Shown here piece by piece: positions 1-61,806 of a DNA stretch of 61,806 nucleotides (within the stretch, counting starts at the first letter, position 1; every line of letters begins with the position of its first letter). The DNA is taken from IMG/VR virus record IMGVR_UViG_3300035154_000018, positions 1-61,806 of that record, one strand, 5' to 3'. The position numbers and the translations under genes were made by a program. Below the pieces are notes generated by a model that had not been told where the DNA came from, did no database searches, and worked only from the letters and a program-made list of their open reading frames with translations. Origin of the DNA: a virus. Its lineage: Duplodnaviria > Caudoviricetes.

Positions 1-5
1 ATGCA

Positions 6-38
6 GAGGGGGGTCTCTTTTTGCGAGACCCCTCCCCC
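6..38. repeat. Terminal GC-rich hairpin near the genome end
   Basis: GAGGGGGGTCTC-TTTTTGC-GAGACCCCTC inverted repeat at the window start. Confidence 0.55.
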
Positions 39-157
39 CATCAAGAAATATTTTCGCACTCAGGGCCAAGCGAAAACATTATGTTATTAAATTATTATTT
101 AGTTTTGCGATCTCACAGACAGCGATGCGCTTAGCAATCGAATGCCCATGAGTAGTA

Positions 158-421
158 TTAGGCAACGACAGTCGTACCCGAGTCTGCTCTGACTTTTGTA
201 TGTACACCAGAAACATTCTCGGTAACGATCTCATCGATTGCTTCCTCAATCGCTTCTTGTTGTAGTTCATCTGAAAGTTCATCAGATGTGTGCACTACTC
301 GAGCCAACAAAGAGTTCGAGCAGTAACCACGTGACAAGTCCCATGTGAGCCAGGCATCATACTGTGTTACAGGGCTAAAGGGATTGTCAGTAGTAGTTAG
401 CATGTGTAGTTCCACTATCAA
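158..421 (-). CDS. Small acidic protein translationally coupled to the RNA polymerase gene
   Basis: 87 aa ORF; start overlaps the RNAP stop (ATGA). Confidence 0.8.
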   Translation of the reverse strand: MIVELHMLTTTDNPFSPVTQYDAWLTWDLSRGYCSNSLLARVVHTSDELSDELQQEAIEEAIDEIVTENVSGVHTKVRADSGTTVVA

Positions 422-3168
422 TCCCCTTTCCCTTCTACTGCATCCTTGACAGTGGACACAGGTACGCCTAATGCTGATGCTACCTCAGCCCACGTGTAGC
501 CCTGCTCATGCAGGGCCTTGGCCTTGAGCTTACGACTGGGTGACATCTGGATCTTGACTCTTGGTGTAGCCAGTTCCTTGATCTTGTCAAGGTCTGCATA
601 GGTCAGGATCTGGTCCAGCTTATGGGCAGAGATGGCTCTTGCTTGGATTGCTGCCCATTCACTGGGTGTGATGTCAAACTTTTCTTTCTCTGCGCCTGTT
701 CTGATACGGGCAGCAGCAAGGGCCTGAGATTTTACTCGTTTCTTCTCAGCCTTGTTTTCCTTCTCGTTGAGAGAAGGGTCTGCCTGCACCTTCAATCGAA
801 CGACCCCGTTTGCTATAACCTGGGCTTGTCTTTCACGGGGGGCGTTCCTAAGAGCTAGGGCCAACTTGGCGTTCAGTGTTTCCACATCACTGGAGTAGAC
901 CTTGCGAGCAGCAGAGTTGTACTTGTCGGGCTTGATAGTAACTAGCGACTTGCGTGCTTGGTTAGCCAATCCCTTGAGACGATTCGAGTGGTCAGCGTAC
1001 ACCTTCTCGATGACCGTACCCGAAGACAAGGTATGAGCATCGCTAACTTCAGCAAGCTTGGTAGACGTGGTGGTCTTCAGATGTTCTTTACCCTTACCAT
1101 CAGGCCACGTCTTACCTGTTTCGGTAAACACCAGCTTACCTGTCGCGGGATCAATTGGACCGCCGTCTTTAGGCGACCTTGGGTTTCTCTCGGGTACCTT
1201 CTTCGGTGAGGTCGCTCGCGATATGAGCGTTGACGCACCACCTTGACTGCTGCTTTGATACTTCTTCATCAAGGCAGGGATACCGTTATCACTTGCAGAT
1301 CTACGGTAATCCAGGTTGTGCTTCTCTGCATCGATGACAACCATGGAATGCTTGACAGCGCGAGCAAGCTCGTCTGTACTGGCACCCCGAATGGTCATGT
1401 CAGTGATCAGGTTCGATACCAGACCCATCTGCATACCCTTGTCATGGGCAGTCATCTTTCTCATACCCTCGTACGGAGGATACGATTCCTTAGGCTCGAA
1501 AGAACTCAAGCCTTTCAACGCAGGAGTAGAACGAACCTTACCTTGATTGTTGGGGATGACCAGAACACTATCGCCATCAAAGTCAGCACCCGACAAGCGA
1601 GCGGCGACACTCGGGTGAATACCAATAGCGTCCTTGGCTGCATGACCCAGTAGCTTCCTGCCGGCTGCGTTGTTATTGTTTACTGTCAGCTCGGGAATCT
1701 CGAACGTTCCACCATGAGGGAAACGAATGAGCGCTACACGATCGCCGCTTTTGAAGTTCGGCGCATACACTTCGCTTGGCTTGATGTCCGACAGAGGCAG
1801 TATCACCTGAGTCTTTTGATTGGGAAGTGCAGCAGCCTTGAGATGGACAGCCGAAGAGTCGGCACTGTCGGCGTAGGCTTCGAGAAGCTTGCGCTTCACC
1901 GAAGGATTGTTCAACGCCATGATGCCGTCGAGCTCGGCTTTCTTCTTCTGATACGTTAAGTCGAGCTGCTCCTTGGCCAAGACCGGTCGCTGCTTCGACA
2001 ACATCTGGGACGACAGACTTCGAGACCAGTCGTCCCACTTGCCTTCCTCATTGACGATGTTCATCACTGAGGTGAGCTTCTGAGGCTTCAGCGTCTTAAG
2101 ATCGACACCCTCACCGATCTGTTTACTGATACTCGCACCGAACGGGTTGTCTTGGTCGATCTGGTCGGTGTCGCCAATCTTCTTCAGTTCTTTCATGGCG
2201 TCGAGTTTATTACCGGTGTTCTTCTTGTTCGTGTTGAACTGAAGATCCACACCCTCAGGTAGATCGTCCTTGTAGACCGCCATGCCCTTGAGATAGTGGG
2301 ATCCGTCGACCATGATACGAACCTGGGCGTATTGCGAACTACCCATGTCTACGTCTTTGACGCCACGACGAACATAGATCACACCATCAGCATCAGTACC
2401 ACCGTCTTCAGCATAGCGAATGCCGACACGCTTAGAACTGATGGACAACGGATGTTTCATATTGAGAACGGTTTGCCCACCGTCATCAGAATAGTTCTCG
2501 AGTTGCTGGATGTTATGGCGATTCTTCTGAACATCGCCCCACGTAGTGCCCGGTGCAGCCAACACCTTCATGTTGGTCTGGTTGCCTGTGCCGAGCTGCT
2601 CGACCTTGACCTCATGCGTAACGTAACCCTCATCCTTAAGTTTCTGGATGGAGCTGCGCAGTTTGGTCTTGGTGATGTCGAGCTGAAACTCGATACCGGA
2701 ACCCACGTCGATGAACTTCTTCTCTGCCACAGCAGAGCGAAGGGCGTCGGTAACACTGTCGAGAACCTTGGTCTTGAGTTCTTGACTGGGTTTCAGCAAT
2801 GCACGAACCTGAGACTCACCGATGCGATTACCGGATTCACTCATCCGTTTGGCGATGGCGACATTAGACATTCCTTTGTCGGCCAACTGCTGCGCCATGT
2901 GGATCTGATCTTGCAACTGCTCGTTACGAACAACGGTACGAATATCGCGAAGCTGAGTAGTGGTGATACCCAGACCCTTAGCGATGGTCGTTTCGCTCAG
3001 ACCTTGCTTACGCATCTCATTCGCTGTGGTTACCAGCGTGTGGTTGCGCGTACTTGTTTGGTCGTCTCCTGATCCCCACGGATATCGACCGGAGTGTCGG
3101 GGTGTGCCGTAGTGCACGATGACGCCGTCTTGAGAGGCTAAGTATTCTTCTTCGGGGATCGTAACCAC
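418..3168 (-). CDS. YonO-like single-subunit (two-barrel) DNA-dependent RNA polymerase with HTH domains
   Basis: 916 aa; catalytic LSGADFDGDSVLV (DxDGD) motif, upstream RFPH (RxP) and YLKGM motifs; HTH-like segments at N- and C-termini. Confidence 0.85.
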   Translation of the reverse strand: MVTIPEEEYLASQDGVIVHYGTPRHSGRYPWGSGDDQTSTRNHTLVTTANEMRKQGLSETTIAKGLGITTTQLRDIRTVVRNEQLQDQIHMAQQLADKGMSNVAIAKRMSESGNRIGESQVRALLKPSQELKTKVLDSVTDALRSAVAEKKFIDVGSGIEFQLDITKTKLRSSIQKLKDEGYVTHEVKVEQLGTGNQTNMKVLAAPGTTWGDVQKNRHNIQQLENYSDDGGQTVLNMKHPLSISSKRVGIRYAEDGGTDADGVIYVRRGVKDVDMGSSQYAQVRIMVDGSHYLKGMAVYKDDLPEGVDLQFNTNKKNTGNKLDAMKELKKIGDTDQIDQDNPFGASISKQIGEGVDLKTLKPQKLTSVMNIVNEEGKWDDWSRSLSSQMLSKQRPVLAKEQLDLTYQKKKAELDGIMALNNPSVKRKLLEAYADSADSSAVHLKAAALPNQKTQVILPLSDIKPSEVYAPNFKSGDRVALIRFPHGGTFEIPELTVNNNNAAGRKLLGHAAKDAIGIHPSVAARLSGADFDGDSVLVIPNNQGKVRSTPALKGLSSFEPKESYPPYEGMRKMTAHDKGMQMGLVSNLITDMTIRGASTDELARAVKHSMVVIDAEKHNLDYRRSASDNGIPALMKKYQSSSQGGASTLISRATSPKKVPERNPRSPKDGGPIDPATGKLVFTETGKTWPDGKGKEHLKTTTSTKLAEVSDAHTLSSGTVIEKVYADHSNRLKGLANQARKSLVTIKPDKYNSAARKVYSSDVETLNAKLALALRNAPRERQAQVIANGVVRLKVQADPSLNEKENKAEKKRVKSQALAAARIRTGAEKEKFDITPSEWAAIQARAISAHKLDQILTYADLDKIKELATPRVKIQMSPSRKLKAKALHEQGYTWAEVASALGVPVSTVKDAVEGKGD

Positions 3169-3171
3169 TAC

Positions 3172-3726
3172 TTAGTCCTCCTCTCGCAAGTACGATATGA
3201 GCTTGGCCTGCGTTGCGATGCGATCCATGACCAAGAGCATCTCCATGGGATCCGGCTCTATCTCGGCGATGTCGTCGTTCTGGTAGATGCGCAGAACGAT
3301 GCGGATTTGATCGGGAGTGAAGCGGTACTCATAGCAGAATATACCTGCGTAAATGAGCAGCTGCTTCATACTAGCAACAATCTTGCCAGTTTTCAGATCG
3401 TGGATCCGCAAAGTCGAGTCTCTGAATCCGCAGGCGTCTGCTGTGCCGAAACAGTTCTCGTCGTAAACGAGTGGAACCTCGGCCTGCATCCTGTAACCAA
3501 TGGCATCGTTGATGTACGTACTCAGAGTCGTCCCGTTATCAGCCTGACGAATACCAAGCTCGATGGCTCGTTGTGCGTAGGCGTGAAGCTCGTCGCCTCG
3601 TCTGGCTTGCTGCTTCTCGAAGTAATACCGAGTCATCTTGTCTTCGTCGTAGTCGAGCCAGTGGTAGTTGCTCGGACTAAGAAAGGCGTGCTTGCCAGTG
3701 AAGTTCAAATTCTTGTTGAAGCTCAT
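3172..3726 (-). CDS. PD-(D/E)XK (RecB/Cas4-like) exonuclease
   Basis: LSPS, GDELH, FGTAD, IHDLKTG, QLLIYA motifs. Confidence 0.8.
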   Translation of the reverse strand: MSFNKNLNFTGKHAFLSPSNYHWLDYDEDKMTRYYFEKQQARRGDELHAYAQRAIELGIRQADNGTTLSTYINDAIGYRMQAEVPLVYDENCFGTADACGFRDSTLRIHDLKTGKIVASMKQLLIYAGIFCYEYRFTPDQIRIVLRIYQNDDIAEIEPDPMEMLLVMDRIATQAKLISYLREED

Positions 3727-4000
3727 TCAAAACGGCCTCTTCGTTCTCAGGATAGATAAACGCAGCGAAACACTGGTGACCGAACTTCTCGACGTAGTAC
3801 GGCTGATTCGGTCGCGCAGTGGCGGTCGCGCTGATTTTTGCTTCGAGGAATGCCCAAAAGCCACCCACGAACAAGATCAGGCGATCAGGGAGACCTTGCC
3901 GGCTGTCCAAGATGATGACATCTGCAACTGCATCGCCGAACCGTTCATAGATCCGGGCAGTCAACTCCGTCTTGTACTTACCTTCACCTTGGCGTGCCAA
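3677..4000 (-). CDS. VRR-NUC family nuclease
   Basis: GLPDRLIL...FLEAK...RPNQ motif; 107 aa. Confidence 0.8.
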   Translation of the reverse strand: MARQGEGKYKTELTARIYERFGDAVADVIILDSRQGLPDRLILFVGGFWAFLEAKISATATARPNQPYYVEKFGHQCFAAFIYPENEEAVLNELQQEFELHWQARLS

Positions 4001-4042
4001 AAGAATAACCCTTCATCGCAAGAATTACATGGCTTATCTTAT

Positions 4043-4088
4043 CCCTTCTATTATAATGCATGTATTTTCACCGCATGGGTATCTAACC
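4043..4088 (-). promoter_or_regulatory. Phage promoter motif preceded by GGTTAGATACCC box, upstream of the nuclease-RNAP operon
   Basis: Minus strand GGTTAGATACCCATGCGGTGAAAATACATGCATTATAATAG matches the genome-wide repeat. Confidence 0.65.
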
Positions 4089-4628
4089 CTATAGGGCTCG
4101 TCGGAAGATCTGACCGGTCGGCCACACGTACGTGTTGTTGTGCATGGAGAGCAAGAGTTGCTCATCAAGAAGCCCATGGACTGTCGAAGCGTGCATGGAA
4201 CTCTTGTAGATCTCGAAGGTCTCCACGTCTTCGACGGGTTCGTCAAGGGTTATGTGATCGTCGGTGAACTGCACCATGTAGCGACGGGCAAACCAGAGCG
4301 GGCGCCACACGATGTTGGTGTAGTGGTTATTGGTACGATCGCCGTCGAGATGCACGGGTGTACCGAAGTTGACGTTGCTGTGCTCGGGAACGAAAGCACA
4401 CGCCACGAGAAGCGGCAGTGCTCTCTTGGACTGGACGGAACGACCACGTTGCTGGTTATAGGACATGAGTCCCACGATAGGGAGATCATGCGAATTTCTC
4501 GTGGCCGAGATGATGACACCTGACTCGTCATTGCGTACTCTTCCCCAAGAGCTGACCGAGTATGTGGGGAAGTTGCTTATCTCTCTCCATCGCTCTGCAT
4601 CGGAGGAGAACGGCGCCTCGTGAGTCAT
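4089..4628 (-). CDS. NUMOD4/HNH homing-endonuclease-like protein
   Basis: WREI..FPTYSVSSWGRVRN (NUMOD4) and HLDGDRTNNHYTNIVW (HNH). Confidence 0.8.
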   Translation of the reverse strand: MTHEAPFSSDAERWREISNFPTYSVSSWGRVRNDESGVIISATRNSHDLPIVGLMSYNQQRGRSVQSKRALPLLVACAFVPEHSNVNFGTPVHLDGDRTNNHYTNIVWRPLWFARRYMVQFTDDHITLDEPVEDVETFEIYKSSMHASTVHGLLDEQLLLSMHNNTYVWPTGQIFRRAL

Positions 4629-4711
4629 GAAGCGATGCTCACTTTCTTTATATGTCTTGCATGAAACTGTGGTAGCGGTTAATTTACTATATGTCCGTTA
4701 TGTCGATCCCG

Positions 4712-5068
4712 GTCACTTTTCTTGGAAAAACCCTAAAAACTTTTTTATAAAACGCTTCAGGGTATCTAATACCTACCCATTAGATACCCTAGGGGGGAGT
4801 ATTAAAAAAGTTTTTGACAAATTTTAGTGGAAAGTGACAGGAAAACAGGGTGGTTATGTCCGAGTTTGACCGAGAGTGTTGTTAAATGTGAGCCGAAAGC
4901 AGGGTATCTAACTTGGGCAATTTTTGCTTTTCAAAAAATGGGTATCTAACCCAAGCCTTTCCTCCTTCAACCCCGATTTTCAGCGGCTGAGCCAAAAGTG
5001 ACAAGCAAATGTCACTTTCTAAAATAAAAGTGACATGGAAATGACATGGCTCAGCCGCTGAAAAGTGA
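4712..5068. repeat. AT-rich palindromic region, candidate replication origin
   Basis: Nested inverted repeats centred on about 4775; perfect 18-bp inverted repeat 4977-4994/5047-5064; repeated AAAGTGAC and GGGTATCTAA. Confidence 0.6.
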
Positions 5069-6709
5069 CGATAATTTGAGCTCATTGAAGGTTTCTTTGG
5101 CCTGCAACGACCGTTCGATGGCCTTGTCGATCCACGAATCTGACGTGAATTTGTAGTACCACAAGTCTTGGAACGGAGTGTTCAACCGGTCGATTCGACC
5201 CTCTGCTTGCTCGGTAATCTTCCACGAATAGTTCAACGAGTACATGATCTCGGCGTTAGTCTCGACGCAATTCCAGCCCTCAGCGCCGGCTGTGTACTGC
5301 ACAAGATATACCCAAGCATCGCCCGTCGGCACTGGTTGATGCTTGTGACCATTCCACTCAGCGATTGTCGTATCCACCGAGAGGTCTCGCAGAGCCTCCA
5401 ACTCGTAGTTGAAGTTGTAGAATATAATCAACCGAGGATGCTCAACCAGCATGGAACGAACCATCATCAGCCGGCTGAAGTCGCTGTTAACGACCCGTCG
5501 AGCGACCGCACACATCTCCGAAATATCGCGCAACGGCCGGTTCTCGTAGGGATTCCACCGCTGTTTCAGGACCTGCTCGAGCTTTTCCTTGTCGTACTGA
5601 CAGGTCACCTCGACATGCCGGCGCTTCGTATGTCGCTCGAATGGCATGTGTACAAGAAGATTGTTGCGATGCCTCAGCAGCTTCCCCGTGTTGATGTACC
5701 GGTCCACCTTGGGGAACTTGGTGAAGGTGTTGTAGACCACGTGCTCGCGCTTGAACTCGGTCCGGTTCTTGTAGAAGTTGTTGGCGATGAAGACGGGGAC
5801 ATAATCCATCCACGTATCACCCGGCGTAGCACTCAGTAGAATCCAGTTATTTCGTCGAGATATACGTAGGAATGCCTTCGTCCATTCCCCCGACCCAACG
5901 AGCCTTTGTTCGTCGAAGATGAAGAAGGCTCCTTCGACGCCGGCGTACTTGTTGATGTTGTTCCAGCTGTCGACGGTGAGGACGTAGGGGAAGACTCCTG
6001 CTTCTCCGATAGCGCTTGATTGAGTTTCTCCGCCGCTATCTGAGAATTCTGATAAATCTCTTCCTTGCTCGGAAGATGTTCTCCCAAGGGCTTCACCCGC
6101 CCTGGCATATCCAGCATCTTCCGCAGTCGTTCCGTCGAAAGAAGCCCTGCGGAGTGCAATTGTTCCAGATCCTCGAACGTCGGCTGTTTCCGCAAGGAGT
6201 GTGCTCGTACTTTCGACACCTCGTATGAAACCTGACCCGACAAGTATGCGATCATGATCCTCTGATAAGGCTCGATCTGGTCCTCCCAGACCTTGTGGCG
6301 CTCCTTCTTTCCCTCGTCGTTCTCCACCTCGTAGTAGAATCCCTTCGCCGGATTCCAGAAGTCCTTCTCGTCCATCCGCACGAAGATGATCGTCGACCAG
6401 TCCGGCTCCGGAGCTCCCAGCTTTGCGCCGCTTACGTTGAGATACAGCGCCTGCAGCAGCTCCGTGGTTAGGGCCAGTTGCCGGTCCCACTCCAACTCGG
6501 TAGAAGTCGTCTTGCCAGTCGCGGTCGTCTCGCTTCTTGGCGGTTGTGATGACGTAGACATTCTTCGGCGCCTCGTTTACTAGGTAATATGTGGTGGCTA
6601 CCGGGGTCTTCCCTGACCCAACACCTCCGTAGAGGATCTTGCCATTTGTGAGAGCTGCAAGAGCTTTCTTCTGATGCGGCTTGAGGTAGTCGAGTGCGTA
6701 CTCAATCAC
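5051..6709 (-). CDS. SF2 (SNF2-like) DNA helicase with a large insertion
   Basis: GVGSGKT (Walker A), FIFDEQ (Walker B), LSATP, GAEGWN, QAEGRIDR; GTG start at 6709; about 160 aa Gly/Arg/Ser-rich insert between motif Ia and LTVDSWNN. Confidence 0.85.
   Translation of the reverse strand: MIEYALDYLKPHQKKALAALTNGKILYGGVGSGKTPVATTYYLVNEAPKNVYVITTAKKRDDRDWQDDFYRVGVGPATGPNHGAAAGAVSQRKRRKAGSSGAGLVDDHLRADGREGLLESGEGILLRGGERRGKEGAPQGLGGPDRALSEDHDRILVGSGFIRGVESTSTLLAETADVRGSGTIALRRASFDGTTAEDAGYARAGEALGRTSSEQGRDLSEFSDSGGETQSSAIGEAGVFPYVLTVDSWNNINKYAGVEGAFFIFDEQRLVGSGEWTKAFLRISRRNNWILLSATPGDTWMDYVPVFIANNFYKNRTEFKREHVVYNTFTKFPKVDRYINTGKLLRHRNNLLVHMPFERHTKRRHVEVTCQYDKEKLEQVLKQRWNPYENRPLRDISEMCAVARRVVNSDFSRLMMVRSMLVEHPRLIIFYNFNYELEALRDLSVDTTIAEWNGHKHQPVPTGDAWVYLVQYTAGAEGWNCVETNAEIMYSLNYSWKITEQAEGRIDRLNTPFQDLWYYKFTSDSWIDKAIERSLQAKETFNELKLSSLFSG
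5833..6561 (-). CDS. Putative nested out-of-frame gene inside the helicase
   Basis: Alternative frame open for 242 codons; protein-like composition from about 6495 to 5995; true start uncertain. Confidence 0.55.
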   Translation of the reverse strand: MSTSSQPPRSETTATGKTTSTELEWDRQLALTTELLQALYLNVSGAKLGAPEPDWSTIIFVRMDEKDFWNPAKGFYYEVENDEGKKERHKVWEDQIEPYQRIMIAYLSGQVSYEVSKVRAHSLRKQPTFEDLEQLHSAGLLSTERLRKMLDMPGRVKPLGEHLPSKEEIYQNSQIAAEKLNQALSEKQESSPTSSPSTAGTTSTSTPASKEPSSSSTNKGSLGRGNGRRHSYVYLDEITGFY

Positions 6710-7031
6710 TCGTGTACCCGTCGTGTTCCTCGAGCATCTTCCACAAGCGATCAACAGCCTCGGGCGACCACGGCCGGCCTCGATCGCCTTCCATGATTCG
6801 CTTAGGCGCTGTGCTCATGACGATCTGCTCGTATTGGTCGTCCTGCAAGAACTCGCTGACGCGCAACTCTTCTTGGATGTGCGTATTTTGCCATCGCGCA
6901 TATTCATCCATGGGATTTGCCATGAGCATCTGCATGTAGAAATCGCGCTGTTGCTCTTCCAAGGTCTTCTTGGGAATCGGAACCACGATCTTGTCACTAC
7001 GATATGACAAGGCCTTCTCCGGCAGATCCAT
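6702..7031 (-). CDS. Hypothetical protein
   Basis: 109 aa ORF coupled to both neighbours. Confidence 0.7.
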   Translation of the reverse strand: MDLPEKALSYRSDKIVVPIPKKTLEEQQRDFYMQMLMANPMDEYARWQNTHIQEELRVSEFLQDDQYEQIVMSTAPKRIMEGDRGRPWSPEAVDRLWKMLEEHDGYTSD

Positions 7032-7303
7032 CAGATCAACCCTCGATTCCGTCGGTCGTTCTCCAGGCGCCCTCGAAGGAGACTGTATTGTGCTCCTTCG
7101 AGGGGAGCCACTTTCATCACCATGTCCATGATCGCGTCTAGATTCGTCGACTCCATCTCGGCGACGACCGTGCCTAATCCGTCATCGCCATATTTCGTCG
7201 CATCGAAGACGAGCAAGCAGAAGATCTGCTTCGCCGGATCCCAGTTGACGATGCCCTCGTGAGCTCTGTTCGTCATAAGTAAACCATACGTACGAGCTTT
7301 CAT
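7031..7303 (-). CDS. Hypothetical protein
   Basis: ATG at 7303 after GAGGAG; fills the gap. Confidence 0.7.
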   Translation of the reverse strand: MKARTYGLLMTNRAHEGIVNWDPAKQIFCLLVFDATKYGDDGLGTVVAEMESTNLDAIMDMVMKVAPLEGAQYSLLRGRLENDRRNRGLI

Positions 7304-7304
7304 C

Positions 7305-7511
7305 TCATCTCCTCGCCGGCATAGCCATGTGCATCGACCATTCGCCATCGTTGTCGTAGCTACCAAACACAGAAAACCGAGCGTGGTTGTGATCGCAGAT
7401 CCGCGAGCCCTCGGACGGTGCATCATCGCGCCGGCCACTGGGAATGAATCGCAATTTACTCCCGCAGACAAGACACTTGTTAACCCCTTTCCAGGGGTCG
7501 TCTCTTCTCAT
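7305..7511 (-). CDS. Small Zn-ribbon protein
   Basis: CLVCG...CDHNH; ATG at 7511. Confidence 0.65.
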   Translation of the reverse strand: MRRDDPWKGVNKCLVCGSKLRFIPSGRRDDAPSEGSRICDHNHARFSVFGSYDNDGEWSMHMAMPARR

Positions 7512-7695
7512 ACTGTCCCTTTTGATTACGCGAGACTTTGTTCCAGTTAATGTGATTCGCCAAATATCCGCCGTGTGTCTTAGCAAGACCCTTAGCAGCC
7601 GCCAGCGTAATATAACCATCTCGATAGAGAGCCTGCACCTGGATGCAGGCTAACTCCTCGCGAGGACGCTGGACATAGGCACTAAGGTCGCTCAT
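7480..7695 (-). CDS. Hypothetical protein
   Basis: ATG at 7695 after GAGGTGG. Confidence 0.6.
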   Translation of the reverse strand: MSDLSAYVQRPREELACIQVQALYRDGYITLAAAKGLAKTHGGYLANHINWNKVSRNQKGQYEKRRPLERG

Positions 7696-8035
7696 GCACC
7701 ACCTCGAGCGGGGGCTCAGGGGCGTTGTCGGCCTTCTCCTGTGACGCCATCTTGAACGAGAACATGACGTCGCCGTCCGAGTAGATGTCGACGATGACGA
7801 ACTCACCACACGTGCAGAACCTCGTCATGGGGATGTCGACGTACATCTGCAATCCGGCCCCACAGATGGGGCAGAGGGTGAGACGGTTCAGAGACTCTTG
7901 CACGCTCACTTTTGTTACCTTTTCAGCCATGGGGGGTTCGTATTCCTCCGTGATAACCTCACGCTCGAGCACCTCATGTGCAGCGCGGAGAAAACGTCGA
8001 TACATGTCTTTGCGGGTGAAACCGGGGGTTTCCAC
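7682..8035 (-). CDS. Zn-ribbon protein
   Basis: CPICG...CTCG; start uncertain. Confidence 0.65.
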   Translation of the reverse strand: METPGFTRKDMYRRFLRAAHEVLEREVITEEYEPPMAEKVTKVSVQESLNRLTLCPICGAGLQMYVDIPMTRFCTCGEFVIVDIYSDGDVMFSFKMASQEKADNAPEPPLEVVHERP

Positions 8036-8036
8036 G

Positions 8037-8156
8037 TCACCTACCGTTAGTCTTAAGCCACCGCTCAACGAGCATCCAAACGATGGCGGAGACAAGCACT
8101 GCGAGAGCTAAGCCGGCCAGTGTCATGACCAGCGTGATGAACCACTCAGGATACAT
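8037..8156 (-). CDS. Small membrane protein (39 aa, not in ORF track)
   Basis: MYPEWFITLVMTLAGLALAVLVSAIVWMLVERWLKTNGR read by eye; coupled to upstream stop. Confidence 0.55.
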   Translation of the reverse strand: MYPEWFITLVMTLAGLALAVLVSAIVWMLVERWLKTNGR

Positions 8157-8383
8157 CACTCTTCGTTGTCCCACACGTCGTTGTAGACCTGCCAGAGGTT
8201 CTTTCCGAGCGGGTCTTCGTTACCGCCATACTTCTTGTGCAAGTTCTGGTATTCCCGCCAGAGCTGCCGGCTGTGCTCTGAGCCGTAAGATCCATCGCCT
8301 TTGTCGAAGAGCTCCACGCGAGCCTTGGAGATCTCCCGAACGCGATCGACGACTGCTTGATACTCTTCCTGGATGACGTCCAT
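8156..8383 (-). CDS. Hypothetical protein
   Basis: 75 aa, coupled start/stop. Confidence 0.7.
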   Translation of the reverse strand: MDVIQEEYQAVVDRVREISKARVELFDKGDGSYGSEHSRQLWREYQNLHKKYGGNEDPLGKNLWQVYNDVWDNEE

Positions 8384-8571
8384 CAGTTCTCCTCAAAGCG
8401 ATTCATGAACGGATTGGTCACGATATCGGTCACGATGCTGGTTCCCTTGGCGAAGGGCTTCCACGCAGTCGTACCCTGCAACTTCTTGCGATGCGTTTCC
8501 GAGCACCACTCTTCTCCGCGGAACGCCATGGGCTTCTGACTGTCGTCCTTGTTGCAGACCTTGCAATTCAC
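8383..8571 (-). CDS. Small Zn-finger protein
   Basis: CKVC...WCSETH. Confidence 0.65.
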   Translation of the reverse strand: MNCKVCNKDDSQKPMAFRGEEWCSETHRKKLQGTTAWKPFAKGTSIVTDIVTNPFMNRFEEN

Positions 8572-9023
8572 GTTACGATCCTCTCGAAGGTGTAGCCCTT
8601 GTGCTGCTTGCGCAGACCGTTGATGACGTCAGCAATGCCCGGGGCATTACCACCGATATGCTTCGCGCATTCCGCGATCGTGCGAAATTCCTCCCCGGTT
8701 TCAATGATGCGGACCGGGATGGCTTTCCTCGAGACGTACGGCCGCGGTTGCACGTGATAGACGTTGATGGGATCTTCTGGCGGCGGAAAGTGATCGACAT
8801 CCTTGCAGCCACACGTTTGGGTATGCCAGTTCCCATGCTTACCGTTAGATCCCAGTGGACGATGCCGATCAATCTCGTTGATGAGGTGCTGGATACGCTT
8901 GGCGGTTGACTCGCTCGTGCGGTAATCGTCTGTCTCATTACCACGCAGTAAGGCACTCTGCGCAAGACACAGTGTTTCCCGCATCATCTTCAGGTCGCCA
9001 TCGGGAACGATAAGCGCTGCCAT
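8568..9023 (-). CDS. Protein with C-terminal NUMOD1-like DNA-binding domain
   Basis: PVRIIETGEEFRTIAECAKHIG...HKGYTF. Confidence 0.7.
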   Translation of the reverse strand: MAALIVPDGDLKMMRETLCLAQSALLRGNETDDYRTSESTAKRIQHLINEIDRHRPLGSNGKHGNWHTQTCGCKDVDHFPPPEDPINVYHVQPRPYVSRKAIPVRIIETGEEFRTIAECAKHIGGNAPGIADVINGLRKQHKGYTFERIVT

Positions 9024-9404
9024 CTACTCCACCCTCTCGAAATGAAAACCGTGGTGAGACCTACGCAGGCCGCGGACACACTCGCTGATGGCTGAGATAT
9101 GGCCACCGATGTCCTCGGCACAGAGACGCAATGTTGCGTATTCTTTCTTCGTCTCAAGAACACGAATACGGCTGCCCTCGATGGCCTCCGTGGTCACATA
9201 CTCGATGAAGAGGAAGTCGGCCGGCTCGAAGCAGGCTGTCTGGGTGTTGGTGCAGTCATCCGAGATATACAGCATCCCGCACCTAGCAGCACACTGCTTA
9301 GACTTCTTCGCCTCATCGATGTGGATGAATCGTCCTCCGCATATCGAGCAATACTTAGCTCGTCGGAAGAGAATATCCATCCGCTCCACGCGTGTCTGGA
9401 TCAC
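9024..9404 (-). CDS. Zn-ribbon plus NUMOD1-like domain protein
   Basis: CSICG...CAARCG; RIRVLETKKEYATLRLCAEDIG...HHGFHF. Confidence 0.7.
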   Translation of the reverse strand: MIQTRVERMDILFRRAKYCSICGGRFIHIDEAKKSKQCAARCGMLYISDDCTNTQTACFEPADFLFIEYVTTEAIEGSRIRVLETKKEYATLRLCAEDIGGHISAISECVRGLRRSHHGFHFERVE

Positions 9405-9715
9405 TCGAGATCCTCCTCGTCTACGTCGGCTGGCAGGTAGATGTGTAGTCTGATGTCCTGCTTCGACTCAGTCTTCAGACGCTCCATCTCCTCCTTGTAC
9501 AGTGTCGCCATGTCCTTCTCGAGAGCTTCCGTCAACACGATCAGCAGGTTCTGTGCGAACGAGTTTTCGTAGGAAACTGTCTTTGTTGGTCCAGATGAAA
9601 GGTTGGGTGGTGTCTCGATCGAGGTAGATAACGGCGGTGTAGTCGGATCGGTGATGCCGTCCTGGATAAGTGCTCTCCTGTAGAACCGTCTCAGGTTGTT
9701 CAGATCCTGATCCAT
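9401..9715 (-). CDS. Hypothetical protein
   Basis: ATG at 9715 after GAAGGA. Confidence 0.65.
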   Translation of the reverse strand: MDQDLNNLRRFYRRALIQDGITDPTTPPLSTSIETPPNLSSGPTKTVSYENSFAQNLLIVLTEALEKDMATLYKEEMERLKTESKQDIRLHIYLPADVDEEDLE

Positions 9716-9920
9716 GATCGCACCATCCTTCGGCGTCTCGTTGAGTGATATATGCCTGAAGCTCGTGAATACGGATGCTCTGTTCCTGAGCAATTTGCTC
9801 GAGGCGATCGATGTTATTGTTCTGCTGACGGTACTGCTCGACGAGCCACCAACCAACGCCGGCCAGCGAAACAGTACATAGAAGGAAGCCGCAGAGTACC
9901 AGTATTTCGTTTATTGGCAT
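9468..9920 (-). CDS. Membrane-anchored coiled-coil protein
   Basis: N-terminal hydrophobic helix then coiled coil; tail overlaps next gene by 248 nt. Confidence 0.6.
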   Translation of the reverse strand: MPINEILVLCGFLLCTVSLAGVGWWLVEQYRQQNNNIDRLEQIAQEQSIRIHELQAYITQRDAEGWCDHGSGSEQPETVLQESTYPGRHHRSDYTAVIYLDRDTTQPFIWTNKDSFLRKLVRTEPADRVDGSSREGHGDTVQGGDGASED

Positions 9921-9923
9921 CGT

Positions 9924-10127
9924 TTACTCTTTACTGTAGATGTACTCCAGGTACTTTCGCATTCTTGGCTCTAGGATGGCCCAGGAAGGGGTCTCAGGCC
10001 CGCTGTGAGCCACGTAGACGGCCTTTAGGTATACCAGGTCGACCTCGATCTTTACGTGCCTGATGAGGCGCTCAGGGTCTTCGATATAGATGATATCGGA
10101 AGCTTTTACTTCTTCCCCGTCCGCCAC
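9924..10127 (-). CDS. Hypothetical protein
   Basis: 67 aa with GGAG RBS. Confidence 0.65.
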   Translation of the reverse strand: MADGEEVKASDIIYIEDPERLIRHVKIEVDLVYLKAVYVAHSGPETPSWAILEPRMRKYLEYIYSKE

Positions 10128-10222
10128 TGCTCCTGCATCTCCAATCGCGAATCGTAGAAATATGACCAGAATCGAGGACGGATACCCACGGCGTAGATGA
10201 GCACGCGCAGCTTCTGCACCAT
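10106..10222 (-). CDS. Small basic protein
   Basis: MVQKLRVLIYAVGIRPRF; resembles the upstream gene. Confidence 0.5.
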   Translation of the reverse strand: MVQKLRVLIYAVGIRPRFWSYFYDSRLEMQEQWRTGKK

Positions 10223-10223
10223 G

Positions 10224-10457
10224 TTAGCCACGATGAGTGCACCCTGAATTGTCTCGAACCCAAGTACCATCCTTGAGAATCCAGCGATCGCACGCCAAAC
10301 AGTTGTTGGCAGTCCTGGCGAGAAAGAGTCCTCGCTCAAAACCCTCTAACAACTTCTTAGCGTCAATGCGCATGTTCAACGTCGGGGAGTGAAGAACCGT
10401 ATACAGTCTCGGCCGGAAGCCCATCTTGTATACGAGTTTACGAATAAGAGTCAACAC
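10224..10457 (-). CDS. Small basic protein
   Basis: GTG at 10457 after GAGGAGGA. Confidence 0.6.
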   Translation of the reverse strand: MLTLIRKLVYKMGFRPRLYTVLHSPTLNMRIDAKKLLEGFERGLFLARTANNCLACDRWILKDGTWVRDNSGCTHRG

Positions 10458-10458
10458 G

Positions 10459-10677
10459 TCAGTCCTCCTCATCCACCTCAAGCAAGATACCGATCTTGCT
10501 ACCTTGAGTTTTGCCGACGATCTTCATCACTCCGTGGTATTCATTGCAGCGCTTGAGCTCGCTGGTACTACCACCGAAGACGAACAGCTTGTCTCCGCAG
10601 ATAGGGCAGTATCGCATCTGTGCCCACAGGGTTTCGAGAAGATCTGCGCGTTTACTGCTTCTCTTGGTCTTGGGCAT
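10459..10677 (-). CDS. Zn-ribbon protein
   Basis: CPICG...CNEYHG. Confidence 0.65.
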   Translation of the reverse strand: MPKTKRSSKRADLLETLWAQMRYCPICGDKLFVFGGSTSELKRCNEYHGVMKIVGKTQGSKIGILLEVDEED

Positions 10678-11021
10678 TACTTCTCCTTGGTCGGATCCCA
10701 TCCGAGGTTCTCGACAAGACGCTGGTGGTCGATCTCGTGCTGCTCGATCGTATCGTCTTGAGTGAGGATGATGGTTAGTTGAGTTTCGTTCTTCGCCGTC
10801 AGATGCGCAACCTCATCTCCGAGATCGTTGATCGATGACGACAGTCTTTCGTTCTGCTCTCTGAAATAATCGACACGATCGCTCATGGACTTGTTGGCAT
10901 TCAGGAGATTCTCGAGCATCTCTTCCCGCTGCTTGGCTTTTCGTCGTAGTCCCATGATCTCCAAGGACGCCACAAGCATGGCGAAAATCACGATCACGGA
11001 TATACCATTACCCCACGACAT
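10677..11021 (-). CDS. Membrane-anchored coiled-coil protein
   Basis: N-terminal TM helix, heptad-rich remainder. Confidence 0.7.
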   Translation of the reverse strand: MSWGNGISVIVIFAMLVASLEIMGLRRKAKQREEMLENLLNANKSMSDRVDYFREQNERLSSSINDLGDEVAHLTAKNETQLTIILTQDDTIEQHEIDHQRLVENLGWDPTKEK

Positions 11022-11024
11022 TTG

Positions 11025-11228
11025 CTAAACCCTATTCTTGTGATGGTTGAGACAGTGATAACGCTCCTCGGAAAGCTCCTGTCGCAAATTCCTTTCAATT
11101 CTTACGAGCTCGACGATCAGAGCTTTTCGTGCTTTGTTACTCTTGCGCAGCCGATAAACTTCGAGAACCGCCACCAATAAGGTGATCAGTGGAATCGCAC
11201 CAAAACTGCCGAACCAATGTAACGTCAT
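11025..11228 (-). CDS. Small membrane protein
   Basis: N-terminal TM helix, basic tail. Confidence 0.6.
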   Translation of the reverse strand: MTLHWFGSFGAIPLITLLVAVLEVYRLRKSNKARKALIVELVRIERNLRQELSEERYHCLNHHKNRV

Positions 11229-12049
11229 TTTATCGACCATACTCCCATCCGGAGGTGACCGTACATGCAGTAATAGAAACCCGGCTCGTTCGTAGCGTTG
11301 TACAAGAGCGCCGTACCGCACGTGTCGCAGTAAGGGTATGTTTCGAACCCGGCAAGCATCGTGGGCTCGTGCCAATCACCGATACCCGGCTCGTGCACTT
11401 CCAGCCATCCGTGGTTGTTGGGACAGTAGAACCCATCCTTGGGGCCGACCATGGGTACGAGAACGATTCCACAGTCCATACAGTTCGTATAGGCCTTCAT
11501 GGTGCCGTAGGTCGTCGGCGTCTTCTCCGTCGTCATGTCGCGGTTCATCCACCCGCCGGACTTGAGCCGATCTACCTCGCGCTGCAGGTAGAAGACCGCT
11601 TTCTCGAGATCCTGGATTTGCTTCTCGGGGTTCTTCCAGCCGGCACGGGCGATGTACTTGAATGCGTTGCCGAGATTGAAGCCGCTCTTGCCGTCGGGTC
11701 CGACCAGCTGCTCGCAGACGTCGATGACCTCGAAGCCCTTGTACTGGTTGTACTGGTTGTAGTGGTCGGGGTGCACGACCTCTTCCTTGGGGTTCTGCTT
11801 CTTGATGTCCTCGGCGACCAGACGTAGTTTCGCCGTCACTTCTGCGGGAGACATGATTTGGCGGATCACCTCTTCTGTCTCATCTCGCGAAATGATGAAA
11901 TCCTCCGGCTTTGCCGGCGCCACCCCACACTTTCCGCCAACGATCCTATTTAGCATCTCCCACGTTTGGTCGACAGTCCGCATCGACGTAACCTGTTCCT
12001 CATCGGTTATCTCGACCGGGTTGTTCTGTCCGTCAAGTCCGTTAGTCAC
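11225..12049 (-). CDS. DUF3310-type (T7 gp1.7 nucleotide kinase-like) domain with two C-terminal Zn ribbons
   Basis: VHPDHY...EVIDV...GFNLGNAFKYIARAGWK...QDLEKAVFYL; CMDCG and CDTCG. Confidence 0.7.
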   Translation of the reverse strand: MTNGLDGQNNPVEITDEEQVTSMRTVDQTWEMLNRIVGGKCGVAPAKPEDFIISRDETEEVIRQIMSPAEVTAKLRLVAEDIKKQNPKEEVVHPDHYNQYNQYKGFEVIDVCEQLVGPDGKSGFNLGNAFKYIARAGWKNPEKQIQDLEKAVFYLQREVDRLKSGGWMNRDMTTEKTPTTYGTMKAYTNCMDCGIVLVPMVGPKDGFYCPNNHGWLEVHEPGIGDWHEPTMLAGFETYPYCDTCGTALLYNATNEPGFYYCMYGHLRMGVWSIK

Positions 12050-12097
12050 CGCAGTGTCCCTTTGTTGATCATGGTGAAAAAACTATGGTGTGTAAAA

Positions 12098-12130
12098 GTG
12101 AAAACTCTGAGCCTATGGTTAAGGCTCAGA
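12098..12130 (-). terminator. Intrinsic terminator
   Basis: CTCTGAGCC/GGCTCAGAG hairpin, T-run on minus strand. Confidence 0.7.
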
Positions 12131-12136
12131 GATGAG

Positions 12137-12355
12137 TTAGTTGTTGAGAAGTTTCTCAAGGTGGTCGATCAGGACGTCGTTGAGTTCTTCTTCGCTCATG
12201 TTCTCGTACGACGAACCTTCCGGTGCCTCGATGCAATGCAGCACCTTGTCGTCGGTCAAGAAGTAGATCTTGACGTTGTCAGGTGTTACATGCAGCTGGT
12301 CGGGGTTGTCGATGAGCTGGTGGCGAATCACGATTTCGTCAACGGTCAGTCGCAT
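12137..12355 (-). CDS. Cassette gene, hypothetical
   Basis: AAGGA RBS; own promoter motif and terminator. Confidence 0.7.
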   Translation of the reverse strand: MRLTVDEIVIRHQLIDNPDQLHVTPDNVKIYFLTDDKVLHCIEAPEGSSYENMSEEELNDVLIDHLEKLLNN

Positions 12356-12372
12356 GATGATTCCTTTCGCAG

Positions 12373-12405
12373 GGGGTCTCATAATAATCCATGTTTATTC
12401 TGCGA
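12373..12405 (-). promoter_or_regulatory. Repeated phage promoter motif
   Basis: TCGCAGAATAAACATGGATTATTATGAGACCCC. Confidence 0.75.
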
Positions 12406-12423
12406 CAAAGAAAGAACAACAGT

Positions 12424-12455
12424 AAAACGCTGACTCCGTGTATAGAGTCAGCGTT
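12424..12455 (-). terminator. Intrinsic terminator
   Basis: AACGCTGACTC/GAGTCAGCGTT hairpin. Confidence 0.7.
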
Positions 12456-12461
12456 GAGATA

Positions 12462-12716
12462 TCACAAAGTGATGAGGATCTTCTGGGTCTCGGTCGTGCT
12501 GCGTTCCTTGTGGATTCGAATGGTGTTCTCCTCACGCAGCGCTCGCATATATCCCGAATACCACGAGTCAGCGGCCTGATCCATGAGAGCGGCGAGGGCG
12601 TCGCGCTTCATGACTCGGACACGTTCCTTGTGGTACAGGACTGCGGCGATGATGGTGAGGTGAGCTCCAGCGAGGAAAGAAACGACGGCAATAAGAGCGA
12701 TCATTATGGTATCCAT
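12462..12716 (-). CDS. Cassette gene, membrane protein
   Basis: N-terminal TM helix. Confidence 0.7.
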   Translation of the reverse strand: MDTIMIALIAVVSFLAGAHLTIIAAVLYHKERVRVMKRDALAALMDQAADSWYSGYMRALREENTIRIHKERSTTETQKILITL

Positions 12717-12727
12717 TCAGGGGTGAT

Positions 12728-12760
12728 GGGATCTCATAATAACCCGTGTTTTTCCTGCGA
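12728..12760 (-). promoter_or_regulatory. Repeated phage promoter motif
   Basis: TCGCAGGAAAAACACGGGTTATTATGAGATCCC. Confidence 0.75.
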
Positions 12761-12794
12761 GAAAAGAATAGAGCCCGTGTTAGGGGCTCTTTTT
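12761..12794 (-). terminator. Intrinsic terminator abutting the next promoter
   Basis: AGAGCCC/GGGCTCT hairpin with T-rich tail. Confidence 0.7.
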
Positions 12795-12797
12795 CCT

Positions 12798-13010
12798 TTA
12801 GAGGCTCTGCTGTTCTTTGATGAATCTGAAGACGTCGATCATGTCGCTGGCGTCCGCCATCCGGAAATTGAAATTCGGCTGAGCGTAATAACACGTCATG
12901 CTTCCGTCCAACATGTAGTAGATTCTACTGCCGGCTTCATTCATGAATGTTTTCTCAGGGTTCTCTTCCAGAAAGCGGTTCGCGAGGTAATCGTCCGTAG
13001 AAACAGACAT
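12798..13010 (-). CDS. Cassette gene, hypothetical
   Basis: GAAGGA RBS, ATG at 13010. Confidence 0.7.
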   Translation of the reverse strand: MSVSTDDYLANRFLEENPEKTFMNEAGSRIYYMLDGSMTCYYAQPNFNFRMADASDMIDVFRFIKEQQSL

Positions 13011-13026
13011 AGCAATTCCTTCCGCA

Positions 13027-13059
13027 GGGGTCTCATTATAACCCATGTAATCCCTGCGA
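13027..13059 (-). promoter_or_regulatory. Repeated phage promoter motif
   Basis: TCGCAGGGATTACATGGGTTATAATGAGACCCC. Confidence 0.75.
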
Positions 13060-13060
13060 G

Positions 13061-13089
13061 AAAAAGAAAGAGCCCGTGTTACCGGGCTC
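13061..13089 (-). terminator. Intrinsic terminator abutting the next promoter
   Basis: GAGCCCG/CGGGCTC hairpin then TTTCTTTTT. Confidence 0.7.
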
Positions 13090-13094
13090 CCTCC

Positions 13095-13391
13095 TCAGTG
13101 TCCTTGGCGTTTCTCCAGCGTATGCAGATATAAGCTCCGGGGGGTTGCCGGCATCATGGCCAACATTTCCCCGCGGGCTTTTTTCATCCAGACGTCCAGG
13201 CCGTCGATGATCTCAGCCTGAATTTCTGGATTCTCGATCGGATGGTCGACGAACTCTTTCTTGACGGTGTTGAAGAAGCACAGCCGGGTCAGTGGGGTGT
13301 CCTCCAGCCGGGCATCCCTCAAGAAGAAAGGATATGCCGCAGCCGCTTGCTTCAGTCGTGCCTCTGCAGTATTCTGCGCCTCCCCAGGCAT
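13095..13391 (-). CDS. Hypothetical protein
   Basis: ATG at 13391 just after upstream stop. Confidence 0.65.
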   Translation of the reverse strand: MPGEAQNTAEARLKQAAAAYPFFLRDARLEDTPLTRLCFFNTVKKEFVDHPIENPEIQAEIIDGLDVWMKKARGEMLAMMPATPRSLYLHTLEKRQGH

Positions 13392-13393
13392 GG

Positions 13394-13780
13394 CTACCGC
13401 CGTCTGAGAAGCGCGTAGAGCGCTCCTGCGCCCACTGCCCAGGTAATGACGCGTCCCCACGGGCCGGCTGTGTCCACGACCGCCTGATAGACGTTTCTGA
13501 CGAGGTAGTCCTCCATCAGATCGTTGGCGTGGACCGGGCTGCCGTATTCCTCGAGCGCTTTGTCGACGACGTCTACCATCTTGTTCCAGGCCCTCTCCTG
13601 CTTGCGCGTCCAGTCGATGCTGATGGGATCGATGTGGGGCTCCCACGGCCGGCCGAATTTCTGGGTAAAGCGCCGGTGTGCCTTGAGATATCGCTCGACC
13701 GCGGCGTTGTACTGATCCGCCAGCTTGTCGGAGATCTCGAACTTGAGTGGGCTCTGCTCGCCGTAGGAATACGTGGGCAC
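13394..13780 (-). CDS. Protein with C-terminal membrane anchor
   Basis: 128 aa; AGGAG RBS. Confidence 0.75.
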   Translation of the reverse strand: MPTYSYGEQSPLKFEISDKLADQYNAAVERYLKAHRRFTQKFGRPWEPHIDPISIDWTRKQERAWNKMVDVVDKALEEYGSPVHANDLMEDYLVRNVYQAVVDTAGPWGRVITWAVGAGALYALLRRR

Positions 13781-13792
13781 GTCAGTTTCTCC

Positions 13793-14002
13793 TTATCGGA
13801 CGTTGATACGAGAATGCCCAGCCGACCGGGACCTAAGTTCTTCCGTGTCCTTGACGATTCCTCGCAACGTCTCAGCGAGCTCGTGTACTAGCGTCTTAGC
13901 TCCGCCCAAAGACTCCGTATCACCCTTGTTGATCATCTCGTAGATCTTGTTTTCGGTGTTGGTGATTTCCGCGACGATCTCGTCATGGGAATACGTGGGC
14001 AC
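13793..14002 (-). CDS. Hypothetical protein
   Basis: 69 aa; AGGAGG RBS. Confidence 0.7.
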   Translation of the reverse strand: MPTYSHDEIVAEITNTENKIYEMINKGDTESLGGAKTLVHELAETLRGIVKDTEELRSRSAGHSRINVR

Positions 14003-14003
14003 G

Positions 14004-14279
14004 TCAGTCCTCCTGGATGAGCTGCTTGATCTTCTCGAGGGCGCTTGAGGTCAACGTCTCGGCTGTCTGAGTCAGCTTGTGGTTGAGGAAGTCGAGGACC
14101 TGTTGCTGGACAACCGGGTCGCGAAGAGGTTTCTCCGTCATGACCCGCATGGCAGCAGTCCAGAAGAGGAAGTCGGACGTCTTGGTGTCGTGCTCGATCA
14201 GATCCCAGCTGGCCTGACTGGCGATGAAGGCTTGGGTGATCTCACGACCTAGCTTGCCGTCGAGTCCGTCGATGGTCAT
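14004..14279 (-). CDS. Hypothetical protein
   Basis: ATGA overlap with upstream stop. Confidence 0.7.
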   Translation of the reverse strand: MTIDGLDGKLGREITQAFIASQASWDLIEHDTKTSDFLFWTAAMRVMTEKPLRDPVVQQQVLDFLNHKLTQTAETLTSSALEKIKQLIQED

Positions 14280-14473
14280 CGGCCAACCCACTTCCGTAGC
14301 CCGCCGAAAGGAACACGCGCCTTGGACGCAACAGTTGACTCATCCCACAGCACGTCGATGTCCTGATCCAACGCCTCGAGCTTCTTGGAGACGATGACCA
14401 GCACCACGGGGATGATCACGAGGTAGGACAGTGCCACGACACCCGTGACCTTCTCAAGCTTCAGTTTTGCCAT
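14276..14473 (-). CDS. Small membrane protein
   Basis: Single TM helix; GAGGA RBS. Confidence 0.65.
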   Translation of the reverse strand: MAKLKLEKVTGVVALSYLVIIPVVLVIVSKKLEALDQDIDVLWDESTVASKARVPFGGLRKWVGR

Positions 14474-14645
14474 GCTCTCTGATCCTCTCGCAGATATGAG
14501 TGTATGGGCAGTCACCCACACAAGGACGATCGCCGATCTCACAGGCTTCTTGGTTGTGCATGTAGAATGCGTGGAAGGCTTCGCTCAGATTCAAGAAAGC
14601 CGACGACACCTCTTCTACCGTCGTATGGACTTCCTGTAGGGTCAC
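14454..14645 (-). CDS. Small Cys/His-rich protein
   Basis: HNQEAC...C...C...HIC; GTGA overlap. Confidence 0.6.
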   Translation of the reverse strand: MTLQEVHTTVEEVSSAFLNLSEAFHAFYMHNQEACEIGDRPCVGDCPYTHICERIREHGKTEA

Positions 14646-14740
14646 CGGATCAGAGCGCGGATTGCCAGTGCGGCGACGGCGCCGATGATGAGGGGCTTCT
14701 TGTGGATGATGATGTAATTCTTGATCTGCTCGAGGGTCAT
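14642..14740 (-). CDS. Small membrane peptide
   Basis: MTLEQIKN...ALAIRALIR after GAGGAG. Confidence 0.6.
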   Translation of the reverse strand: MTLEQIKNYIIIHKKPLIIGAVAALAIRALIR

Positions 14741-14748
14741 GCTTCTCC

Positions 14749-15021
14749 TCAGAGAAAGTAGTAATACGCCACGATGACAGCGAGTATTGCCAGGAAGAGA
14801 AGGACCTTGGCGTGGTCGATCGCGTGGATGTCGGTGACAGAGATATGCAGATGCGCCGGTTTGGTGACGTCCGGAGCCCACATGTTAACGTTCCAGTGCA
14901 GATCCTCCCACTCGGGATGCATCTCTTTGAGCTCTCGAATGACTGACTGCGTTACCTCGATGTGGTTGGCATCGAGTCTCGGCTGTAGTATTGTGCGGGA
15001 CTCGAAGATGACTTTACTCAT
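14749..15021 (-). CDS. Protein with C-terminal membrane anchor
   Basis: 90 aa; hydrophobic C-terminus. Confidence 0.7.
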   Translation of the reverse strand: MSKVIFESRTILQPRLDANHIEVTQSVIRELKEMHPEWEDLHWNVNMWAPDVTKPAHLHISVTDIHAIDHAKVLLFLAILAVIVAYYYFL

Positions 15022-15062
15022 GATTCCGTTTCTCCGAGGAGTCGAGTGCTACTGGAATTCTG

Positions 15063-15473
15063 TTATTGCGCCGGCTGTGGCGAACTGGGCTTGGCTTGCA
15101 TCGGAACGGTCCGAGGGTTTGCTACGGTATTCCCGCCACTGAATACCGGAACAAGAGGTTTGTCCTCGATAAGAGGAACCTGTGCGAAGTCGTCGGGAAG
15201 CTCGTTAAAGCTCTTCGTGAGCCACTCCTGCGGGTAGACCTTGCAGAAGGGCTCGCCCTTGCGGATGGACATGGTGACCCACATGCCGACGTAGGCCTCG
15301 GTCTGCCGGGGATCTAGAACCCGATAGACCGGTACTCGAATGAACGGATTCTTTCCGCTCTCAATTACGTGTCCCTGGCACCAGTCTGCGATCTGTTGCA
15401 TGTTCTCTGCGGTTACCTGGTATCCGGTGATGATGAAAGGCTTACTGATGAACCGGTGTGCCTTGGCAGTCAC
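15063..15473 (-). CDS. Hypothetical phage protein
   Basis: 136 aa; GAGGA RBS. Confidence 0.7.
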   Translation of the reverse strand: MTAKAHRFISKPFIITGYQVTAENMQQIADWCQGHVIESGKNPFIRVPVYRVLDPRQTEAYVGMWVTMSIRKGEPFCKVYPQEWLTKSFNELPDDFAQVPLIEDKPLVPVFSGGNTVANPRTVPMQAKPSSPQPAQ

Positions 15474-15632
15474 TATTGTTCCTCTCGCGGAAGGATATGA
15501 TTCTGTCGACCCTTGACATTGATCATTTAGTGGCTCCTACGAGGTCCGGCCTCCTCGTAGGGACGAAACATAAAGCAACGCGCTGGGCCTCACAGCCCCC
15601 TGCAAAGCCCAGCGCGGGTAGAACCCCCATTA

Positions 15633-15815
15633 TTACATGCCGTACCAGCGGACCTCACCGTAGTACTCGGCATTCTCCTTCAGCCACTCAGGCAATTCCT
15701 CGGGCTTGAGGACGTCCCAGTGCCAGTACTCCTGCTCAGGGCAGAGCTCTGGGCTCAGAACACCTTGGAGCACCAGATGCTTGATGCCCTCGATGCCCTG
15801 TCGGATCGTGTCCAT
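15633..15815 (-). CDS. Hypothetical protein
   Basis: 60 aa directly after SSB. Confidence 0.65.
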   Translation of the reverse strand: MDTIRQGIEGIKHLVLQGVLSPELCPEQEYWHWDVLKPEELPEWLKENAEYYGEVRWYGM

Positions 15816-15817
15816 CG

Positions 15818-16393
15818 CTAGACCTCCTCGCCCTCGTAGTCGAACTGCTGACGCGAGCCGGCCTCGATCGCCGGCATTTCTCCCCCGGCGACGGCGATCT
15901 GCGGGACCGTGGAGTACTCGAGCTCGAGTGGGTTCTCGTACATGGTGTAGAACATCGTGTCGAGGTAGGCCTTGCGACCATGAGTACCGGTCTTCATCAT
16001 CCAGTCGTACCCGGTGAGCGTCAGGTCGACCTTGAGTGCGTCCAGATCGTCCAGCATGTTGATGAAACCCTCGCCGAGCATGGTCCGGCCGCTGGACGTG
16101 ATGAGCCAGATACGAGGCGGCTTGACCTGGAAACTGACAGCCACCTCGAGAGTGTACTCAGGCGGACCGTAGTCCTCGCCGTCGTCGGCGTTGCGCTTGC
16201 GGGGCTTGATCTTCCAGGTGTCGCCCCACTGGTTCTGCTGACGCATCAGTTCTTCTGCCGTGTTGGCATCCAACAGAAGGTTGAAGTTGCGCTTTCCCTC
16301 GGGGTTGTATTGCTTCTGGGCCCCGGCGAAGTTCTTCCAGATGACAGCGGCGTCTCGGAAGATGTGAATTTCGGGCCTTGTCGGTGGCGCCAT
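15818..16393 (-). CDS. Probable single-stranded DNA-binding protein
   Basis: WKNFAG...GKRNFNL motif, acidic C-terminal tail, position downstream of the replicase. Confidence 0.65.
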   Translation of the reverse strand: MAPPTRPEIHIFRDAAVIWKNFAGAQKQYNPEGKRNFNLLLDANTAEELMRQQNQWGDTWKIKPRKRNADDGEDYGPPEYTLEVAVSFQVKPPRIWLITSSGRTMLGEGFINMLDDLDALKVDLTLTGYDWMMKTGTHGRKAYLDTMFYTMYENPLELEYSTVPQIAVAGGEMPAIEAGSRQQFDYEGEEV

Positions 16394-16651
16394 CTGTATT
16401 CCTTTTTACTGTGTCGGCGATGGATTTTTTTTCGAAAAAGTTGTGCAAGGAGAAAACTACCCCTATGTAGGGTATCTAACCATCACTTCTTGCGGTAGCG
16501 CCAGTCTTTCACCCAAGAAGGAACGTGGTCGGGACACCAGCATTGACCGTTCTTCTGAAGGACCCAGCCTTTCTCGACGGCCTTTATTCGCCCCCACTTG
16601 TGATTCGAATGCTTGTGCATACATCCGACATGCGAGCAGAACATGGCGATG

Positions 16652-17062
16652 TCACCGATCGGGGAACTGGCTATTGCCGGTGTCTTCGGTTGGGAGGCCT
16701 TTTCCGTCCTTGGTATGGACGTCTTGGCCCTTGGGAAAAGGGGAAGGAGTTCCCCCTCCCTTTTCCGACCGTCCCTTGAATCGGTCGAGCTCGTTCTCCG
16801 AGAACCCGAAGTCGACGTAGGTGACCGGAGGAATATCCCGCTCGCAGTCAGTGCGACTGATAAGGTTGCCGTCGACGGCCGGATTGATGATGGGACCGAT
16901 GGAGAGGCCGTAGATAAAACCGGCTAGCAGTTGCTGATAGATCTCCATGCCGACGTTACTGCGATGACTCAATGCCATCAAGATAGAGCCGTCAGCATTA
17001 ACCTTCGCCGTCCCGATCTGGATGCCCTGCAATTTGACCGGGACGTTGTCGATGTGATCCAC
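16652..17062 (-). CDS. Hypothetical protein
   Basis: 136 aa coupled to upstream gene. Confidence 0.65.
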   Translation of the reverse strand: MDHIDNVPVKLQGIQIGTAKVNADGSILMALSHRSNVGMEIYQQLLAGFIYGLSIGPIINPAVDGNLISRTDCERDIPPVTYVDFGFSENELDRFKGRSEKGGGTPSPFPKGQDVHTKDGKGLPTEDTGNSQFPDR

Positions 17063-17250
17063 TACTCCCCCTCTCCGTACTCGGGCGTCATCTGCAGGGC
17101 GATCACCAGTCCATTGTCCGACGCGTGGTCGAGGTACTCGCGGACTTTCAGGCCCTCCTCGAACTTGAATCGCAGTCCCTCCTGAGGCCAGTCATCGATG
17201 ACAAAGGTACCGATGGTCCTACCGTCGACGAGAATGATTCCGTCTTTCAT
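17062..17250 (-). CDS. Hypothetical protein
   Basis: 62 aa. Confidence 0.6.
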   Translation of the reverse strand: MKDGIILVDGRTIGTFVIDDWPQEGLRFKFEEGLKVREYLDHASDNGLVIALQMTPEYGEGE

Positions 17251-17396
17251 GGGTTAGATACCCTTCCTCTCTCCCCGCTCTCACCAACCCGAGACCTTCT
17301 TCTGACACCAGCAGACGCCGTCTACGTGGTTGATCGGATAGTGAATGTTGAAGATACGAGCGAGCCAACCGTTAGACTTCAATCGTATCTTCTTCA

Positions 17397-17624
17397 TCAG
17401 CTCAGGTTCTTGGGGTGCGCCAGGTGCTGCAGGACGTAGTCGAGCGGGGTGGCCGGCACGTTGGGGCTCTTGGCAGTCGCGTGACCGATCTCCTGCAACG
17501 TCACCCAGTAGCGGATGCGCAGTGGGAGATGGCCACCGATGCTGCTGGCCAGCGAGTCACGTGTCCTGGCGAGACGCTCCTTGAGCGGCAGTCCCCGCAG
17601 TGTCCAGATCGTTCGGAGTATCAT
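17397..17624 (-). CDS. Hypothetical protein
   Basis: 75 aa basic ORF. Confidence 0.6.
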   Translation of the reverse strand: MILRTIWTLRGLPLKERLARTRDSLASSIGGHLPLRIRYWVTLQEIGHATAKSPNVPATPLDYVLQHLAHPKNLS

Positions 17625-17729
17625 TGATTTCTTTCTCTGTTATTGTCGGAACGTGCGCGGACATACCGTAAATAACGATCGCCGTCAAACACACCATGAA
17701 GACGACCAAGACAATCGTAACGTTAGTAC

Positions 17730-17930
17730 TCATGCCTTAGCCCACCCCACAAGTGCTGTTTGAGCATTGACGATTGCCGTCAGGCTATCGAGCAGGATTA
17801 GTCGCCCATTCACATCCTGTATTATCAGTGGATTGATCCCTGGATGATTCTTTTCGATATTCGCCTTGGCGCTGTCATAGGCCTCGGCCAGATGACCCAG
17901 GCATTCACGAAGATCGTCTGAATAACTCAT
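17730..17930 (-). CDS. Hypothetical protein
   Basis: ATGA overlap with replicase stop. Confidence 0.65.
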   Translation of the reverse strand: MSYSDDLRECLGHLAEAYDSAKANIEKNHPGINPLIIQDVNGRLILLDSLTAIVNAQTALVGWAKA

Positions 17931-20900
17931 ACCAGGAACTCCTCTAGGCTGTCGAAGCCCGTTCCCTCGAGCATCTTCTCGAGATCCGCCTTGGAGTCGT
18001 CGAGCTGCTTCTCGAAGTAGTACTCGTCAATCGCTTCGCTCGGCAGATCCATGGCGACGTTGGAGTCAACCCACAGGTGACCCTTGGTGCCGGCAACGGC
18101 ATAGTGCTTGCCGTCCTTGATGCGGTACAGCTGACCACCACCGTTGCCCGGGAGAACCGGAGTGAAACGACCGGTCCTGCCGACGAAGATGAGCTTGTCG
18201 AGGGCGTTCTCATACTCCGCGTTGGCATTCTCAAGACCAACAACAGCCTCAGCTACCTTGACGGGATCGCCATCCTTCTCAGCGATCTTCTTCCGCTTCT
18301 CCGCATCTTTGAGATTGTCGACGGCGTTGTTGACGTACCCGTCACCCTCATGACCGAAGTCCAGCCGGATGTCACCCTGTTGCACATGCTTGGTGACACA
18401 CATGTCGTAGAAATCGATGCTGTCTTTCTGGCCGAAGAGAGACTTGAACGTGTATGGGTTTACGTCCTTATGGAACTGACTACCCGTGGCGGTCCAGCCC
18501 TTCTTCGCGTCCTTGGCTACGTAAACCGCGTCATTCAACAAGGCGAACTTCTCGTACGTCGCCTCGTGCTCGAACGTGTAACCGTACTTCTCGCCGAACT
18601 GCATGACGAACTCGATGATCTCCGGGGTTGCATTGGGGATCTTCACCGAGTCGGTCTTGATGTGGGCCACGGTGAAACCGCGCTGCTGCAGTTCGTGCTT
18701 GAGGTCGATCATGAACAGAGCGCCGCGCTTGGCGACGATGTTGTCAACGTTCTCACGGTCCTTGAACGGGTTGTCGAACTTCGCCGACGTCAGACCGTAG
18801 ACGATGTTGATCGCGATCTTCAGGCCCCACCGAAGATCAGCAGCAGCCTTGATTCCCTCCGGCGAGCTGGTGGCCTTTGACCCGTCAACAGCTCCGAGCG
18901 CCTCGATCTCCTCGATGTAGGGACGAAGCTTCCCGTCAAGCAGGTCTTTGGCGCGACTGAAATCGAAGTTCTTGAGCGCCAGCTGCGCTTCGACGAGAGC
19001 CATGAACTTCGGCGTAAACTCACCGAACAGGTTGAGCTGACCGATTGATGTAGGGTGCATAGAAGCGACGTCAAGGAGCGCGACGTCTGTGTAAATCCCT
19101 GGTTCGGCGTAGACGTATCCACCCTCGCCGACCACTTCATCTCGGTACGTACTCTTGCCGTTCTCGAAGACATATCCCGGGAACTCCTTCGCGAGTTTGG
19201 TATACACGAAGCTTCTCTGGGGGTTCTTCTCCTTCCCGAAGACGATGCTGGCGGTCAGCCGAGCAGTAGTGTCGTTCGGACTGAGGCCGGCCAGGTCCGC
19301 TAAGATAAGACGGGCCGTGTAGTCGCCTCGTAGGTGCTTGAAGACCATCTCGGTAGAGACGACGTCGTTGACGCAGTAGTCGATGACGTCTTGCACGCGG
19401 TCATCGGGAACCGGCTGGTCCCAGTCGAGGTCCATCTCCCGGTGCTCGAGACCCAGCTCGATCTGCCACTTCTTCAGCCCCTGCTTCTTGGTGCTGAAGT
19501 CCAGGATATCCGTCCAGGAAAGACGGAAGGCCTCACCGAACTTGACGCCGGCTGCGCTGGAGATCAGTTTCTGCGACAGGTTGTACAGCTGAGCGTTGTT
19601 GTAACCCAGTGCCGCCGCCCACAACATGTGGTTGTCGTAGTTGCGGTTGAAATATCCGACGAGCTTCATGCCGAACAGAGCCTCGACCTCGTGAGGCTTC
19701 GGGTTCAGCATCACCACGACGTTCTCGGGCTTCGGCTCGTCTTCCTCGAATTTCCAGCAGACGAGGAACATGTTCGGGTAGCACTCGACGTCGTAGATGA
19801 CGACGCGGTCATCCTTGGGCTTCGGCTCCTCCGGCATCTCATCCGGCTCGGACTTCCACCGCATGGACTGGACGATCTTCAGACATTCGAGCGCCCGATT
19901 GGAGCTGTTGTTGGCGAAGACGGTGACCCGCTGTCGCATGTCGCTGACGTCGTAGGTGACGCCTCGCTCGTATGCCTCCTCCAAGATCTTGTAGATGAAG
20001 TCGATCGAGGGCTTCGTCCCCGGGTGGTATTCCTTGTTGATGTTCGCCAGGATCTGCTTGCGAATGGTCTTGTCGTTGATGACTACGTCCGGGTCGAGCA
20101 CTCGCTTCTTCTCCTTGAGGGGTAGGCCGGTGCTCAGCGTCGCAATCGGCACGTTGTTACACTTTGACAGCCGGCGACGCAAGGCGCTGTTCCCCGTATA
20201 CACCTTGACTTCAATTCCCTCAGCGTACTGAGAATCGAGTTGGGTGACGTCGCCAGTGTATTCGTAGTGTAGGTGAACTGCACTACCGGACTTACTTAGC
20301 TCTCCGTAAGTTGGAGGCCATTCTGCAGCGGCAGCGAGATTGAGTTCGAGGGATTTGTTTCCATCCTCGTCCTTGATGTCGAAGTCGATGACGATGTGGT
20401 TCTCGGGAACCTTGACGTAATGTTCTTTCGTCGGATCCAAGTCCCGGAGATATGTATCCACGATCTGGGACGGTCGTGGACGCTTCAGTTCGCCATTGAT
20501 AAGTCTCTCGCTGTCATCCCAGTACTTCGAGGGACTCCCATCTGCTTTGGCGTACTGTGCGGGAAGCTCTGCCAACTCAAGGTTCAACAGAGATATGGTT
20601 TCGTCCAACGCGAGTGCAAATGTCAGCGAGGCATCGTCGATCGCCATCTTGAAAACGTGAGTCTTCAAGTTACGGTAGTAACTGCGTACCTGTACATCGT
20701 CGAGGAGGTATCGATCATGGAACTCCTCGAAATATGTACCCAACTCCGCTCGGAATTCCATGAGCTTCATGGGCCGGTCGATGTTGGCTTCCTCGCAGTA
20801 ATCCTTGTACAGGTTCCACGCCTGCTTGGCGGTGACGCCTCCCTGACTCTCGAAGAGATCACGGTGGAGCTCAATGTAATTGATGAAGGCGTTGGTCTTG

Positions 20901-21928
20901 TACATCATCTCCAAGGGACGGTAGCCGTTGTAGAACGTCTTACCCATCTTCTTGTAGACGCCGAGACAGTGATGCGCGATGGCTCCCAACTCGAAGTTGA
21001 TCTGAGCCATCAGTGCGTGGTATCGCTTCGGAGGGACAAGGTTTCCGGTGGGGTGGACGTCGATCAGCCGGCGAATCATACCGGACTGCGAGTCTGTGAT
21101 CTTGACGGGCTTGTTGGTGCCCATCATCAAGGCAGCGTTGATTCGAGCGTCATACGAAGGCTTGTACTTCTCGTTCACCTTCATGATCTCGTGAGAGATG
21201 ATCGAGTTCAACGTCGTGTTGTCCTCGATCTTGGACAGGTCTCCGTCGTGCTGAATCGCCAGCAGGGGATTGCCGGCGAATGCTGCTGCTGCAAACTGAT
21301 TGCCGTTGGTCCCGAGAGCCTTGGCATCGAACGTGGTGATGTAACCAGGGAACAGTGTCATCGTGATGTTGATGATGGTGCCCTTGCCGGCGCCCGGAGG
21401 TCCCTCGAGCACAAGGAACTTCTGGATGTCCTTGGAATCCCCCGATACGATCGCCCCAAGGAACCACTCGATTTTCTGCCGTTCCTCAGGCGAGTAGAGA
21501 GTACTGACCATCTCTTCCCACGCTGAAATATCCCCGCGGGCCAAATCGTAGGGAAGTCTCTTACTGACGTAATCTTTCTTGGCGGTCTTGGTCGTGAGGA
21601 AGGTCAGCTTCTCGTCGAGCTGGTGCGAATTGTCACCAATTTGACTGAGGAACTTGCGGAACGTACTCTGACCATTCGAGCCGAAGCTCCGCATAGGCTT
21701 GACGCCGACGACGTCTTTGTTTTCCTTGGCGTAAGAATGAAGCTTGTCGTCTACGATCCGCTGGACGTTGTACTCGTCCGTGGACCACAGATTTGTTTCT
21801 TCATCCCAGATGGCGTAGAAGTTTTTCGCTCGGACCATGAGATCCTCGGAACGTCCGACAATGAAGTCAGGATACGCCTCGAGTCCCCCACCTTTTTTCT
21901 CTTTTACTGCGATCTGAAAGAAATCCAT
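17927..21928 (-). CDS. Multifunctional replicase: SF3 helicase + primase + family B DNA polymerase
   Basis: GPPGAGKGT and MGTN (D5-like SF3); VIDFD..SKSG..HLHY (primase); YDVECYP (exo I), DVASMHP, KIAINIVYG, HIKTDSV (PolB). Confidence 0.88.
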   Translation of the reverse strand: MDFFQIAVKEKKGGGLEAYPDFIVGRSEDLMVRAKNFYAIWDEETNLWSTDEYNVQRIVDDKLHSYAKENKDVVGVKPMRSFGSNGQSTFRKFLSQIGDNSHQLDEKLTFLTTKTAKKDYVSKRLPYDLARGDISAWEEMVSTLYSPEERQKIEWFLGAIVSGDSKDIQKFLVLEGPPGAGKGTIINITMTLFPGYITTFDAKALGTNGNQFAAAAFAGNPLLAIQHDGDLSKIEDNTTLNSIISHEIMKVNEKYKPSYDARINAALMMGTNKPVKITDSQSGMIRRLIDVHPTGNLVPPKRYHALMAQINFELGAIAHHCLGVYKKMGKTFYNGYRPLEMMYKTNAFINYIELHRDLFESQGGVTAKQAWNLYKDYCEEANIDRPMKLMEFRAELGTYFEEFHDRYLLDDVQVRSYYRNLKTHVFKMAIDDASLTFALALDETISLLNLELAELPAQYAKADGSPSKYWDDSERLINGELKRPRPSQIVDTYLRDLDPTKEHYVKVPENHIVIDFDIKDEDGNKSLELNLAAAAEWPPTYGELSKSGSAVHLHYEYTGDVTQLDSQYAEGIEVKVYTGNSALRRRLSKCNNVPIATLSTGLPLKEKKRVLDPDVVINDKTIRKQILANINKEYHPGTKPSIDFIYKILEEAYERGVTYDVSDMRQRVTVFANNSSNRALECLKIVQSMRWKSEPDEMPEEPKPKDDRVVIYDVECYPNMFLVCWKFEEDEPKPENVVVMLNPKPHEVEALFGMKLVGYFNRNYDNHMLWAAALGYNNAQLYNLSQKLISSAAGVKFGEAFRLSWTDILDFSTKKQGLKKWQIELGLEHREMDLDWDQPVPDDRVQDVIDYCVNDVVSTEMVFKHLRGDYTARLILADLAGLSPNDTTARLTASIVFGKEKNPQRSFVYTKLAKEFPGYVFENGKSTYRDEVVGEGGYVYAEPGIYTDVALLDVASMHPTSIGQLNLFGEFTPKFMALVEAQLALKNFDFSRAKDLLDGKLRPYIEEIEALGAVDGSKATSSPEGIKAAADLRWGLKIAINIVYGLTSAKFDNPFKDRENVDNIVAKRGALFMIDLKHELQQRGFTVAHIKTDSVKIPNATPEIIEFVMQFGEKYGYTFEHEATYEKFALLNDAVYVAKDAKKGWTATGSQFHKDVNPYTFKSLFGQKDSIDFYDMCVTKHVQQGDIRLDFGHEGDGYVNNAVDNLKDAEKRKKIAEKDGDPVKVAEAVVGLENANAEYENALDKLIFVGRTGRFTPVLPGNGGGQLYRIKDGKHYAVAGTKGHLWVDSNVAMDLPSEAIDEYYFEKQLDDSKADLEKMLEGTGFDSLEEFLV

Positions 21929-21948
21929 CTACCCCTCCTCCCGGATGG

Positions 21949-22482
21949 TTAGAGCCGTTCCAGGAGGTATGCCTCAGCCTGGTACCAGAGCTCGACTTGC
22001 GTTTGGTCTTTGTCTCGTCGTGAGTGTCTCTGCAAGGGGAAGAGACCGCCGGCGCCGTTCTTGGCGTACTCGCGGTAGATCACCTTGTCGAGTATGTGTT
22101 CAATGATCTCCTGGTCGACGTCAGTAGTGTCAGTGCATTCGATCAGGCCCAGGTTCTCGATGAGACCCCAGAACCAATCACTGGGCTTGCCCTCGCCTTG
22201 GAAGGCCAGCTTGCGGGATAGCGCTACCATGAGCTCGAGCATGGAGCAGGGGAAGTCGGTCCACCCCGGCTCGTCCATGATGGTGCCTGTCACGTCCAGG
22301 AATTCCTGTCGGAGATCCCTGCCGTCTTGCGCTCGGTTGCCGTCCTTCTCGATGGTCGACCAGATGAACTCCTTCTTGTAGAGGAGCGTCAGCAGCTTCC
22401 AGTAGGTTTTAGAACGGTTACGCAGATCGACCGAGCCGACTTGACTGTAGAGCCACGTGAAATATGCCTCGTCAAGCGGCAT
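21949..22482 (-). CDS. Conserved-type phage protein upstream of replicase
   Basis: NRAQDG, CSMLE, GGLFP, ELWYQ motifs. Confidence 0.75.
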   Translation of the reverse strand: MPLDEAYFTWLYSQVGSVDLRNRSKTYWKLLTLLYKKEFIWSTIEKDGNRAQDGRDLRQEFLDVTGTIMDEPGWTDFPCSMLELMVALSRKLAFQGEGKPSDWFWGLIENLGLIECTDTTDVDQEIIEHILDKVIYREYAKNGAGGLFPLQRHSRRDKDQTQVELWYQAEAYLLERL

Positions 22483-22506
22483 GTCGTCACATCCTTTCAT
22501 TGTCGA

Positions 22507-23265
22507 TTAGTGCTGGAGGTGGAGGTCGCCTGTCTCGATGTCGTCCTCGCCATCGCCCAGGCCCATGAATTCGGTCAAGCTCTCTTCCATGAGCTTGATC
22601 TCGTAATCGGTCGCCATCTTCTCGTTGCGGATGCAGAGGATCCGCGGGACGCCGACCGGCATCTCGGGGAAGAGCGTGAGGTTGGCCTCTCCCAAGAGAC
22701 CGATCTCCACGGATTCCTGGTCGTAGTCGAGTACCGTCTTCTCCTCGGCGAAGTAGAGGTAGTTCACCTGGTCGTAGCCCGAGTCGTTCGTCAGGAAATC
22801 GTCCATCTCGATGATGTACGGATCGTCCGGTGTCCGCTCCTCCGGGACCGCCTGGGCCGGCGCGAACTTGCCGCTGGGATCCCGCGGCGGCAGAGGCTTC
22901 TTGGTGGACGAGTTGGCCGAGCCGAAGACGTTGTTCTCGACGATGCGCTTCTCGTCCGGCTTGAGGCCGATGCCCTGGTAGTTGATCAGGGCTGCCTTGC
23001 CCTGTTCCGCGAGGAGGAGTTCCTCGTCGGAGGGCTCTTCGTCGATCTCCTCTTCTGAGGTCAGCACCTCTTCGATCGTGGCCGGCTTATTACGAGCCTC
23101 CATGACCTGCACGGACATGTATTTCTTGACGGCGGATACCTCGACCTCGATCAGCTCGTCGAGGTTGGCGTAGAACTTCTTTTTGGCAAAGAAATATCCC
23201 GCCGCACCACCGGCCGCCAGGGACGCGATGCTTGCGCCCCCGGCGATCAGAATGGTCTTGTTCAC
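22507..23265 (-). CDS. Membrane-anchored acidic protein
   Basis: N-terminal TM helix; 252 aa. Confidence 0.75.
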   Translation of the reverse strand: MNKTILIAGGASIASLAAGGAAGYFFAKKKFYANLDELIEVEVSAVKKYMSVQVMEARNKPATIEEVLTSEEEIDEEPSDEELLLAEQGKAALINYQGIGLKPDEKRIVENNVFGSANSSTKKPLPPRDPSGKFAPAQAVPEERTPDDPYIIEMDDFLTNDSGYDQVNYLYFAEEKTVLDYDQESVEIGLLGEANLTLFPEMPVGVPRILCIRNEKMATDYEIKLMEESLTEFMGLGDGEDDIETGDLHLQH

Positions 23266-23447
23266 TAGTTTAATCTCTTTCTATCGAGAATAATGCGCTC
23301 GATCATAGTGGCGCCTTTGGTAAACACAAAGCAACCTATGAATAAAAAGGGGATCACAAAGACTCCATTAGTCCCTGCCCGAAGCCATCGAACGTCTATG
23401 AATATAGTAAATGAACCAATCAAAACGACGATGATTCCCTTAATCAT
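23265..23447 (-). CDS. Small two-TM membrane protein, AT-rich
   Basis: Two hydrophobic helices; coupled to next gene. Confidence 0.6.
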   Translation of the reverse strand: MIKGIIVVLIGSFTIFIDVRWLRAGTNGVFVIPFLFIGCFVFTKGATMIERIILDRKRLN

Positions 23448-23476
23448 TTGCTGCCAATTAATGAGTTTTCCTCCGG

Positions 23477-24418
23477 TCAGATCTTGTCCCAGATCGGACC
23501 ATCGACGTTGAAGTCGAGCCAGACGCTCTTCTCGACACCGTCGATGAAGGCCTCGGCCCGCTCCTGGTCACCCTCGAACACACCGAAGTCGACGTAACCG
23601 TCACCGGTGTAGTCAGCGTCGTTGGGGCGGTACAGCCAGCCGACGATCTGACCCTGTGGAGCCCGAGCGAGCCCGAGCGAGTCGAGAACCTCGTTGAGGA
23701 AGATGTGGCCGTTGGCGCGGAGCTTGTCGTTGGCGTAGCTCTGCTGCGTGGACAGCAGCATGGCGTTCATCCCCGGCTCTTTGGTGAACCGACGCGAGGT
23801 CTCGTCGAAGAGCGTGGCGTACGGCGATCCGTTGTGGCCGTCCGTCTTGGAGATCTCGTCCTTGGGCGTGATCTTGGTCTTGCCGTCGGCGAGCTTCTCC
23901 TCGACGTGGACGGTGCGGACGTTGGCCGCCAGCTTGCGGTCGTCCTCCTCGCCGTACTTCTCGATGACGTTCTTGCGGTACTGGCGGTAGGCCCTGTCGA
24001 GGCCGGCGTAGGCCGCCATGACGGTGCTGTTGCGCTTGGAGAGGATGACGTGTGAGCCGGTCAGGGCTGCGATCGAGACGATACCCAGACCGATCGCCGG
24101 CAGGTAGGGGTTGGTGATCGCGAGGGCGGTCTTGATCTGGAGACGTCGCTCGAGCTGCTGACCTTCCTTCTCGGTCAGCAACATCGTGTTGGTATCGATG
24201 TCGACGGTGGTCTTGTCGCGATCGAGCTCGTACTTAGCCTTCTCGTGCGCGTCCAGCGCGTCAGAGATCTTCAGCGTGGCCCGGCAAGCCAGGACGGTGG
24301 CTCCGATGACGCCGACCGTGCCGGCGACGAAGAGGATCTTGGGCGAGTGCTTCTGCGCGAGGAAGACCTGACGTGCAGTCTTGCTCGTGACTGCGTTCTT
24401 GATGGCCTCGAGGCTCAT
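23477..24418 (-). CDS. DUF6353-like membrane-associated protein
   Basis: KHSPKIL + TM helix; GHIFLNEV..SLG...GW...LDFN; start at MSLEA (24418). Confidence 0.75.
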   Translation of the reverse strand: MSLEAIKNAVTSKTARQVFLAQKHSPKILFVAGTVGVIGATVLACRATLKISDALDAHEKAKYELDRDKTTVDIDTNTMLLTEKEGQQLERRLQIKTALAITNPYLPAIGLGIVSIAALTGSHVILSKRNSTVMAAYAGLDRAYRQYRKNVIEKYGEEDDRKLAANVRTVHVEEKLADGKTKITPKDEISKTDGHNGSPYATLFDETSRRFTKEPGMNAMLLSTQQSYANDKLRANGHIFLNEVLDSLGLARAPQGQIVGWLYRPNDADYTGDGYVDFGVFEGDQERAEAFIDGVEKSVWLDFNVDGPIWDKI

Positions 24419-24420
24419 GT

Positions 24421-24762
24421 TCAGTTGTTTCCTTCGTTGACGGGCTGGAGGTCGGCGACGGCAAGCGAGACGGTCGGGCGGTAATGGGCGATGCGGTTGT
24501 AGAGAATGGCGCGGATGACGTTCTGCGCGGATTCCTGACTGTACATATGGCCGGGCGTCTGATCGAGGTCGACGTAGACGATGAATCCCGGACGGGTGCG
24601 CTCGCCTACGAAACCTAAGGGTGCCAGTGAGACGGTCGGGTTGTACCAACCAATCTGCTGATCGAGGATGGCATGGATGTTCACCAAGGCCGAGTCAGCA
24701 CTGTCGAACGCACCGCCCTCGACCGGGTCGAGATCCACGAAGACGATGAATGCTTTTCTCAT
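24421..24762 (-). CDS. Hypothetical protein with internal duplication
   Basis: FIVFVDLD...YNPTVSLA and FIVYVDLD...YRPTVSLA. Confidence 0.75.
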   Translation of the reverse strand: MRKAFIVFVDLDPVEGGAFDSADSALVNIHAILDQQIGWYNPTVSLAPLGFVGERTRPGFIVYVDLDQTPGHMYSQESAQNVIRAILYNRIAHYRPTVSLAVADLQPVNEGNN

Positions 24763-24890
24763 ATCCGTATCCGCCCTTGTGCTTGGAGACGCCGGTATAT
24801 TGCTATGATTTGTTGGTCGCTTTTCTTGGCTACCCAGTTACTTGTATATATTTGGGCCAAGACTATTCTCATCTGACTCATGGCACGGTG

Positions 24891-25556
24891 TTAGCGGATG
24901 CTCTCGACCGGGGGAATCAGGAGCAAGTATCCACCACGTACTCGGCGGGCGGAGAGATCGTCCAGATTCGTCCAGCCCCACTTGTGATCGGTGACCATGG
25001 CAGTCTGCCCGATCAACTCGTAGAGCTGGGCCACCTTGACGACGCCGTATTCTTGGAGCGTCTCATACAAGGTGTCGACGATATTCGTGGCCTCGAACTG
25101 AGTCTCGACGATGATGTCGTCGATTTCCACAGATGAAGGATCGCGCACTGGACGACGTGCCGGCGGCGGTGCCTGATTCGATCGCTGCACCACTCCGGAA
25201 TATCCGCTGTAACTGTGGTAGGCACGCGGGGCCGTGTTGCCGCGCGCGGTACGACTCGGTGTACGAGTTTCTCCGTAAACAGCCTTCTCGATACCCTGCG
25301 TGACGAAGTCCGTTACGAGATTCTGCAAGGCCGGCAGCAGAACATCTCTGGCGAGATATCCGATGACGCTGTTCGAGTCACCGCTGAAGAAAGTCGACAT
25401 GATCCGCCGACCGAGCGGGGGCTTACGTCGGACCACCTTACCCGTAATGACCGGATCGAGCTTTGGTCCCTCGGTGACCTTCTCCGAACTCGGATCGACT
25501 GACGGCTTGTTGAGTGGACCGCGGGGCGTCCGCGAATTGCTGGGGAAGTCATCCAT
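24891..25556 (-). CDS. Hypothetical protein
   Basis: 221 aa; YGVVKVAQLYELIG...WGW C-terminal motif. Confidence 0.75.
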   Translation of the reverse strand: MDDFPSNSRTPRGPLNKPSVDPSSEKVTEGPKLDPVITGKVVRRKPPLGRRIMSTFFSGDSNSVIGYLARDVLLPALQNLVTDFVTQGIEKAVYGETRTPSRTARGNTAPRAYHSYSGYSGVVQRSNQAPPPARRPVRDPSSVEIDDIIVETQFEATNIVDTLYETLQEYGVVKVAQLYELIGQTAMVTDHKWGWTNLDDLSARRVRGGYLLLIPPVESIR

Positions 25557-25606
25557 GTGTTGATCCTCAATCCGCAGATTTATTGTTTACTGTGCGGGGG
25601 TGTTAA

Positions 25607-26137
25607 TTAGTTCGCTCGATACAAGGCCGGGTTCCATTTGCCGGTTTTGATGTCGAACTGCTCCCACTGGTTGGTCTCGTCGTTGAGGCGAACACGTACG
25701 TTGGTTAGACCTTCTTCTTCGTAAGTAGTCTCGCCTCGGTAGATACGTCCGAGCTTGGTGTCAAGATCTTCCTTGATGTCCGTCGCTGGGAACCACTTCT
25801 GCTCGGTAGCGTTGTAGACGAAGTCGTTCTCGTCCAGCTCCTCATGCAAGAAGGTGGACTCCTCGCGGTTGATGCGGCCGAGCTTCGCGTCGAGCTTGAA
25901 CTTGTCGACGATCTTGACGCCGGCGTCCCACGCGTCGTCGATCGCCTGCTCGGTGTACTTCTTGGTGGCCTGGTGAGCGATTCCGCCCATAACCCAGGCG
26001 GCCGCGACGACGGTCACCTTGTCGACGAGGGTCTCCGGGCTCACGTTGTTCTTGATGATCTTGCCGACGATCTTGGTGGTACCCAGACCGACGACGGTCG
26101 TCGCGACGAACTTGACGGCTGTCAGAGCGCTGAACAT
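25607..26137 (-). CDS. Hypothetical protein
   Basis: 176 aa; AAAGGA RBS; repeated LD(A/T)KLGRI. Confidence 0.75.
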   Translation of the reverse strand: MFSALTAVKFVATTVVGLGTTKIVGKIIKNNVSPETLVDKVTVVAAAWVMGGIAHQATKKYTEQAIDDAWDAGVKIVDKFKLDAKLGRINREESTFLHEELDENDFVYNATEQKWFPATDIKEDLDTKLGRIYRGETTYEEEGLTNVRVRLNDETNQWEQFDIKTGKWNPALYRAN

Positions 26138-26335
26138 GGTGAGTTTGTCCTTTCAAGACAAAGAGAAAGAAATGGTGTGACGATGAAGTGGGCGCAGTTA
26201 CGCGATTCTGGGGCAAGATCCGCAACTAGGTTGTCGTTTACAGCCTTAGCAGCCTGAATAGAGTCTGTGGTCTGAGACCCCCATAAAGAGGACCACATAG
26301 CAACTCTTGCTAGACCCCACACCATCGAGATAGTG

Positions 26336-26848
26336 CTAGTTGTTCGCCGCCGACTTGGCCAGAATGGCCCGCATCTCCTCGGCCGACATCTGGTCGAGCG
26401 ACTTCTTGGCGGGCTGGGCCGGTGCGTCCTTGGTGGCCTCGGCTTCGGTCTTCTGCAGGTTCTCGACGATGGTCTGCGTCTCCTCCGGGAAGATGCCCTC
26501 CCAGAACTTCTGGGCGTTGTCGGTGCCCGGCTCGATCAGCCAGATGAAGAACTGCTCCCACGCGCCGCTGTTGAGGAACTCCTCGGTGAAGGAGGCCCGC
26601 TTGAGGAAGCGCTCGCCGTCCTCGGACCGCCGGCCGTAGGAGTTCGTCACGAGGAGCTTGAAGACCACGTAGATCTTCTTGATGTTGCCGGATCCCATCT
26701 CGTCGCGCATGTACTCGCTGAGCGACTGGTCGCCGAACGTGGGGTTGAACTCGAGGTCGGCGAAGTCGGGGATCAGCATGTTGAAGTAGAGATCTTCGTT
26801 GTGCAGCTTCTTGTTGAGATCGTGATAGACCACACTGTGCATGAACAC
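26336..26848 (-). CDS. Hypothetical protein
   Basis: High GC3 codon bias; EDLYFN...SYG..SEDG..F motif; start inferred. Confidence 0.7.
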   Translation of the reverse strand: MFMHSVVYHDLNKKLHNEDLYFNMLIPDFADLEFNPTFGDQSLSEYMRDEMGSGNIKKIYVVFKLLVTNSYGRRSEDGERFLKRASFTEEFLNSGAWEQFFIWLIEPGTDNAQKFWEGIFPEETQTIVENLQKTEAEATKDAPAQPAKKSLDQMSAEEMRAILAKSAANN

Positions 26849-26928
26849 TTGGTTACCTGTTATTCGTGTGTGAGCGGAAAGAGAAAACGAAAGACCCTGC
26901 GTTTCCACAGGGCCATCGATCGTGGTTG

Positions 26929-27219
26929 TTACTCGCCGACCGTTCCGCCCAGCAGCGTCTCGTCGGCGACCTTGTTGATCTTCTTGATGGCACGGGCCGT
27001 GCGGAACTTGTTGAAGCCCCACAGACCCGCGGCACCCAGACCGACGCCGGCCGCGACGGACGCACCGACGATGCTCCACTGCACGGTCGCGGCGATGCGG
27101 GTCGGGTTCTCCAGGATGGCGTCGACGACCTCGGTGACGACCGGGCTGGCCTCGACCACGGCGGAAGCGGCCTTCTTCGACGCGGAGGTGGCGGTGGTGA
27201 TGGTGGTCTCGGTGGTCAT
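26929..27219 (-). CDS. Cassette gene, membrane protein
   Basis: One TM helix; GAAAGG RBS; own promoter and downstream hairpin. Confidence 0.7.
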   Translation of the reverse strand: MTTETTITTATSASKKAASAVVEASPVVTEVVDAILENPTRIAATVQWSIVGASVAAGVGLGAAGLWGFNKFRTARAIKKINKVADETLLGGTVGE

Positions 27220-27245
27220 GGTGTTGCCTTTCGAAAAGTTTGAAT

Positions 27246-27276
27246 GGGTCTCATTGTAATGCATGTTTTTCGTGCG
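27246..27276 (-). promoter_or_regulatory. Repeated phage promoter motif
   Basis: CGCACGAAAAACATGCATTACAATGAGACCC. Confidence 0.7.
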
Positions 27277-27377
27277 GATGTTACTCACAGTCCGGGTCTA
27301 CGCCGTCCGCTAATGACTGAGCCGTCGGGCAGCCTCCACTCAAGAGGATCTGTACCCGTCTCATGACGTTCAGGTCA

Positions 27378-28160
27378 CTAGCCGCGAAATCGGCCGTAGT
27401 CCGGAATGGGCTGGGTCTTGAAGTCCATCGAGATGCAGGGCTTCTCGCCGTGGGCGATCTGAGACGAGATCCGGATCTCGAGCTTGCGATCAGAATTCCA
27501 GCCGACCTGCTCAGCATATGCTGTCGACGGCAGGCCAAGATACTGGTAGAACTCAGCCAACGATGCGTACCCATCGCTGAGTAGGGCGAAGTTGAGGTCG
27601 TTCTCCGCCGATCGCATTCCCTCGATGGTGTTCATGAAATACCGATCGCTGTACGCGTCGTAGCAGAGCTCACCGGTCGTAGCGCCGTAGATCTCGACGC
27701 CGGGCGTGTAGGACGTGTTGACGCGATCTTGGATGATCTCGTCCTGTAGTGCTGCCTCTTTCCTCTCGCCGAGCTTCTCGCGGACCTTATCCTTGTACTC
27801 GTCGAGAGTCTTCTCGGTGATGGTGTACGCCGCGGCGAGGCCGGCAGCACGTCGTGCACCGACCTTGTTAGCGCCGATGATGCAGGCGGTCGTAGCGACG
27901 AGAGTGGTGGCCGCGGGGATATACAGCCTCCAGACCAGCTCGAAGCGATCCTTGATGAGTTCCTTGGCATCGCGGCGATCTTCTTCGCTGCGGTAGTCGA
28001 GTCCTTCCTTGAGCCGGATCATGTCCGAGGCCTGCCAGGACGCCTTACCCGCAAGATATGCGGTGGTGATGGCGCCCATGACTCCGACCGAGGTGAGTAT
28101 GGACGGCGAGTGATCGATGGCGAGCTTTGCTCCTCGCCGAGCCAGATCTGCGAACGTCAT
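27378..28160 (-). CDS. DUF6353-like protein, paralog of 23477-24418
   Basis: HSPSIL + TM helix; GYASLAEFY..LG...GW...MDF. Confidence 0.75.
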   Translation of the reverse strand: MTFADLARRGAKLAIDHSPSILTSVGVMGAITTAYLAGKASWQASDMIRLKEGLDYRSEEDRRDAKELIKDRFELVWRLYIPAATTLVATTACIIGANKVGARRAAGLAAAYTITEKTLDEYKDKVREKLGERKEAALQDEIIQDRVNTSYTPGVEIYGATTGELCYDAYSDRYFMNTIEGMRSAENDLNFALLSDGYASLAEFYQYLGLPSTAYAEQVGWNSDRKLEIRISSQIAHGEKPCISMDFKTQPIPDYGRFRG

Positions 28161-28511
28161 TTATAGTTCCTTCGTGTTCTCGAAGATTTGCTCGTCGGCG
28201 AGTCGGTCCATCTCGTCGTAGTACGCGAGGGCGGTTGCGGTCGGCACCATGACGAGCTGGTGGAACACGGCTCCGTTGGCGGCGAACCTGGTCACGTAGG
28301 ACTCTTCGAAGAAGCCCTCGTGAGCGACAGCTTCTTTCGCACGGCGGACGATTTCCTTGTTCGAGTGCCGGCTCTTGTAGGTATTGCTGATCTTCTTCTT
28401 TTCCTGATACTCGAAGATCACGAGATCCACGCCGAGGATAACGACGATAGCAATGACGAAGATCTCGAAGATGACCACGAGGATGTTGAAGGATTCGAGC
28501 GTTGCAATCAT
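28161..28511 (-). CDS. Membrane protein
   Basis: N-terminal TM helix. Confidence 0.7.
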   Translation of the reverse strand: MIATLESFNILVVIFEIFVIAIVVILGVDLVIFEYQEKKKISNTYKSRHSNKEIVRRAKEAVAHEGFFEESYVTRFAANGAVFHQLVMVPTATALAYYDEMDRLADEQIFENTKEL

Positions 28512-28552
28512 GATTGGGATCCCGCCTGTTTACTGGTTATTGTGGCGTGGTG

Positions 28553-28590
28553 AAAAACAAAACTCTAATACCGGGTTAGGGTATTAGAGT
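28553..28590 (-). terminator. Intrinsic terminator
   Basis: ACTCTAATACC/GGTATTAGAGT hairpin then TTTGTTTTT. Confidence 0.75.
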
Positions 28591-28600
28591 CAGTTGAGAA

Positions 28601-28801
28601 TCACTTGGTGGGGATGTACTCCAGGAACTCGTCGGAGAGTCCCTTCTCCGTGATGAACTGGTTGGCGACCTCGAAAGCCTTGCCGTACACCTTCTTGGCC
28701 ACGACAGCGGTGACTGTGGCGGTGACAAGGATGGCGATGGGGGTTTCGTGGGCGACAACGAAGTTCTTCGTAGCGGAGAGGGTCTTCTTGATGGGGTTCA
28801 T
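28601..28801 (-). CDS. Cassette gene, small membrane protein
   Basis: AAGGAG RBS; TM helix. Confidence 0.7.
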   Translation of the reverse strand: MNPIKKTLSATKNFVVAHETPIAILVTATVTAVVAKKVYGKAFEVANQFITEKGLSDEFLEYIPTK

Positions 28802-28824
28802 GGTGCTCCTTTTATGGGGGTCAT

Positions 28825-28856
28825 GGGTCTCATTATAATCCATGTTTTTTCTGCGA
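28825..28856 (-). promoter_or_regulatory. Repeated phage promoter motif
   Basis: TCGCAGAAAAAACATGGATTATAATGAGACCC. Confidence 0.75.
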
Positions 28857-28866
28857 GACCCGAACC

Positions 28867-28989
28867 TCAGTGAGCCGCCATGCATCTCCGGTAATGTCTC
28901 GAGGCGTATGTGATGCCGGCGAACAAAGCAGCCTTAAAGCTTACCGCCACGGCGATGGCCTTAAGAACCGTCTTCTGGTCTTTGGTCAT
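28867..28989 (-). CDS. Small membrane peptide (40 aa, not in ORF track)
   Basis: MTKDQKTVLKAIAVAVSF... after AAAGGA. Confidence 0.5.
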   Translation of the reverse strand: MTKDQKTVLKAIAVAVSFKAALFAGITYASRHYRRCMAAH

Positions 28990-29122
28990 GTGTACGTCCT
29001 TTCTTGGTCAGTTTTTTGATGCCGAAGAACATGCCTTGGAATATCATCGCGACGGTAGTCGGGAGAGCCAGCACCGCGAAGACGACCAAAGCTAACTTGA
29101 GTCCGACGAGGAAGACGGCCAT
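28961..29122 (-). CDS. Small membrane protein
   Basis: Hydrophobic helix; ATG right after upstream stop. Confidence 0.6.
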   Translation of the reverse strand: MAVFLVGLKLALVVFAVLALPTTVAMIFQGMFFGIKKLTKKGRTHDQRPEDGS

Positions 29123-29123
29123 G

Positions 29124-29342
29124 TCACTTGCAGATCCTCTCCACGATCTTGACAGCCGCCCAGACCCCACCGATGGTCAGAGCAGCGTGCGTGATGAGGT
29201 CCTTGGCGACCTCGGCGTAGGCGGCCGCGATCTCGACTCCCTCGTAAGGGTTGCGATCCGGGTCGAGGATGTTGTCGGTGGGTGAGCTGTCGTCTTTGAC
29301 GACCTTGACCTGGAATGCCCGGTTACGGAGGAAACGAGACAT
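29124..29342 (-). CDS. Small protein with C-terminal TM helix
   Basis: 72 aa; AAGGA RBS. Confidence 0.7.
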   Translation of the reverse strand: MSRFLRNRAFQVKVVKDDSSPTDNILDPDRNPYEGVEIAAAYAEVAKDLITHAALTIGGVWAAVKIVERICK

Positions 29343-29351
29343 GATGATCCT

Positions 29352-29546
29352 TTACTGGTTGTCGATGAACTCGTAGAAGTTGCCGTAGGGAACGGTCGGG
29401 TCCAGTCCGATCTCGAGAATGAGACCCTGTCGCCTGCGTACTAACACACCGTGTGTTCCGGTTTGCAACATACGTTCACACCATTCCTCAAGAAGATCGT
29501 GGTCTTTCTTGAGTACGCGATCTAGTTGCTCTTGGAATGAGTCCAC
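29352..29546 (-). CDS. Hypothetical protein
   Basis: GTG overlapping upstream TAG. Confidence 0.6.
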   Translation of the reverse strand: MDSFQEQLDRVLKKDHDLLEEWCERMLQTGTHGVLVRRRQGLILEIGLDPTVPYGNFYEFIDNQ

Positions 29547-29734
29547 TACGACCGGAGGTAGTTCTCGGTGGACGTCATGGTCAGTGTGGTACCGAGGCAG
29601 ACCTGCAGACGGTCGAACCACGGGTCATCTTTGTTGGCCTCAAGAAAGGCCTTGACCTCGTCCGGCGTGCCGTTGAAGATGGGCTCGTTGTTGACGCCGA
29701 GAACGACGTCGAAGTAGGTGCCGATGTCACCCAT
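29546..29734 (-). CDS. Hypothetical protein
   Basis: 62 aa; AAAGGA RBS. Confidence 0.7.
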   Translation of the reverse strand: MGDIGTYFDVVLGVNNEPIFNGTPDEVKAFLEANKDDPWFDRLQVCLGTTLTMTSTENYLRS

Positions 29735-29749
29735 GATTGATCCTTTCTG

Positions 29750-30139
29750 TTAAATGTCGGTGAAGGTGTAACCACCCACACGAGGCCGGCGTGGATCGCC
29801 GGAGATATGCTCGCAAAGACTGGAGATTTTGAGATTCAAATCGCGAGCTGCCGCTGTCAGTGTGGGGTATTCTGTACCGGTTTCGTTGCAACGTACAGGA
29901 CGAGAAACCCCGCGACGCCGAGGACCGGTTACCATGGGTTGAGGCTCGAACGGTTTAGCACCCTCTAGACGAACAAAGGTGTAACCGCTTACGTGTCTAC
30001 ACTTATCGCGGCTTGATAAATGTAACGCCATGGTGGACGCCGATAGACCAAGAGCATAGACCGCCTGTTTAATGCTGCTGAAAATATCTCCTGTCTGTTC
30101 GCATCGGATGGGGACTGGTGTGTGTTTCTTGTCTGTCAA
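29750..30139 (-). CDS. Tandem NUMOD1-like DNA-binding protein
   Basis: Two copies of P(I/V)RC..TG....AA..L...GYTF. Confidence 0.7.
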   Translation of the reverse strand: MTDKKHTPVPIRCEQTGDIFSSIKQAVYALGLSASTMALHLSSRDKCRHVSGYTFVRLEGAKPFEPQPMVTGPRRRGVSRPVRCNETGTEYPTLTAAARDLNLKISSLCEHISGDPRRPRVGGYTFTDI

Positions 30140-30264
30140 GCGCCGCGCACCTCTCGAATGACGATCCAGATCAGCCAGAAGCCGCCGGTTATGACGATCA
30201 TGAAGCAGTCGAAGATGAAATTGAACACGTTGTACTTACGGCGACCATTCCGAGTCGTTGCCAT
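30136..30264 (-). CDS. Small membrane protein
   Basis: ATG at 30264 after GAAAGG; ITGGFWLIWI. Confidence 0.65.
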   Translation of the reverse strand: MATTRNGRRKYNVFNFIFDCFMIVITGGFWLIWIVIREVRGA

Positions 30265-30370
30265 GACAGTGCCTTTCGAACGAGGGGTGAGTGAAAAGGT
30301 GAGCCCGTGTATGAACTCCACGCAAATGGATGGGTTCTAGTACGTCAGCTCTCGATGCAGTGACGACGCA

Positions 30371-30403
30371 GGGGTCTCATATTAGTACATGTTTTTTCTG
30401 CGA
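30371..30403 (-). promoter_or_regulatory. Repeated phage promoter motif
   Basis: TCGCAGAAAAAACATGTACTAATATGAGACCCC. Confidence 0.7.
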
Positions 30404-30406
30404 GGA

Positions 30407-30487
30407 AGAAAAAAATAAGAGAGGTATTCGAATTACTGGTGGGTTAGGCCAGAAACCCTCGGACTTTCTCCGGTCGGTTTTCCTCTC
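30407..30487 (-). ncRNA. Candidate small structured RNA (ORF-less cassette)
   Basis: Between two promoter motifs; GAGAGG/CCTCTC closing stem, two inner hairpins, T7 run. Confidence 0.45.
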
Positions 30488-30512
30488 ATTATAGCGTATG
30501 TTTTTCCTGCGA
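30482..30512 (-). promoter_or_regulatory. Repeated phage promoter motif
   Basis: TCGCAGGAAAAACATACGCTATAATGAGAGG. Confidence 0.7.
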
Positions 30513-30517
30513 AAGGC

Positions 30518-30553
30518 AAAAAAGGATAGGACGTGTTTTTAGCACGTCCTTCC
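30518..30553 (-). terminator. Intrinsic terminator
   Basis: AGGACGTG/CACGTCCT hairpin, T-run on minus strand. Confidence 0.7.
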
Positions 30554-30582
30554 TCGTGAGCGTCTTTGTCAGGGGGTCTCTG

Positions 30583-30876
30583 TTACTTCACGGACTTACC
30601 GATGAGGGACATCGCCTTGGACGTCACGACACCGAGCTTCTCGAAGTTGAGGATCAGGATGATTCCGAGGAGACTACCGCCGGCCGCGAGAACTGCATCA
30701 GCACTCGGACGCCAAGCAGGGTTGACTTCCTGCTTGAGCTTCATGAGTTTGACGAGGTTGTCCGCGGTTTCGGCGTAGTCTTCGTTGGAACCCTCCATGA
30801 CCTTCAGCTCTTCGAGCAGGTCGGAAATCGCAATGTCAAGGGCGACGTTCTGAGGGGTCTTATTGAAGTTAAACAT
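30583..30876 (-). CDS. Cassette gene, membrane protein
   Basis: AGGAG RBS; C-terminal hydrophobic helix. Confidence 0.75.
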   Translation of the reverse strand: MFNFNKTPQNVALDIAISDLLEELKVMEGSNEDYAETADNLVKLMKLKQEVNPAWRPSADAVLAAGGSLLGIILILNFEKLGVVTSKAMSLIGKSVK

Positions 30877-30894
30877 AGGTTCTCCTAGGGCATA

Positions 30895-30927
30895 GGGGTC
30901 TCATACTAACCCATGTTTTCCCTGCGA
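30895..30927 (-). promoter_or_regulatory. Repeated phage promoter motif
   Basis: TCGCAGGGAAAACATGGGTTAGTATGAGACCCC. Confidence 0.75.
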
Positions 30928-30944
30928 GGACCGATATGCCTGAA

Positions 30945-31343
30945 TTAGGCAGCGGGGGGAGTTGTCTGTGGTTCGTCGGATGTGTCCACCGGCGTGTTGT
31001 TCACCACGGTCAGCGTCACCTTGTCCTTGGATGCCAATTCCTCGATGCTCGAACCCTTACGCACACCGAGCGCGGGGAACTTCTCCCCGTCAACCTGGTT
31101 AACGATGAACTCGCCGTCGGGAGCGTTGGCCGTCTTGTTGTACTGGCTGGTGGAATATGCCAGGAACACACCACCGAACGTGATCAGTAGGTTGATGGTG
31201 CCGTTCACACCGGGAACCCGATTGAAGTCCCACACCTGCGCGAGACCGAAGTAGAAAGCACCGACAGCCGGCAGGAAGACCGTGATGGTCCACTTGAGCC
31301 GGTTGTACCACTTGTTGGTGAGAGGAACCTTAGTGGGAGTCAT
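30945..31343 (-). CDS. Holin (Dp-1-like) with soluble C-terminal extension
   Basis: LTNKWYNRLKW...LPAVGAFYFGLAQVW; two TM helices; AAGGAGG RBS. Confidence 0.7.
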   Translation of the reverse strand: MTPTKVPLTNKWYNRLKWTITVFLPAVGAFYFGLAQVWDFNRVPGVNGTINLLITFGGVFLAYSTSQYNKTANAPDGEFIVNQVDGEKFPALGVRKGSSIEELASKDKVTLTVVNNTPVDTSDEPQTTPPAA

Positions 31344-31680
31344 CGTCATCCTCCTTAGTGATGATTTGTGTGAATTGAACAGTTCGGAATGGAAGACGTC
31401 CGACGTCCTTGGCAATGCGCTCCGCCACGCCATTCCCACCCATATCCTTGTAAGGCTCTACGAGGTATTTGAGGTACTCCTCGTATTCGTCTTTCGTGAC
31501 GTAGCCTCGCTGAATAAAGGCCATGCCGAGCGTCACGATCTTGTCGTATGCCAGCCCCATCAAGAGACGGGCTTGGGCGGTGTGCGTCTTGTTTCTTCCT
31601 TGGACATAGCCCCACATACCAGAAGAAGCAAGTACACCCCCAATTGCGGCAACAAGCGCAATGATCATTTCCTCGGACAT
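31330..31680 (-). CDS. Membrane protein of lysis/tail end region
   Basis: N-terminal TM; Y..MGGNG motif. Confidence 0.7.
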   Translation of the reverse strand: MSEEMIIALVAAIGGVLASSGMWGYVQGRNKTHTAQARLLMGLAYDKIVTLGMAFIQRGYVTKDEYEEYLKYLVEPYKDMGGNGVAERIAKDVGRLPFRTVQFTQIITKEDDDDSH

Positions 31681-31695
31681 CTACTACCTCGTTCT

Positions 31696-32688
31696 TTAGG
31701 TCGTTTCCTTCCATACCCCCGCGTCACGGCCCCAAGGACGAGCAAGTTTCCAACTACCACTGTCATGCACGTATGGAATAGCCTCTTTCCATTCGTTGCC
31801 TACGTTGATCCAGGCACCTGCAATGGTTCGTTCGGTGGCTACGGGTGACCATGCGCCCCAGCCAGCAGCGTTTTGGACCCTACCCCACACATAGTACGTG
31901 GTCGCCGGTTGTAGGCCGGTGATCGTCAGGACATCGTTGTTGTACGTAACGATGGTTGCGCCTGTAGTGCTATTGGTTATGTTATATGCAATCTGCCTAC
32001 CTGTGATGGTAAGGCCACCGCCACCATTGTCTTGGAACGAGACGTCGAACGTCGTCTGACTGGGGCCAGTGGTAATGGGCTGGAAGGGCGCGGGCGGAGC
32101 ACTCAGCGTCTTAGCTGACGCTACACTTGACCAAGGAGAATATCCCTTAGCGTTGTGCGTCCGAGCCCAGTAGTAGTACGTCGTCGCAGCGTTAAGACCT
32201 GTGAAGGTCGTATCGCGGTCGACGTTGAAGACAGTTGCACCGGAAGTGGTGTTGCTGGTATTACGAGCGGTCTGCCAGTTGTCGATGGACGCGCCGTTGT
32301 CATCGCCGGAATTCCACTTAACTCTCATCGAGTTAGCAGTAATCTCGGAAATGGCGGGTTTGGAGGGAGCATCGGGAGCGGCTGCTCGATCGATGCTCAC
32401 ACTCAAGGTGGTGGGTCCACCGAAACCACTGGTGCCCGTATCAAAGATGCGGAAGGTCACGGTCTGGTCGGACGTGACACTCCAGCTGCCGAGCTTCTTC
32501 CAGCCATCGTCCTGGCCGTAGTCAACCTGACGATCGTTGTTGGTGGAGCCATTGACCGTATAGCCCCACGGTAGCTCGTGAGCGTAGGTGCTGGATCCTT
32601 GATTCGTGAGCCAGAATTCGACGGTCGGGTTATTCACCCGAATCATCATCTTGCCGGAACCGCCCGTGTTCTTCTGGTAATCAGTCAC
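31696..32688 (-). CDS. Minor tail protein with two fibronectin type III domains
   Basis: Two GL..ATTYY.W.R..N..G...WS repeats. Confidence 0.8.
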   Translation of the reverse strand: MTDYQKNTGGSGKMMIRVNNPTVEFWLTNQGSSTYAHELPWGYTVNGSTNNDRQVDYGQDDGWKKLGSWSVTSDQTVTFRIFDTGTSGFGGPTTLSVSIDRAAAPDAPSKPAISEITANSMRVKWNSGDDNGASIDNWQTARNTSNTTSGATVFNVDRDTTFTGLNAATTYYYWARTHNAKGYSPWSSVASAKTLSAPPAPFQPITTGPSQTTFDVSFQDNGGGGLTITGRQIAYNITNSTTGATIVTYNNDVLTITGLQPATTYYVWGRVQNAAGWGAWSPVATERTIAGAWINVGNEWKEAIPYVHDSGSWKLARPWGRDAGVWKETT

Positions 32689-32690
32689 GG

Positions 32691-32933
32691 TTAGCTCACG
32701 ATCTTGAAGTAAATGTCTCCGTCAACGCCACCGGTGGGATTGGCTGTCCCTGAGGATATGCCAGCTGCGGTACGGTAAGCCGTCCTACCGACAGGGATCA
32801 TCGCCTTGAGCCCTGCGAGGAAATCCCGGGTGCGGTTAATCTCTTTGGCACCCCAGCGAACGCGAGCCTCATCACCGCCAGTCTCGTTAACGATGGTGTA
32901 TCCAGCAGCGACAGCTGCATCACCGACTGCCAT
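32691..32933 (-). CDS. Small minor tail protein
   Basis: EINRTRD; GTANPTGGVDGDIYFK. Confidence 0.65.
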   Translation of the reverse strand: MAVGDAAVAAGYTIVNETGGDEARVRWGAKEINRTRDFLAGLKAMIPVGRTAYRTAAGISSGTANPTGGVDGDIYFKIVS

Positions 32934-32948
32934 GTCAAACCTCCTTCG

Positions 32949-34142
32949 CTAGGGCTGGTCAGCCCAGTACGGGATGATAACTTCTGCATCCCACTCGAGC
33001 CATGTCTTGTTGTAGAGAGACGAGAACCAGGCACCCGCGGGAATGAACTCGTTGAGTGTCAGTGTCGGATATGCGCGTTCGCCTTCGTTGTCGGACGCGA
33101 AGATGATCTCCGTGGCCCGCATACGATTGGATACACCATCGTCGTTACGCACCTCGACAAGATCGCCGCAGTAGTAGTCTCTACCGGGCTTGTACTGACT
33201 GTTCTGACTGATCTCGCCATCCAAGGACTGGATGGGTTTCAGCTTGGCCAGTTCCGCATTTCCTCGCAAGATGAGCGCATTCGTCACGTCCGTAGGCGTC
33301 GTGTACACATCTGACGTAACGTCCGTGGCATTGACGATGAGGACTCTGCGCTCAAATCCCTCTACGTCAGGCTCTACGTCAGGCGAATACACCATCTCGA
33401 AACCCGCCGGCGAAAATACGTAGGCGACGTTCTTCACGGTTTCCGTGGTGGAAAGTTCCGTTGTGTTCTGCAGGTTGTCCAGTTGCGGCGAGAACACCAC
33501 CGCCGGCAGTGTGGTCTGTCCTGTGGTTCGATCAGCCCCGACGTAAATATCAAACCAGATCTGAGACATGTCTCCTCGTCGGAGGAGTCTGAATCCGAAG
33601 TCATAGCTGTCAGCCAGCTGGACAAGCGCGTCGTATACCGTCGCAGGCTCAATGGTCACCTCGACAAGATCGGTGGACTCGGGGATATTGCTGGCCTCCG
33701 CGAACGTTCCCTCGTTGATGAAGGGAATGATGTCCTGGGCACTCAGAGTCCCGGTAACACAAATGTCGTGGAATATCTTCCTAGCGGCATCAGTGGGCGT
33801 AAGACCAGCAATATCCCACGAGGGCGTGGTGGTGGTATCGGTCAGAGACAAGGCTGCGACACGGTCGTACAAAATCGCCTCGAGAGAACGACCTTTGACC
33901 ACCAGCATCCGAGCGTTGTTATCGTCGACGCTGTCTTCGACAGAATCGATTTTCATCACGCGGTTGGACATGTCCATGGCCAACTGAACGTCGACCTTGA
34001 ATATGGAACGCGTACGGAAGCTCGAGGCGATGTGCAACTCGAAGTCACCGTACTGCTTGTACCGCTCGGTCCAGATAAGCGATTCGAAATCCTCGATCAG
34101 ATCCACTCGCCGCAACAGGGCATCGAGCGTGTACACCTCCAT
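32949..34142 (-). CDS. Minor tail / baseplate hub protein (ReqiPepy6 gp37-like)
   Basis: FESLIWTERY..GDFEL; DYYCGDLV; second gene after tape measure. Confidence 0.8.
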   Translation of the reverse strand: MEVYTLDALLRRVDLIEDFESLIWTERYKQYGDFELHIASSFRTRSIFKVDVQLAMDMSNRVMKIDSVEDSVDDNNARMLVVKGRSLEAILYDRVAALSLTDTTTTPSWDIAGLTPTDAARKIFHDICVTGTLSAQDIIPFINEGTFAEASNIPESTDLVEVTIEPATVYDALVQLADSYDFGFRLLRRGDMSQIWFDIYVGADRTTGQTTLPAVVFSPQLDNLQNTTELSTTETVKNVAYVFSPAGFEMVYSPDVEPDVEGFERRVLIVNATDVTSDVYTTPTDVTNALILRGNAELAKLKPIQSLDGEISQNSQYKPGRDYYCGDLVEVRNDDGVSNRMRATEIIFASDNEGERAYPTLTLNEFIPAGAWFSSLYNKTWLEWDAEVIIPYWADQP

Positions 34143-34978
34143 TACAAGCCTCCGTACCGATTGTTGAAATCGACGAACACGGGTTCGGGGTTGGTCGCTG
34201 CCGCAAAGAGATAGAAGAGATTGTCCCCCTTGGACAGTTGAACCCAGGTGGAATCAGCCGAGACGGCCCAGAGCAGCGACGTGACGACACTTGCTCGCGT
34301 CATGGTGATGCTCTTCTGTCCGTTGATCGTACACATCTCGACGAGATCGCCCACAATCAGCGGTGCTGACACGAGCATGGTAGTGAGATCGCCGTTGGGC
34401 GCAGTGTGGTAAATCGTGAACTCGCTCAACGTACGACCCGCGGTGAATGACAGCGACGTCAAACCGGTCGGCACAGATCCGTCCACATGGATCGTGTGTG
34501 GAGCGGTATCCGTGGTCTGGAATATGCCGTGAATCTCCACCGTATTCGGATCGACGAAATCGGGATCGAAGCAGATGATGGAAATGTTCGTCTCTGGTTC
34601 TTGTGCCCAGAGCGGAGCAGAACAATCCTCGACTCGCCCCATCGACGTTATTACGAGACCATTCATCTTGTAAAAGGTCATCGTAACAGCATCGCCAGGC
34701 ATGAAGAAATCGTAGAGCAAGTCCCGCAAATCACTGACTTCTTGATTGACGCTGTAGTTAGGTGCGTACCCCAACGTGATCGTGATATTGCGGGACGTGA
34801 CGGACGTTGCTTGATACTGCTGGCCTTTCATCGTCGCGAAGTTAGAGGTGATGATGGAGGCCTTGACCGGGTCAAGGCCTCCAATCTCCTTCACGACAAA
34901 GCCATTCGAAATATCCCTCAAAGAGAGAGATAGCAGGTCGCCCTGCGAGTTCGTGACTTCGACTTTGTCAATAGACAT
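34142..34978 (-). CDS. Distal tail protein
   Basis: Directly after tape measure; W..L..GDN C-terminal motif. Confidence 0.8.
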   Translation of the reverse strand: MSIDKVEVTNSQGDLLSLSLRDISNGFVVKEIGGLDPVKASIITSNFATMKGQQYQATSVTSRNITITLGYAPNYSVNQEVSDLRDLLYDFFMPGDAVTMTFYKMNGLVITSMGRVEDCSAPLWAQEPETNISIICFDPDFVDPNTVEIHGIFQTTDTAPHTIHVDGSVPTGLTSLSFTAGRTLSEFTIYHTAPNGDLTTMLVSAPLIVGDLVEMCTINGQKSITMTRASVVTSLLWAVSADSTWVQLSKGDNLFYLFAAATNPEPVFVDFNNRYGGL

Positions 34979-37900
34979 TACGTCGACAGGGCTCCCTTCA
35001 AGGTGGACAGCTGGTTCTTCGTTGTGCGGTAGATCTCCACCGAGCTCAGAGCCTTGGGAGAGTAGTTGTTCTGGGTGTAGTTAAACGCCGGCGCACCCGT
35101 GGTCGGGTTAGTCGGCGTATCCGTGGTATTGGTACTGTCCAGCGAGGCTGCCGTCGATCGAGCATTGACGAGAGCTCCACTGACACCCAAGGATGCGGTT
35201 GACGGAATCAGAGTGCCGATCTTGCTAGCATTCTTCTGAATATCCGTCAGGTCCAGAACAGGTCGGATCGTGGGCTGCACGTTGATGTTACCCGCGATCA
35301 TGTTGTTGACCTTGGAGAGCGATACACGCATGGCTTCTACCGCATTGTCACCCACGGAAGATGCCGTATCGGCTACCATTTTGCCGTTGTCCGCTAGACC
35401 GTTTGACAGACCTTGTGCGGAGAACTTGCCAACCTCAGCGAAGACACGCGACGGCGACTTGATACCGAGCTTCTTCTTGATGGACTTGACCATAGCGTCA
35501 GCGATGATGTCCATCTGCTTCTGGATGGCCGCTTGCTGGTTCTGCAGACCCTTGACAAGACCCGCGGCAGAGTCAACCGCGGCCTGGTACAACGCCGTAG
35601 AGGCAGACTTGCCCAGAGAGGCAGCCGTGCTGTTCAGCGTCTTGTCGAGAGCGTTGATCTGGTCGATCTGAGTCTTACCGCCGTTAAGCAGGTCAGTCAC
35701 GAACGGCAGATCAGTAATGCCGGCACCGAGGAGGTCCTTGTAGGTTTCGTCGTTCAGACCCAGCTTACGGAGCTGCTGGAGCTTAGTGGCGAAGTCCTTG
35801 GTGTCTGCCACCTGCTTCTGCAAGTTGGCAATGTAGTCGGCCGCGGTAGTGTCTGTAGCCGGCGTGGCGATATCGGAGAACTGCTGCGTGATGGACGTGT
35901 TGAAGTCATCGCGCGTCTTAACGGCGTCGTTGTAGGCGTCCGTTGCAGCCTTGATCTTCGTCGTGAGGGTGGTGTATGAGGCCGACAGCGTGTCCAGTTT
36001 CTTCTGGTTGGCCGTCTGCTTCTTGGTGATCTCGGTGTACGCAGCCGATTCGGCCGAGTGCTCCTTCTTCGCCTGAGCCAGAGCCTTCTTGGTGGCATTG
36101 ATCTCGTCGCGATCCTTGTGCCGAGCTCCCTGCAATTTCTTGAGTTTGCTCGTCAGTGAATCGACACTCTTCTCTGAGTCGGTCATGGCGTTCTTGACTT
36201 GGTCACGCAGGCTGTTGAAAGCACTGTCGACCTTGCTCTTATCGCCACTCTTGAGACCCTTGACAAAGCCCTCGTTGACCGATTGGCCAATCTTGATGAA
36301 GACCTTGGATGGAGAGTTGACCTTCAGAATACCCTTAGCCGCCGAGATGGCCGAACTAGCGATATTCTTAGCCTCGCCAATGACGCGACCGACACCGGAA
36401 GCCAAGCCTCCGGTCATACCGTCGATGATCGCCAAAGCCAGGTTGAGGCCGGCAGCACGCATGGCTCCGCTGTTACCACGGATAGCATTAGCAGTGCTAT
36501 TGACGAAACTGATGACCATTTTGACAGCAGCAGAAGCAACGCGACCCGAGTTGGCACTAACACCGTTGATGAATGCAATGACGACGTTAGTACCCGCTGT
36601 GACGATGCTACCTATGCGACTGGCCAAACCGTTCAGCAGAGCCACGATAAGCTTAGCGCCGTTAGACGCCATGCTCGGAGCGTACTTGAGCAGAGCAGCC
36701 ACCAACGATGATGCCAAATGCAGCATCGTATTGATGATCTTAGGACCATTCTTGTCGATGGCCTCGAGCAATGCTCCCATGATGGCCGTTGCTGCAGCAC
36801 CGATCTTAGGTGCCGCATTGGTTATCAGATCCAGTAGTGCATCCAGCAATGCGCCTACCAATTTGACGATCTGTGGAAGACCGCCCAGTAGCGTCGTGAT
36901 GATACCCACGATAGCGCTTGCTGCGCCAACACCTGCTCCCGCTACCAGCGCCAAACCAGCGCCAAAGAGCAATAGACCTGCACCAGCGAGAAGTAGACCC
37001 GCGCCGATAAGTAGTGCTGCCGCACCGAAAGCGATGAGAATGGGCACCACGGGAGCGAGCAGGAGACCGCCCACGGATATGACCAGGAACGCTGCGGCCA
37101 ATGCAACCATGCTCTTGAGAATGTCACCCCAGGACATAGAGGCGAAGCCCTGCAATGCCGGCACCAGAATATTCAGTGCAGCTGCCACGACAATGAGAGC
37201 TGCTGCACCAGGCAGAGCTTCCGTCATGACAATCATCGCCGCGGCGATGAGAATAAGCGACGCAGCCAAGACCGTCAAGCTCTTGGCAATATCGCCCCAG
37301 GACATACCGCCCATGATAACCATGGCTTTAGCAAGAATACCCAATGCCTGTGCCGCCACAATGAGTGCAGCCGCGCCGGGCAGAGCTTCTTCCATGGCAG
37401 CCAGACCGGCAGCGATAAGAAGGAGTGATCCGAAGAGAACCACCATGGATTTGCCGATCTCAGACCAGGACATGTCGCCCATAACCTGTAGAGCCTTAGC
37501 AACTAGACCCAACGACGCGGCCACGATCGCCAATGCTGCGGCACCAGGCAGACTTGCTTCCATGCCATCCATGACGCCTGTGAGAATCAGCAGGGCAGCT
37601 GCCATGGCGAACAGACCCTTGAGGAGCTGAGGCCACGACATCTTGCCTAGATCACCCAACGCACTAGTGATGATCTTAAGAGCCACCGCCATCAGCAGAA
37701 TACCTGCTCCGGAGGAAAGACTCGCCTTGTCGAGAGCAGCGAACTTGGTGAAGAACGTCAAGCCGGCCAGGATAAGACCGACGCCCACCAATCCCTTGAG
37801 AAGCTCGGCCCAACTGAGTTTCGCCAGAGCTTGGACAGAACTCACCAGAATACGAACACCGACAGCGAGAGCGATCATACCGATACCAGTGGAGATCATC

Positions 37901-40299
37901 CGCTTGGGGTCGGGCATCAACTGCATAACCCCGACTAGTGCGCCCAAGATGACCACAACACCGGTCAGACCCTTAGCGAGACCATTCCAGTCAAGCTTAG
38001 CTAGCTTGGTAACTGCTGACGCGAGAATAACCACGGCAGTAGCCAGCAGGATCATGGCGCCGGCGACGAACGGCATCTTGGCGAAGCCGGCGAAACCCGA
38101 GACCTTCTGGAATATGATCAGGGACGCTACCAGCTGGGTGAACATGGTGGTGATGGCGATAGACGCTCGCGTGAGACCACCGGCATCGATCTTGGACAGA
38201 ACGTTCATCGAGACCGACAGGATGCCGATAGCGATGGCAATCTCGAGCAGAGTTGCTGCTTTGAGAGTGTTCTGCATGGCACTCAGCGTGCCCGTCAGAC
38301 CCTCAATACCTTCCTTGAGCGTATCGAGGAAGCCGGCACCAGAGCTCGACCCCTTGAGGTGATCGATGAACTTCTTGATCAGGATGACGATCGCACCCAG
38401 AAGACCGGTTTGTACCGTCTTGAGGAAATCGTCGAAATTCATCCCGGTCAGAGCGTTGGTAATCTCGTCGCCAAGACCACCGAAGACCTTGTTGAGTGCC
38501 TCGCCAACATTCTTAGCATCTTTATAGATGTTCTGGAATATGACGAGCGCATGTCCCCACACCACCGCGACAATCGCGCCGAGCTTACCCAGCGGGTTCA
38601 GCTTAGCGGCGAAATTCGACACGTTCTTGGCTGCTTCTGCTCCACTAAAGCCATCGAACAGAGAGGCCAAATATGAAGCCATGGTCTTGATCAGACGGAT
38701 GGGCGCAGCAAGAATCTTGGTAAGAGTATTGAAGAACGTCGTCAGACCAGTACCACCCTTGATGGCCTTGTCGATGCCGACCAAGAAATCACCGATGTTG
38801 CCGGTGAAGTTGAGGAAGCCACCACTACCCTTGGTCGCCACCCCGAGTAGATCGAGGATGACTCCACCGAGCTTCTTGACGATCTGCCAACCGATGTCGA
38901 GCACGGCGAAGAAGCCGGCGAAGGTCCGCTTGAGATTGTTGGCTGTCGTGCCACCGATTTTGAGACTTGCGGTGAAGCGCTCAAGGGACTTAGACATGTC
39001 GGCCAATTGCTTACCCGTGATGGCCGGGAATATCTCTCGAAAGGCGTCGCGAATGGGCTTGGTGACGGCAAGAAGTGCCTCGAAGGCATTCTCGACTGAC
39101 TTGATAACAGCAGTACGACCACCAAGGGTCTTCCAGTCGGCCAGGATCTTGTTGCGAGAGTTAGCTGAGGCAGTGACGAATCCACCCAGCACATTGTTGA
39201 CTCGGGTGAAGAGAGTCTTGGATTCGTTGAAGTCGCCGAAGACTGTTGCCCAAGTCTGAGTCCATCCAGACCCAATAGATTCCCGGATAGTACCGACGAG
39301 TTGAGACAGTGTCTTAACCTGTGTGGCAGCATTCTTGGCCATCTTGGCCTGTGTCTGAATGGCCTTGATCTCGGCAGCGTTGAAACCCTCTGCCTTGAGC
39401 TGAGCATCCGTGAGGTCGCCCGAGAACTGCTTCAAAGTCTGTGTCAAGACCTTAGACGTCAACCATGATTGCTGGCCAGGTTTCGCCGTGATCGAGTCAC
39501 GGAAACTCTTACCGTCAACCGTGACGTTCTTCATGCTGCCTGAAAGCTTGACCGCGCCCTTGTTCAGGGTGCCCATCTTCTCGGCATTTTGCGTCAAAGC
39601 TCGCTGGAAGACGGTACCGCCCAGGCCAGCGTTGACGACAGAGTTCCAGTCTTCGAGACTGACCTTACCCGAGGATATGGCTTGTGAGAGCTGATACATG
39701 GCCGTCGAAGCCTGGTCGGCGCTCGAGCCAGACAGAGCTGCTAGGTTGGCCAAACCCTTGATCGAAGCGACAGAAGTATTGAGATCCACGCCGGCCGCGG
39801 TGAACGTACCGATGTTCTTCGCCATTTCAGCGAAGTTGTAGATCGTCTGGTCCGAGTAGTGATTCAGCTCGTTTAGAGCCTTGTTGACGTCTTTGAGATT
39901 TGTGCCAGCGGACGCGGTGTTCGACAGAATCGTCTGAATCGCGTTGAGGTTAGTCTCGTATTCGTGGAAACCATCGGTGATGGGCCCGAACGCGAGACTC
40001 TTGACCAAATTCTCGCCGGCAAAGACAGCCTGCGCACTGATGGTACTGAGTGCAGCAAGGCCGATAGTACCCATGGCCTTGAATTTGCCACCGATTGCTT
40101 CAACACCCGACGCAATGCGAGAGAGTGCACCCACCTGCTTGTCGGCAGCAGAGCCAATATCGCTGAAGCCCTTGGTGCCGTCCGTCATCTTGAGCTTGGA
40201 GTTGAGTTTGTCAAGAGCCGTCAAACTCTTGTCCACGCCAGTCAAGAATGCAGCGCCATCGAACTTCATGGCTACAATACGTTCTTCGATGGTACTCAT
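34978..40299 (-). CDS. Tape measure protein
   Basis: 1773 aa, Ala/Gly-rich helical repeats, tape-measure N domain, SPS(K/R)VF motifs. Confidence 0.93.
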   Translation of the reverse strand: MSTIEERIVAMKFDGAAFLTGVDKSLTALDKLNSKLKMTDGTKGFSDIGSAADKQVGALSRIASGVEAIGGKFKAMGTIGLAALSTISAQAVFAGENLVKSLAFGPITDGFHEYETNLNAIQTILSNTASAGTNLKDVNKALNELNHYSDQTIYNFAEMAKNIGTFTAAGVDLNTSVASIKGLANLAALSGSSADQASTAMYQLSQAISSGKVSLEDWNSVVNAGLGGTVFQRALTQNAEKMGTLNKGAVKLSGSMKNVTVDGKSFRDSITAKPGQQSWLTSKVLTQTLKQFSGDLTDAQLKAEGFNAAEIKAIQTQAKMAKNAATQVKTLSQLVGTIRESIGSGWTQTWATVFGDFNESKTLFTRVNNVLGGFVTASANSRNKILADWKTLGGRTAVIKSVENAFEALLAVTKPIRDAFREIFPAITGKQLADMSKSLERFTASLKIGGTTANNLKRTFAGFFAVLDIGWQIVKKLGGVILDLLGVATKGSGGFLNFTGNIGDFLVGIDKAIKGGTGLTTFFNTLTKILAAPIRLIKTMASYLASLFDGFSGAEAAKNVSNFAAKLNPLGKLGAIVAVVWGHALVIFQNIYKDAKNVGEALNKVFGGLGDEITNALTGMNFDDFLKTVQTGLLGAIVILIKKFIDHLKGSSSGAGFLDTLKEGIEGLTGTLSAMQNTLKAATLLEIAIAIGILSVSMNVLSKIDAGGLTRASIAITTMFTQLVASLIIFQKVSGFAGFAKMPFVAGAMILLATAVVILASAVTKLAKLDWNGLAKGLTGVVVILGALVGVMQLMPDPKRMISTGIGMIALAVGVRILVSSVQALAKLSWAELLKGLVGVGLILAGLTFFTKFAALDKASLSSGAGILLMAVALKIITSALGDLGKMSWPQLLKGLFAMAAALLILTGVMDGMEASLPGAAALAIVAASLGLVAKALQVMGDMSWSEIGKSMVVLFGSLLLIAAGLAAMEEALPGAAALIVAAQALGILAKAMVIMGGMSWGDIAKSLTVLAASLILIAAAMIVMTEALPGAAALIVVAAALNILVPALQGFASMSWGDILKSMVALAAAFLVISVGGLLLAPVVPILIAFGAAALLIGAGLLLAGAGLLLFGAGLALVAGAGVGAASAIVGIITTLLGGLPQIVKLVGALLDALLDLITNAAPKIGAAATAIMGALLEAIDKNGPKIINTMLHLASSLVAALLKYAPSMASNGAKLIVALLNGLASRIGSIVTAGTNVVIAFINGVSANSGRVASAAVKMVISFVNSTANAIRGNSGAMRAAGLNLALAIIDGMTGGLASGVGRVIGEAKNIASSAISAAKGILKVNSPSKVFIKIGQSVNEGFVKGLKSGDKSKVDSAFNSLRDQVKNAMTDSEKSVDSLTSKLKKLQGARHKDRDEINATKKALAQAKKEHSAESAAYTEITKKQTANQKKLDTLSASYTTLTTKIKAATDAYNDAVKTRDDFNTSITQQFSDIATPATDTTAADYIANLQKQVADTKDFATKLQQLRKLGLNDETYKDLLGAGITDLPFVTDLLNGGKTQIDQINALDKTLNSTAASLGKSASTALYQAAVDSAAGLVKGLQNQQAAIQKQMDIIADAMVKSIKKKLGIKSPSRVFAEVGKFSAQGLSNGLADNGKMVADTASSVGDNAVEAMRVSLSKVNNMIAGNINVQPTIRPVLDLTDIQKNASKIGTLIPSTASLGVSGALVNARSTAASLDSTNTTDTPTNPTTGAPAFNYTQNNYSPKALSSVEIYRTTKNQLSTLKGALST

Positions 40300-40676
40300 T
40301 AGGAGGTCACCGCCCTTCTCACCGCTTCTTCGATTTGGTCAAATATGGGTCGCATCGCCGGGTTGATGTAATCACGGCCTTGGACGTATCCACCCGTTCC
40401 TGTGGAATATCCGTACTGCAGCATGACGGCGACCGGGAACCCGCTTTCCACGTCCGTGTTATTCCAGGATATGGTAAGGCTGGCTCCCGATCGCTCGATC
40501 TCGTACGTCCAGTCTCCCGCAGCGAGACCGGTGTCGACAGGCGTGGCACTAGCCAGAGCTTCCGCTCCAGCCTGAGCGTATTTATCGAGTCCCCTGTAAA
40601 AATCCCCCCGGGCTAATTTTTGGAGATAGTTTCGGGTACCGTCAGTATTTCCGCTCGTTTTTATCGTGACAGGCAC
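40299..40676 (-). CDS. HK97 gp10-like tail completion protein
   Basis: ATPVDTG; GYVQGRDYINPA. Confidence 0.75.
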   Translation of the reverse strand: MPVTIKTSGNTDGTRNYLQKLARGDFYRGLDKYAQAGAEALASATPVDTGLAAGDWTYEIERSGASLTISWNNTDVESGFPVAVMLQYGYSTGTGGYVQGRDYINPAMRPIFDQIEEAVRRAVTS

Positions 40677-40692
40677 GTCGACTCCTCGTCGG

Positions 40693-40965
40693 CTATTGCA
40701 GGGCGGTGAACTTCCGACCCATGTCGAAGGTCGTCTGATTGGCCGTGGGGATCCCGTGCATGTTCTGGAAATACAGTCGCAGAGTAGCGGCCTCGGCTGT
40801 GGTGTAGCCGAATTCTGCGACGAGTGGATCGACGTTGGAGACGATCGGTCGATCGTTCAAGAAGTTGTTAAACGTCTCGACTTGAGCGAACGCCGAACGA
40901 ATACCCAGCGCTGCCTGAGCGGCCATCTGGTTGATCGTGGGCTGATCGACATAGTACCCGAGCAT
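40693..40965 (-). CDS. Hypothetical protein
   Basis: 90 aa; AAGGAG RBS. Confidence 0.7.
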   Translation of the reverse strand: MLGYYVDQPTINQMAAQAALGIRSAFAQVETFNNFLNDRPIVSNVDPLVAEFGYTTAEAATLRLYFQNMHGIPTANQTTFDMGRKFTALQ

Positions 40966-40974
40966 CCGTGCTCC

Positions 40975-42054
40975 TTATCCAAGTGCGAGCCACCAAACGG
41001 CAGTCGCCGTAGTGCCTGTTCGATAAATCCAGATGTCCATACCACTCGAGGTGACACTCGCAGCGGAAACCTCAGTGACCGACGAACCTGGAACACCCGT
41101 ATTAGCAGTAACCTGAATACAGGCAGGGGCGATAGCGAAACGACCCGCGGGGAACACAATCGACGCCGATGTCGGGGTGTTGGCCACAGGCGTGATGGTG
41201 ACGCTACCCCACGCCATTGCTCCGGGACTCCAGCCTCCGGTATTGGCGGTGAGCATGATGCGCCACGGAGACCAACCAGTTGCACTGTTGGCAGTACGCA
41301 ACCAGAGCTCGGTAACACCGCTGGATCCACCAACATGCTTGGTGAAGGTCTGTCGAGCGAAGTCTGTACCATCGACGTAGGTGAGAATCTCACCCGCGCT
41401 GCCGGAGAAGTTCCAGCTGGTAGAGTTGACGCTCGTGTAGTAGATTCGCGACCATCCGAGAGGATATGCCGTGAATGCAGTGGTCTGAGCGAAACTGCCC
41501 GGCGTGAGATCGGCGGTCAGATAGACCCGATTCCACACGGTCCAGCCACCGCCACCACCACTCGAGTGGTATTCACGCACCCACGACGTTGGCGCCTGCG
41601 TACCGCCAGATGCTCCGTAGAACGTCTGAACGACACGGTCTGTCGCAGCGTTGTAGGTGATGACCGTACCAGTGCCCGAGTTCAGTGACCACGCTGACGC
41701 ACTCAGCGTCATGATCGAGATACCCGACGGATATGACGAAGGAAGAGCAGTCTCGACCAGAGCGGTGATCGCCTTGACGGTGTTGAGTGTTGCTCCGTAC
41801 GCAGCGACACCGAACGGCGTGGTGGCTCGAGTAGTGTCGGTGCCGGCGATGGTCTCGCTATCAGTCGCGAGCTCAACAACACCCTCGACGGACGTAGTGG
41901 CGACGGGAGGACTGGCGACAATACTACCGACGTCCACCTCAGAACCATCTTGCAGGGTCAGGATGAGATGCTCATCGGTGATCGCCGCACCTGTGACGGC
42001 TCCATTGGTGAGCTCGTCGATGTGTTCGGCTGAATATACGTTAACGGAGGCCAC
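40975..42054 (-). CDS. Minor tail / fibre-like protein
   Basis: ATTSVEGVVELAT fibre motif; two internal beta-rich repeats ending GW..W. Confidence 0.7.
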   Translation of the reverse strand: MASVNVYSAEHIDELTNGAVTGAAITDEHLILTLQDGSEVDVGSIVASPPVATTSVEGVVELATDSETIAGTDTTRATTPFGVAAYGATLNTVKAITALVETALPSSYPSGISIMTLSASAWSLNSGTGTVITYNAATDRVVQTFYGASGGTQAPTSWVREYHSSGGGGGWTVWNRVYLTADLTPGSFAQTTAFTAYPLGWSRIYYTSVNSTSWNFSGSAGEILTYVDGTDFARQTFTKHVGGSSGVTELWLRTANSATGWSPWRIMLTANTGGWSPGAMAWGSVTITPVANTPTSASIVFPAGRFAIAPACIQVTANTGVPGSSVTEVSAASVTSSGMDIWIYRTGTTATAVWWLALG

Positions 42055-42069
42055 GTGACCACCTTCCTA

Positions 42070-42858
42070 CTAGTAAGTGATGGTCGAGGTGTCCGCGTCG
42101 ACGTTGGTAACGCTGGGATGATCGATGGTAAATTGATTGTCGCCAATGGAATATACGTTGGCGGTGGGGCCGGCAACGAGGAACATGCCGTCGCCCTCAT
42201 CGGTGACCGTGAAGTCGAGCGGTGTGTCGAAGATATCCATGAGGTCTTCGGCATCAGGAATCCGGGCTACATCGTCATCGGTACCGTAGAGAATGTTTTC
42301 GATGGCAGCGAGAGTGTAATCAGCCGTGTATCGAGAATCGATGACGATGTGAGCTGTCGACATGTGACCATCAGCCCAAATCGGCGTGGTAGTGATGCTC
42401 CAGCTGAAATCTGCGGCCTCGACAGAATCACTGAAAGTAGAGAGGGATCGCGAAGACGGTGTCGCCATCGCGTTGTAGATCAGATGAAGCTTGTACCCGA
42501 GTCGGGTTCCCTCTTGTTCGTTACCGACCATTGTCCGATAGCAAAGACTGAAATACTGTCGCTGCTGTTGGCTGAAGAACAGACCTGGCCGGACTTGTGC
42601 CGACCCATCGCACTCGGAGAACTCCACGGGATAGGTATAGGCCTTGATCGTGGCCTCGAACTCCTCAGCCGCGGCGAGGTTAAGGTACTTAACCCCATCG
42701 ATGTACAGAGGCTGCGCGTCTCCCCCAGTGGGATTCTCGTCAACGGATATGAGACCGATCCATGGGACGCCGGCGGTCTCAGGGAGGTAGAGCACGCCAC
42801 GGTCTACGCCAGCCTCGTAGATGTGGGAACCAGCGGTGTTCCAAGCTATGCGTGACAT
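42070..42858 (-). CDS. Major tail protein paralog
   Basis: YEAGVDRGVLY...KYLNL...EEF..TI.AYTYP aligns with 43429-44313. Confidence 0.8.
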   Translation of the reverse strand: MSRIAWNTAGSHIYEAGVDRGVLYLPETAGVPWIGLISVDENPTGGDAQPLYIDGVKYLNLAAAEEFEATIKAYTYPVEFSECDGSAQVRPGLFFSQQQRQYFSLCYRTMVGNEQEGTRLGYKLHLIYNAMATPSSRSLSTFSDSVEAADFSWSITTTPIWADGHMSTAHIVIDSRYTADYTLAAIENILYGTDDDVARIPDAEDLMDIFDTPLDFTVTDEGDGMFLVAGPTANVYSIGDNQFTIDHPSVTNVDADTSTITY

Positions 42859-42859
42859 G

Positions 42860-43405
42860 TCAACCCCGGGTTCCCATTGTGGCCTGACGCTTAGCATTCA
42901 GTTGTGCCTGCTGACGCAAGGCGTCGTTACGACTCATCTTCTTCGGCGGAGTCTTCTGTTCGTTACACACTCGAATGAGGTCGAACACCTCGTTCAAATG
43001 CCACGTTTCAGTCGGTTGAAAGGGGATACGAAGTCCCACTAGCCAACCGTAAATGACCGCTTTAGTGATAATCTGCCGAGATCGAGGCTTGTTCTTATCC
43101 TCGCGGAAAGTCGTGGCTGAATGCTTGGAAGGAATGTATGCTTCGATGGCCTCGAAGTTCTTTTTAGAAAACTTCTGGAGAAAATCTCCCGGGGGATTTT
43201 TTGTCAGAAGCATACAGTGTTCGATGTAGAAAAGAGTCTCTTCCTCAGTCTTGTCCTCGTTGGAGAGGAAAGGCTTTTCGAATTCTGACTCCCATTTTGA
43301 CAGGGAAACCAGAGAGTGCTCGAACTCCAGCTCGAATCCCTCCGACATGAATCTAGATGTCGATTCATCGAACAACGTCGCCGTTTCAACAAAGATGGTA
43401 AGCAC
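42860..43405 (-). CDS. Tail assembly chaperone
   Basis: EHSLVSLSKWES; WHLN; follows major tail gene. Confidence 0.7.
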   Translation of the reverse strand: MLTIFVETATLFDESTSRFMSEGFELEFEHSLVSLSKWESEFEKPFLSNEDKTEEETLFYIEHCMLLTKNPPGDFLQKFSKKNFEAIEAYIPSKHSATTFREDKNKPRSRQIITKAVIYGWLVGLRIPFQPTETWHLNEVFDLIRVCNEQKTPPKKMSRNDALRQQAQLNAKRQATMGTRG

Positions 43406-43428
43406 TCTCTGGCCTCCCTTCGGTCAGA

Positions 43429-44313
43429 TCAGACGTACGTGTAACCCCAGTCGGTGTCCACGTTGGCCGGAATGCGGTAGCCCGGCAGAGCCACGGCCTT
43501 GACGATCTTCGACGAGGCGATGACGACCGGGCCGGCCGCCTTGGTGACGCCGTCGATGGTGTACTTGATACCGGTCGTGCTCGGGATGGTGATCGTGTGC
43601 GTCCCCGAGACGAACGTGGGAACCGCCGGAGTGGCGTCGACGATCGTGCCGGCGAACATGGCGATCACGTCGGCCGGCATCGGCAGGGACGGGTCGCTGC
43701 CCGAGGTGCCGTACAGCAGCTCCTCGAGCGCCGCCAGGGCGTCGGCGTCCACGCCGGTGGAGTCGATCGTCAGGGTCGCCGTCGGCTTGTAGGCCACGCT
43801 GTCGATCGTGCCGACCTCGACGGGAGTCGTGGTGAACTCCCACGAGAAGGTGATCGGCTCCGGCGAGTCGTTGATCGTGCCATACGCCCGCTCCGACGGG
43901 GCCGCGGTGGCGCCGTAGACGAGGTGCAGCTTGTAGCCGTAGTCGTTGCCCTGCACGTCGTTGCCCAGCTGCGAGCGGTACGACAGACCGAACAGGTGCC
44001 GGCTCTGTTGACCGATCACGATGCCGCCCTCGAACGCGGCGGAACCGTCGCACTGCGCCCACTCGGGCGGGTAGGTGAAGGCCTCGATGGTGCCGCCGAA
44101 CTCCTCGGCCGAGGTCAGGTTCAGGTACTTGATGTTGTCGGCGTACTGCGGCTGGGCCTCGGCGCCCGACGGCGACTCGGTCAGGGTGACGAGGCCATTC
44201 CAGGCCACACCCGTGTCGTACACGCCGGCGTTGTCGGGGATGTAGAGGACCCCGTGGTCGACACCGGTCTCGTAAGTCCGCTGGCCGACCTGGTCCCACT
44301 GGAGCTGGGTCAT
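43429..44313 (-). CDS. Major tail (tube) protein
   Basis: Very high GC3; YETGVDHGVLY, YADNIKYLNL; C-terminal accessory domain. Confidence 0.85.
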   Translation of the reverse strand: MTQLQWDQVGQRTYETGVDHGVLYIPDNAGVYDTGVAWNGLVTLTESPSGAEAQPQYADNIKYLNLTSAEEFGGTIEAFTYPPEWAQCDGSAAFEGGIVIGQQSRHLFGLSYRSQLGNDVQGNDYGYKLHLVYGATAAPSERAYGTINDSPEPITFSWEFTTTPVEVGTIDSVAYKPTATLTIDSTGVDADALAALEELLYGTSGSDPSLPMPADVIAMFAGTIVDATPAVPTFVSGTHTITIPSTTGIKYTIDGVTKAAGPVVIASSKIVKAVALPGYRIPANVDTDWGYTYV

Positions 44314-44326
44314 GTGTTACTTCTCC

Positions 44327-44653
44327 TCAGAAGTACAGCGTGAACACGCTGTGGTGTAGGTTGTTCGCCGTGTAATGTCGGTCGAATAGGGCAGACTCGA
44401 GCCAGGCGATGGAATCCGCGACAAGACTGACGGGATCCGTATCGATAACCGTTATCTGGTACCGCTTCTTGTACATGTACGGCTTGTTGCCAGCGAACTC
44501 AGTATGAGCGTTGTCCTGTTGATAGACGATGCACGGATACTGCATTGCCAGTGTAGCCGGCGGCTGGAAATATACGTATCTGGTGTTTAGCACTTGCATC
44601 TGGATTTGCTCAAGAAGAGCCTGAAGCTCAGGGCTTCGGTCCATTGTAAACAC
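44327..44653 (-). CDS. Tail terminator
   Basis: VYFQPP...YPCIVY; synteny. Confidence 0.75.
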   Translation of the reverse strand: MFTMDRSPELQALLEQIQMQVLNTRYVYFQPPATLAMQYPCIVYQQDNAHTEFAGNKPYMYKKRYQITVIDTDPVSLVADSIAWLESALFDRHYTANNLHHSVFTLYF

Positions 44654-44954
44654 CTCCCAACCTCAACAAGAGGCGTGGGCGTACTTCGGTGACCTGTTCG
44701 ACCTTCCAAAGTACGCCCTGCCACTTGATGTAGCGCATGGCAAATATGTGTTCGCGGGCATATGCGTCGGCCACGATACTGATGGAGTTTCCGACGGAAA
44801 TATCGTCATTGACGCTAGTTCCGACCTCTAAGCTCCGGGAGTTGAGGACAACGTCACCGTAGTACGGGTACTCGACGATGACGTTGTCCTTCCACACACC
44901 AGGGCGTTCCTCTACAGTTTCGCCGTAACCGATTTCACCGTAGAACCTTGCCAT
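44628..44954 (-). CDS. Head-to-tail stopper/adaptor
   Basis: 108 aa after capsid gene; YIKWQG..WKV. Confidence 0.7.
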   Translation of the reverse strand: MARFYGEIGYGETVEERPGVWKDNVIVEYPYYGDVVLNSRSLEVGTSVNDDISVGNSISIVADAYAREHIFAMRYIKWQGVLWKVEQVTEVRPRLLLRLGGVYNGPKP

Positions 44955-44969
44955 GGCGATTGTCGGCTA

Positions 44970-47039
44970 TCAGCTGGCCGGCCGAGTGAACTGCCACGAG
45001 TCGTTCACCGTGTCGGCGAAGTAGTAGCCGGACGCCGGGACGGCGTACAGCGTCTCGCTCACGCCGGCCGAGATCGCGGTCTGAGCACCCGCGGACAGCG
45101 TGGTGGTGCCGTCCGAAGCCTTGTAGACCACGCCGGTGACGGACGGGATCGTGACGACACCCGTCGAGGCGACGAAGGCCGGCTTGACCGGCGCGACCAG
45201 GACGTTCCCGACGGCGGTGGCCATGATGACCAGGGCCGCCTTGGGACGCACCAGGGCACCCGACAGGCGGGTCTCGAGCAGGTACTTGTTCTGGTTGTAG
45301 TCGATGTCGAAGTCGTCGAACATCGTCAGCTCGCCACCGGCGTCGGTACCGACGTTGTAGTCGGCCAGGTTGACGATGATGCCGATCAGGTTCGGGACGC
45401 GCTTCAGGACCTCGCAGGTCACGACCTGGTCCACACCGAGAGCGGACGCGACGGCGGCCCGGGTCTCGTAGTAGCGCCGACCGTTGGCATCCTTGGCCTT
45501 CATGAACTTGTTGAGCTGCGGGATCGTGGTGTAGAAGGTCGGGACACCGGTACCCTTGAGGTACTCCTGACCGTCCATCACCAGGTCGATGACCTCCTCG
45601 TACGAGGAGTTCGCGTCGTCCACGTTGGCGTTCAGCGTGGTGACGTAGTACTCGTGGTCGTTCAGGATCGAGCGGATGCCCGCACCCGAGGACGCGCCGG
45701 CCGGGTCCTTGACCTTGTCCTCGGCGCCGGTGGAGCGACCGTCACCGATGAGGATCGCGGTCGCGATTTCCTCCTCGGTCATGAGACGCATCTCGGTCTT
45801 GAGGAAGGCGACCATGTCGAACTCGGTGATGTCGAGCAGGTCGTCGCGGTCGATCTTCTGCTTCTTGTACACGGTGGTCGGAGTGGTGCTGCGCTGCGTG
45901 ACGCCGAACCACTCTTCGAGCTTGAAGTTGCCCTTGATGTAGCCCTTGGCACGGGCCTCGTCCTGGGTCAGGTCCGCCGCGAAGGTCTTGATCCGCGAGA
46001 ACGGGGTGTGCCGCGTGCCGGCGAGCACGTTCTGCACCCACTCGGTGCGACGCTTGTCCAGCTCCGGGGCGCCGGTGATGTTCTTGGCGTCCGGGAACAG
46101 GATGTCGATGTTGGTGACGCCGTGGGCGAGGGAGTTCTCGTCGGCCTCGGCGTGCGCGAAGAAGTCTGCGACCGCCATCTTCAGCGAGCCCAGACGGGCG
46201 GCCTCCTTGAAGATCTTGGTACGGTCGGCGTGCGACAGCGTGGGGGTCTCGGCTTCCGCCGTGCCGGCACCCTGCTGCTCGAAGAGGTTGCGAGCCATGT
46301 CGGTGGTTCCTTCCTGGTGGGCGATGCCCTCGTCGGTGGTATCGGAGTGCTCGGCGGAGGTACCGCTGTCGCTCTTTTTGGCCTCAGCCTCTTGGAGTGC
46401 CACGCCGACCATGTAGTGAACGGCGGTCTTCTCGTCTTCCGACATGCTGTCGTAGACGTCCTTGATGGTCATCTCGGGGACCGCATCGGCGTGCTCGATC
46501 GGCTCGGACTCGACGACCTTGTCGCTCTCGGTCTTGTTGTCCTCGACGGGAGTGACCTCTTCGCCCACGGTGGGCAGCTCGATCTCGCCCATGTGGGTAA
46601 TGATGGCTTCGTCAGCCAACTCGTCGTAGTCGCCTTCATCGGCACTGTGCTGGATGCGAACCTGGTCGATCTTGGCGCCGGGGTTGGCGCCCGCCAGAAC
46701 CAGACTGACTTCCTTGATGCTGCCGTGGGAAACGACCTTGTTGATCTCCTGGAGCTGGTTCGCCCAGATCGACAGCGAGTCCAGGTCACCGTGGGAGACC
46801 GCCATCTTGGCGTTCTGACCGTTGGGCGACTCGTTGAAGAAACCGCGGGCGTACACACCGTCCGGGCGTGCCTCCAGCAGAACGTGACCGAGGACGTTGG
46901 CCATGTCCTTGTGGCCGTGCTGGTAGACGAGCGGCACCTTCTTGCCGTCCATGTGCTGGAAGGCTGCGGCCTTGATGACTCGTCCGTCGGAGCACCTGAG
47001 ACCGGCCTTGGTGGCGTACCCGCCGAAATCGGGTTCCAT
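44970..47039 (-). CDS. Prohead protease-major capsid fusion protein
   Basis: N-terminal HK97-type protease (YQHGH, LSI, EVSLVLAGANPGA), acidic linker, capsid domain; very high GC3. Confidence 0.88.
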   Translation of the reverse strand: MEPDFGGYATKAGLRCSDGRVIKAAAFQHMDGKKVPLVYQHGHKDMANVLGHVLLEARPDGVYARGFFNESPNGQNAKMAVSHGDLDSLSIWANQLQEINKVVSHGSIKEVSLVLAGANPGAKIDQVRIQHSADEGDYDELADEAIITHMGEIELPTVGEEVTPVEDNKTESDKVVESEPIEHADAVPEMTIKDVYDSMSEDEKTAVHYMVGVALQEAEAKKSDSGTSAEHSDTTDEGIAHQEGTTDMARNLFEQQGAGTAEAETPTLSHADRTKIFKEAARLGSLKMAVADFFAHAEADENSLAHGVTNIDILFPDAKNITGAPELDKRRTEWVQNVLAGTRHTPFSRIKTFAADLTQDEARAKGYIKGNFKLEEWFGVTQRSTTPTTVYKKQKIDRDDLLDITEFDMVAFLKTEMRLMTEEEIATAILIGDGRSTGAEDKVKDPAGASSGAGIRSILNDHEYYVTTLNANVDDANSSYEEVIDLVMDGQEYLKGTGVPTFYTTIPQLNKFMKAKDANGRRYYETRAAVASALGVDQVVTCEVLKRVPNLIGIIVNLADYNVGTDAGGELTMFDDFDIDYNQNKYLLETRLSGALVRPKAALVIMATAVGNVLVAPVKPAFVASTGVVTIPSVTGVVYKASDGTTTLSAGAQTAISAGVSETLYAVPASGYYFADTVNDSWQFTRPAS

Positions 47040-47056
47040 TTTGACAGTCTCCTCTC

Positions 47057-48385
47057 TTACTTGGTTGTGGAGTTACTGGCTCCGACGGAGCCGGTTATTT
47101 GAAGTCGCTTGGGTGGTGTCAATGTAGTGACGGCCTTCTTTGGCGACGTGGTCACTGTTGCGGGGATTGGTGTTGGTGAATCACCCGACGGCAGCGCTGG
47201 CGTTTGAGGCATGTTGCTATTGACCAACTGGTCGGCCTTCGGATCCGTGCTGGGCTTGATGCCCATAAACCCGCGGATCTCATTCGGAGCCAAGATCTCG
47301 TTGCGAGAGAACTTGTCCGCGATGTCAGCCATGTCAGCCAGCGGCACCATCTTGAAGGGATCACGGAAAGCCATGATGGACTGGTTCTGCGCCCGAGCGG
47401 TCTTAGTGATGAACTTACGTCGCATCTCTTCGATAAGAGCTACGATAATGGGTTCGATCGTCCGGTTGTAGTAGTTCTTCATGGTCGCTTCGTCAGCGGT
47501 ACCGTTCATCACCTCAGGTGTCAAACCGAGTTCTGTATACAGTTTGTCGGTTAGATACTGGACTTGACCCAGAAGAGTATTCTCCACCGGTCGATTCAGC
47601 TGGGTGATCTTCTCGGTACCGTCGGTGTAGGCGATTCCGTACTGACTACCCCGCAACTGTTGCTCGATTTCCGTACGTCGCCTCTGAGCGTCGACCTTGC
47701 GGGCCTCAGATTTGATGACGTATGGCAACTGGATAATCATGTCCAGTTTACCCGAGTTCACTTGTTCGTCCATCGAGTCAAGCAGCTTGAGTTTGCGAAT
47801 AAGTCGTTGGAGAGTGGAATTCGGCTCATTCATCACGTTGTAGAGAGGATTCTCCACGATGGCGACGTACTTCTTGTCGAGGGTGACCTCTTGACGAAGA
47901 CCCGTTTTCTCGTTGTAGACGTCGACACGGACATGCTGAGGGTGCCAGGCAGCAATGTGACCGACACGCATGGTTTTGATGTCGAAACTACCCGAGGCGT
48001 TGGGATCGACAGTAGTATCGATAGGCACTAGTGCCACGACACCTTTGTCAAACATCGTCAGAACTGCGTCTTGACGGAAAGCACGAGCGGCTTGATCCAG
48101 ATTGGCTTCGACGGTTAGGCAGTTGTTAAGCCCACTATCAACATCCTCAGTGTATCGCTTTTTATCGTCCAAACGAACATGAAGAATATCGATAGCTGTC
48201 GCGTCAAGACCGAGTCGAGTGTAGATCGAGGAAATGATCGAACGCTCGTTGCCGAAGGTCATGCGCGTTCGATCTGGACGAACGCCACCGTACATCATCG
48301 ATCCACGACTATAGTCGTAGTCGTTTCGCACTTCCAGACCGACAAACGCATTCCATGCGTGTTTGATTCGGTCAACGATTGGCAT
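47057..48385 (-). CDS. Portal protein
   Basis: 442 aa between terminase and capsid; PNEIRG..G..P motif. Confidence 0.85.
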   Translation of the reverse strand: MPIVDRIKHAWNAFVGLEVRNDYDYSRGSMMYGGVRPDRTRMTFGNERSIISSIYTRLGLDATAIDILHVRLDDKKRYTEDVDSGLNNCLTVEANLDQAARAFRQDAVLTMFDKGVVALVPIDTTVDPNASGSFDIKTMRVGHIAAWHPQHVRVDVYNEKTGLRQEVTLDKKYVAIVENPLYNVMNEPNSTLQRLIRKLKLLDSMDEQVNSGKLDMIIQLPYVIKSEARKVDAQRRRTEIEQQLRGSQYGIAYTDGTEKITQLNRPVENTLLGQVQYLTDKLYTELGLTPEVMNGTADEATMKNYYNRTIEPIIVALIEEMRRKFITKTARAQNQSIMAFRDPFKMVPLADMADIADKFSRNEILAPNEIRGFMGIKPSTDPKADQLVNSNMPQTPALPSGDSPTPIPATVTTSPKKAVTTLTPPKRLQITGSVGASNSTTK

Positions 48386-48400
48386 GTCTCACCCCCTTTC

Positions 48401-48859
48401 CTACTTCAGAGTTGTGATGTTGAAGGCGCCGCCGTGCGACTTAGCGTAGGCAAGTTTGGCTGCTTTGGAACCGATGGCAATCGTAGATTCGGCAAGCTTC
48501 GAAGCCGCACGATTTGCCTCTGCCCGATCAGCAACATGACTAGCCAAACTACTAATCGGTGTAGCTCCAGAATGAGCAAGAAGAGTGAGAGTAAAGGCAG
48601 CTCCGGCAATGATAAGCGTCTGCTTTACTTTGCGAACATCTTCTTTGTGCAGTGCTTCTTTCCGAGTCAAGCCAGAATTCAGGTGCGCGTTGATACGTTG
48701 TACGGAATTACCTCGGTACTGCATGTGGTCGTTCGCTTGCATTCTGGCGGTATAAGAAGGATGCATGGAAACGGCCTTATGCTGACCCCAGTGCATACCT
48801 TTGACTCCGAAATGCGCCAGCTCATCCAGAGGAGGCTTCTCCTCGCCCCCGAGTATCAT
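48401..48859 (-). CDS. Hypothetical protein with LAHFGVKGMHWG motif
   Basis: 152 aa, coupled to terminase stop. Confidence 0.7.
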   Translation of the reverse strand: MILGGEEKPPLDELAHFGVKGMHWGQHKAVSMHPSYTARMQANDHMQYRGNSVQRINAHLNSGLTRKEALHKEDVRKVKQTLIIAGAAFTLTLLAHSGATPISSLASHVADRAEANRAASKLAESTIAIGSKAAKLAYAKSHGGAFNITTLK

Positions 48860-50628
48860 TCGAATGCCTCCTTGTTGAGCTTCCAGGCGATGTAGGCGTC
48901 CATGAGAGCAGACACGTTGTCGATCTTGTCTTGATAGCGCGTCTTCAAGAGCTTGCGGTTACCGTTGGTATCTTCGAGAGTAATGGCGTTCCCCATAGCA
49001 AACTGCATCAAGACCTCGTCGAATATCAGCTGACGCTGCTCGGCAAGAATCTTAAGTTCCCCCAGCGGGACCGATTCGGTCCTAGAACCCTGAAGAACTT
49101 TCTCGATACCATACGGTCCGTTCTCTTGCTCCCAGCGAGTGACGAACTCTTTCGCGTTGTACGGGTCGAACCCAAAGGCGCGAATATCGTACGCTTGCGT
49201 CTGGATGAACTGATCGAGATCATCGTAGACGTCCATCATGTCGAGAACCGAGCCCTCGAGCACGTGGAGACTGCCTTCATTGATGAACTCTTCGTACTTG
49301 TGCCTCATGGCTCCGGGTAGTTTGGCCAGCGTCAAACTCGTGATGTAGCTGCGAGTCTTAATACCGAAACCAGTACGTACTGGAAACATGAATGTAAAGG
49401 CGCAGAAGTCGTCTCCTTGCGAGAGGTCGGCCCCCATCGAACAAGGCATTCCATCGAAATGACGTCGAGCAAATGGGATAGTTTCCTCGTACGTGAAGAA
49501 GTACGTGTAACCTTCCATCGGAATACCGAACCGCTTGGCGAGGATGTCATTACGCGAAGCGGGAGCTTTCTCAGCTCGCTCGACGTCCTGCTGGTAGGTG
49601 TCGTACGTGACGGTCTTACCGAGGTTTGGATTTGCTTTCACCCACAGTTCGGGGTGATTCACTTCATCAAGCTCGTCCAGTCGGTAATGCCAGATCGAAA
49701 TATGCGGAGCCTGGTAATCATCTCGAAGAATTGTTTGGAGTTCCATTTTAATGGTATCTCCGGAACCATTCCGAACGGTTCCCTCCGAGCTAATCGCGAC
49801 GATGAGCCAGTCATCTAGTTTAGAGGCGCCTTGCTCAATTGCTCCGATGACGTCTTCACGCGTATCACCAGAAAGCCATTCGTCGACCGTCGAGGTCTTA
49901 GGGCGTAGCCCCTGAAGCTTATTGATGGACATCGGACGAATCTCAATGATCGAACCAGTGAGAAAGTTCTCGATACCCTTCTTGGTGGACGCAAGCTGCA
50001 CGCGAGCAGCCTTGGATCCGGTGGTGTTTTGTAGTGAACCAGCGGTGAGAAATTTGAACAGTGGACCACGTGAACGGGTGACCGCAGTTCGAATCGGTGA
50101 CATGACCTCTTCGGCCTGTTTCATCGTCGGGGCCGTAGTGATTTGGTGCGTCGTTGCCGTATCGATGTTCAGGAAGTAACTCTGAATTAAAGAAGCGTAC
50201 ATCGACTTAGCAGCACCACGAGCAACGATCAGATACTGCTTGGTAGTGAGTCGTTTCTTCAGAACTCGATTGACGTACTGGCCGCCGTGATGATCGGCAT
50301 CCGGAACGTAAACACTACGTTCAATAAAGAAATACCACCCGAAAATCTGCTCTGCCCATAACTTGAAAGAATCCAGCAAATATAGGTCGGAGCCGTCGGT
50401 CAGTGTCAGCTCATTCTCACAGTAGAGAATGAACCCGTTAATCGCGTTTGCGTCGTAGTAGTAGTTGGGGTTGACGATGAGTGCATCGATCCGATTCATC
50501 TCTAGCGAAATCTCACGATTTACCGGGATCTCGCCTCGAATAACCGAGTGTCGAAATTGTTCGTAATAGTACGGCGTTGCTGTGTTGGACAAACCATCCA
50601 GCAACTCGTCTGGAATTCTCATCGTCAA
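48856..50628 (-). CDS. terL: Terminase large subunit
   Basis: VARGAAKS (Walker A), TVDE (Walker B), GADLS, FDPYNA, KIDNVSA nuclease motifs. Confidence 0.92.
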   Translation of the reverse strand: MTMRIPDELLDGLSNTATPYYYEQFRHSVIRGEIPVNREISLEMNRIDALIVNPNYYYDANAINGFILYCENELTLTDGSDLYLLDSFKLWAEQIFGWYFFIERSVYVPDADHHGGQYVNRVLKKRLTTKQYLIVARGAAKSMYASLIQSYFLNIDTATTHQITTAPTMKQAEEVMSPIRTAVTRSRGPLFKFLTAGSLQNTTGSKAARVQLASTKKGIENFLTGSIIEIRPMSINKLQGLRPKTSTVDEWLSGDTREDVIGAIEQGASKLDDWLIVAISSEGTVRNGSGDTIKMELQTILRDDYQAPHISIWHYRLDELDEVNHPELWVKANPNLGKTVTYDTYQQDVERAEKAPASRNDILAKRFGIPMEGYTYFFTYEETIPFARRHFDGMPCSMGADLSQGDDFCAFTFMFPVRTGFGIKTRSYITSLTLAKLPGAMRHKYEEFINEGSLHVLEGSVLDMMDVYDDLDQFIQTQAYDIRAFGFDPYNAKEFVTRWEQENGPYGIEKVLQGSRTESVPLGELKILAEQRQLIFDEVLMQFAMGNAITLEDTNGNRKLLKTRYQDKIDNVSALMDAYIAWKLNKEAFE

Positions 50629-50809
50629 CCTCCTCTCTACTTCTTCTTGCGGTTGGGTTTACTCAGCTGGGCACCGCTAACTCGCTGACGAGGAATTGCT
50701 TGGCCTTGTCGAGGCGAGTCATTGCGATCGGCTGGTGGGTTATACGCCGAGCTTTCTGTGCCAAAACGGCGCAGAATTTTACTGGTGATTTTTCCTACGA
50801 TTAAACCCA

Positions 50810-51892
50810 TTACTTCCCGATCGCCTTGTGTGGACCATCGAGAGCGTCGGCGAACTGGTTTCCCGTGGTCCAGGCCTTGACCTTGATCGGGCCACGATCA
50901 GCGCTGGCGCCACCGGGACGCTTCAGCCATGAGGCTGCGGTGTCTTTGGCGACGTCATTGATGAAGTTGCCGGCCCACTTCTTGCCGGCGCCCACGAGGG
51001 TTTCTTCGTGTTCGATCTTCTTCAGGTCCTTGAACTGACGCTCGAGGGACATCCGAGTAATCAGCTGCTGCAAGTCCTGGTTGCTGAGCGTGTTAACACC
51101 AGAAACCTTGGCCTTTGTCTTGACGAAACCGGCTTCTCGGGCATCCTTGGACGGCTTAATGTCGACCAACTGCTTACGCTTCAGCTTGTCGGCGACTTGT
51201 GCCCGACGGTTTGTCTCGGTGATTTTCTTCAGTTTCTCGTCGTTCGAAGAAGCTTTGGCGTTAGCCTTGGTTTCTTTTGTCGATCCCGAAGATGAACCAC
51301 CAGTAGGGGTATCATGACGAACCCCCCACTTCTGACCCTTGACGCCGTGATGACTGAGGAAATTCTTTCCTCGTTCCATCGCCATGACCAAGGGATCCGT
51401 TGAAGGCTTCATTGGGAATTCAACTCCTTCGTAGTTCCCTCGCCACAGTGCGATTCGATCGAAATACACCGACGTCGTTCCCGGGTAAGTTGCTTCGTCT
51501 TCTTTGGCCGGTACATCCGCACTGCCCAAAGTCAGATGAGGTACCCATTCCGGGAATTGCGTTGTCGAATTGTACGACAAGTGAATATCGTTATTCGACA
51601 GGAGTTGCGTCCTGAAATCGTCGAGCTTGTCGATTCCGTAAGGCTTGAAGAACAAGACCTCAACAGGATTTTTGCCCAACTCTCCTCGATGATCACCATC
51701 GAGAACGAAAGGATGCATGGTCGTGTCGACCGCGTGCTTGATGAATTTCTGCACACGGTCGACATTCGCCAGTTGATCGCCCAGATACAGCAACGTTACA
51801 TGCGGTATCTTTTCGCTCGATGCTTTCCAGGACGGATCGTCCGAAGCCGGAATAGCAACAATGACGTATGTTGTTCCAACGTCTACTGCCAC
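50810..51892 (-). CDS. 2H phosphoesterase domain fused to HHGVKGQKWG-motif protein
   Basis: Two HxT motifs PHVTL and PHLTL in the N-terminal half; basic C-terminal half begins LSHHGVKGQKWGVR. Confidence 0.75.
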   Translation of the reverse strand: MAVDVGTTYVIVAIPASDDPSWKASSEKIPHVTLLYLGDQLANVDRVQKFIKHAVDTTMHPFVLDGDHRGELGKNPVEVLFFKPYGIDKLDDFRTQLLSNNDIHLSYNSTTQFPEWVPHLTLGSADVPAKEDEATYPGTTSVYFDRIALWRGNYEGVEFPMKPSTDPLVMAMERGKNFLSHHGVKGQKWGVRHDTPTGGSSSGSTKETKANAKASSNDEKLKKITETNRRAQVADKLKRKQLVDIKPSKDAREAGFVKTKAKVSGVNTLSNQDLQQLITRMSLERQFKDLKKIEHEETLVGAGKKWAGNFINDVAKDTAASWLKRPGGASADRGPIKVKAWTTGNQFADALDGPHKAIGK

Positions 51893-52230
51893 TTATCCAC
51901 CTCCATGACGGTGTAAATCCGGTACTCTAGCTCCTTGGCATTGGCCTCGATCGCCGCGATGGCGAAAGAAGTTGCCGGCGGATCAAAGAGCAGTCGAACC
52001 TTGAGCAGGACGTACGACTTGACGGTGTTCAGACGGAGGTCGGATCCTAGGAACTCGTCCCACGTGGAATCCTTGTCCTCAATCTGGTACCCGTTCACAG
52101 GACCGACACCAAGCTGGTTCAACGTTGCGAGAACCGTGTTGGTGAACATCAGAATATCGGGATCGAACGCGACGTAATCCTCGTCGAGACCGAGACTCTT
52201 CTTGATCGATGTGAGGATGCTGGATTCCAC
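51883..52230 (-). CDS. Head-tail connector-like protein
   Basis: SILTSIKKSLG...LNQLGVG...RLLFDPP; GTG at 52230 after GAGGAG. Confidence 0.7.
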   Translation of the reverse strand: MESSILTSIKKSLGLDEDYVAFDPDILMFTNTVLATLNQLGVGPVNGYQIEDKDSTWDEFLGSDLRLNTVKSYVLLKVRLLFDPPATSFAIAAIEANAKELEYRIYTVMEVDKWQ

Positions 52231-52249
52231 GTGGGACTCCTCGTTCCGG

Positions 52250-53032
52250 CTAGAACTTGCCGGTGTTGAGCCGGCGCTGCAGGGCCTTGACGACCAGCGA
52301 CACCGGCGTGGTGATGTGACCGTCGACCGGGCTCTTGAGGTAGCTCTGGAGCCGGCGGATGGTGAGTGGACCGAGGTCACCGTCGATGACGAGACGGTGG
52401 TCCACCGTGGTCTTGAGCCGGCCCTGAACGGCCTCGATGAGCTTGCTCTTCTTGGAGTCGATCTTGCCGTCGACAGGAGTCTTCATGACCTTCTGCCAGA
52501 GCTTGATCGTTTCCGGGCCGAGCTTGCCGTCGACGTCGATGTGCGGCTTGGTGGCCGGCGGTTTCGGCGGCGGGGACGTGGTGGTCGAGGACTTGCACTT
52601 GGCCGCGATCGTGGCGAGCTTGGACGCGCCCACGTTGATCTCGAAGTGCATCTCGTCGATCATCGCGGAGACGTAGTTGCCGCCCCAGCGGATCGCACCC
52701 TCGTAGAAGGCGAGCTGGGTCTCGATCTTCGCCTTCTGGCCGGCCGTGAAGGTGTTGTGCTTCCCGCGCGGGTGCTTGTTCCAGCGCAGATCCTCCGCGG
52801 TACCCGAGGCGTGGTTGCTCAGAACCGTCGACCCGAGAATGCTCCGGGGGTTGTACCCGCCGGTGTCCGCCGGAGTCAGCTGCTCGATGTTCTTGTCGTA
52901 CCACCGCGCGAAGTGCAGGAGCACCACCGAGGCGTCGCCCTTGCGGAGCAAGATCTTGACGTCCCGGGCGATCGTGAAGGTCGCGATGAGACTCGGATCG
53001 GCGGCCTTGTAGCCGTTCTGAGAGAGTGCCAT
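52250..53032 (-). CDS. Endolysin: M15 peptidase plus peptidoglycan-binding repeats
   Basis: SNHASGTAED (SxHxxGxAxD) and DEMHFE; DG..GP.TI repeats. Confidence 0.88.
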   Translation of the reverse strand: MALSQNGYKAADPSLIATFTIARDVKILLRKGDASVVLLHFARWYDKNIEQLTPADTGGYNPRSILGSTVLSNHASGTAEDLRWNKHPRGKHNTFTAGQKAKIETQLAFYEGAIRWGGNYVSAMIDEMHFEINVGASKLATIAAKCKSSTTTSPPPKPPATKPHIDVDGKLGPETIKLWQKVMKTPVDGKIDSKKSKLIEAVQGRLKTTVDHRLVIDGDLGPLTIRRLQSYLKSPVDGHITTPVSLVVKALQRRLNTGKF

Positions 53033-53298
53033 TAGACGCAGCACCCCTCATCCGGGTTCTCGGCGTCGGTCGCCGCGGACTCGTCGAAGCTGTCCGCGGG
53101 GAGCTCTGCCTGGCCCTGCTCGGAGTCGACCTCGTCGTAGGACGGGAACGAATCCGGGCTGGGGAGGTCGTCAGGCACCAGGTTCTCCTCGGGAAGAGGG
53201 GACTCCTCGAGCGTGTCGGCGTCGCTGGTCGAGTCGTCCGTCACCGGAACGTCCTCGGCCGGAACGTCAGCCTGCGGCTGCTCGTTCTCGTCTGCCAT
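53032..53298 (-). CDS. Highly acidic small protein
   Basis: 88 aa D/E/P-rich, AAGGAG RBS, coupled to endolysin start. Confidence 0.65.
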   Translation of the reverse strand: MADENEQPQADVPAEDVPVTDDSTSDADTLEESPLPEENLVPDDLPSPDSFPSYDEVDSEQGQAELPADSFDESAATDAENPDEGCCV

Positions 53299-53339
53299 TT
53301 TGACAGATCTCCTTACTTGTGGTTGGGGATCCTGTTGTG

Positions 53340-53924
53340 TTACGAAACCGCTGCCCAGATAGCGTTGGCAGTGGCTGTCTGCGCGCTGAACGTACTCGGC
53401 GACGCGGTAGTCAAACCGGTGTTAGCCGACGAGTAACGCATGACTGGTGTTGCTAGTCCTACGTTGATGGAAGCAGCTGCTTGCGAACTCCCTCGAAGGA
53501 ATGCCGGCTGTGTAGTCCCGACGGAATAGAATCCGACATAGACGTAGCCGCTGTTGACTGCTTGTGCCGACGACAAAGCCATCGTCTTGAGACCGGTAGA
53601 GGTCCAGTTAGTGGCCTGATTCGCCGTTGCTGCCAATAACGCACCGCTCGCCGAGTAGAGAGAGGCAAAGCACTGGTTCGCTGTCAGCGTGGCTCCCGCA
53701 GTCACAACGTAAAGACCCACGTTAGTAATCGTTGCTGCAGCAAGGAGCTTGATCTTGGTGAGATACAGAACCCCACCAGTACCAATGGCGGTTCCTTGAC
53801 CATGCGATGGGTCAAACGACCAACCCAAGAGACCGTGCTCTTCCGGGCCGAATTGCGCAATAGCGCGACTCGTATCGAGCAATGATCCACCTTCGACGTA
53901 AGGCGGCAAACGCACAAGAGACAT
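53340..53924 (-). CDS. Minor virion protein (beta-rich)
   Basis: 194 aa Ala/Thr/Ser-rich after the fibre gene. Confidence 0.7.
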   Translation of the reverse strand: MSLVRLPPYVEGGSLLDTSRAIAQFGPEEHGLLGWSFDPSHGQGTAIGTGGVLYLTKIKLLAAATITNVGLYVVTAGATLTANQCFASLYSASGALLAATANQATNWTSTGLKTMALSSAQAVNSGYVYVGFYSVGTTQPAFLRGSSQAAASINVGLATPVMRYSSANTGLTTASPSTFSAQTATANAIWAAVS

Positions 53925-53935
53925 GTCAACCGCCT

Positions 53936-56932
53936 TTACAGAGGTGCGAGGAAGGAAGCGAGACGGTCAGCAATGGCCGCGTGACCTTTGTCACTGGGGT
54001 GAAGAGTGTCGTAGTAATACGCATCGCTGGTATCGACCGTGGGCGCCGGAATGCGAGTACCCACGTCAAACAGACACGTCTTGCTATCTGCCGCGACCAC
54101 GTCAACCCATACCTGGTGGAGTTGTGCGAAGGTAGACGCGTAACTTCCCGAATTCGCCTCGGTAGGCGCATAGATCACGATCGACGGATCGGTCGTCGTT
54201 TGAGCACGGATAGTCGTGATGATCGATTGGAGATTGGTTTTAACCGTGACCATCGAGACGTTGGCTGCCCAATCGTTCAGACCTAATTCGATAATGACTA
54301 GGTTCGGCTGTATAACTCCGAGCCATAGCGCCCACTTGTCGCCGTTCGTGGCATTCGTAGTGAAATCACTAGTCAACAAACCCGACTGCGATCCGTTGAA
54401 CATCTGAATGCCGGCGTTCTCGTCTCCGTTAAATATACGGAAACCGTTGAACAAGATGGAACTCGCACCGCCACCGGCGATACGCGTAACCAAAATTGTA
54501 TGCGTCCCATATGCCAGAGCAGCTGAGGTCCACACACCAGTTCCTGACGTACCAGCCGTAACTACGCTGGCTTGAACGACTACGCCGTCGATCGTTACTG
54601 AGAAAGTTCCACCAGTCGTCTGCTTGATGTACCAGACATGAACCGATGTACCAGTGAACGTGTAGTTCATCTGATCACCGGTCGCCAGCAGAGTATTCGA
54701 CTTGAGAGAGAAACCTTGTGTTGCTGAGAACGACCCGCTATTCTGCCCTACTGGGTAGGTATAACTCGGAGCTCCCCCGCCATAACCTGGATTATCCCAA
54801 GAAGCCACAAAGCCCTGCCCACCCGCTACGCCATTTGCTGGGAACCGATTCCGTAACTGTCCGAGAGCCATAGGAACCCAGCCACGACCAAAAGCAGTAG
54901 CACCGATGCCCTCCGATAGAGAGTCACCAAGAACAGCGATTTTGGCCGGCGCATAGTGTCGGTTAGCCAATGCCGCGTGCCACTTACGAAGAGGCACGTT
55001 TCGATCGACCACATAATCGGGCTTGGCTGTGATAGCTGACCACGCAGGAGCACCCCCGCCCCCTGCGGCAACAGCAGTCGTGACATATGCAGTTGTTGCG
55101 ATCTTGGTGGTGTTATCACCAGCAGTTGGTGTTGGTGCCGCCGGCGTACCGGTCAACGTCGGGCTGGCAAGATTCGCCTTGAGATCCAGAGCCGTCTGCT
55201 GAGCAGTCGATACTGGCTTGGCCGTGTCTGCTGTGTTGTCAACACTACCGAGACCCACGTGCGTCTTGGTGATGCCCGTAGGCGTTCCCGTGAAAGCGGG
55301 TGACGCAAGAGGTGCCTTGAGATCTAGTGCAGTCTGTTGTGCTGTCGAGACCGGCTTCGCTGTGTCGGCTGTGTTAGTGACGTTACCCAGACCCACCATG
55401 GCCGCGGTAACACCCGAAACAGTACCCGAGAACGTCGGTGAAGCAAGAGGAGCCTTTGCGTCGAGAGCGGTCTGCTGCGCGGTTGAAACCGGCTTAGCAG
55501 TATCGGCGGTGTTGTTGACACTCCCCAACCCAACCATTGCCGCAGTTACGCCAGTGACAGTCCCCGTGAATCCAGGAGATGCCAATGGGGCTTTCGCATC
55601 AAGTGCGGACTGCTGTGCGGTTGAGACGGGTTTGGCTGTGTCGGCAGTGTTGTTGACACTACCAAGTCCCACCATCGCGGCGGTGACGCCGGATACGGTG
55701 CCACTGAACGCTGGCGAAGCTAGTGGTGCTTTGAGATTCAGTGCTGTCTGCTGCGCGGTGCTTACCGGCTTGCCGATGTCGCTCGTGTTGTCCGCGTTGC
55801 CGAGACCAATATCGGTCTTGCCGAGGACGACCGTTCCGACCTGACCGTTGACTGTCTGTACGGGCGAAGTACCCAATGGCATCGACGTCCACGAAGATAG
55901 GGAGGTAGGGTCGGAGCCAGTAATAACCCAGGTTTGTCCCAAGTCCGTGCGAATACACCAGTCACCCCCTTGTCCGGTAAGAGCCAACATTGCACCCTGA
56001 GTCGAAACAGACCCGAGGAAGTCAATCTTGGATATGGACGGGATCTGGGACGTGGGAATAATGCCGGAGACGAGATCGGCCTTGTTAGAAAGGTCGGTCG
56101 TCAGACCAGATACATCCGCTTGAGTGTGCGTATGGCTCGTGTTCGCTTTACCCGCCAAACCAGAAGTCAGCGCTGACGAATCCGCCTTGCCGGCAAGTCC
56201 GGTGGAGAGATCCGTTGTGCTGGCCTTGGCTGCCAGAGCCGTATCCAGGCCTGTAACTTGAGCCGTGGAATGGGTGTGAACAGTATCCGCCTTGCCGGAG
56301 AGACCCGTGGCGAGATCCGCTGACGAAGCTTTTGCCGCAAGTGACGTGTCCAATCCCGTGACGTCTGACGTGGGGTGGATGTGAGCAGACGGAGCGAACG
56401 TGGCCGGCTTGTCAGTGATGTCAGACCAGTCGATTGATCCGCCCGAGCCCGTGGGAAGTTGATCCGCCGGGACTTGTCCGTTAGAATCCAGCGAAGCTAT
56501 GCCGTTCGGCTGACCTTTAGTAGCCAGAAGAACGTACGCATTCCCCGGAACAATGGGCGGCACGTTCAGAACGTCAACCAAGTCGATGGGTTCTGTCGAA
56601 TCGTACGGAACGTCCAATCGAGACTTGATCGTAGCGGTTTCCGCGCGAGAACTGTCGAAACGATCTCGATGTGCCGTCGCATCGGTAGTGACGGTCACCC
56701 GATAGAACGAAGGCGTCCAATCCGGATCGTTGGTTGCCGGCAGAACCGTCGAAAATGCTCCGTTCTCGAGCCGGAAGACTCGATCGAAGGGAGCCACGAA
56801 GAGGTCATCGGCTGGACCTTGCATGTAACCGTCAAGAACGATTCGCACAAATCCAGTGGCTGCTACACCGTCAGGATGAGTAACGAAGCGGCCCTTGACC
56901 ACGCGAGTTGTCAGGGAAGCGGGGAAACTCAT
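53936..56932 (-). CDS. Tail fibre/spike with repeats and C-terminal SGNH hydrolase
   Basis: HxH fibre repeats, five 46-aa repeats, GDSLSEG, GLND, DTLHP motifs. Confidence 0.82.
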   Translation of the reverse strand: MSFPASLTTRVVKGRFVTHPDGVAATGFVRIVLDGYMQGPADDLFVAPFDRVFRLENGAFSTVLPATNDPDWTPSFYRVTVTTDATAHRDRFDSSRAETATIKSRLDVPYDSTEPIDLVDVLNVPPIVPGNAYVLLATKGQPNGIASLDSNGQVPADQLPTGSGGSIDWSDITDKPATFAPSAHIHPTSDVTGLDTSLAAKASSADLATGLSGKADTVHTHSTAQVTGLDTALAAKASTTDLSTGLAGKADSSALTSGLAGKANTSHTHTQADVSGLTTDLSNKADLVSGIIPTSQIPSISKIDFLGSVSTQGAMLALTGQGGDWCIRTDLGQTWVITGSDPTSLSSWTSMPLGTSPVQTVNGQVGTVVLGKTDIGLGNADNTSDIGKPVSTAQQTALNLKAPLASPAFSGTVSGVTAAMVGLGSVNNTADTAKPVSTAQQSALDAKAPLASPGFTGTVTGVTAAMVGLGSVNNTADTAKPVSTAQQTALDAKAPLASPTFSGTVSGVTAAMVGLGNVTNTADTAKPVSTAQQTALDLKAPLASPAFTGTPTGITKTHVGLGSVDNTADTAKPVSTAQQTALDLKANLASPTLTGTPAAPTPTAGDNTTKIATTAYVTTAVAAGGGGAPAWSAITAKPDYVVDRNVPLRKWHAALANRHYAPAKIAVLGDSLSEGIGATAFGRGWVPMALGQLRNRFPANGVAGGQGFVASWDNPGYGGGAPSYTYPVGQNSGSFSATQGFSLKSNTLLATGDQMNYTFTGTSVHVWYIKQTTGGTFSVTIDGVVVQASVVTAGTSGTGVWTSAALAYGTHTILVTRIAGGGASSILFNGFRIFNGDENAGIQMFNGSQSGLLTSDFTTNATNGDKWALWLGVIQPNLVIIELGLNDWAANVSMVTVKTNLQSIITTIRAQTTTDPSIVIYAPTEANSGSYASTFAQLHQVWVDVVAADSKTCLFDVGTRIPAPTVDTSDAYYYDTLHPSDKGHAAIADRLASFLAPL
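55150..55810 (-). repeat. Five 46-aa repeats within the fibre gene
   Basis: LG..(N/D/T)NT.D..KPVSTAQQ.AL..KA.LASP..(S/T)GT x5. Confidence 0.85.
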
Positions 56933-56988
56933 GGGCGCTCCTCCTCGAGCCGCTCGTTACTGTCTGCCATTTTGACGATGCTCCGTCC

Positions 56989-57282
56989 TTACTCGGTTTG
57001 CTCCTCGACATAGCCGGTTTCTGGCGCGTTGAGGACGGTGTCCGGTCGTACTGGTTCCACGGCAGGCGATAGCGCGGCAATGCCGTAGTTCGCCCACATG
57101 GATGATTCCTGAAGCTTGGTGAAAGCCGATGATTTACTGCGGCCATCAGGAAGAATCAGGTCCAGATACTCCGCGAAAGCAATGTATGCCTCTCGCACTT
57201 GCTCGTGACGCCTGACGTTGACAGCGTCTGCCGGTGGGTGATAACCCCATCGATTGAGAATCTCGTCTTTTCCGATAGGCAT
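56989..57282 (-). CDS. Acb2/Tad1-like small protein
   Basis: PDGRSKSSAFTKLQESSMWANYGIA resembles the family signature; ATG at 57282 after GAGGAG. Confidence 0.6.
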   Translation of the reverse strand: MPIGKDEILNRWGYHPPADAVNVRRHEQVREAYIAFAEYLDLILPDGRSKSSAFTKLQESSMWANYGIAALSPAVEPVRPDTVLNAPETGYVEEQTE

Positions 57283-57283
57283 G

Positions 57284-57595
57284 TCAGTAGATCTCCTCGT
57301 CACGAAATGTCTGCGTGTCGAACTTGTGATAAACGTCGACCGACGTCTCTTTGGCGATCGCGTTATGAATCACGCGATAGTAGATACTGTCGGGAAGTGT
57401 CGTAGTCAGCAGTACCGTCCATCCGCCCCCTCGCGGATCGGTGCTGAACCAGTACGCTGTGACGTTATCTTTGGCGAAGGCGAAATCGGAACCGGTGTCG
57501 TCGAGTCGTTTCTTAACTCGCTCGAAAACCAGCTGACGAGCCTTGGGTAGGAAACTCAATTCCCCACCATGAGTAGCGAAGACAGCATCCGGCAT
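57284..57595 (-). CDS. DUF6275-like protein, paralog 2
   Basis: ARQLV...W..LLTTTLPDSIYYRV; TAATG coupling. Confidence 0.7.
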   Translation of the reverse strand: MPDAVFATHGGELSFLPKARQLVFERVKKRLDDTGSDFAFAKDNVTAYWFSTDPRGGGWTVLLTTTLPDSIYYRVIHNAIAKETSVDVYHKFDTQTFRDEEIY

Positions 57596-57873
57596 TACGA
57601 GACTCGCTCGTCGGGAAGCACAGTGTGCTCCCATTGCTTGTACGAGGTGATGTAGGTCTCCCCCGCCGCTTGCTTGTATGTGACTTCGTAGTACATCCCG
57701 TCCGGGAGAGTCGTACTCACGAACGCTTTCCAGGATCCCACTACGTAGTGGTAGGAAACGACGTAGACCTCTTCGATCGTGAACTTGCTCTGATCGTCGG
57801 TCGGCTCGAGACGGCTCTTGACGTGTTTGTAAACCAAACGCCGTGCCTCGTGCGGGAAGTTCTCTGCGCTCAC
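57595..57873 (-). CDS. DUF6275-like protein, paralog 1
   Basis: ARRLV...WKAFVSTTLPDGMYYEVTY. Confidence 0.72.
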   Translation of the reverse strand: MSAENFPHEARRLVYKHVKSRLEPTDDQSKFTIEEVYVVSYHYVVGSWKAFVSTTLPDGMYYEVTYKQAAGETYITSYKQWEHTVLPDERVS

Positions 57874-57947
57874 GATTCGGTGCCGGTATCGACAGAAGCG
57901 ACACAGACAGCTCCCCGCTGCTTTTCGTGGCCGAGTCTCATCGGCTA

Positions 57948-58268
57948 CTACCCCCTACTGTTAGGCCGCTCCCGGAATAGGATGCCGGCGTTGTAAAGTT
58001 CCTGAATCACTTCGAGTACCGGGCCGTCGTTGACGTCGACCTGCAACGCTTTGGCGATTGCACGTCGAACCGTGTATATGGTCTGTTCGTCGTGGTGTAG
58101 CTCTTCGTGCTCGTAAGGAGATTCGTCCTCGCCAACCACACTGGCTGTCACGCTGATGTATTTGTGCGTTATGCCGAGATTACGGGCGAGCTCAGAGATG
58201 TCCTGGAAGGTGCTGAAATAATCTTCCTCACCAACCGTTCCCACTCCGAATGAAATCATGCGATCCAT
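57948..58268 (-). CDS. Hypothetical protein
   Basis: 106 aa; NAGILFRER C-terminus. Confidence 0.7.
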   Translation of the reverse strand: MDRMISFGVGTVGEEDYFSTFQDISELARNLGITHKYISVTASVVGEDESPYEHEELHHDEQTIYTVRRAIAKALQVDVNDGPVLEVIQELYNAGILFRERPNSRG

Positions 58269-58699
58269 TATGCGACGATCCTTGTCTGTTGAATGTCGTT
58301 TTTGTCGGGAAAGACGACCAAGGAAATGCCGGCGCCTTCAATCAGACGAGAACAGCCATCGCAAGGTTCGTCGGTGATGTACAGGATCGATCCTCGTGCA
58401 TCGAGGCCGGCCCGAAGAATTGCATTTTGTTCTGCATGAAGGGCGATGCAAGATCCGGCGCCAGTGTCGTAACTCGACCCCATGGCGACTTCAGATTTGT
58501 TCATGCGACCTCGTGGACATGCATTTTGAGTGAGACAGCCCGGCTTTCCTGCAGGCGCTCCGTTGTAGCCCGTCGAGACGATACGATCGCCCTTGACGAT
58601 GATGGCTCCGATGGTGCGACGCGTACAGTCTGCTCGAGTAGCAACAGCCTGAGCAATGTAGAGATAGTAGGTGTCCCAGTCGGGACGTGGGTCCTTCAT
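58268..58699 (-). CDS. dCMP deaminase
   Basis: STGYNG, HAEQNA, PCDGC zinc motifs. Confidence 0.92.
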   Translation of the reverse strand: MKDPRPDWDTYYLYIAQAVATRADCTRRTIGAIIVKGDRIVSTGYNGAPAGKPGCLTQNACPRGRMNKSEVAMGSSYDTGAGSCIALHAEQNAILRAGLDARGSILYITDEPCDGCSRLIEGAGISLVVFPDKNDIQQTRIVA

Positions 58700-58725
58700 G
58701 GGACACCCACCCTTCTTGTGAAAAG

Positions 58726-59568
58726 CTAGCAGGTGCCGGTACCCGGTCCACCGAGGGTGACCGAGCGAGACGTCCCGCTAACGTAGTTGGTGTAATTCGC
58801 CGGGACGGCGACGGACATCGGTGAAAGCACAGCCGTCGTTGCGCTGTACGTGACACTGGCGATTTTGGCCGCCGTGGTCGGCGTACCGTATGCGGTCGGC
58901 AGAACGCCCGAACCCATGTCAGTACAGGTAGTCGTCGTGGGGGACGTCAAGTTAGCCGCCACCTCGCCGAAGCCCTGGAACACGTTGAAGACCGTGAAGG
59001 TCGTAACTGACGGCGTTGCGCCCGTCCACAGCGTGTCGGGGAAATCGCCGATGTAGTTGCCGTCGAACGAAACCCACCACGCGGAGTTGTAGTGGACCAT
59101 GCCGAAGATCGGCGGAGTCGCTGCACCCACGTAGGATGCGAGACTGGCGCCGGCATTGGTGGCCACTGCAGTGTTGTCGACCCAGCCGGACCCAGCTGCG
59201 TTGTTGTACCCCAGGAAATTGTTGTTGACCCACGCACCCACGAACAGGTGCGGGTTGGTGAGGTCCGTACCGTTGATACCGGTACGGTCGACGATCCAGC
59301 CGACCTCGACGATCTGCTTGCCGTCGGTGGAGGCGATCGACAGCTCGACGAGCGAGTGGTAGTCGGTCGACTTCACCACGGGCTGGTTGACGGTGATCTG
59401 AGCAGCGACGCTGGTCTCCGTCTGACCACCCTGAGCGGCTCCCTGGTAGAGGTACACCAGGGATTCCTTCTGAAGCTGCGGCGCCGTGTTACCGTGGAAT
59501 GATCCGGCCAGGAAGACGGCCAAGATCAGAGCCGCGGCGCTGATGGAGCGCCCGAACAGTTTACGCAT
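58726..59568 (-). CDS. Secreted neprosin-like (glutamic) peptidase domain protein
   Basis: Signal peptide; IVEVGW, WW....IG.FP..LW, FGEV, DMGSG motifs. Confidence 0.72.
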   Translation of the reverse strand: MRKLFGRSISAAALILAVFLAGSFHGNTAPQLQKESLVYLYQGAAQGGQTETSVAAQITVNQPVVKSTDYHSLVELSIASTDGKQIVEVGWIVDRTGINGTDLTNPHLFVGAWVNNNFLGYNNAAGSGWVDNTAVATNAGASLASYVGAATPPIFGMVHYNSAWWVSFDGNYIGDFPDTLWTGATPSVTTFTVFNVFQGFGEVAANLTSPTTTTCTDMGSGVLPTAYGTPTTAAKIASVTYSATTAVLSPMSVAVPANYTNYVSGTSRSVTLGGPGTGTC

Positions 59569-59592
59569 CGTTCATCCTTAATGCGTTTTGGC

Positions 59593-60000
59593 CTACCAGA
59601 GTTTGGTATCGCCGGGTTTGCGAGCGATCACTGGTTTAGGGAGCAAGCTCTCATCGCCATAGTGAATCGCATTATGAGTATTGTGACAGACACTGATCAA
59701 ATACTCCGGGTCGAGGATGTCGACGTTAGAGTGCTTAATGTCTTCAGGACTCATAGGGTTCATGTGATGGACGTAAACCCGGTCGAAAATCTCGTGACCT
59801 TCGACGCCGAGGTCGCAGCCATAGTCTCGTGCGATGACGAGTTGGCGGGCGCGCTTCCATAATGCCGACCGGTAGAAATCTTGATTCAGATACCGATCGA
59901 ATCCGAAAGTCGCAGCACCCACAGCACCCCCCAACTTGAGGTACGCAAAGCGCTGCTCGAAAGTTGGGAAGGTGCTCATCTCGGAATGCGTCTTGATCAT
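59593..60000 (-). CDS. HNH endonuclease (packaging-associated)
   Basis: RDYGC...VHHMNP...THNAIH. Confidence 0.8.
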   Translation of the reverse strand: MIKTHSEMSTFPTFEQRFAYLKLGGAVGAATFGFDRYLNQDFYRSALWKRARQLVIARDYGCDLGVEGHEIFDRVYVHHMNPMSPEDIKHSNVDILDPEYLISVCHNTHNAIHYGDESLLPKPVIARKPGDTKLW

Positions 60001-60350
60001 TCGAAGTCTCCGTCGTCGGGAACAGGTGACGGCTCGCCTTGATAAGACCGCATCGCAAGGATTGCTTTGGCGAAGAGTTCTTCTTGACGCTGTTGGCCGG
60101 CAATCTGCTCGGTTTTCGCTTCGAGAAGTTTCGCTTCGAGTTTCATCTTTTCTTGATCAAGTCTCTCGTGTGACGATCCAAGCCTCAAATAATGCGTGAT
60201 GACCTGTGCAGAAGCCGATCCGTCTCGAAGTTGTCGTTCAGCAAGCCGGTCGGCGAGGTCGATCATTTCGGTTTCTCGTTCGTCGGGAGTTGTTGCTGGC
60301 CGACGGAGACTTGGCTCTTCTTCCGAGGGACTTGTGGAACGTCGAGGCAC
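59997..60350 (-). CDS. Probable terminase small subunit
   Basis: 117 aa helical protein coupled to the HNH gene near the genome end; function by synteny only. Confidence 0.5.
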   Translation of the reverse strand: MPRRSTSPSEEEPSLRRPATTPDERETEMIDLADRLAERQLRDGSASAQVITHYLRLGSSHERLDQEKMKLEAKLLEAKTEQIAGQQRQEELFAKAILAMRSYQGEPSPVPDDGDFE

Positions 60351-60425
60351 AGTTTCGACTCCCTTCTAGTAGAGTTTTAGTTGGGGTGATGGGGCGCGGG
60401 GAAGAGGGGATATCAAGATCAAAAG

Positions 60426-60470
60426 GCAAAACGTGACAACCCGTGTTTTCTCCGCTAGGGTATCTAACCT
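60426..60470 (-). promoter_or_regulatory. 45-bp direct repeat, copy 1 (GGTTAGATACCC box + promoter-like core)
   Basis: 41/45 identical to 60781-60825. Confidence 0.7.
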
Positions 60471-60472
60471 GG

Positions 60473-60518
60473 AGCCGCCCCATAGAAATGCAGGGAAGGG
60501 GACTTCTATGGGGCGGCT
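60473..60518 (-). terminator. Strong hairpin after head-fibre gene
   Basis: AGCCGCCCCATAGAA/TTCTATGGGGCGGCT 15-bp stem; no clear T-run. Confidence 0.55.
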
Positions 60519-60521
60519 TGT

Positions 60522-60743
60522 TCAGGAGATGACGCCGGCCGCGCGAAGCTTGGCCAGCAGGGCGTTGAAGTCGGTCTTCATGCCGGTCACGTCGGTGGCG
60601 GTGCTATCCGCCTGCGCAGCCTGCTTCTTGACCGTGCCGGCGGAGGTACCGTCGGGGTTTACGAGGATGATCGGTGCGGCGTGCATGTTCCCGGGGACGT
60701 TCCCCGAAGTGACGACCCCGATGCGGGGCGTGGTATTGGCCAC
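60522..60743 (-). CDS. Head fibre-like protein
   Basis: KQAAQADSTAT...DFNALLAKLRAAGVI; AAGGAG RBS. Confidence 0.7.
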   Translation of the reverse strand: MANTTPRIGVVTSGNVPGNMHAAPIILVNPDGTSAGTVKKQAAQADSTATDVTGMKTDFNALLAKLRAAGVIS

Positions 60744-60780
60744 GACTACTCCTTGTTAGATGGTCTTTCTGGTCACCGAG

Positions 60781-60825
60781 GCAAAACAGGACAGCCCGTG
60801 TTTTCGCCGCTAGGGTATCTAACCT
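60781..60825 (-). promoter_or_regulatory. 45-bp direct repeat, copy 2
   Basis: 41/45 identical to 60426-60470. Confidence 0.7.
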
Positions 60826-61448
60826 CAGCGGTTGAACCAGAAGGCGCCCTTCAGAACACCGAGACGCTCCCACAGCTGGCGAGCGAGCATACCCGGAGTC
60901 ACCACCTGAGGAGCCGTGCCGACGACGACCTTTTTGCCGGTGAGAGTCCATGACTGCTCCGCGAGAACAGAACAGATCTCCTCGACAGGAAGAGCGACGT
61001 TGATGACACGGCCACTCGGGAGGGTGATAACGTCGACGGGGAGACGACGGTTGATGCGCTTGGCGAGCCAGTTGAAATTCAGGCCGGCCAGGAATAACGC
61101 GATGTAGACGTAGGACAGGATCGAGTATGGCGTCCCGACCATGACCTCGGCCACCGCGGCAGCATCGAGCGCTTGACCGGGATAGTCCTCAGGGAGACGG
61201 ACGAACGCCGTGTGCGGTCCCCAGTCAGCGGGAGTGAAATCGCGGATGCGGGCACCGTGCGGCATTGCCTCGACGATCTTGCCGCCAGGAATAACCACCG
61301 CCACATGACCGACAGAGAACTCGCCGATCTCGAAGTTGTCGTGCATCAGCCATTCGCCAGTGTTGACGAGAGTGCGTGTAGAACGCGCGGCCTGACTGGC
61401 AAACATCAAGTCGCCCGCTTGTACATCATCGAGCGAGTCGATGCTCAT
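60825..61448 (-). CDS. Permuted papain-like (YiiX/YaeF, NlpC/P60 superfamily) enzyme
   Basis: AGDLMF, GHVAV, IVEA, GTPY, ICS in His-before-Cys order; ATG at 61448 after GAGGA. Confidence 0.72.
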   Translation of the reverse strand: MSIDSLDDVQAGDLMFASQAARSTRTLVNTGEWLMHDNFEIGEFSVGHVAVVIPGGKIVEAMPHGARIRDFTPADWGPHTAFVRLPEDYPGQALDAAAVAEVMVGTPYSILSYVYIALFLAGLNFNWLAKRINRRLPVDVITLPSGRVINVALPVEEICSVLAEQSWTLTGKKVVVGTAPQVVTPGMLARQLWERLGVLKGAFWFNR

Positions 61449-61483
61449 CGGGGGTCCTCTTTCGAGCGGGGAGTTTTCTTGCG

Positions 61484-61620
61484 CGGGGTGAGTTGGATTT
61501 GAACCAACGACCTTCGGCGCTCGCAGTGCTCTGCTACCTGAGCTACCCAGTAATCCGGGACCGGACTTGAACCGGCGACCTTGCGTTGTCCGATGCTCTA
61601 CCAAGCTGAGCTAGCACCCC
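61484..61620 (-). ncRNA. Double-elbow tRNA-like RNA without anticodon
   Basis: Two D arms (GCTC/GAGC), two AGGTC variable loops, two T arms (TTCAAGT, TTCAAAT), terminal GGGGTG/CACCCC stem, internal CCCGG/CTGGG hairpin. Confidence 0.8.
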
Positions 61621-61806
61621 TAGGCGATGGACGCCAGGATTAAAGCGACCTGGGTTATCCGCGAGAGGCTAAGCTCGAGGCGTCCATCATGAAGTTTGTA
61701 CAGCGCAATCCTCTCACGCTTTGTTGTCGACCCTTACACGTACCCGTCTAGCAGCCACCGGGGCCAGAACACTCTGGTCAAATATCCCCCCGGAGCATTT
61801 TTTGGC

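What the first reader, a model, noticed from the sequence alone, without database searches (positions are those of the whole stretch)
5833..6561. Protein-like gene nested out of frame inside an uninterrupted helicase gene
Seen: between helicase motif Ia (TTAKKRD..W) and LTVDSWNN the helicase frame has about 160 codons of Gly/Arg/Ser/Ala-rich sequence that reads like a shadow frame, yet has no stop. Across the same bases (about 6495-5995) another minus-strand frame reads like a folded protein (LEWDRQLALTTELLQALYLNV...FWNPAKGFYYEV...LSTERLRKML). No intein ends or obvious intron structure are visible, and the nested frame has no strong RBS. Inference: a gene inserted into the helicase with both frames kept open. 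Possible outcomes are overprinting with a tolerated loop, programmed frameshift giving a helicase-N/nested fusion, or removal of the insert by splicing or ribosomal bypass.
Basis: partly seen in the sequence, partly recalled or inferred. Interest (0 to 1): 0.8.

Follow-up and report, generated by a model that had tools for sequence, protein, structure and literature searches.

The report
Gene hidden inside a phage helicase gene
A soil phage's helicase gene contains a stretch of about 470 bases that is kept readable in two reading frames at once: the helicase reads it as a floppy loop, while a second, fast-evolving protein of unknown function appears to be encoded in the other frame, and a whole branch of related phage helicases shares this arrangement.

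Summary
The helicase ORF (5051-6754, minus strand) carries about 157 extra codons (about 5999-6469) between motif Ia and TVDSW. None of the 40 listed cultured-phage homologues (of 256 hits) has them. In this segment the helicase frame has no stops but the wrong codon signature (GC by position 0.73/0.59/0.36, against about 0.50/0.40/0.70 in the flanks). AlphaFold predicts it as a disordered loop. The +1 frame (ORF 5833-6561) carries the coding signature.

Five other metagenomic loci show the same layout: helicase frame open, +1 frame open, third frame with 3-9 stops. Among diverged relatives only the +1 frame keeps protein similarity (z 16-40, against 1.5-11). Bearers of the insert form one helicase clade (36 of 36). 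Most of them have a second site holding nested ORFs in the +2 frame. Nothing supports an intron, an intein or a frameshift site.

Best reading (about 0.6): a long-lived dual-coding region. The helicase is read straight through, and the nested gene is started internally. The nested protein's function is unknown, and neither product has been shown to be expressed. The closest precedent is the out-of-frame "ShiLan" endonuclease insert in a phage methylase, but this case differs in several defining features. I rate it a new variant of a known kind, interest about 0.7.

The parts
5051..6754 (-). Snf2-like 'DNA helicase' ORF (frame A), uninterrupted. The ORF finder starts it at TTG 6754. GTG 6709, which overlaps the stop (TGA 6704-6702) of the upstream ORF, is the more likely start.
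   Evidence: sequence reading. tblastn found 256 phage records annotated DNA helicase. AF2 core pLDDT is >=90 for 287 residues. Foldseek finds INO80/ISWI/Chd1 ATPases at E 7e-13 and below.
5999..6469 (-). Lineage-specific dual-coding segment (about 157 codons) between helicase motif Ia and TVDSW. In frame A it is a stop-free G/S/R/A-rich loop. In frame +1 it is the body of the nested ORF.
   Evidence: The AF2 helicase model has pLDDT 34-49 and no secondary structure for residues 75-231, which map to about 5996-6466.
5833..6561 (-). Nested +1-frame ORF of 242 codons. About 20-25 N-terminal and 47 C-terminal codons are the off-frame reading of conserved helicase sequence.
   Evidence: Three 98%-identical 242-aa variants come from three assemblies. 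A 276-aa relative, P0124, is 38% identical over 80 aa at E 4.6e-5.
6571..6574 (-). GAGG, 9 nt upstream of the nested ATG (6561-6559). It is a possible ribosome-binding site made of the helicase codons for N-E-A-P.
   Evidence: An equivalent start plus GAGG/GGAG at 6-9 nt is present in 6 of 6 insert-bearing loci.
6470..6502 (-). 5' edge conserved in the helicase frame (YRVGVGPATGP). It contains the nucleotide motif GGACC-N7-GGNCC (6471-6487).
5978..5998 (-). 3' edge conserved in the helicase frame (GVFPYVL, consensus G-x-Y/F-P-W/Y-V-L) just before TVDSWNN.
5009..5036 (-). Terminator-like hairpin just after the helicase stop codon.

Best explanation
The segment is a long-lived dual-coding region, that is, an overlapping gene embedded in a permissive loop of a phage Snf2-like helicase.

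Ribosomes translating the helicase read straight through it in frame A. This adds a disordered loop of about 157 residues between motifs Ia and Ib, and in that frame the only requirement is the absence of stop codons. The same DNA encodes, in the +1 frame, a separate fast-evolving protein. Its ORF opens at a start codon with a GAGG 6-9 nt upstream, inside conserved helicase codons. It closes 47 codons past the segment.

Shown: both frames are open in every locus examined; the codon signature and protein-level conservation lie in the nested frame; the helicase core on both sides is under purifying selection; the layout is inherited by a whole helicase clade, most of which has a second such site.

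Inferred: that both products are actually made, that the nested ORF is started internally at that ATG, and that the loop is harmless to the helicase. The function of the nested protein is unknown.
For: (1) Frames. In 6 of 6 DNA loci (window, L003, L086, L085, L087, L088) the site-1 insert has 0 stops in the helicase frame and 0 in the +1 frame, which also carries the coding GC pattern. The third frame has 3-9 stops. Five of these loci were retrieved by methods blind to openness inside the insert: tblastn and a DNA pattern at the 3' edge.

(2) Stop avoidance in the helicase frame. Local off-frame stop densities predict 5.5-9.6 stops in five loci, Poisson P(0) 7e-5 to 4e-3. Synonymous shuffles gave 0 of 20000 open for L003, L086, L085 and L088, and 0.0011 for the window. 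In the window, 20 nested codons end in T and none is followed by AA/AG/GA, although 28.6% of codons start that way.

(3) Frame-specific conservation. With an independent alignment for each frame, L086/L088/L003 score z 16-40 in the +1 frame, against 1.5-11 in the helicase frame and 1.2-10 in the third frame. The window's nested protein matches another nested ORF, P0124, at E 4.6e-5 in 1.8 billion representatives.

(4) The helicase is functional on both sides. Core differences by codon position 1/2/3 are 18/17/57 (L086 vs L088) and 41/27/87 (window vs L086). In one search, the listed differences whose codon position I checked by hand in the helicase C-terminal part were nearly all at third positions.

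(5) The AF2 helicase model has a confident core and a coil at pLDDT 34-49 over the insert. Forty-two site-1 inserts are 15% hydrophobic against 40% in the core.

(6) Inheritance. In a tree of 72 helicase cores, all insert bearers but one form one clade of 36 rows (SH-aLRT 100), and 31 of them have the second site.

(7) At site 2 the +2 frame carries the conserved small ORFs (z 4.5-10). In L003 it shows a stop followed four codons later by an ATG, as separate cistrons do.

(8) A start codon at the equivalent position occurs in 6 of 6 insert bearers, against at most 10 of 37 scored insert-less loci. My hand-computed hypergeometric P is about 0.001, and the loci are not phylogenetically independent.
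Against: There is no expression evidence for either product: no RNA run was available, and there are no proteomic data.

The nested protein folds poorly in AF2 (mean pLDDT 40 with a 3-sequence alignment). It has no Pfam or PHROGs family.

The nested ORF has no start or stop of its own inside the insert in any of the 6 loci. Its conserved residues begin flush with the 5' edge, which would also suit a translational fusion.

The GAGG+ATG is built from conserved helicase codons, so it is not independent evidence. No promoter-like site precedes it.

Long open shadow frames occur by chance in this genome: 4% of 175-codon windows, and a 291-codon example at 43424-44299. The shuffle test is anticonservative. 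For the window alone the statistics are therefore modest.

Alignments optimised on the nested frame show only slightly fewer amino-acid changes there (53%) than in the other frames (58-63%). The nested protein evolves very fast.

The six loci share ancestry and are not fully independent. The 42 long helicase proteins were found as called ORFs, so their openness is partly a matter of how they were found.
Confidence: 0.6

Rival explanations
1. A ShiLan-type selfish element. The insert is a mobile homing cassette that keeps the host frame stop-free to limit damage. The nested ORF is its (unrecognised) homing endonuclease.
For: There is a direct precedent in actinophage methylases (PMC11855218, sections 3 and 4 read). 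The insertion point is fixed, with conserved edges. The nested sequences at the one site are highly diverse. A NUMOD4 endonuclease-like gene lies just downstream of the helicase.
Against: The distribution is not patchy: 36 of 36 rows of one clade carry the insert, and one origin suffices. There is no nuclease family hit or motif in any nested protein. The nested ORF has no start or stop of its own in the insert, unlike ShiLan. No free-standing homologues were found.
Confidence: 0.12
2. Two programmed frameshifts (+1 at the 5' edge, -1 at the 3' edge) make the nested frame a folded insertion domain of the helicase itself.
For: The nested reading frame runs flush from edge to edge with no start or stop of its own in 6 of 6 loci. 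Its conserved residues start right at the 5' junction. Nucleotides are conserved at both edges. Insertion domains at this position are common in SF1/SF2 helicases (general knowledge, recalled).
Against: No X XXY YYZ heptamer or known +1 site can be read at either edge (my reading). This model would not require stop avoidance in the helicase frame, yet avoidance is strong. At site 2 the nested frame contains internal stops with restart (L003, L085), which a fusion cannot read. Two efficient shifts in one gene have no precedent that I know of.
Confidence: 0.1
3. A relic. A fragment of a foreign gene landed out of frame in a permissive loop, happened to be stop-free, and is no longer (or never was) translated in its own frame.
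For: The nested frame has the look of an ordinary gene but no own start, stop, promoter or strong RBS. The AF2 model is poor. There is no known family.
Against: The nested frame stays open in 6 of 6 loci while the third frame collects 3-9 stops. Protein similarity survives only in the nested frame among diverged loci. The codon signature is kept across a clade whose cores differ by up to about 23% in protein.
Confidence: 0.1
4. The segment is removed or skipped: a self-splicing intron, an intein, or ribosomal bypassing.
For: The segment interrupts a conserved gene at a fixed site. The insert RNA folds slightly better than shuffles (z -2.3).
Against: Rfam finds nothing in the window region at E<=10 or in five relatives' loci at E<=0.1. 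Removal would not need an open host frame, yet the frame is open everywhere. Some inserts are only about 30 codons, too short for a group I or II intron. The helicase frame shows no Cys/Ser start or His-Asn end, and Pfam gives no Hint domain. No stop codon follows a take-off codon as in T4 gene 60 (recalled).
Confidence: 0.04

Closest known systems
[quoted passage not shown]
   Same: An insert in a conserved phage gene that adds no stop in the host frame. The host-frame reading is structureless and is thought to be tolerated as a loop. A real protein is encoded in another frame of the same strand. It is neither intron nor intein, and how the hidden frame is translated is unknown.
   Different: In ShiLan the hidden protein is a recognisable HNH endonuclease with its own GTG 18 bp into the insert and its own TAA at the end. 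ShiLan's distribution is disjunct, as expected of homing. Here no nuclease is recognisable, and the ORF starts and ends in flanking helicase sequence. The insert is fixed in a whole clade and very variable in length (about 30 to 260 codons). A second site carries further nested ORFs.
Inteins with out-of-frame or antisense homing endonucleases (bioRxiv 10.1101/2025.01.02.630785, passages read; bioRxiv 10.64898/2026.09.14.751524, abstract read)
   Same: A stop-free host-frame linker overlaps a gene read in another frame.
   Different: There the whole element is removed by protein splicing. Here no splicing domain or junction residues are present.
Embedded phage genes such as lambda Rz1 inside Rz (+1 frame) (recalled; PMC5295617 seen only in a search listing)
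   Same: One gene lies wholly inside another on the same strand in the +1 frame, and both are functional.
   Different: In Rz/Rz1 both products work together in lysis and the outer gene is structured throughout. Here the outer gene's reading of the shared part looks like filler, and the shared part is a lineage-specific addition.
Overprinted genes of viruses (reviews PMC8227390 and PMC6195259, search listings and abstract starts only)
   Same: Two proteins come from one stretch of DNA. One frame is disordered and compositionally odd.
   Different: Usually the new frame is the odd, disordered one and the old gene keeps its structure. Here the odd frame belongs to the old gene (the helicase) and the well-behaved frame belongs to the orphan.
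Snf2-family ATPases with large insertions between the two RecA lobes (INO80, SWR1; recalled)
   Same: The host protein folds like Snf2 ATPases. The relatives' second site lies at the lobe 1/lobe 2 junction, where that family tolerates long insertions.
   Different: Those insertions are in-frame functional protein. The window's own insert is at another site, between motifs Ia and Ib.

Membership tests
ShiLan-type out-of-frame endonuclease insertion element | The insert adds no stop codon in the host gene's frame | tested here: met
   0 stops in 175 codons in the window and in 5 of 5 other loci.
ShiLan-type out-of-frame endonuclease insertion element | The hidden frame encodes a recognisable HNH (or other homing) endonuclease | tested here: not met
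   No Pfam or PHROGs hit for any of the nested proteins. ESM Atlas gave only unnamed viral clusters. The AF2 model was too poor to search with.
ShiLan-type out-of-frame endonuclease insertion element | The hidden ORF has its own start and stop inside the insert | tested here: not met
   The ORF opens 25 or more codons upstream of the anchor and closes 38-47 codons downstream (47 in five of the six loci, 38 in L003), in helicase sequence.
ShiLan-type out-of-frame endonuclease insertion element | Disjunct distribution among host-gene alleles, taken as a sign of homing | tested here: not met
   36 of 36 rows of one clade carry the insert. The only bearer outside it is P0068 (quick IQ-TREE).
Intein | In-frame Hint domain with Cys/Ser at its first residue and His-Asn followed by Cys/Ser/Thr at its end | tested here: not met
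   The helicase-frame junctions read ...GP|N/V/S... and ...YP(W/Y)|VLTV. There is no Hint family in Pfam. The coding signature is out of frame across the whole insert.
Group I / group II intron | Conserved catalytic RNA core detectable by covariance models | tested here: not met
   Rfam gave only chance-level hits at E<=10 in 5000-7200 and none at E<=0.1 in five related loci. Divergent cores could still be missed.
Programmed ribosomal frameshift site | Slippery heptamer or known +1 shift site at the frame junctions | tested here: not met
   None was seen on reading both junctions in six loci. No dedicated frameshift-site program was run.
Embedded overlapping gene pair (Rz/Rz1 kind) | One ORF lies wholly inside another, on the same strand, in a different frame | tested here: met
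   5833-6561 lies inside 5051-6754, in the +1 frame.
Embedded overlapping gene pair (Rz/Rz1 kind) | Both frames are under selection | tested here: met
   Stop avoidance in the helicase frame. Nested-frame-specific protein conservation and codon signature.
Embedded overlapping gene pair (Rz/Rz1 kind) | Both products are made | not testable with these tools
   No RNA holder was listed, and there are no proteomic data.
Snf2-family (SF2) ATPase, for the host gene | Two RecA-like lobes with Walker A, DExx and motif VI, and fold similarity to Snf2 remodeller ATPases | tested here: met
   GVGSGKT, DEQR, SATPGDT and QAEGRIDR are read in the ORF. Foldseek finds INO80, SNF2h, Chd1 and ISWI at E 7e-13 to 1e-10, probability 1.0. 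PDB phmmer gives weak INO80 hits.

The most novel reading that the evidence does not exclude
The two variable loops of this helicase clade act as cradles for new genes. The loop only has to stay stop-free for the helicase, so the other frames are free to evolve. The nested proteins were born there by overprinting, as extensions of off-frame ORFs that already exist in some insert-less helicases (11 of 37 scored). They have since diversified beyond recognition. These would be fast-evolving accessory genes, perhaps for host takeover or counter-defence, lodged inside an essential early gene. That position would ensure they are expressed with the gene and would make them hard to delete. This would be a general, so far undescribed, way for phages to originate and shelter orphan genes.
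Probability: 0.3. Interest if true: 0.85.

Novelty: new variant of a known kind. Interest (0 to 1): 0.7.

Why it matters
If both frames are translated, this is one of the longest and most widely inherited same-strand dual-coding regions known in a tailed phage. It spans about 470 nt here and up to about 800 nt in relatives, at two sites, across a whole helicase clade.

It reverses the usual polarity of overprinting: the old, essential gene contributes the 'junk' reading and the orphan gene the well-behaved one.

It bears on three open questions: how orphan phage genes arise, how much disordered insertion a motor ATPase tolerates, and how internal out-of-frame ORFs get translated.

It also has a practical side. 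Gene callers pick one frame or the other. The public protein collection holds the window's nested ORF, but one search found no helicase more than 76% identical to the window's. Either the helicase or the nested gene is therefore silently lost from annotations.

Tried and rejected
**Nested protein identity**
- Pfam and PHROGs gave nothing.
- tblastn against 50,697 phage records found no match.
- The IMG/VR pattern search found none.
- The 5.8-billion-protein word search found only a 98% twin.
- phmmer against 1.8 billion representatives found the twin, one other nested ORF, and one spurious repeat protein, P0123.
- ESM Atlas returned only unnamed or low-confidence clusters.
- AF2 on a 3-sequence alignment gave mean pLDDT 40 and pTM 0.20, so I ran no fold search on it.

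**Intron**
- Two Rfam searches were negative.
- The RNA fold z-score of -2.3 is not persuasive.

**Mobile-element ends**
- No convincing terminal inverted or direct repeats lie around the insert.
- The insert is single-copy in the genome.
- GGACC-N7-GGNCC is not enriched: 2 matches, and 18 of 100 shuffles do as well.

**Expression**
- No RNA holder was listed.
- The runs laid were DNA contigs only.
- No promoter-like site lies before the nested ORF.

**Statistics that proved weak**
- The synonymous-shuffle test is uninformative at site 2 (expected 0.15-0.75 stops).
- It is anticonservative in general.
- Codon-position counts on nested-frame-optimised alignments are near saturation.

**Other**
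- My motif regexes scored only 37 of 79 insert-less loci.
- The careful tree did not finish, so the quick tree was used.
- One search did not show 80 of its 120 difference rows, so I could not count substitutions per frame between the window and its 97% relatives.
- Supplements of the cited papers were not seen.
Full report
**What is there.** The window is a complete 61.8-kb tailed-phage genome from a soil metagenome. Terminase, portal and capsid genes are recognisable. On the minus strand an uninterrupted 567-codon ORF (5051-6754) encodes the phage's 'DNA helicase'. A 242-codon ORF (5833-6561) lies inside it in the +1 frame. tblastn finds 256 phage records with this helicase. The 40 listed (Streptomyces, Rhodococcus and Curtobacterium phages, 46-62% identical) span only 1140-1245 bp, so they lack the extra segment. 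Alignment with phage RosaAsantewaa places about 157 extra codons between FYRVGVG and VLTVDSWNN. Anchor to anchor this is 5978-6502, and the insert proper is about 5999-6469. The AlphaFold model of the helicase has a confident two-lobe core (287 residues at pLDDT >=90). Foldseek matches it to Snf2-family ATPases (INO80, SNF2h, Chd1, ISWI; E 7e-13 and below). The extra segment is a coil at pLDDT 34-49 between the motif Ia helix and the TVDSW strand.

**Which frame is coding.** In the flanks the helicase frame shows the genome's coding pattern (GC at codon positions about 0.50/0.40/0.70). Over the 175 anchor-to-anchor codons it reads 0.73/0.59/0.36 (0.72/0.60/0.35 for the slightly narrower span), so the normal pattern sits in the +1 frame. 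In the helicase frame the segment is 17% hydrophobic and 32% Gly/Pro/Ser. In the +1 frame these figures are 32% and 17%. The third frame has 5 stops.

**Is the open helicase frame more than chance?** For the window alone, only moderately.
- Other genes of this genome carry 0.031-0.037 stops per codon in the equivalent off-frame, so about 5.5 stops are expected.
- However, 4% of 175-codon control windows are open (343 of 8427). One tail gene has a 291-codon open shadow frame.
- Shuffling synonymous codons of the nested frame leaves the helicase frame open in 0.0011 of 20000 trials. Twenty nested codons end in T, and none is followed by a codon starting AA, AG or GA, although 28.6% of codons start that way.
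- A calibration showed this test is too optimistic here. Across 36 control ORFs the observed off-frame stops are 0.74 of the shuffle expectation, and 6 of 36 reach p<=0.01.

The case rests on the relatives.

**Relatives.** A search of 5.8 billion proteins returned many homologues of 460-750 residues.
- Of the 87 whose motifs I could locate (among 124 stored proteins), 41 have a site-1 insert of about 30-200 extra codons at exactly this place. Thirty-six have a second insert after FYNFNYELE, at the junction of the two lobes.
- In the helicase frame the inserts are unalignable apart from conserved edges (G-V/I-G-P-x-S/T-G-P ... G-x-Y/F-P-W/Y-V-L). They are G/S/R/D-rich at site 1 and S/T-rich at site 2.
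- DNA could be obtained for five further bearers: L003 by tblastn, and L083/L086, L084/L085, L087 and L088 by a DNA pattern for the 3' edge.
- In all five, as in the window, the site-1 insert has no stop in the helicase frame and none in the +1 frame, which again carries the coding signature. The third frame has 3-9 stops.
- Local controls predict 7.4-9.6 stops in four of them (Poisson P(0) 7e-5 to 6e-4). Shuffles gave 0 of 20000. L087, with only 67 codons, is uninformative.
- At site 2 (five loci) the helicase frame is again stop-free, against 2.0-8.9 expected. The coding signature is in the +2 frame.

**Selection on the nested frames.** I aligned each frame independently and trimmed the conserved helicase edges.
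- L086/L088/L003 keep strong similarity only in the +1 frame (z 40, 16, 18). The helicase frame gives 11, 1.5, 3.3 and the third frame 10, 2.3, 1.2.
- At site 2 the +2 frame scores z 4.5-10 in four of the five pairs tested (2.7 in L003/L085), against 0-4.2 for the helicase frame.
- The window's nested protein is unlike those of L003, L085 and L086 (z about 0). It does match another nested ORF, P0124 (38% over 80 residues, E 4.6e-5 against 1.8 billion representatives).
- Three 98%-identical 242-codon versions exist in three assemblies.
- Every homologue found for any nested protein is itself nested, as shown by its helicase off-frame tails.
- The nested proteins evolve fast. L086 and L088 differ at 14.5% of helicase-core residues but 53% of nested residues.

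**The helicase is a working gene on both sides.** Core differences by codon position are 18/17/57 (L086 vs L088) and 41/27/87 (window vs L086). The listed differences from a 97% relative in the C-terminal part fall almost all at third positions, by my hand check of the codon positions.

**Inheritance.** In a quick maximum-likelihood tree of 72 helicase cores with the inserts cut out, all site-1 bearers except P0068 form one clade of 36 rows (SH-aLRT 100). Thirty-one of them also have site 2; the window does not. Rows whose four anchor motifs my regexes missed were left out. The layout is therefore old and fixed in a lineage, not sporadic.

**How the nested ORF might be expressed.**
- In none of the six loci does the site-1 nested ORF have a start or stop of its own inside the insert.
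- It opens in the off-frame reading of the conserved helicase codons (R/N)-E-A-P-(K/R)-(D/N)-V. There, ATG (4 loci) or an adjacent GTG (2 loci) is preceded by GAGG/GGAG at 6-9 nt. In the window the ATG is at 6561 and the GAGG at 6574-6571.
- It closes 38-47 codons past the insert (47 in five of the six loci, 38 in L003).
- Among 37 scored insert-less loci (42 of 79 could not be scored), at most 10 have such a start and 11 have that off-frame open. The start is thus enriched in the clade, but the clade is one lineage.
- No promoter-like site precedes the ORF.

**What it is not.**
- Rfam finds no intron. Some inserts are too short for one. An intron would not need an open host frame.
- The helicase frame has no intein junction residues or Hint domain.
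- No slippery site is readable at either edge. At site 2 the nested frame of L003 has a stop followed four codons later by ATG, and that of L085 has several stops. These are separate cistrons, not a fused domain.
- Assembly error is excluded. An independent contig spans the gene with 60 substitutions and no gaps.

**Comparison with what is known.** The closest precedent is the ShiLan domain, an insert in mycobacteriophage methylase genes that adds no stop in the host frame and hides an HNH endonuclease in another frame (PMC11855218). The same group reports inteins with out-of-frame or antisense endonucleases (passages, abstract). The present case shares the principle, a stop-free host reading over a gene in another frame. 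It fails three of ShiLan's four defining features: no recognisable endonuclease, no start or stop of its own, and no patchy distribution. It adds a second site, great length variation, and in one relative an in-frame DUF4326 domain flanked by out-of-frame ORFs. My three literature searches turned up no description of this helicase arrangement. The ShiLan paper mentions helicases only in another context.

**Verdict.** The most likely mechanism (about 0.6) is a dual-coding region, with helicase read-through as a disordered loop plus an internally initiated nested gene of unknown function. Rivals are a selfish homing cassette (0.12), a double frameshift fusion (0.10), an unexpressed relic (0.10), and removal by splicing or bypass (0.04). 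Whether the nested genes were captured or born in place is open. The absence of free-standing relatives and of their own start and stop signals leaves in-place birth a live possibility.

Noticed in passing
L003:2877-3572; L084:11025-11744 (same contig as L085); L086, L087 and L088 site 2: Relatives carry a second insert at the junction of the two helicase lobes. The helicase frame is stop-free and S/T-rich, and small conserved ORFs lie in the +2 frame (motifs such as GWLAEPIRETIIG and WFEDDNGILWEF). The window lacks this insert.
   Followed up: partly
L084:10733-13117 (-), residues 550-623: Inside the second insert of this relative a genuine DUF4326 domain (Pfam E 1.9e-25) is read in the helicase frame itself, flanked on both sides by out-of-frame ORFs. 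A few helicases outside the clade have an in-frame PF10686 domain at the same site.
   Followed up: partly
window 4089-4628 (-): The gene just downstream of the helicase has a NUMOD4 motif (E 2e-6), as homing-endonuclease-like proteins do. An HNH endonuclease also follows the helicase in phage RosaAsantewaa.
   Followed up: no
window 43424-44299 (-) within 43429-44313 (-): A 291-codon Arg/Gly/Pro-rich shadow ORF runs the whole length of a probable tail gene in another frame. I used it here only as a caution that long open off-frames occur in this genome, and did not test it for dual coding.
   Followed up: no
window, 36 control ORFs: Off-frame stops in the (3,1,2) frame are generally depleted to 0.74 of the synonymous-shuffle expectation across the genome. 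This suggests a codon-junction bias, or widespread mild selection against off-frame stops.
   Followed up: partly
window 5910-6297: In the rows shown by the read-laying tool, the 97% relative has 38 differences in 5051-5909 but none between 5910 and 6297, which is most of the dual-coding segment. Eighty rows were hidden, so this could not be confirmed. If real, it may reflect double constraint or recent recombination.
   Followed up: no
window 5051-6754 and 5833-6561: The public protein collection holds the nested 242-aa ORF of this very genome (sources JGI/IMG, Logan, ENA). The helicase search returned no protein more than 76% identical to the window's helicase. It seems gene callers chose the nested frame and dropped or split the helicase.
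   Followed up: partly
P0068 (protein only): One helicase outside the insert-bearing clade also has a 136-codon site-1 insert. This may be an independent acquisition or a misplaced long branch.
   Followed up: no
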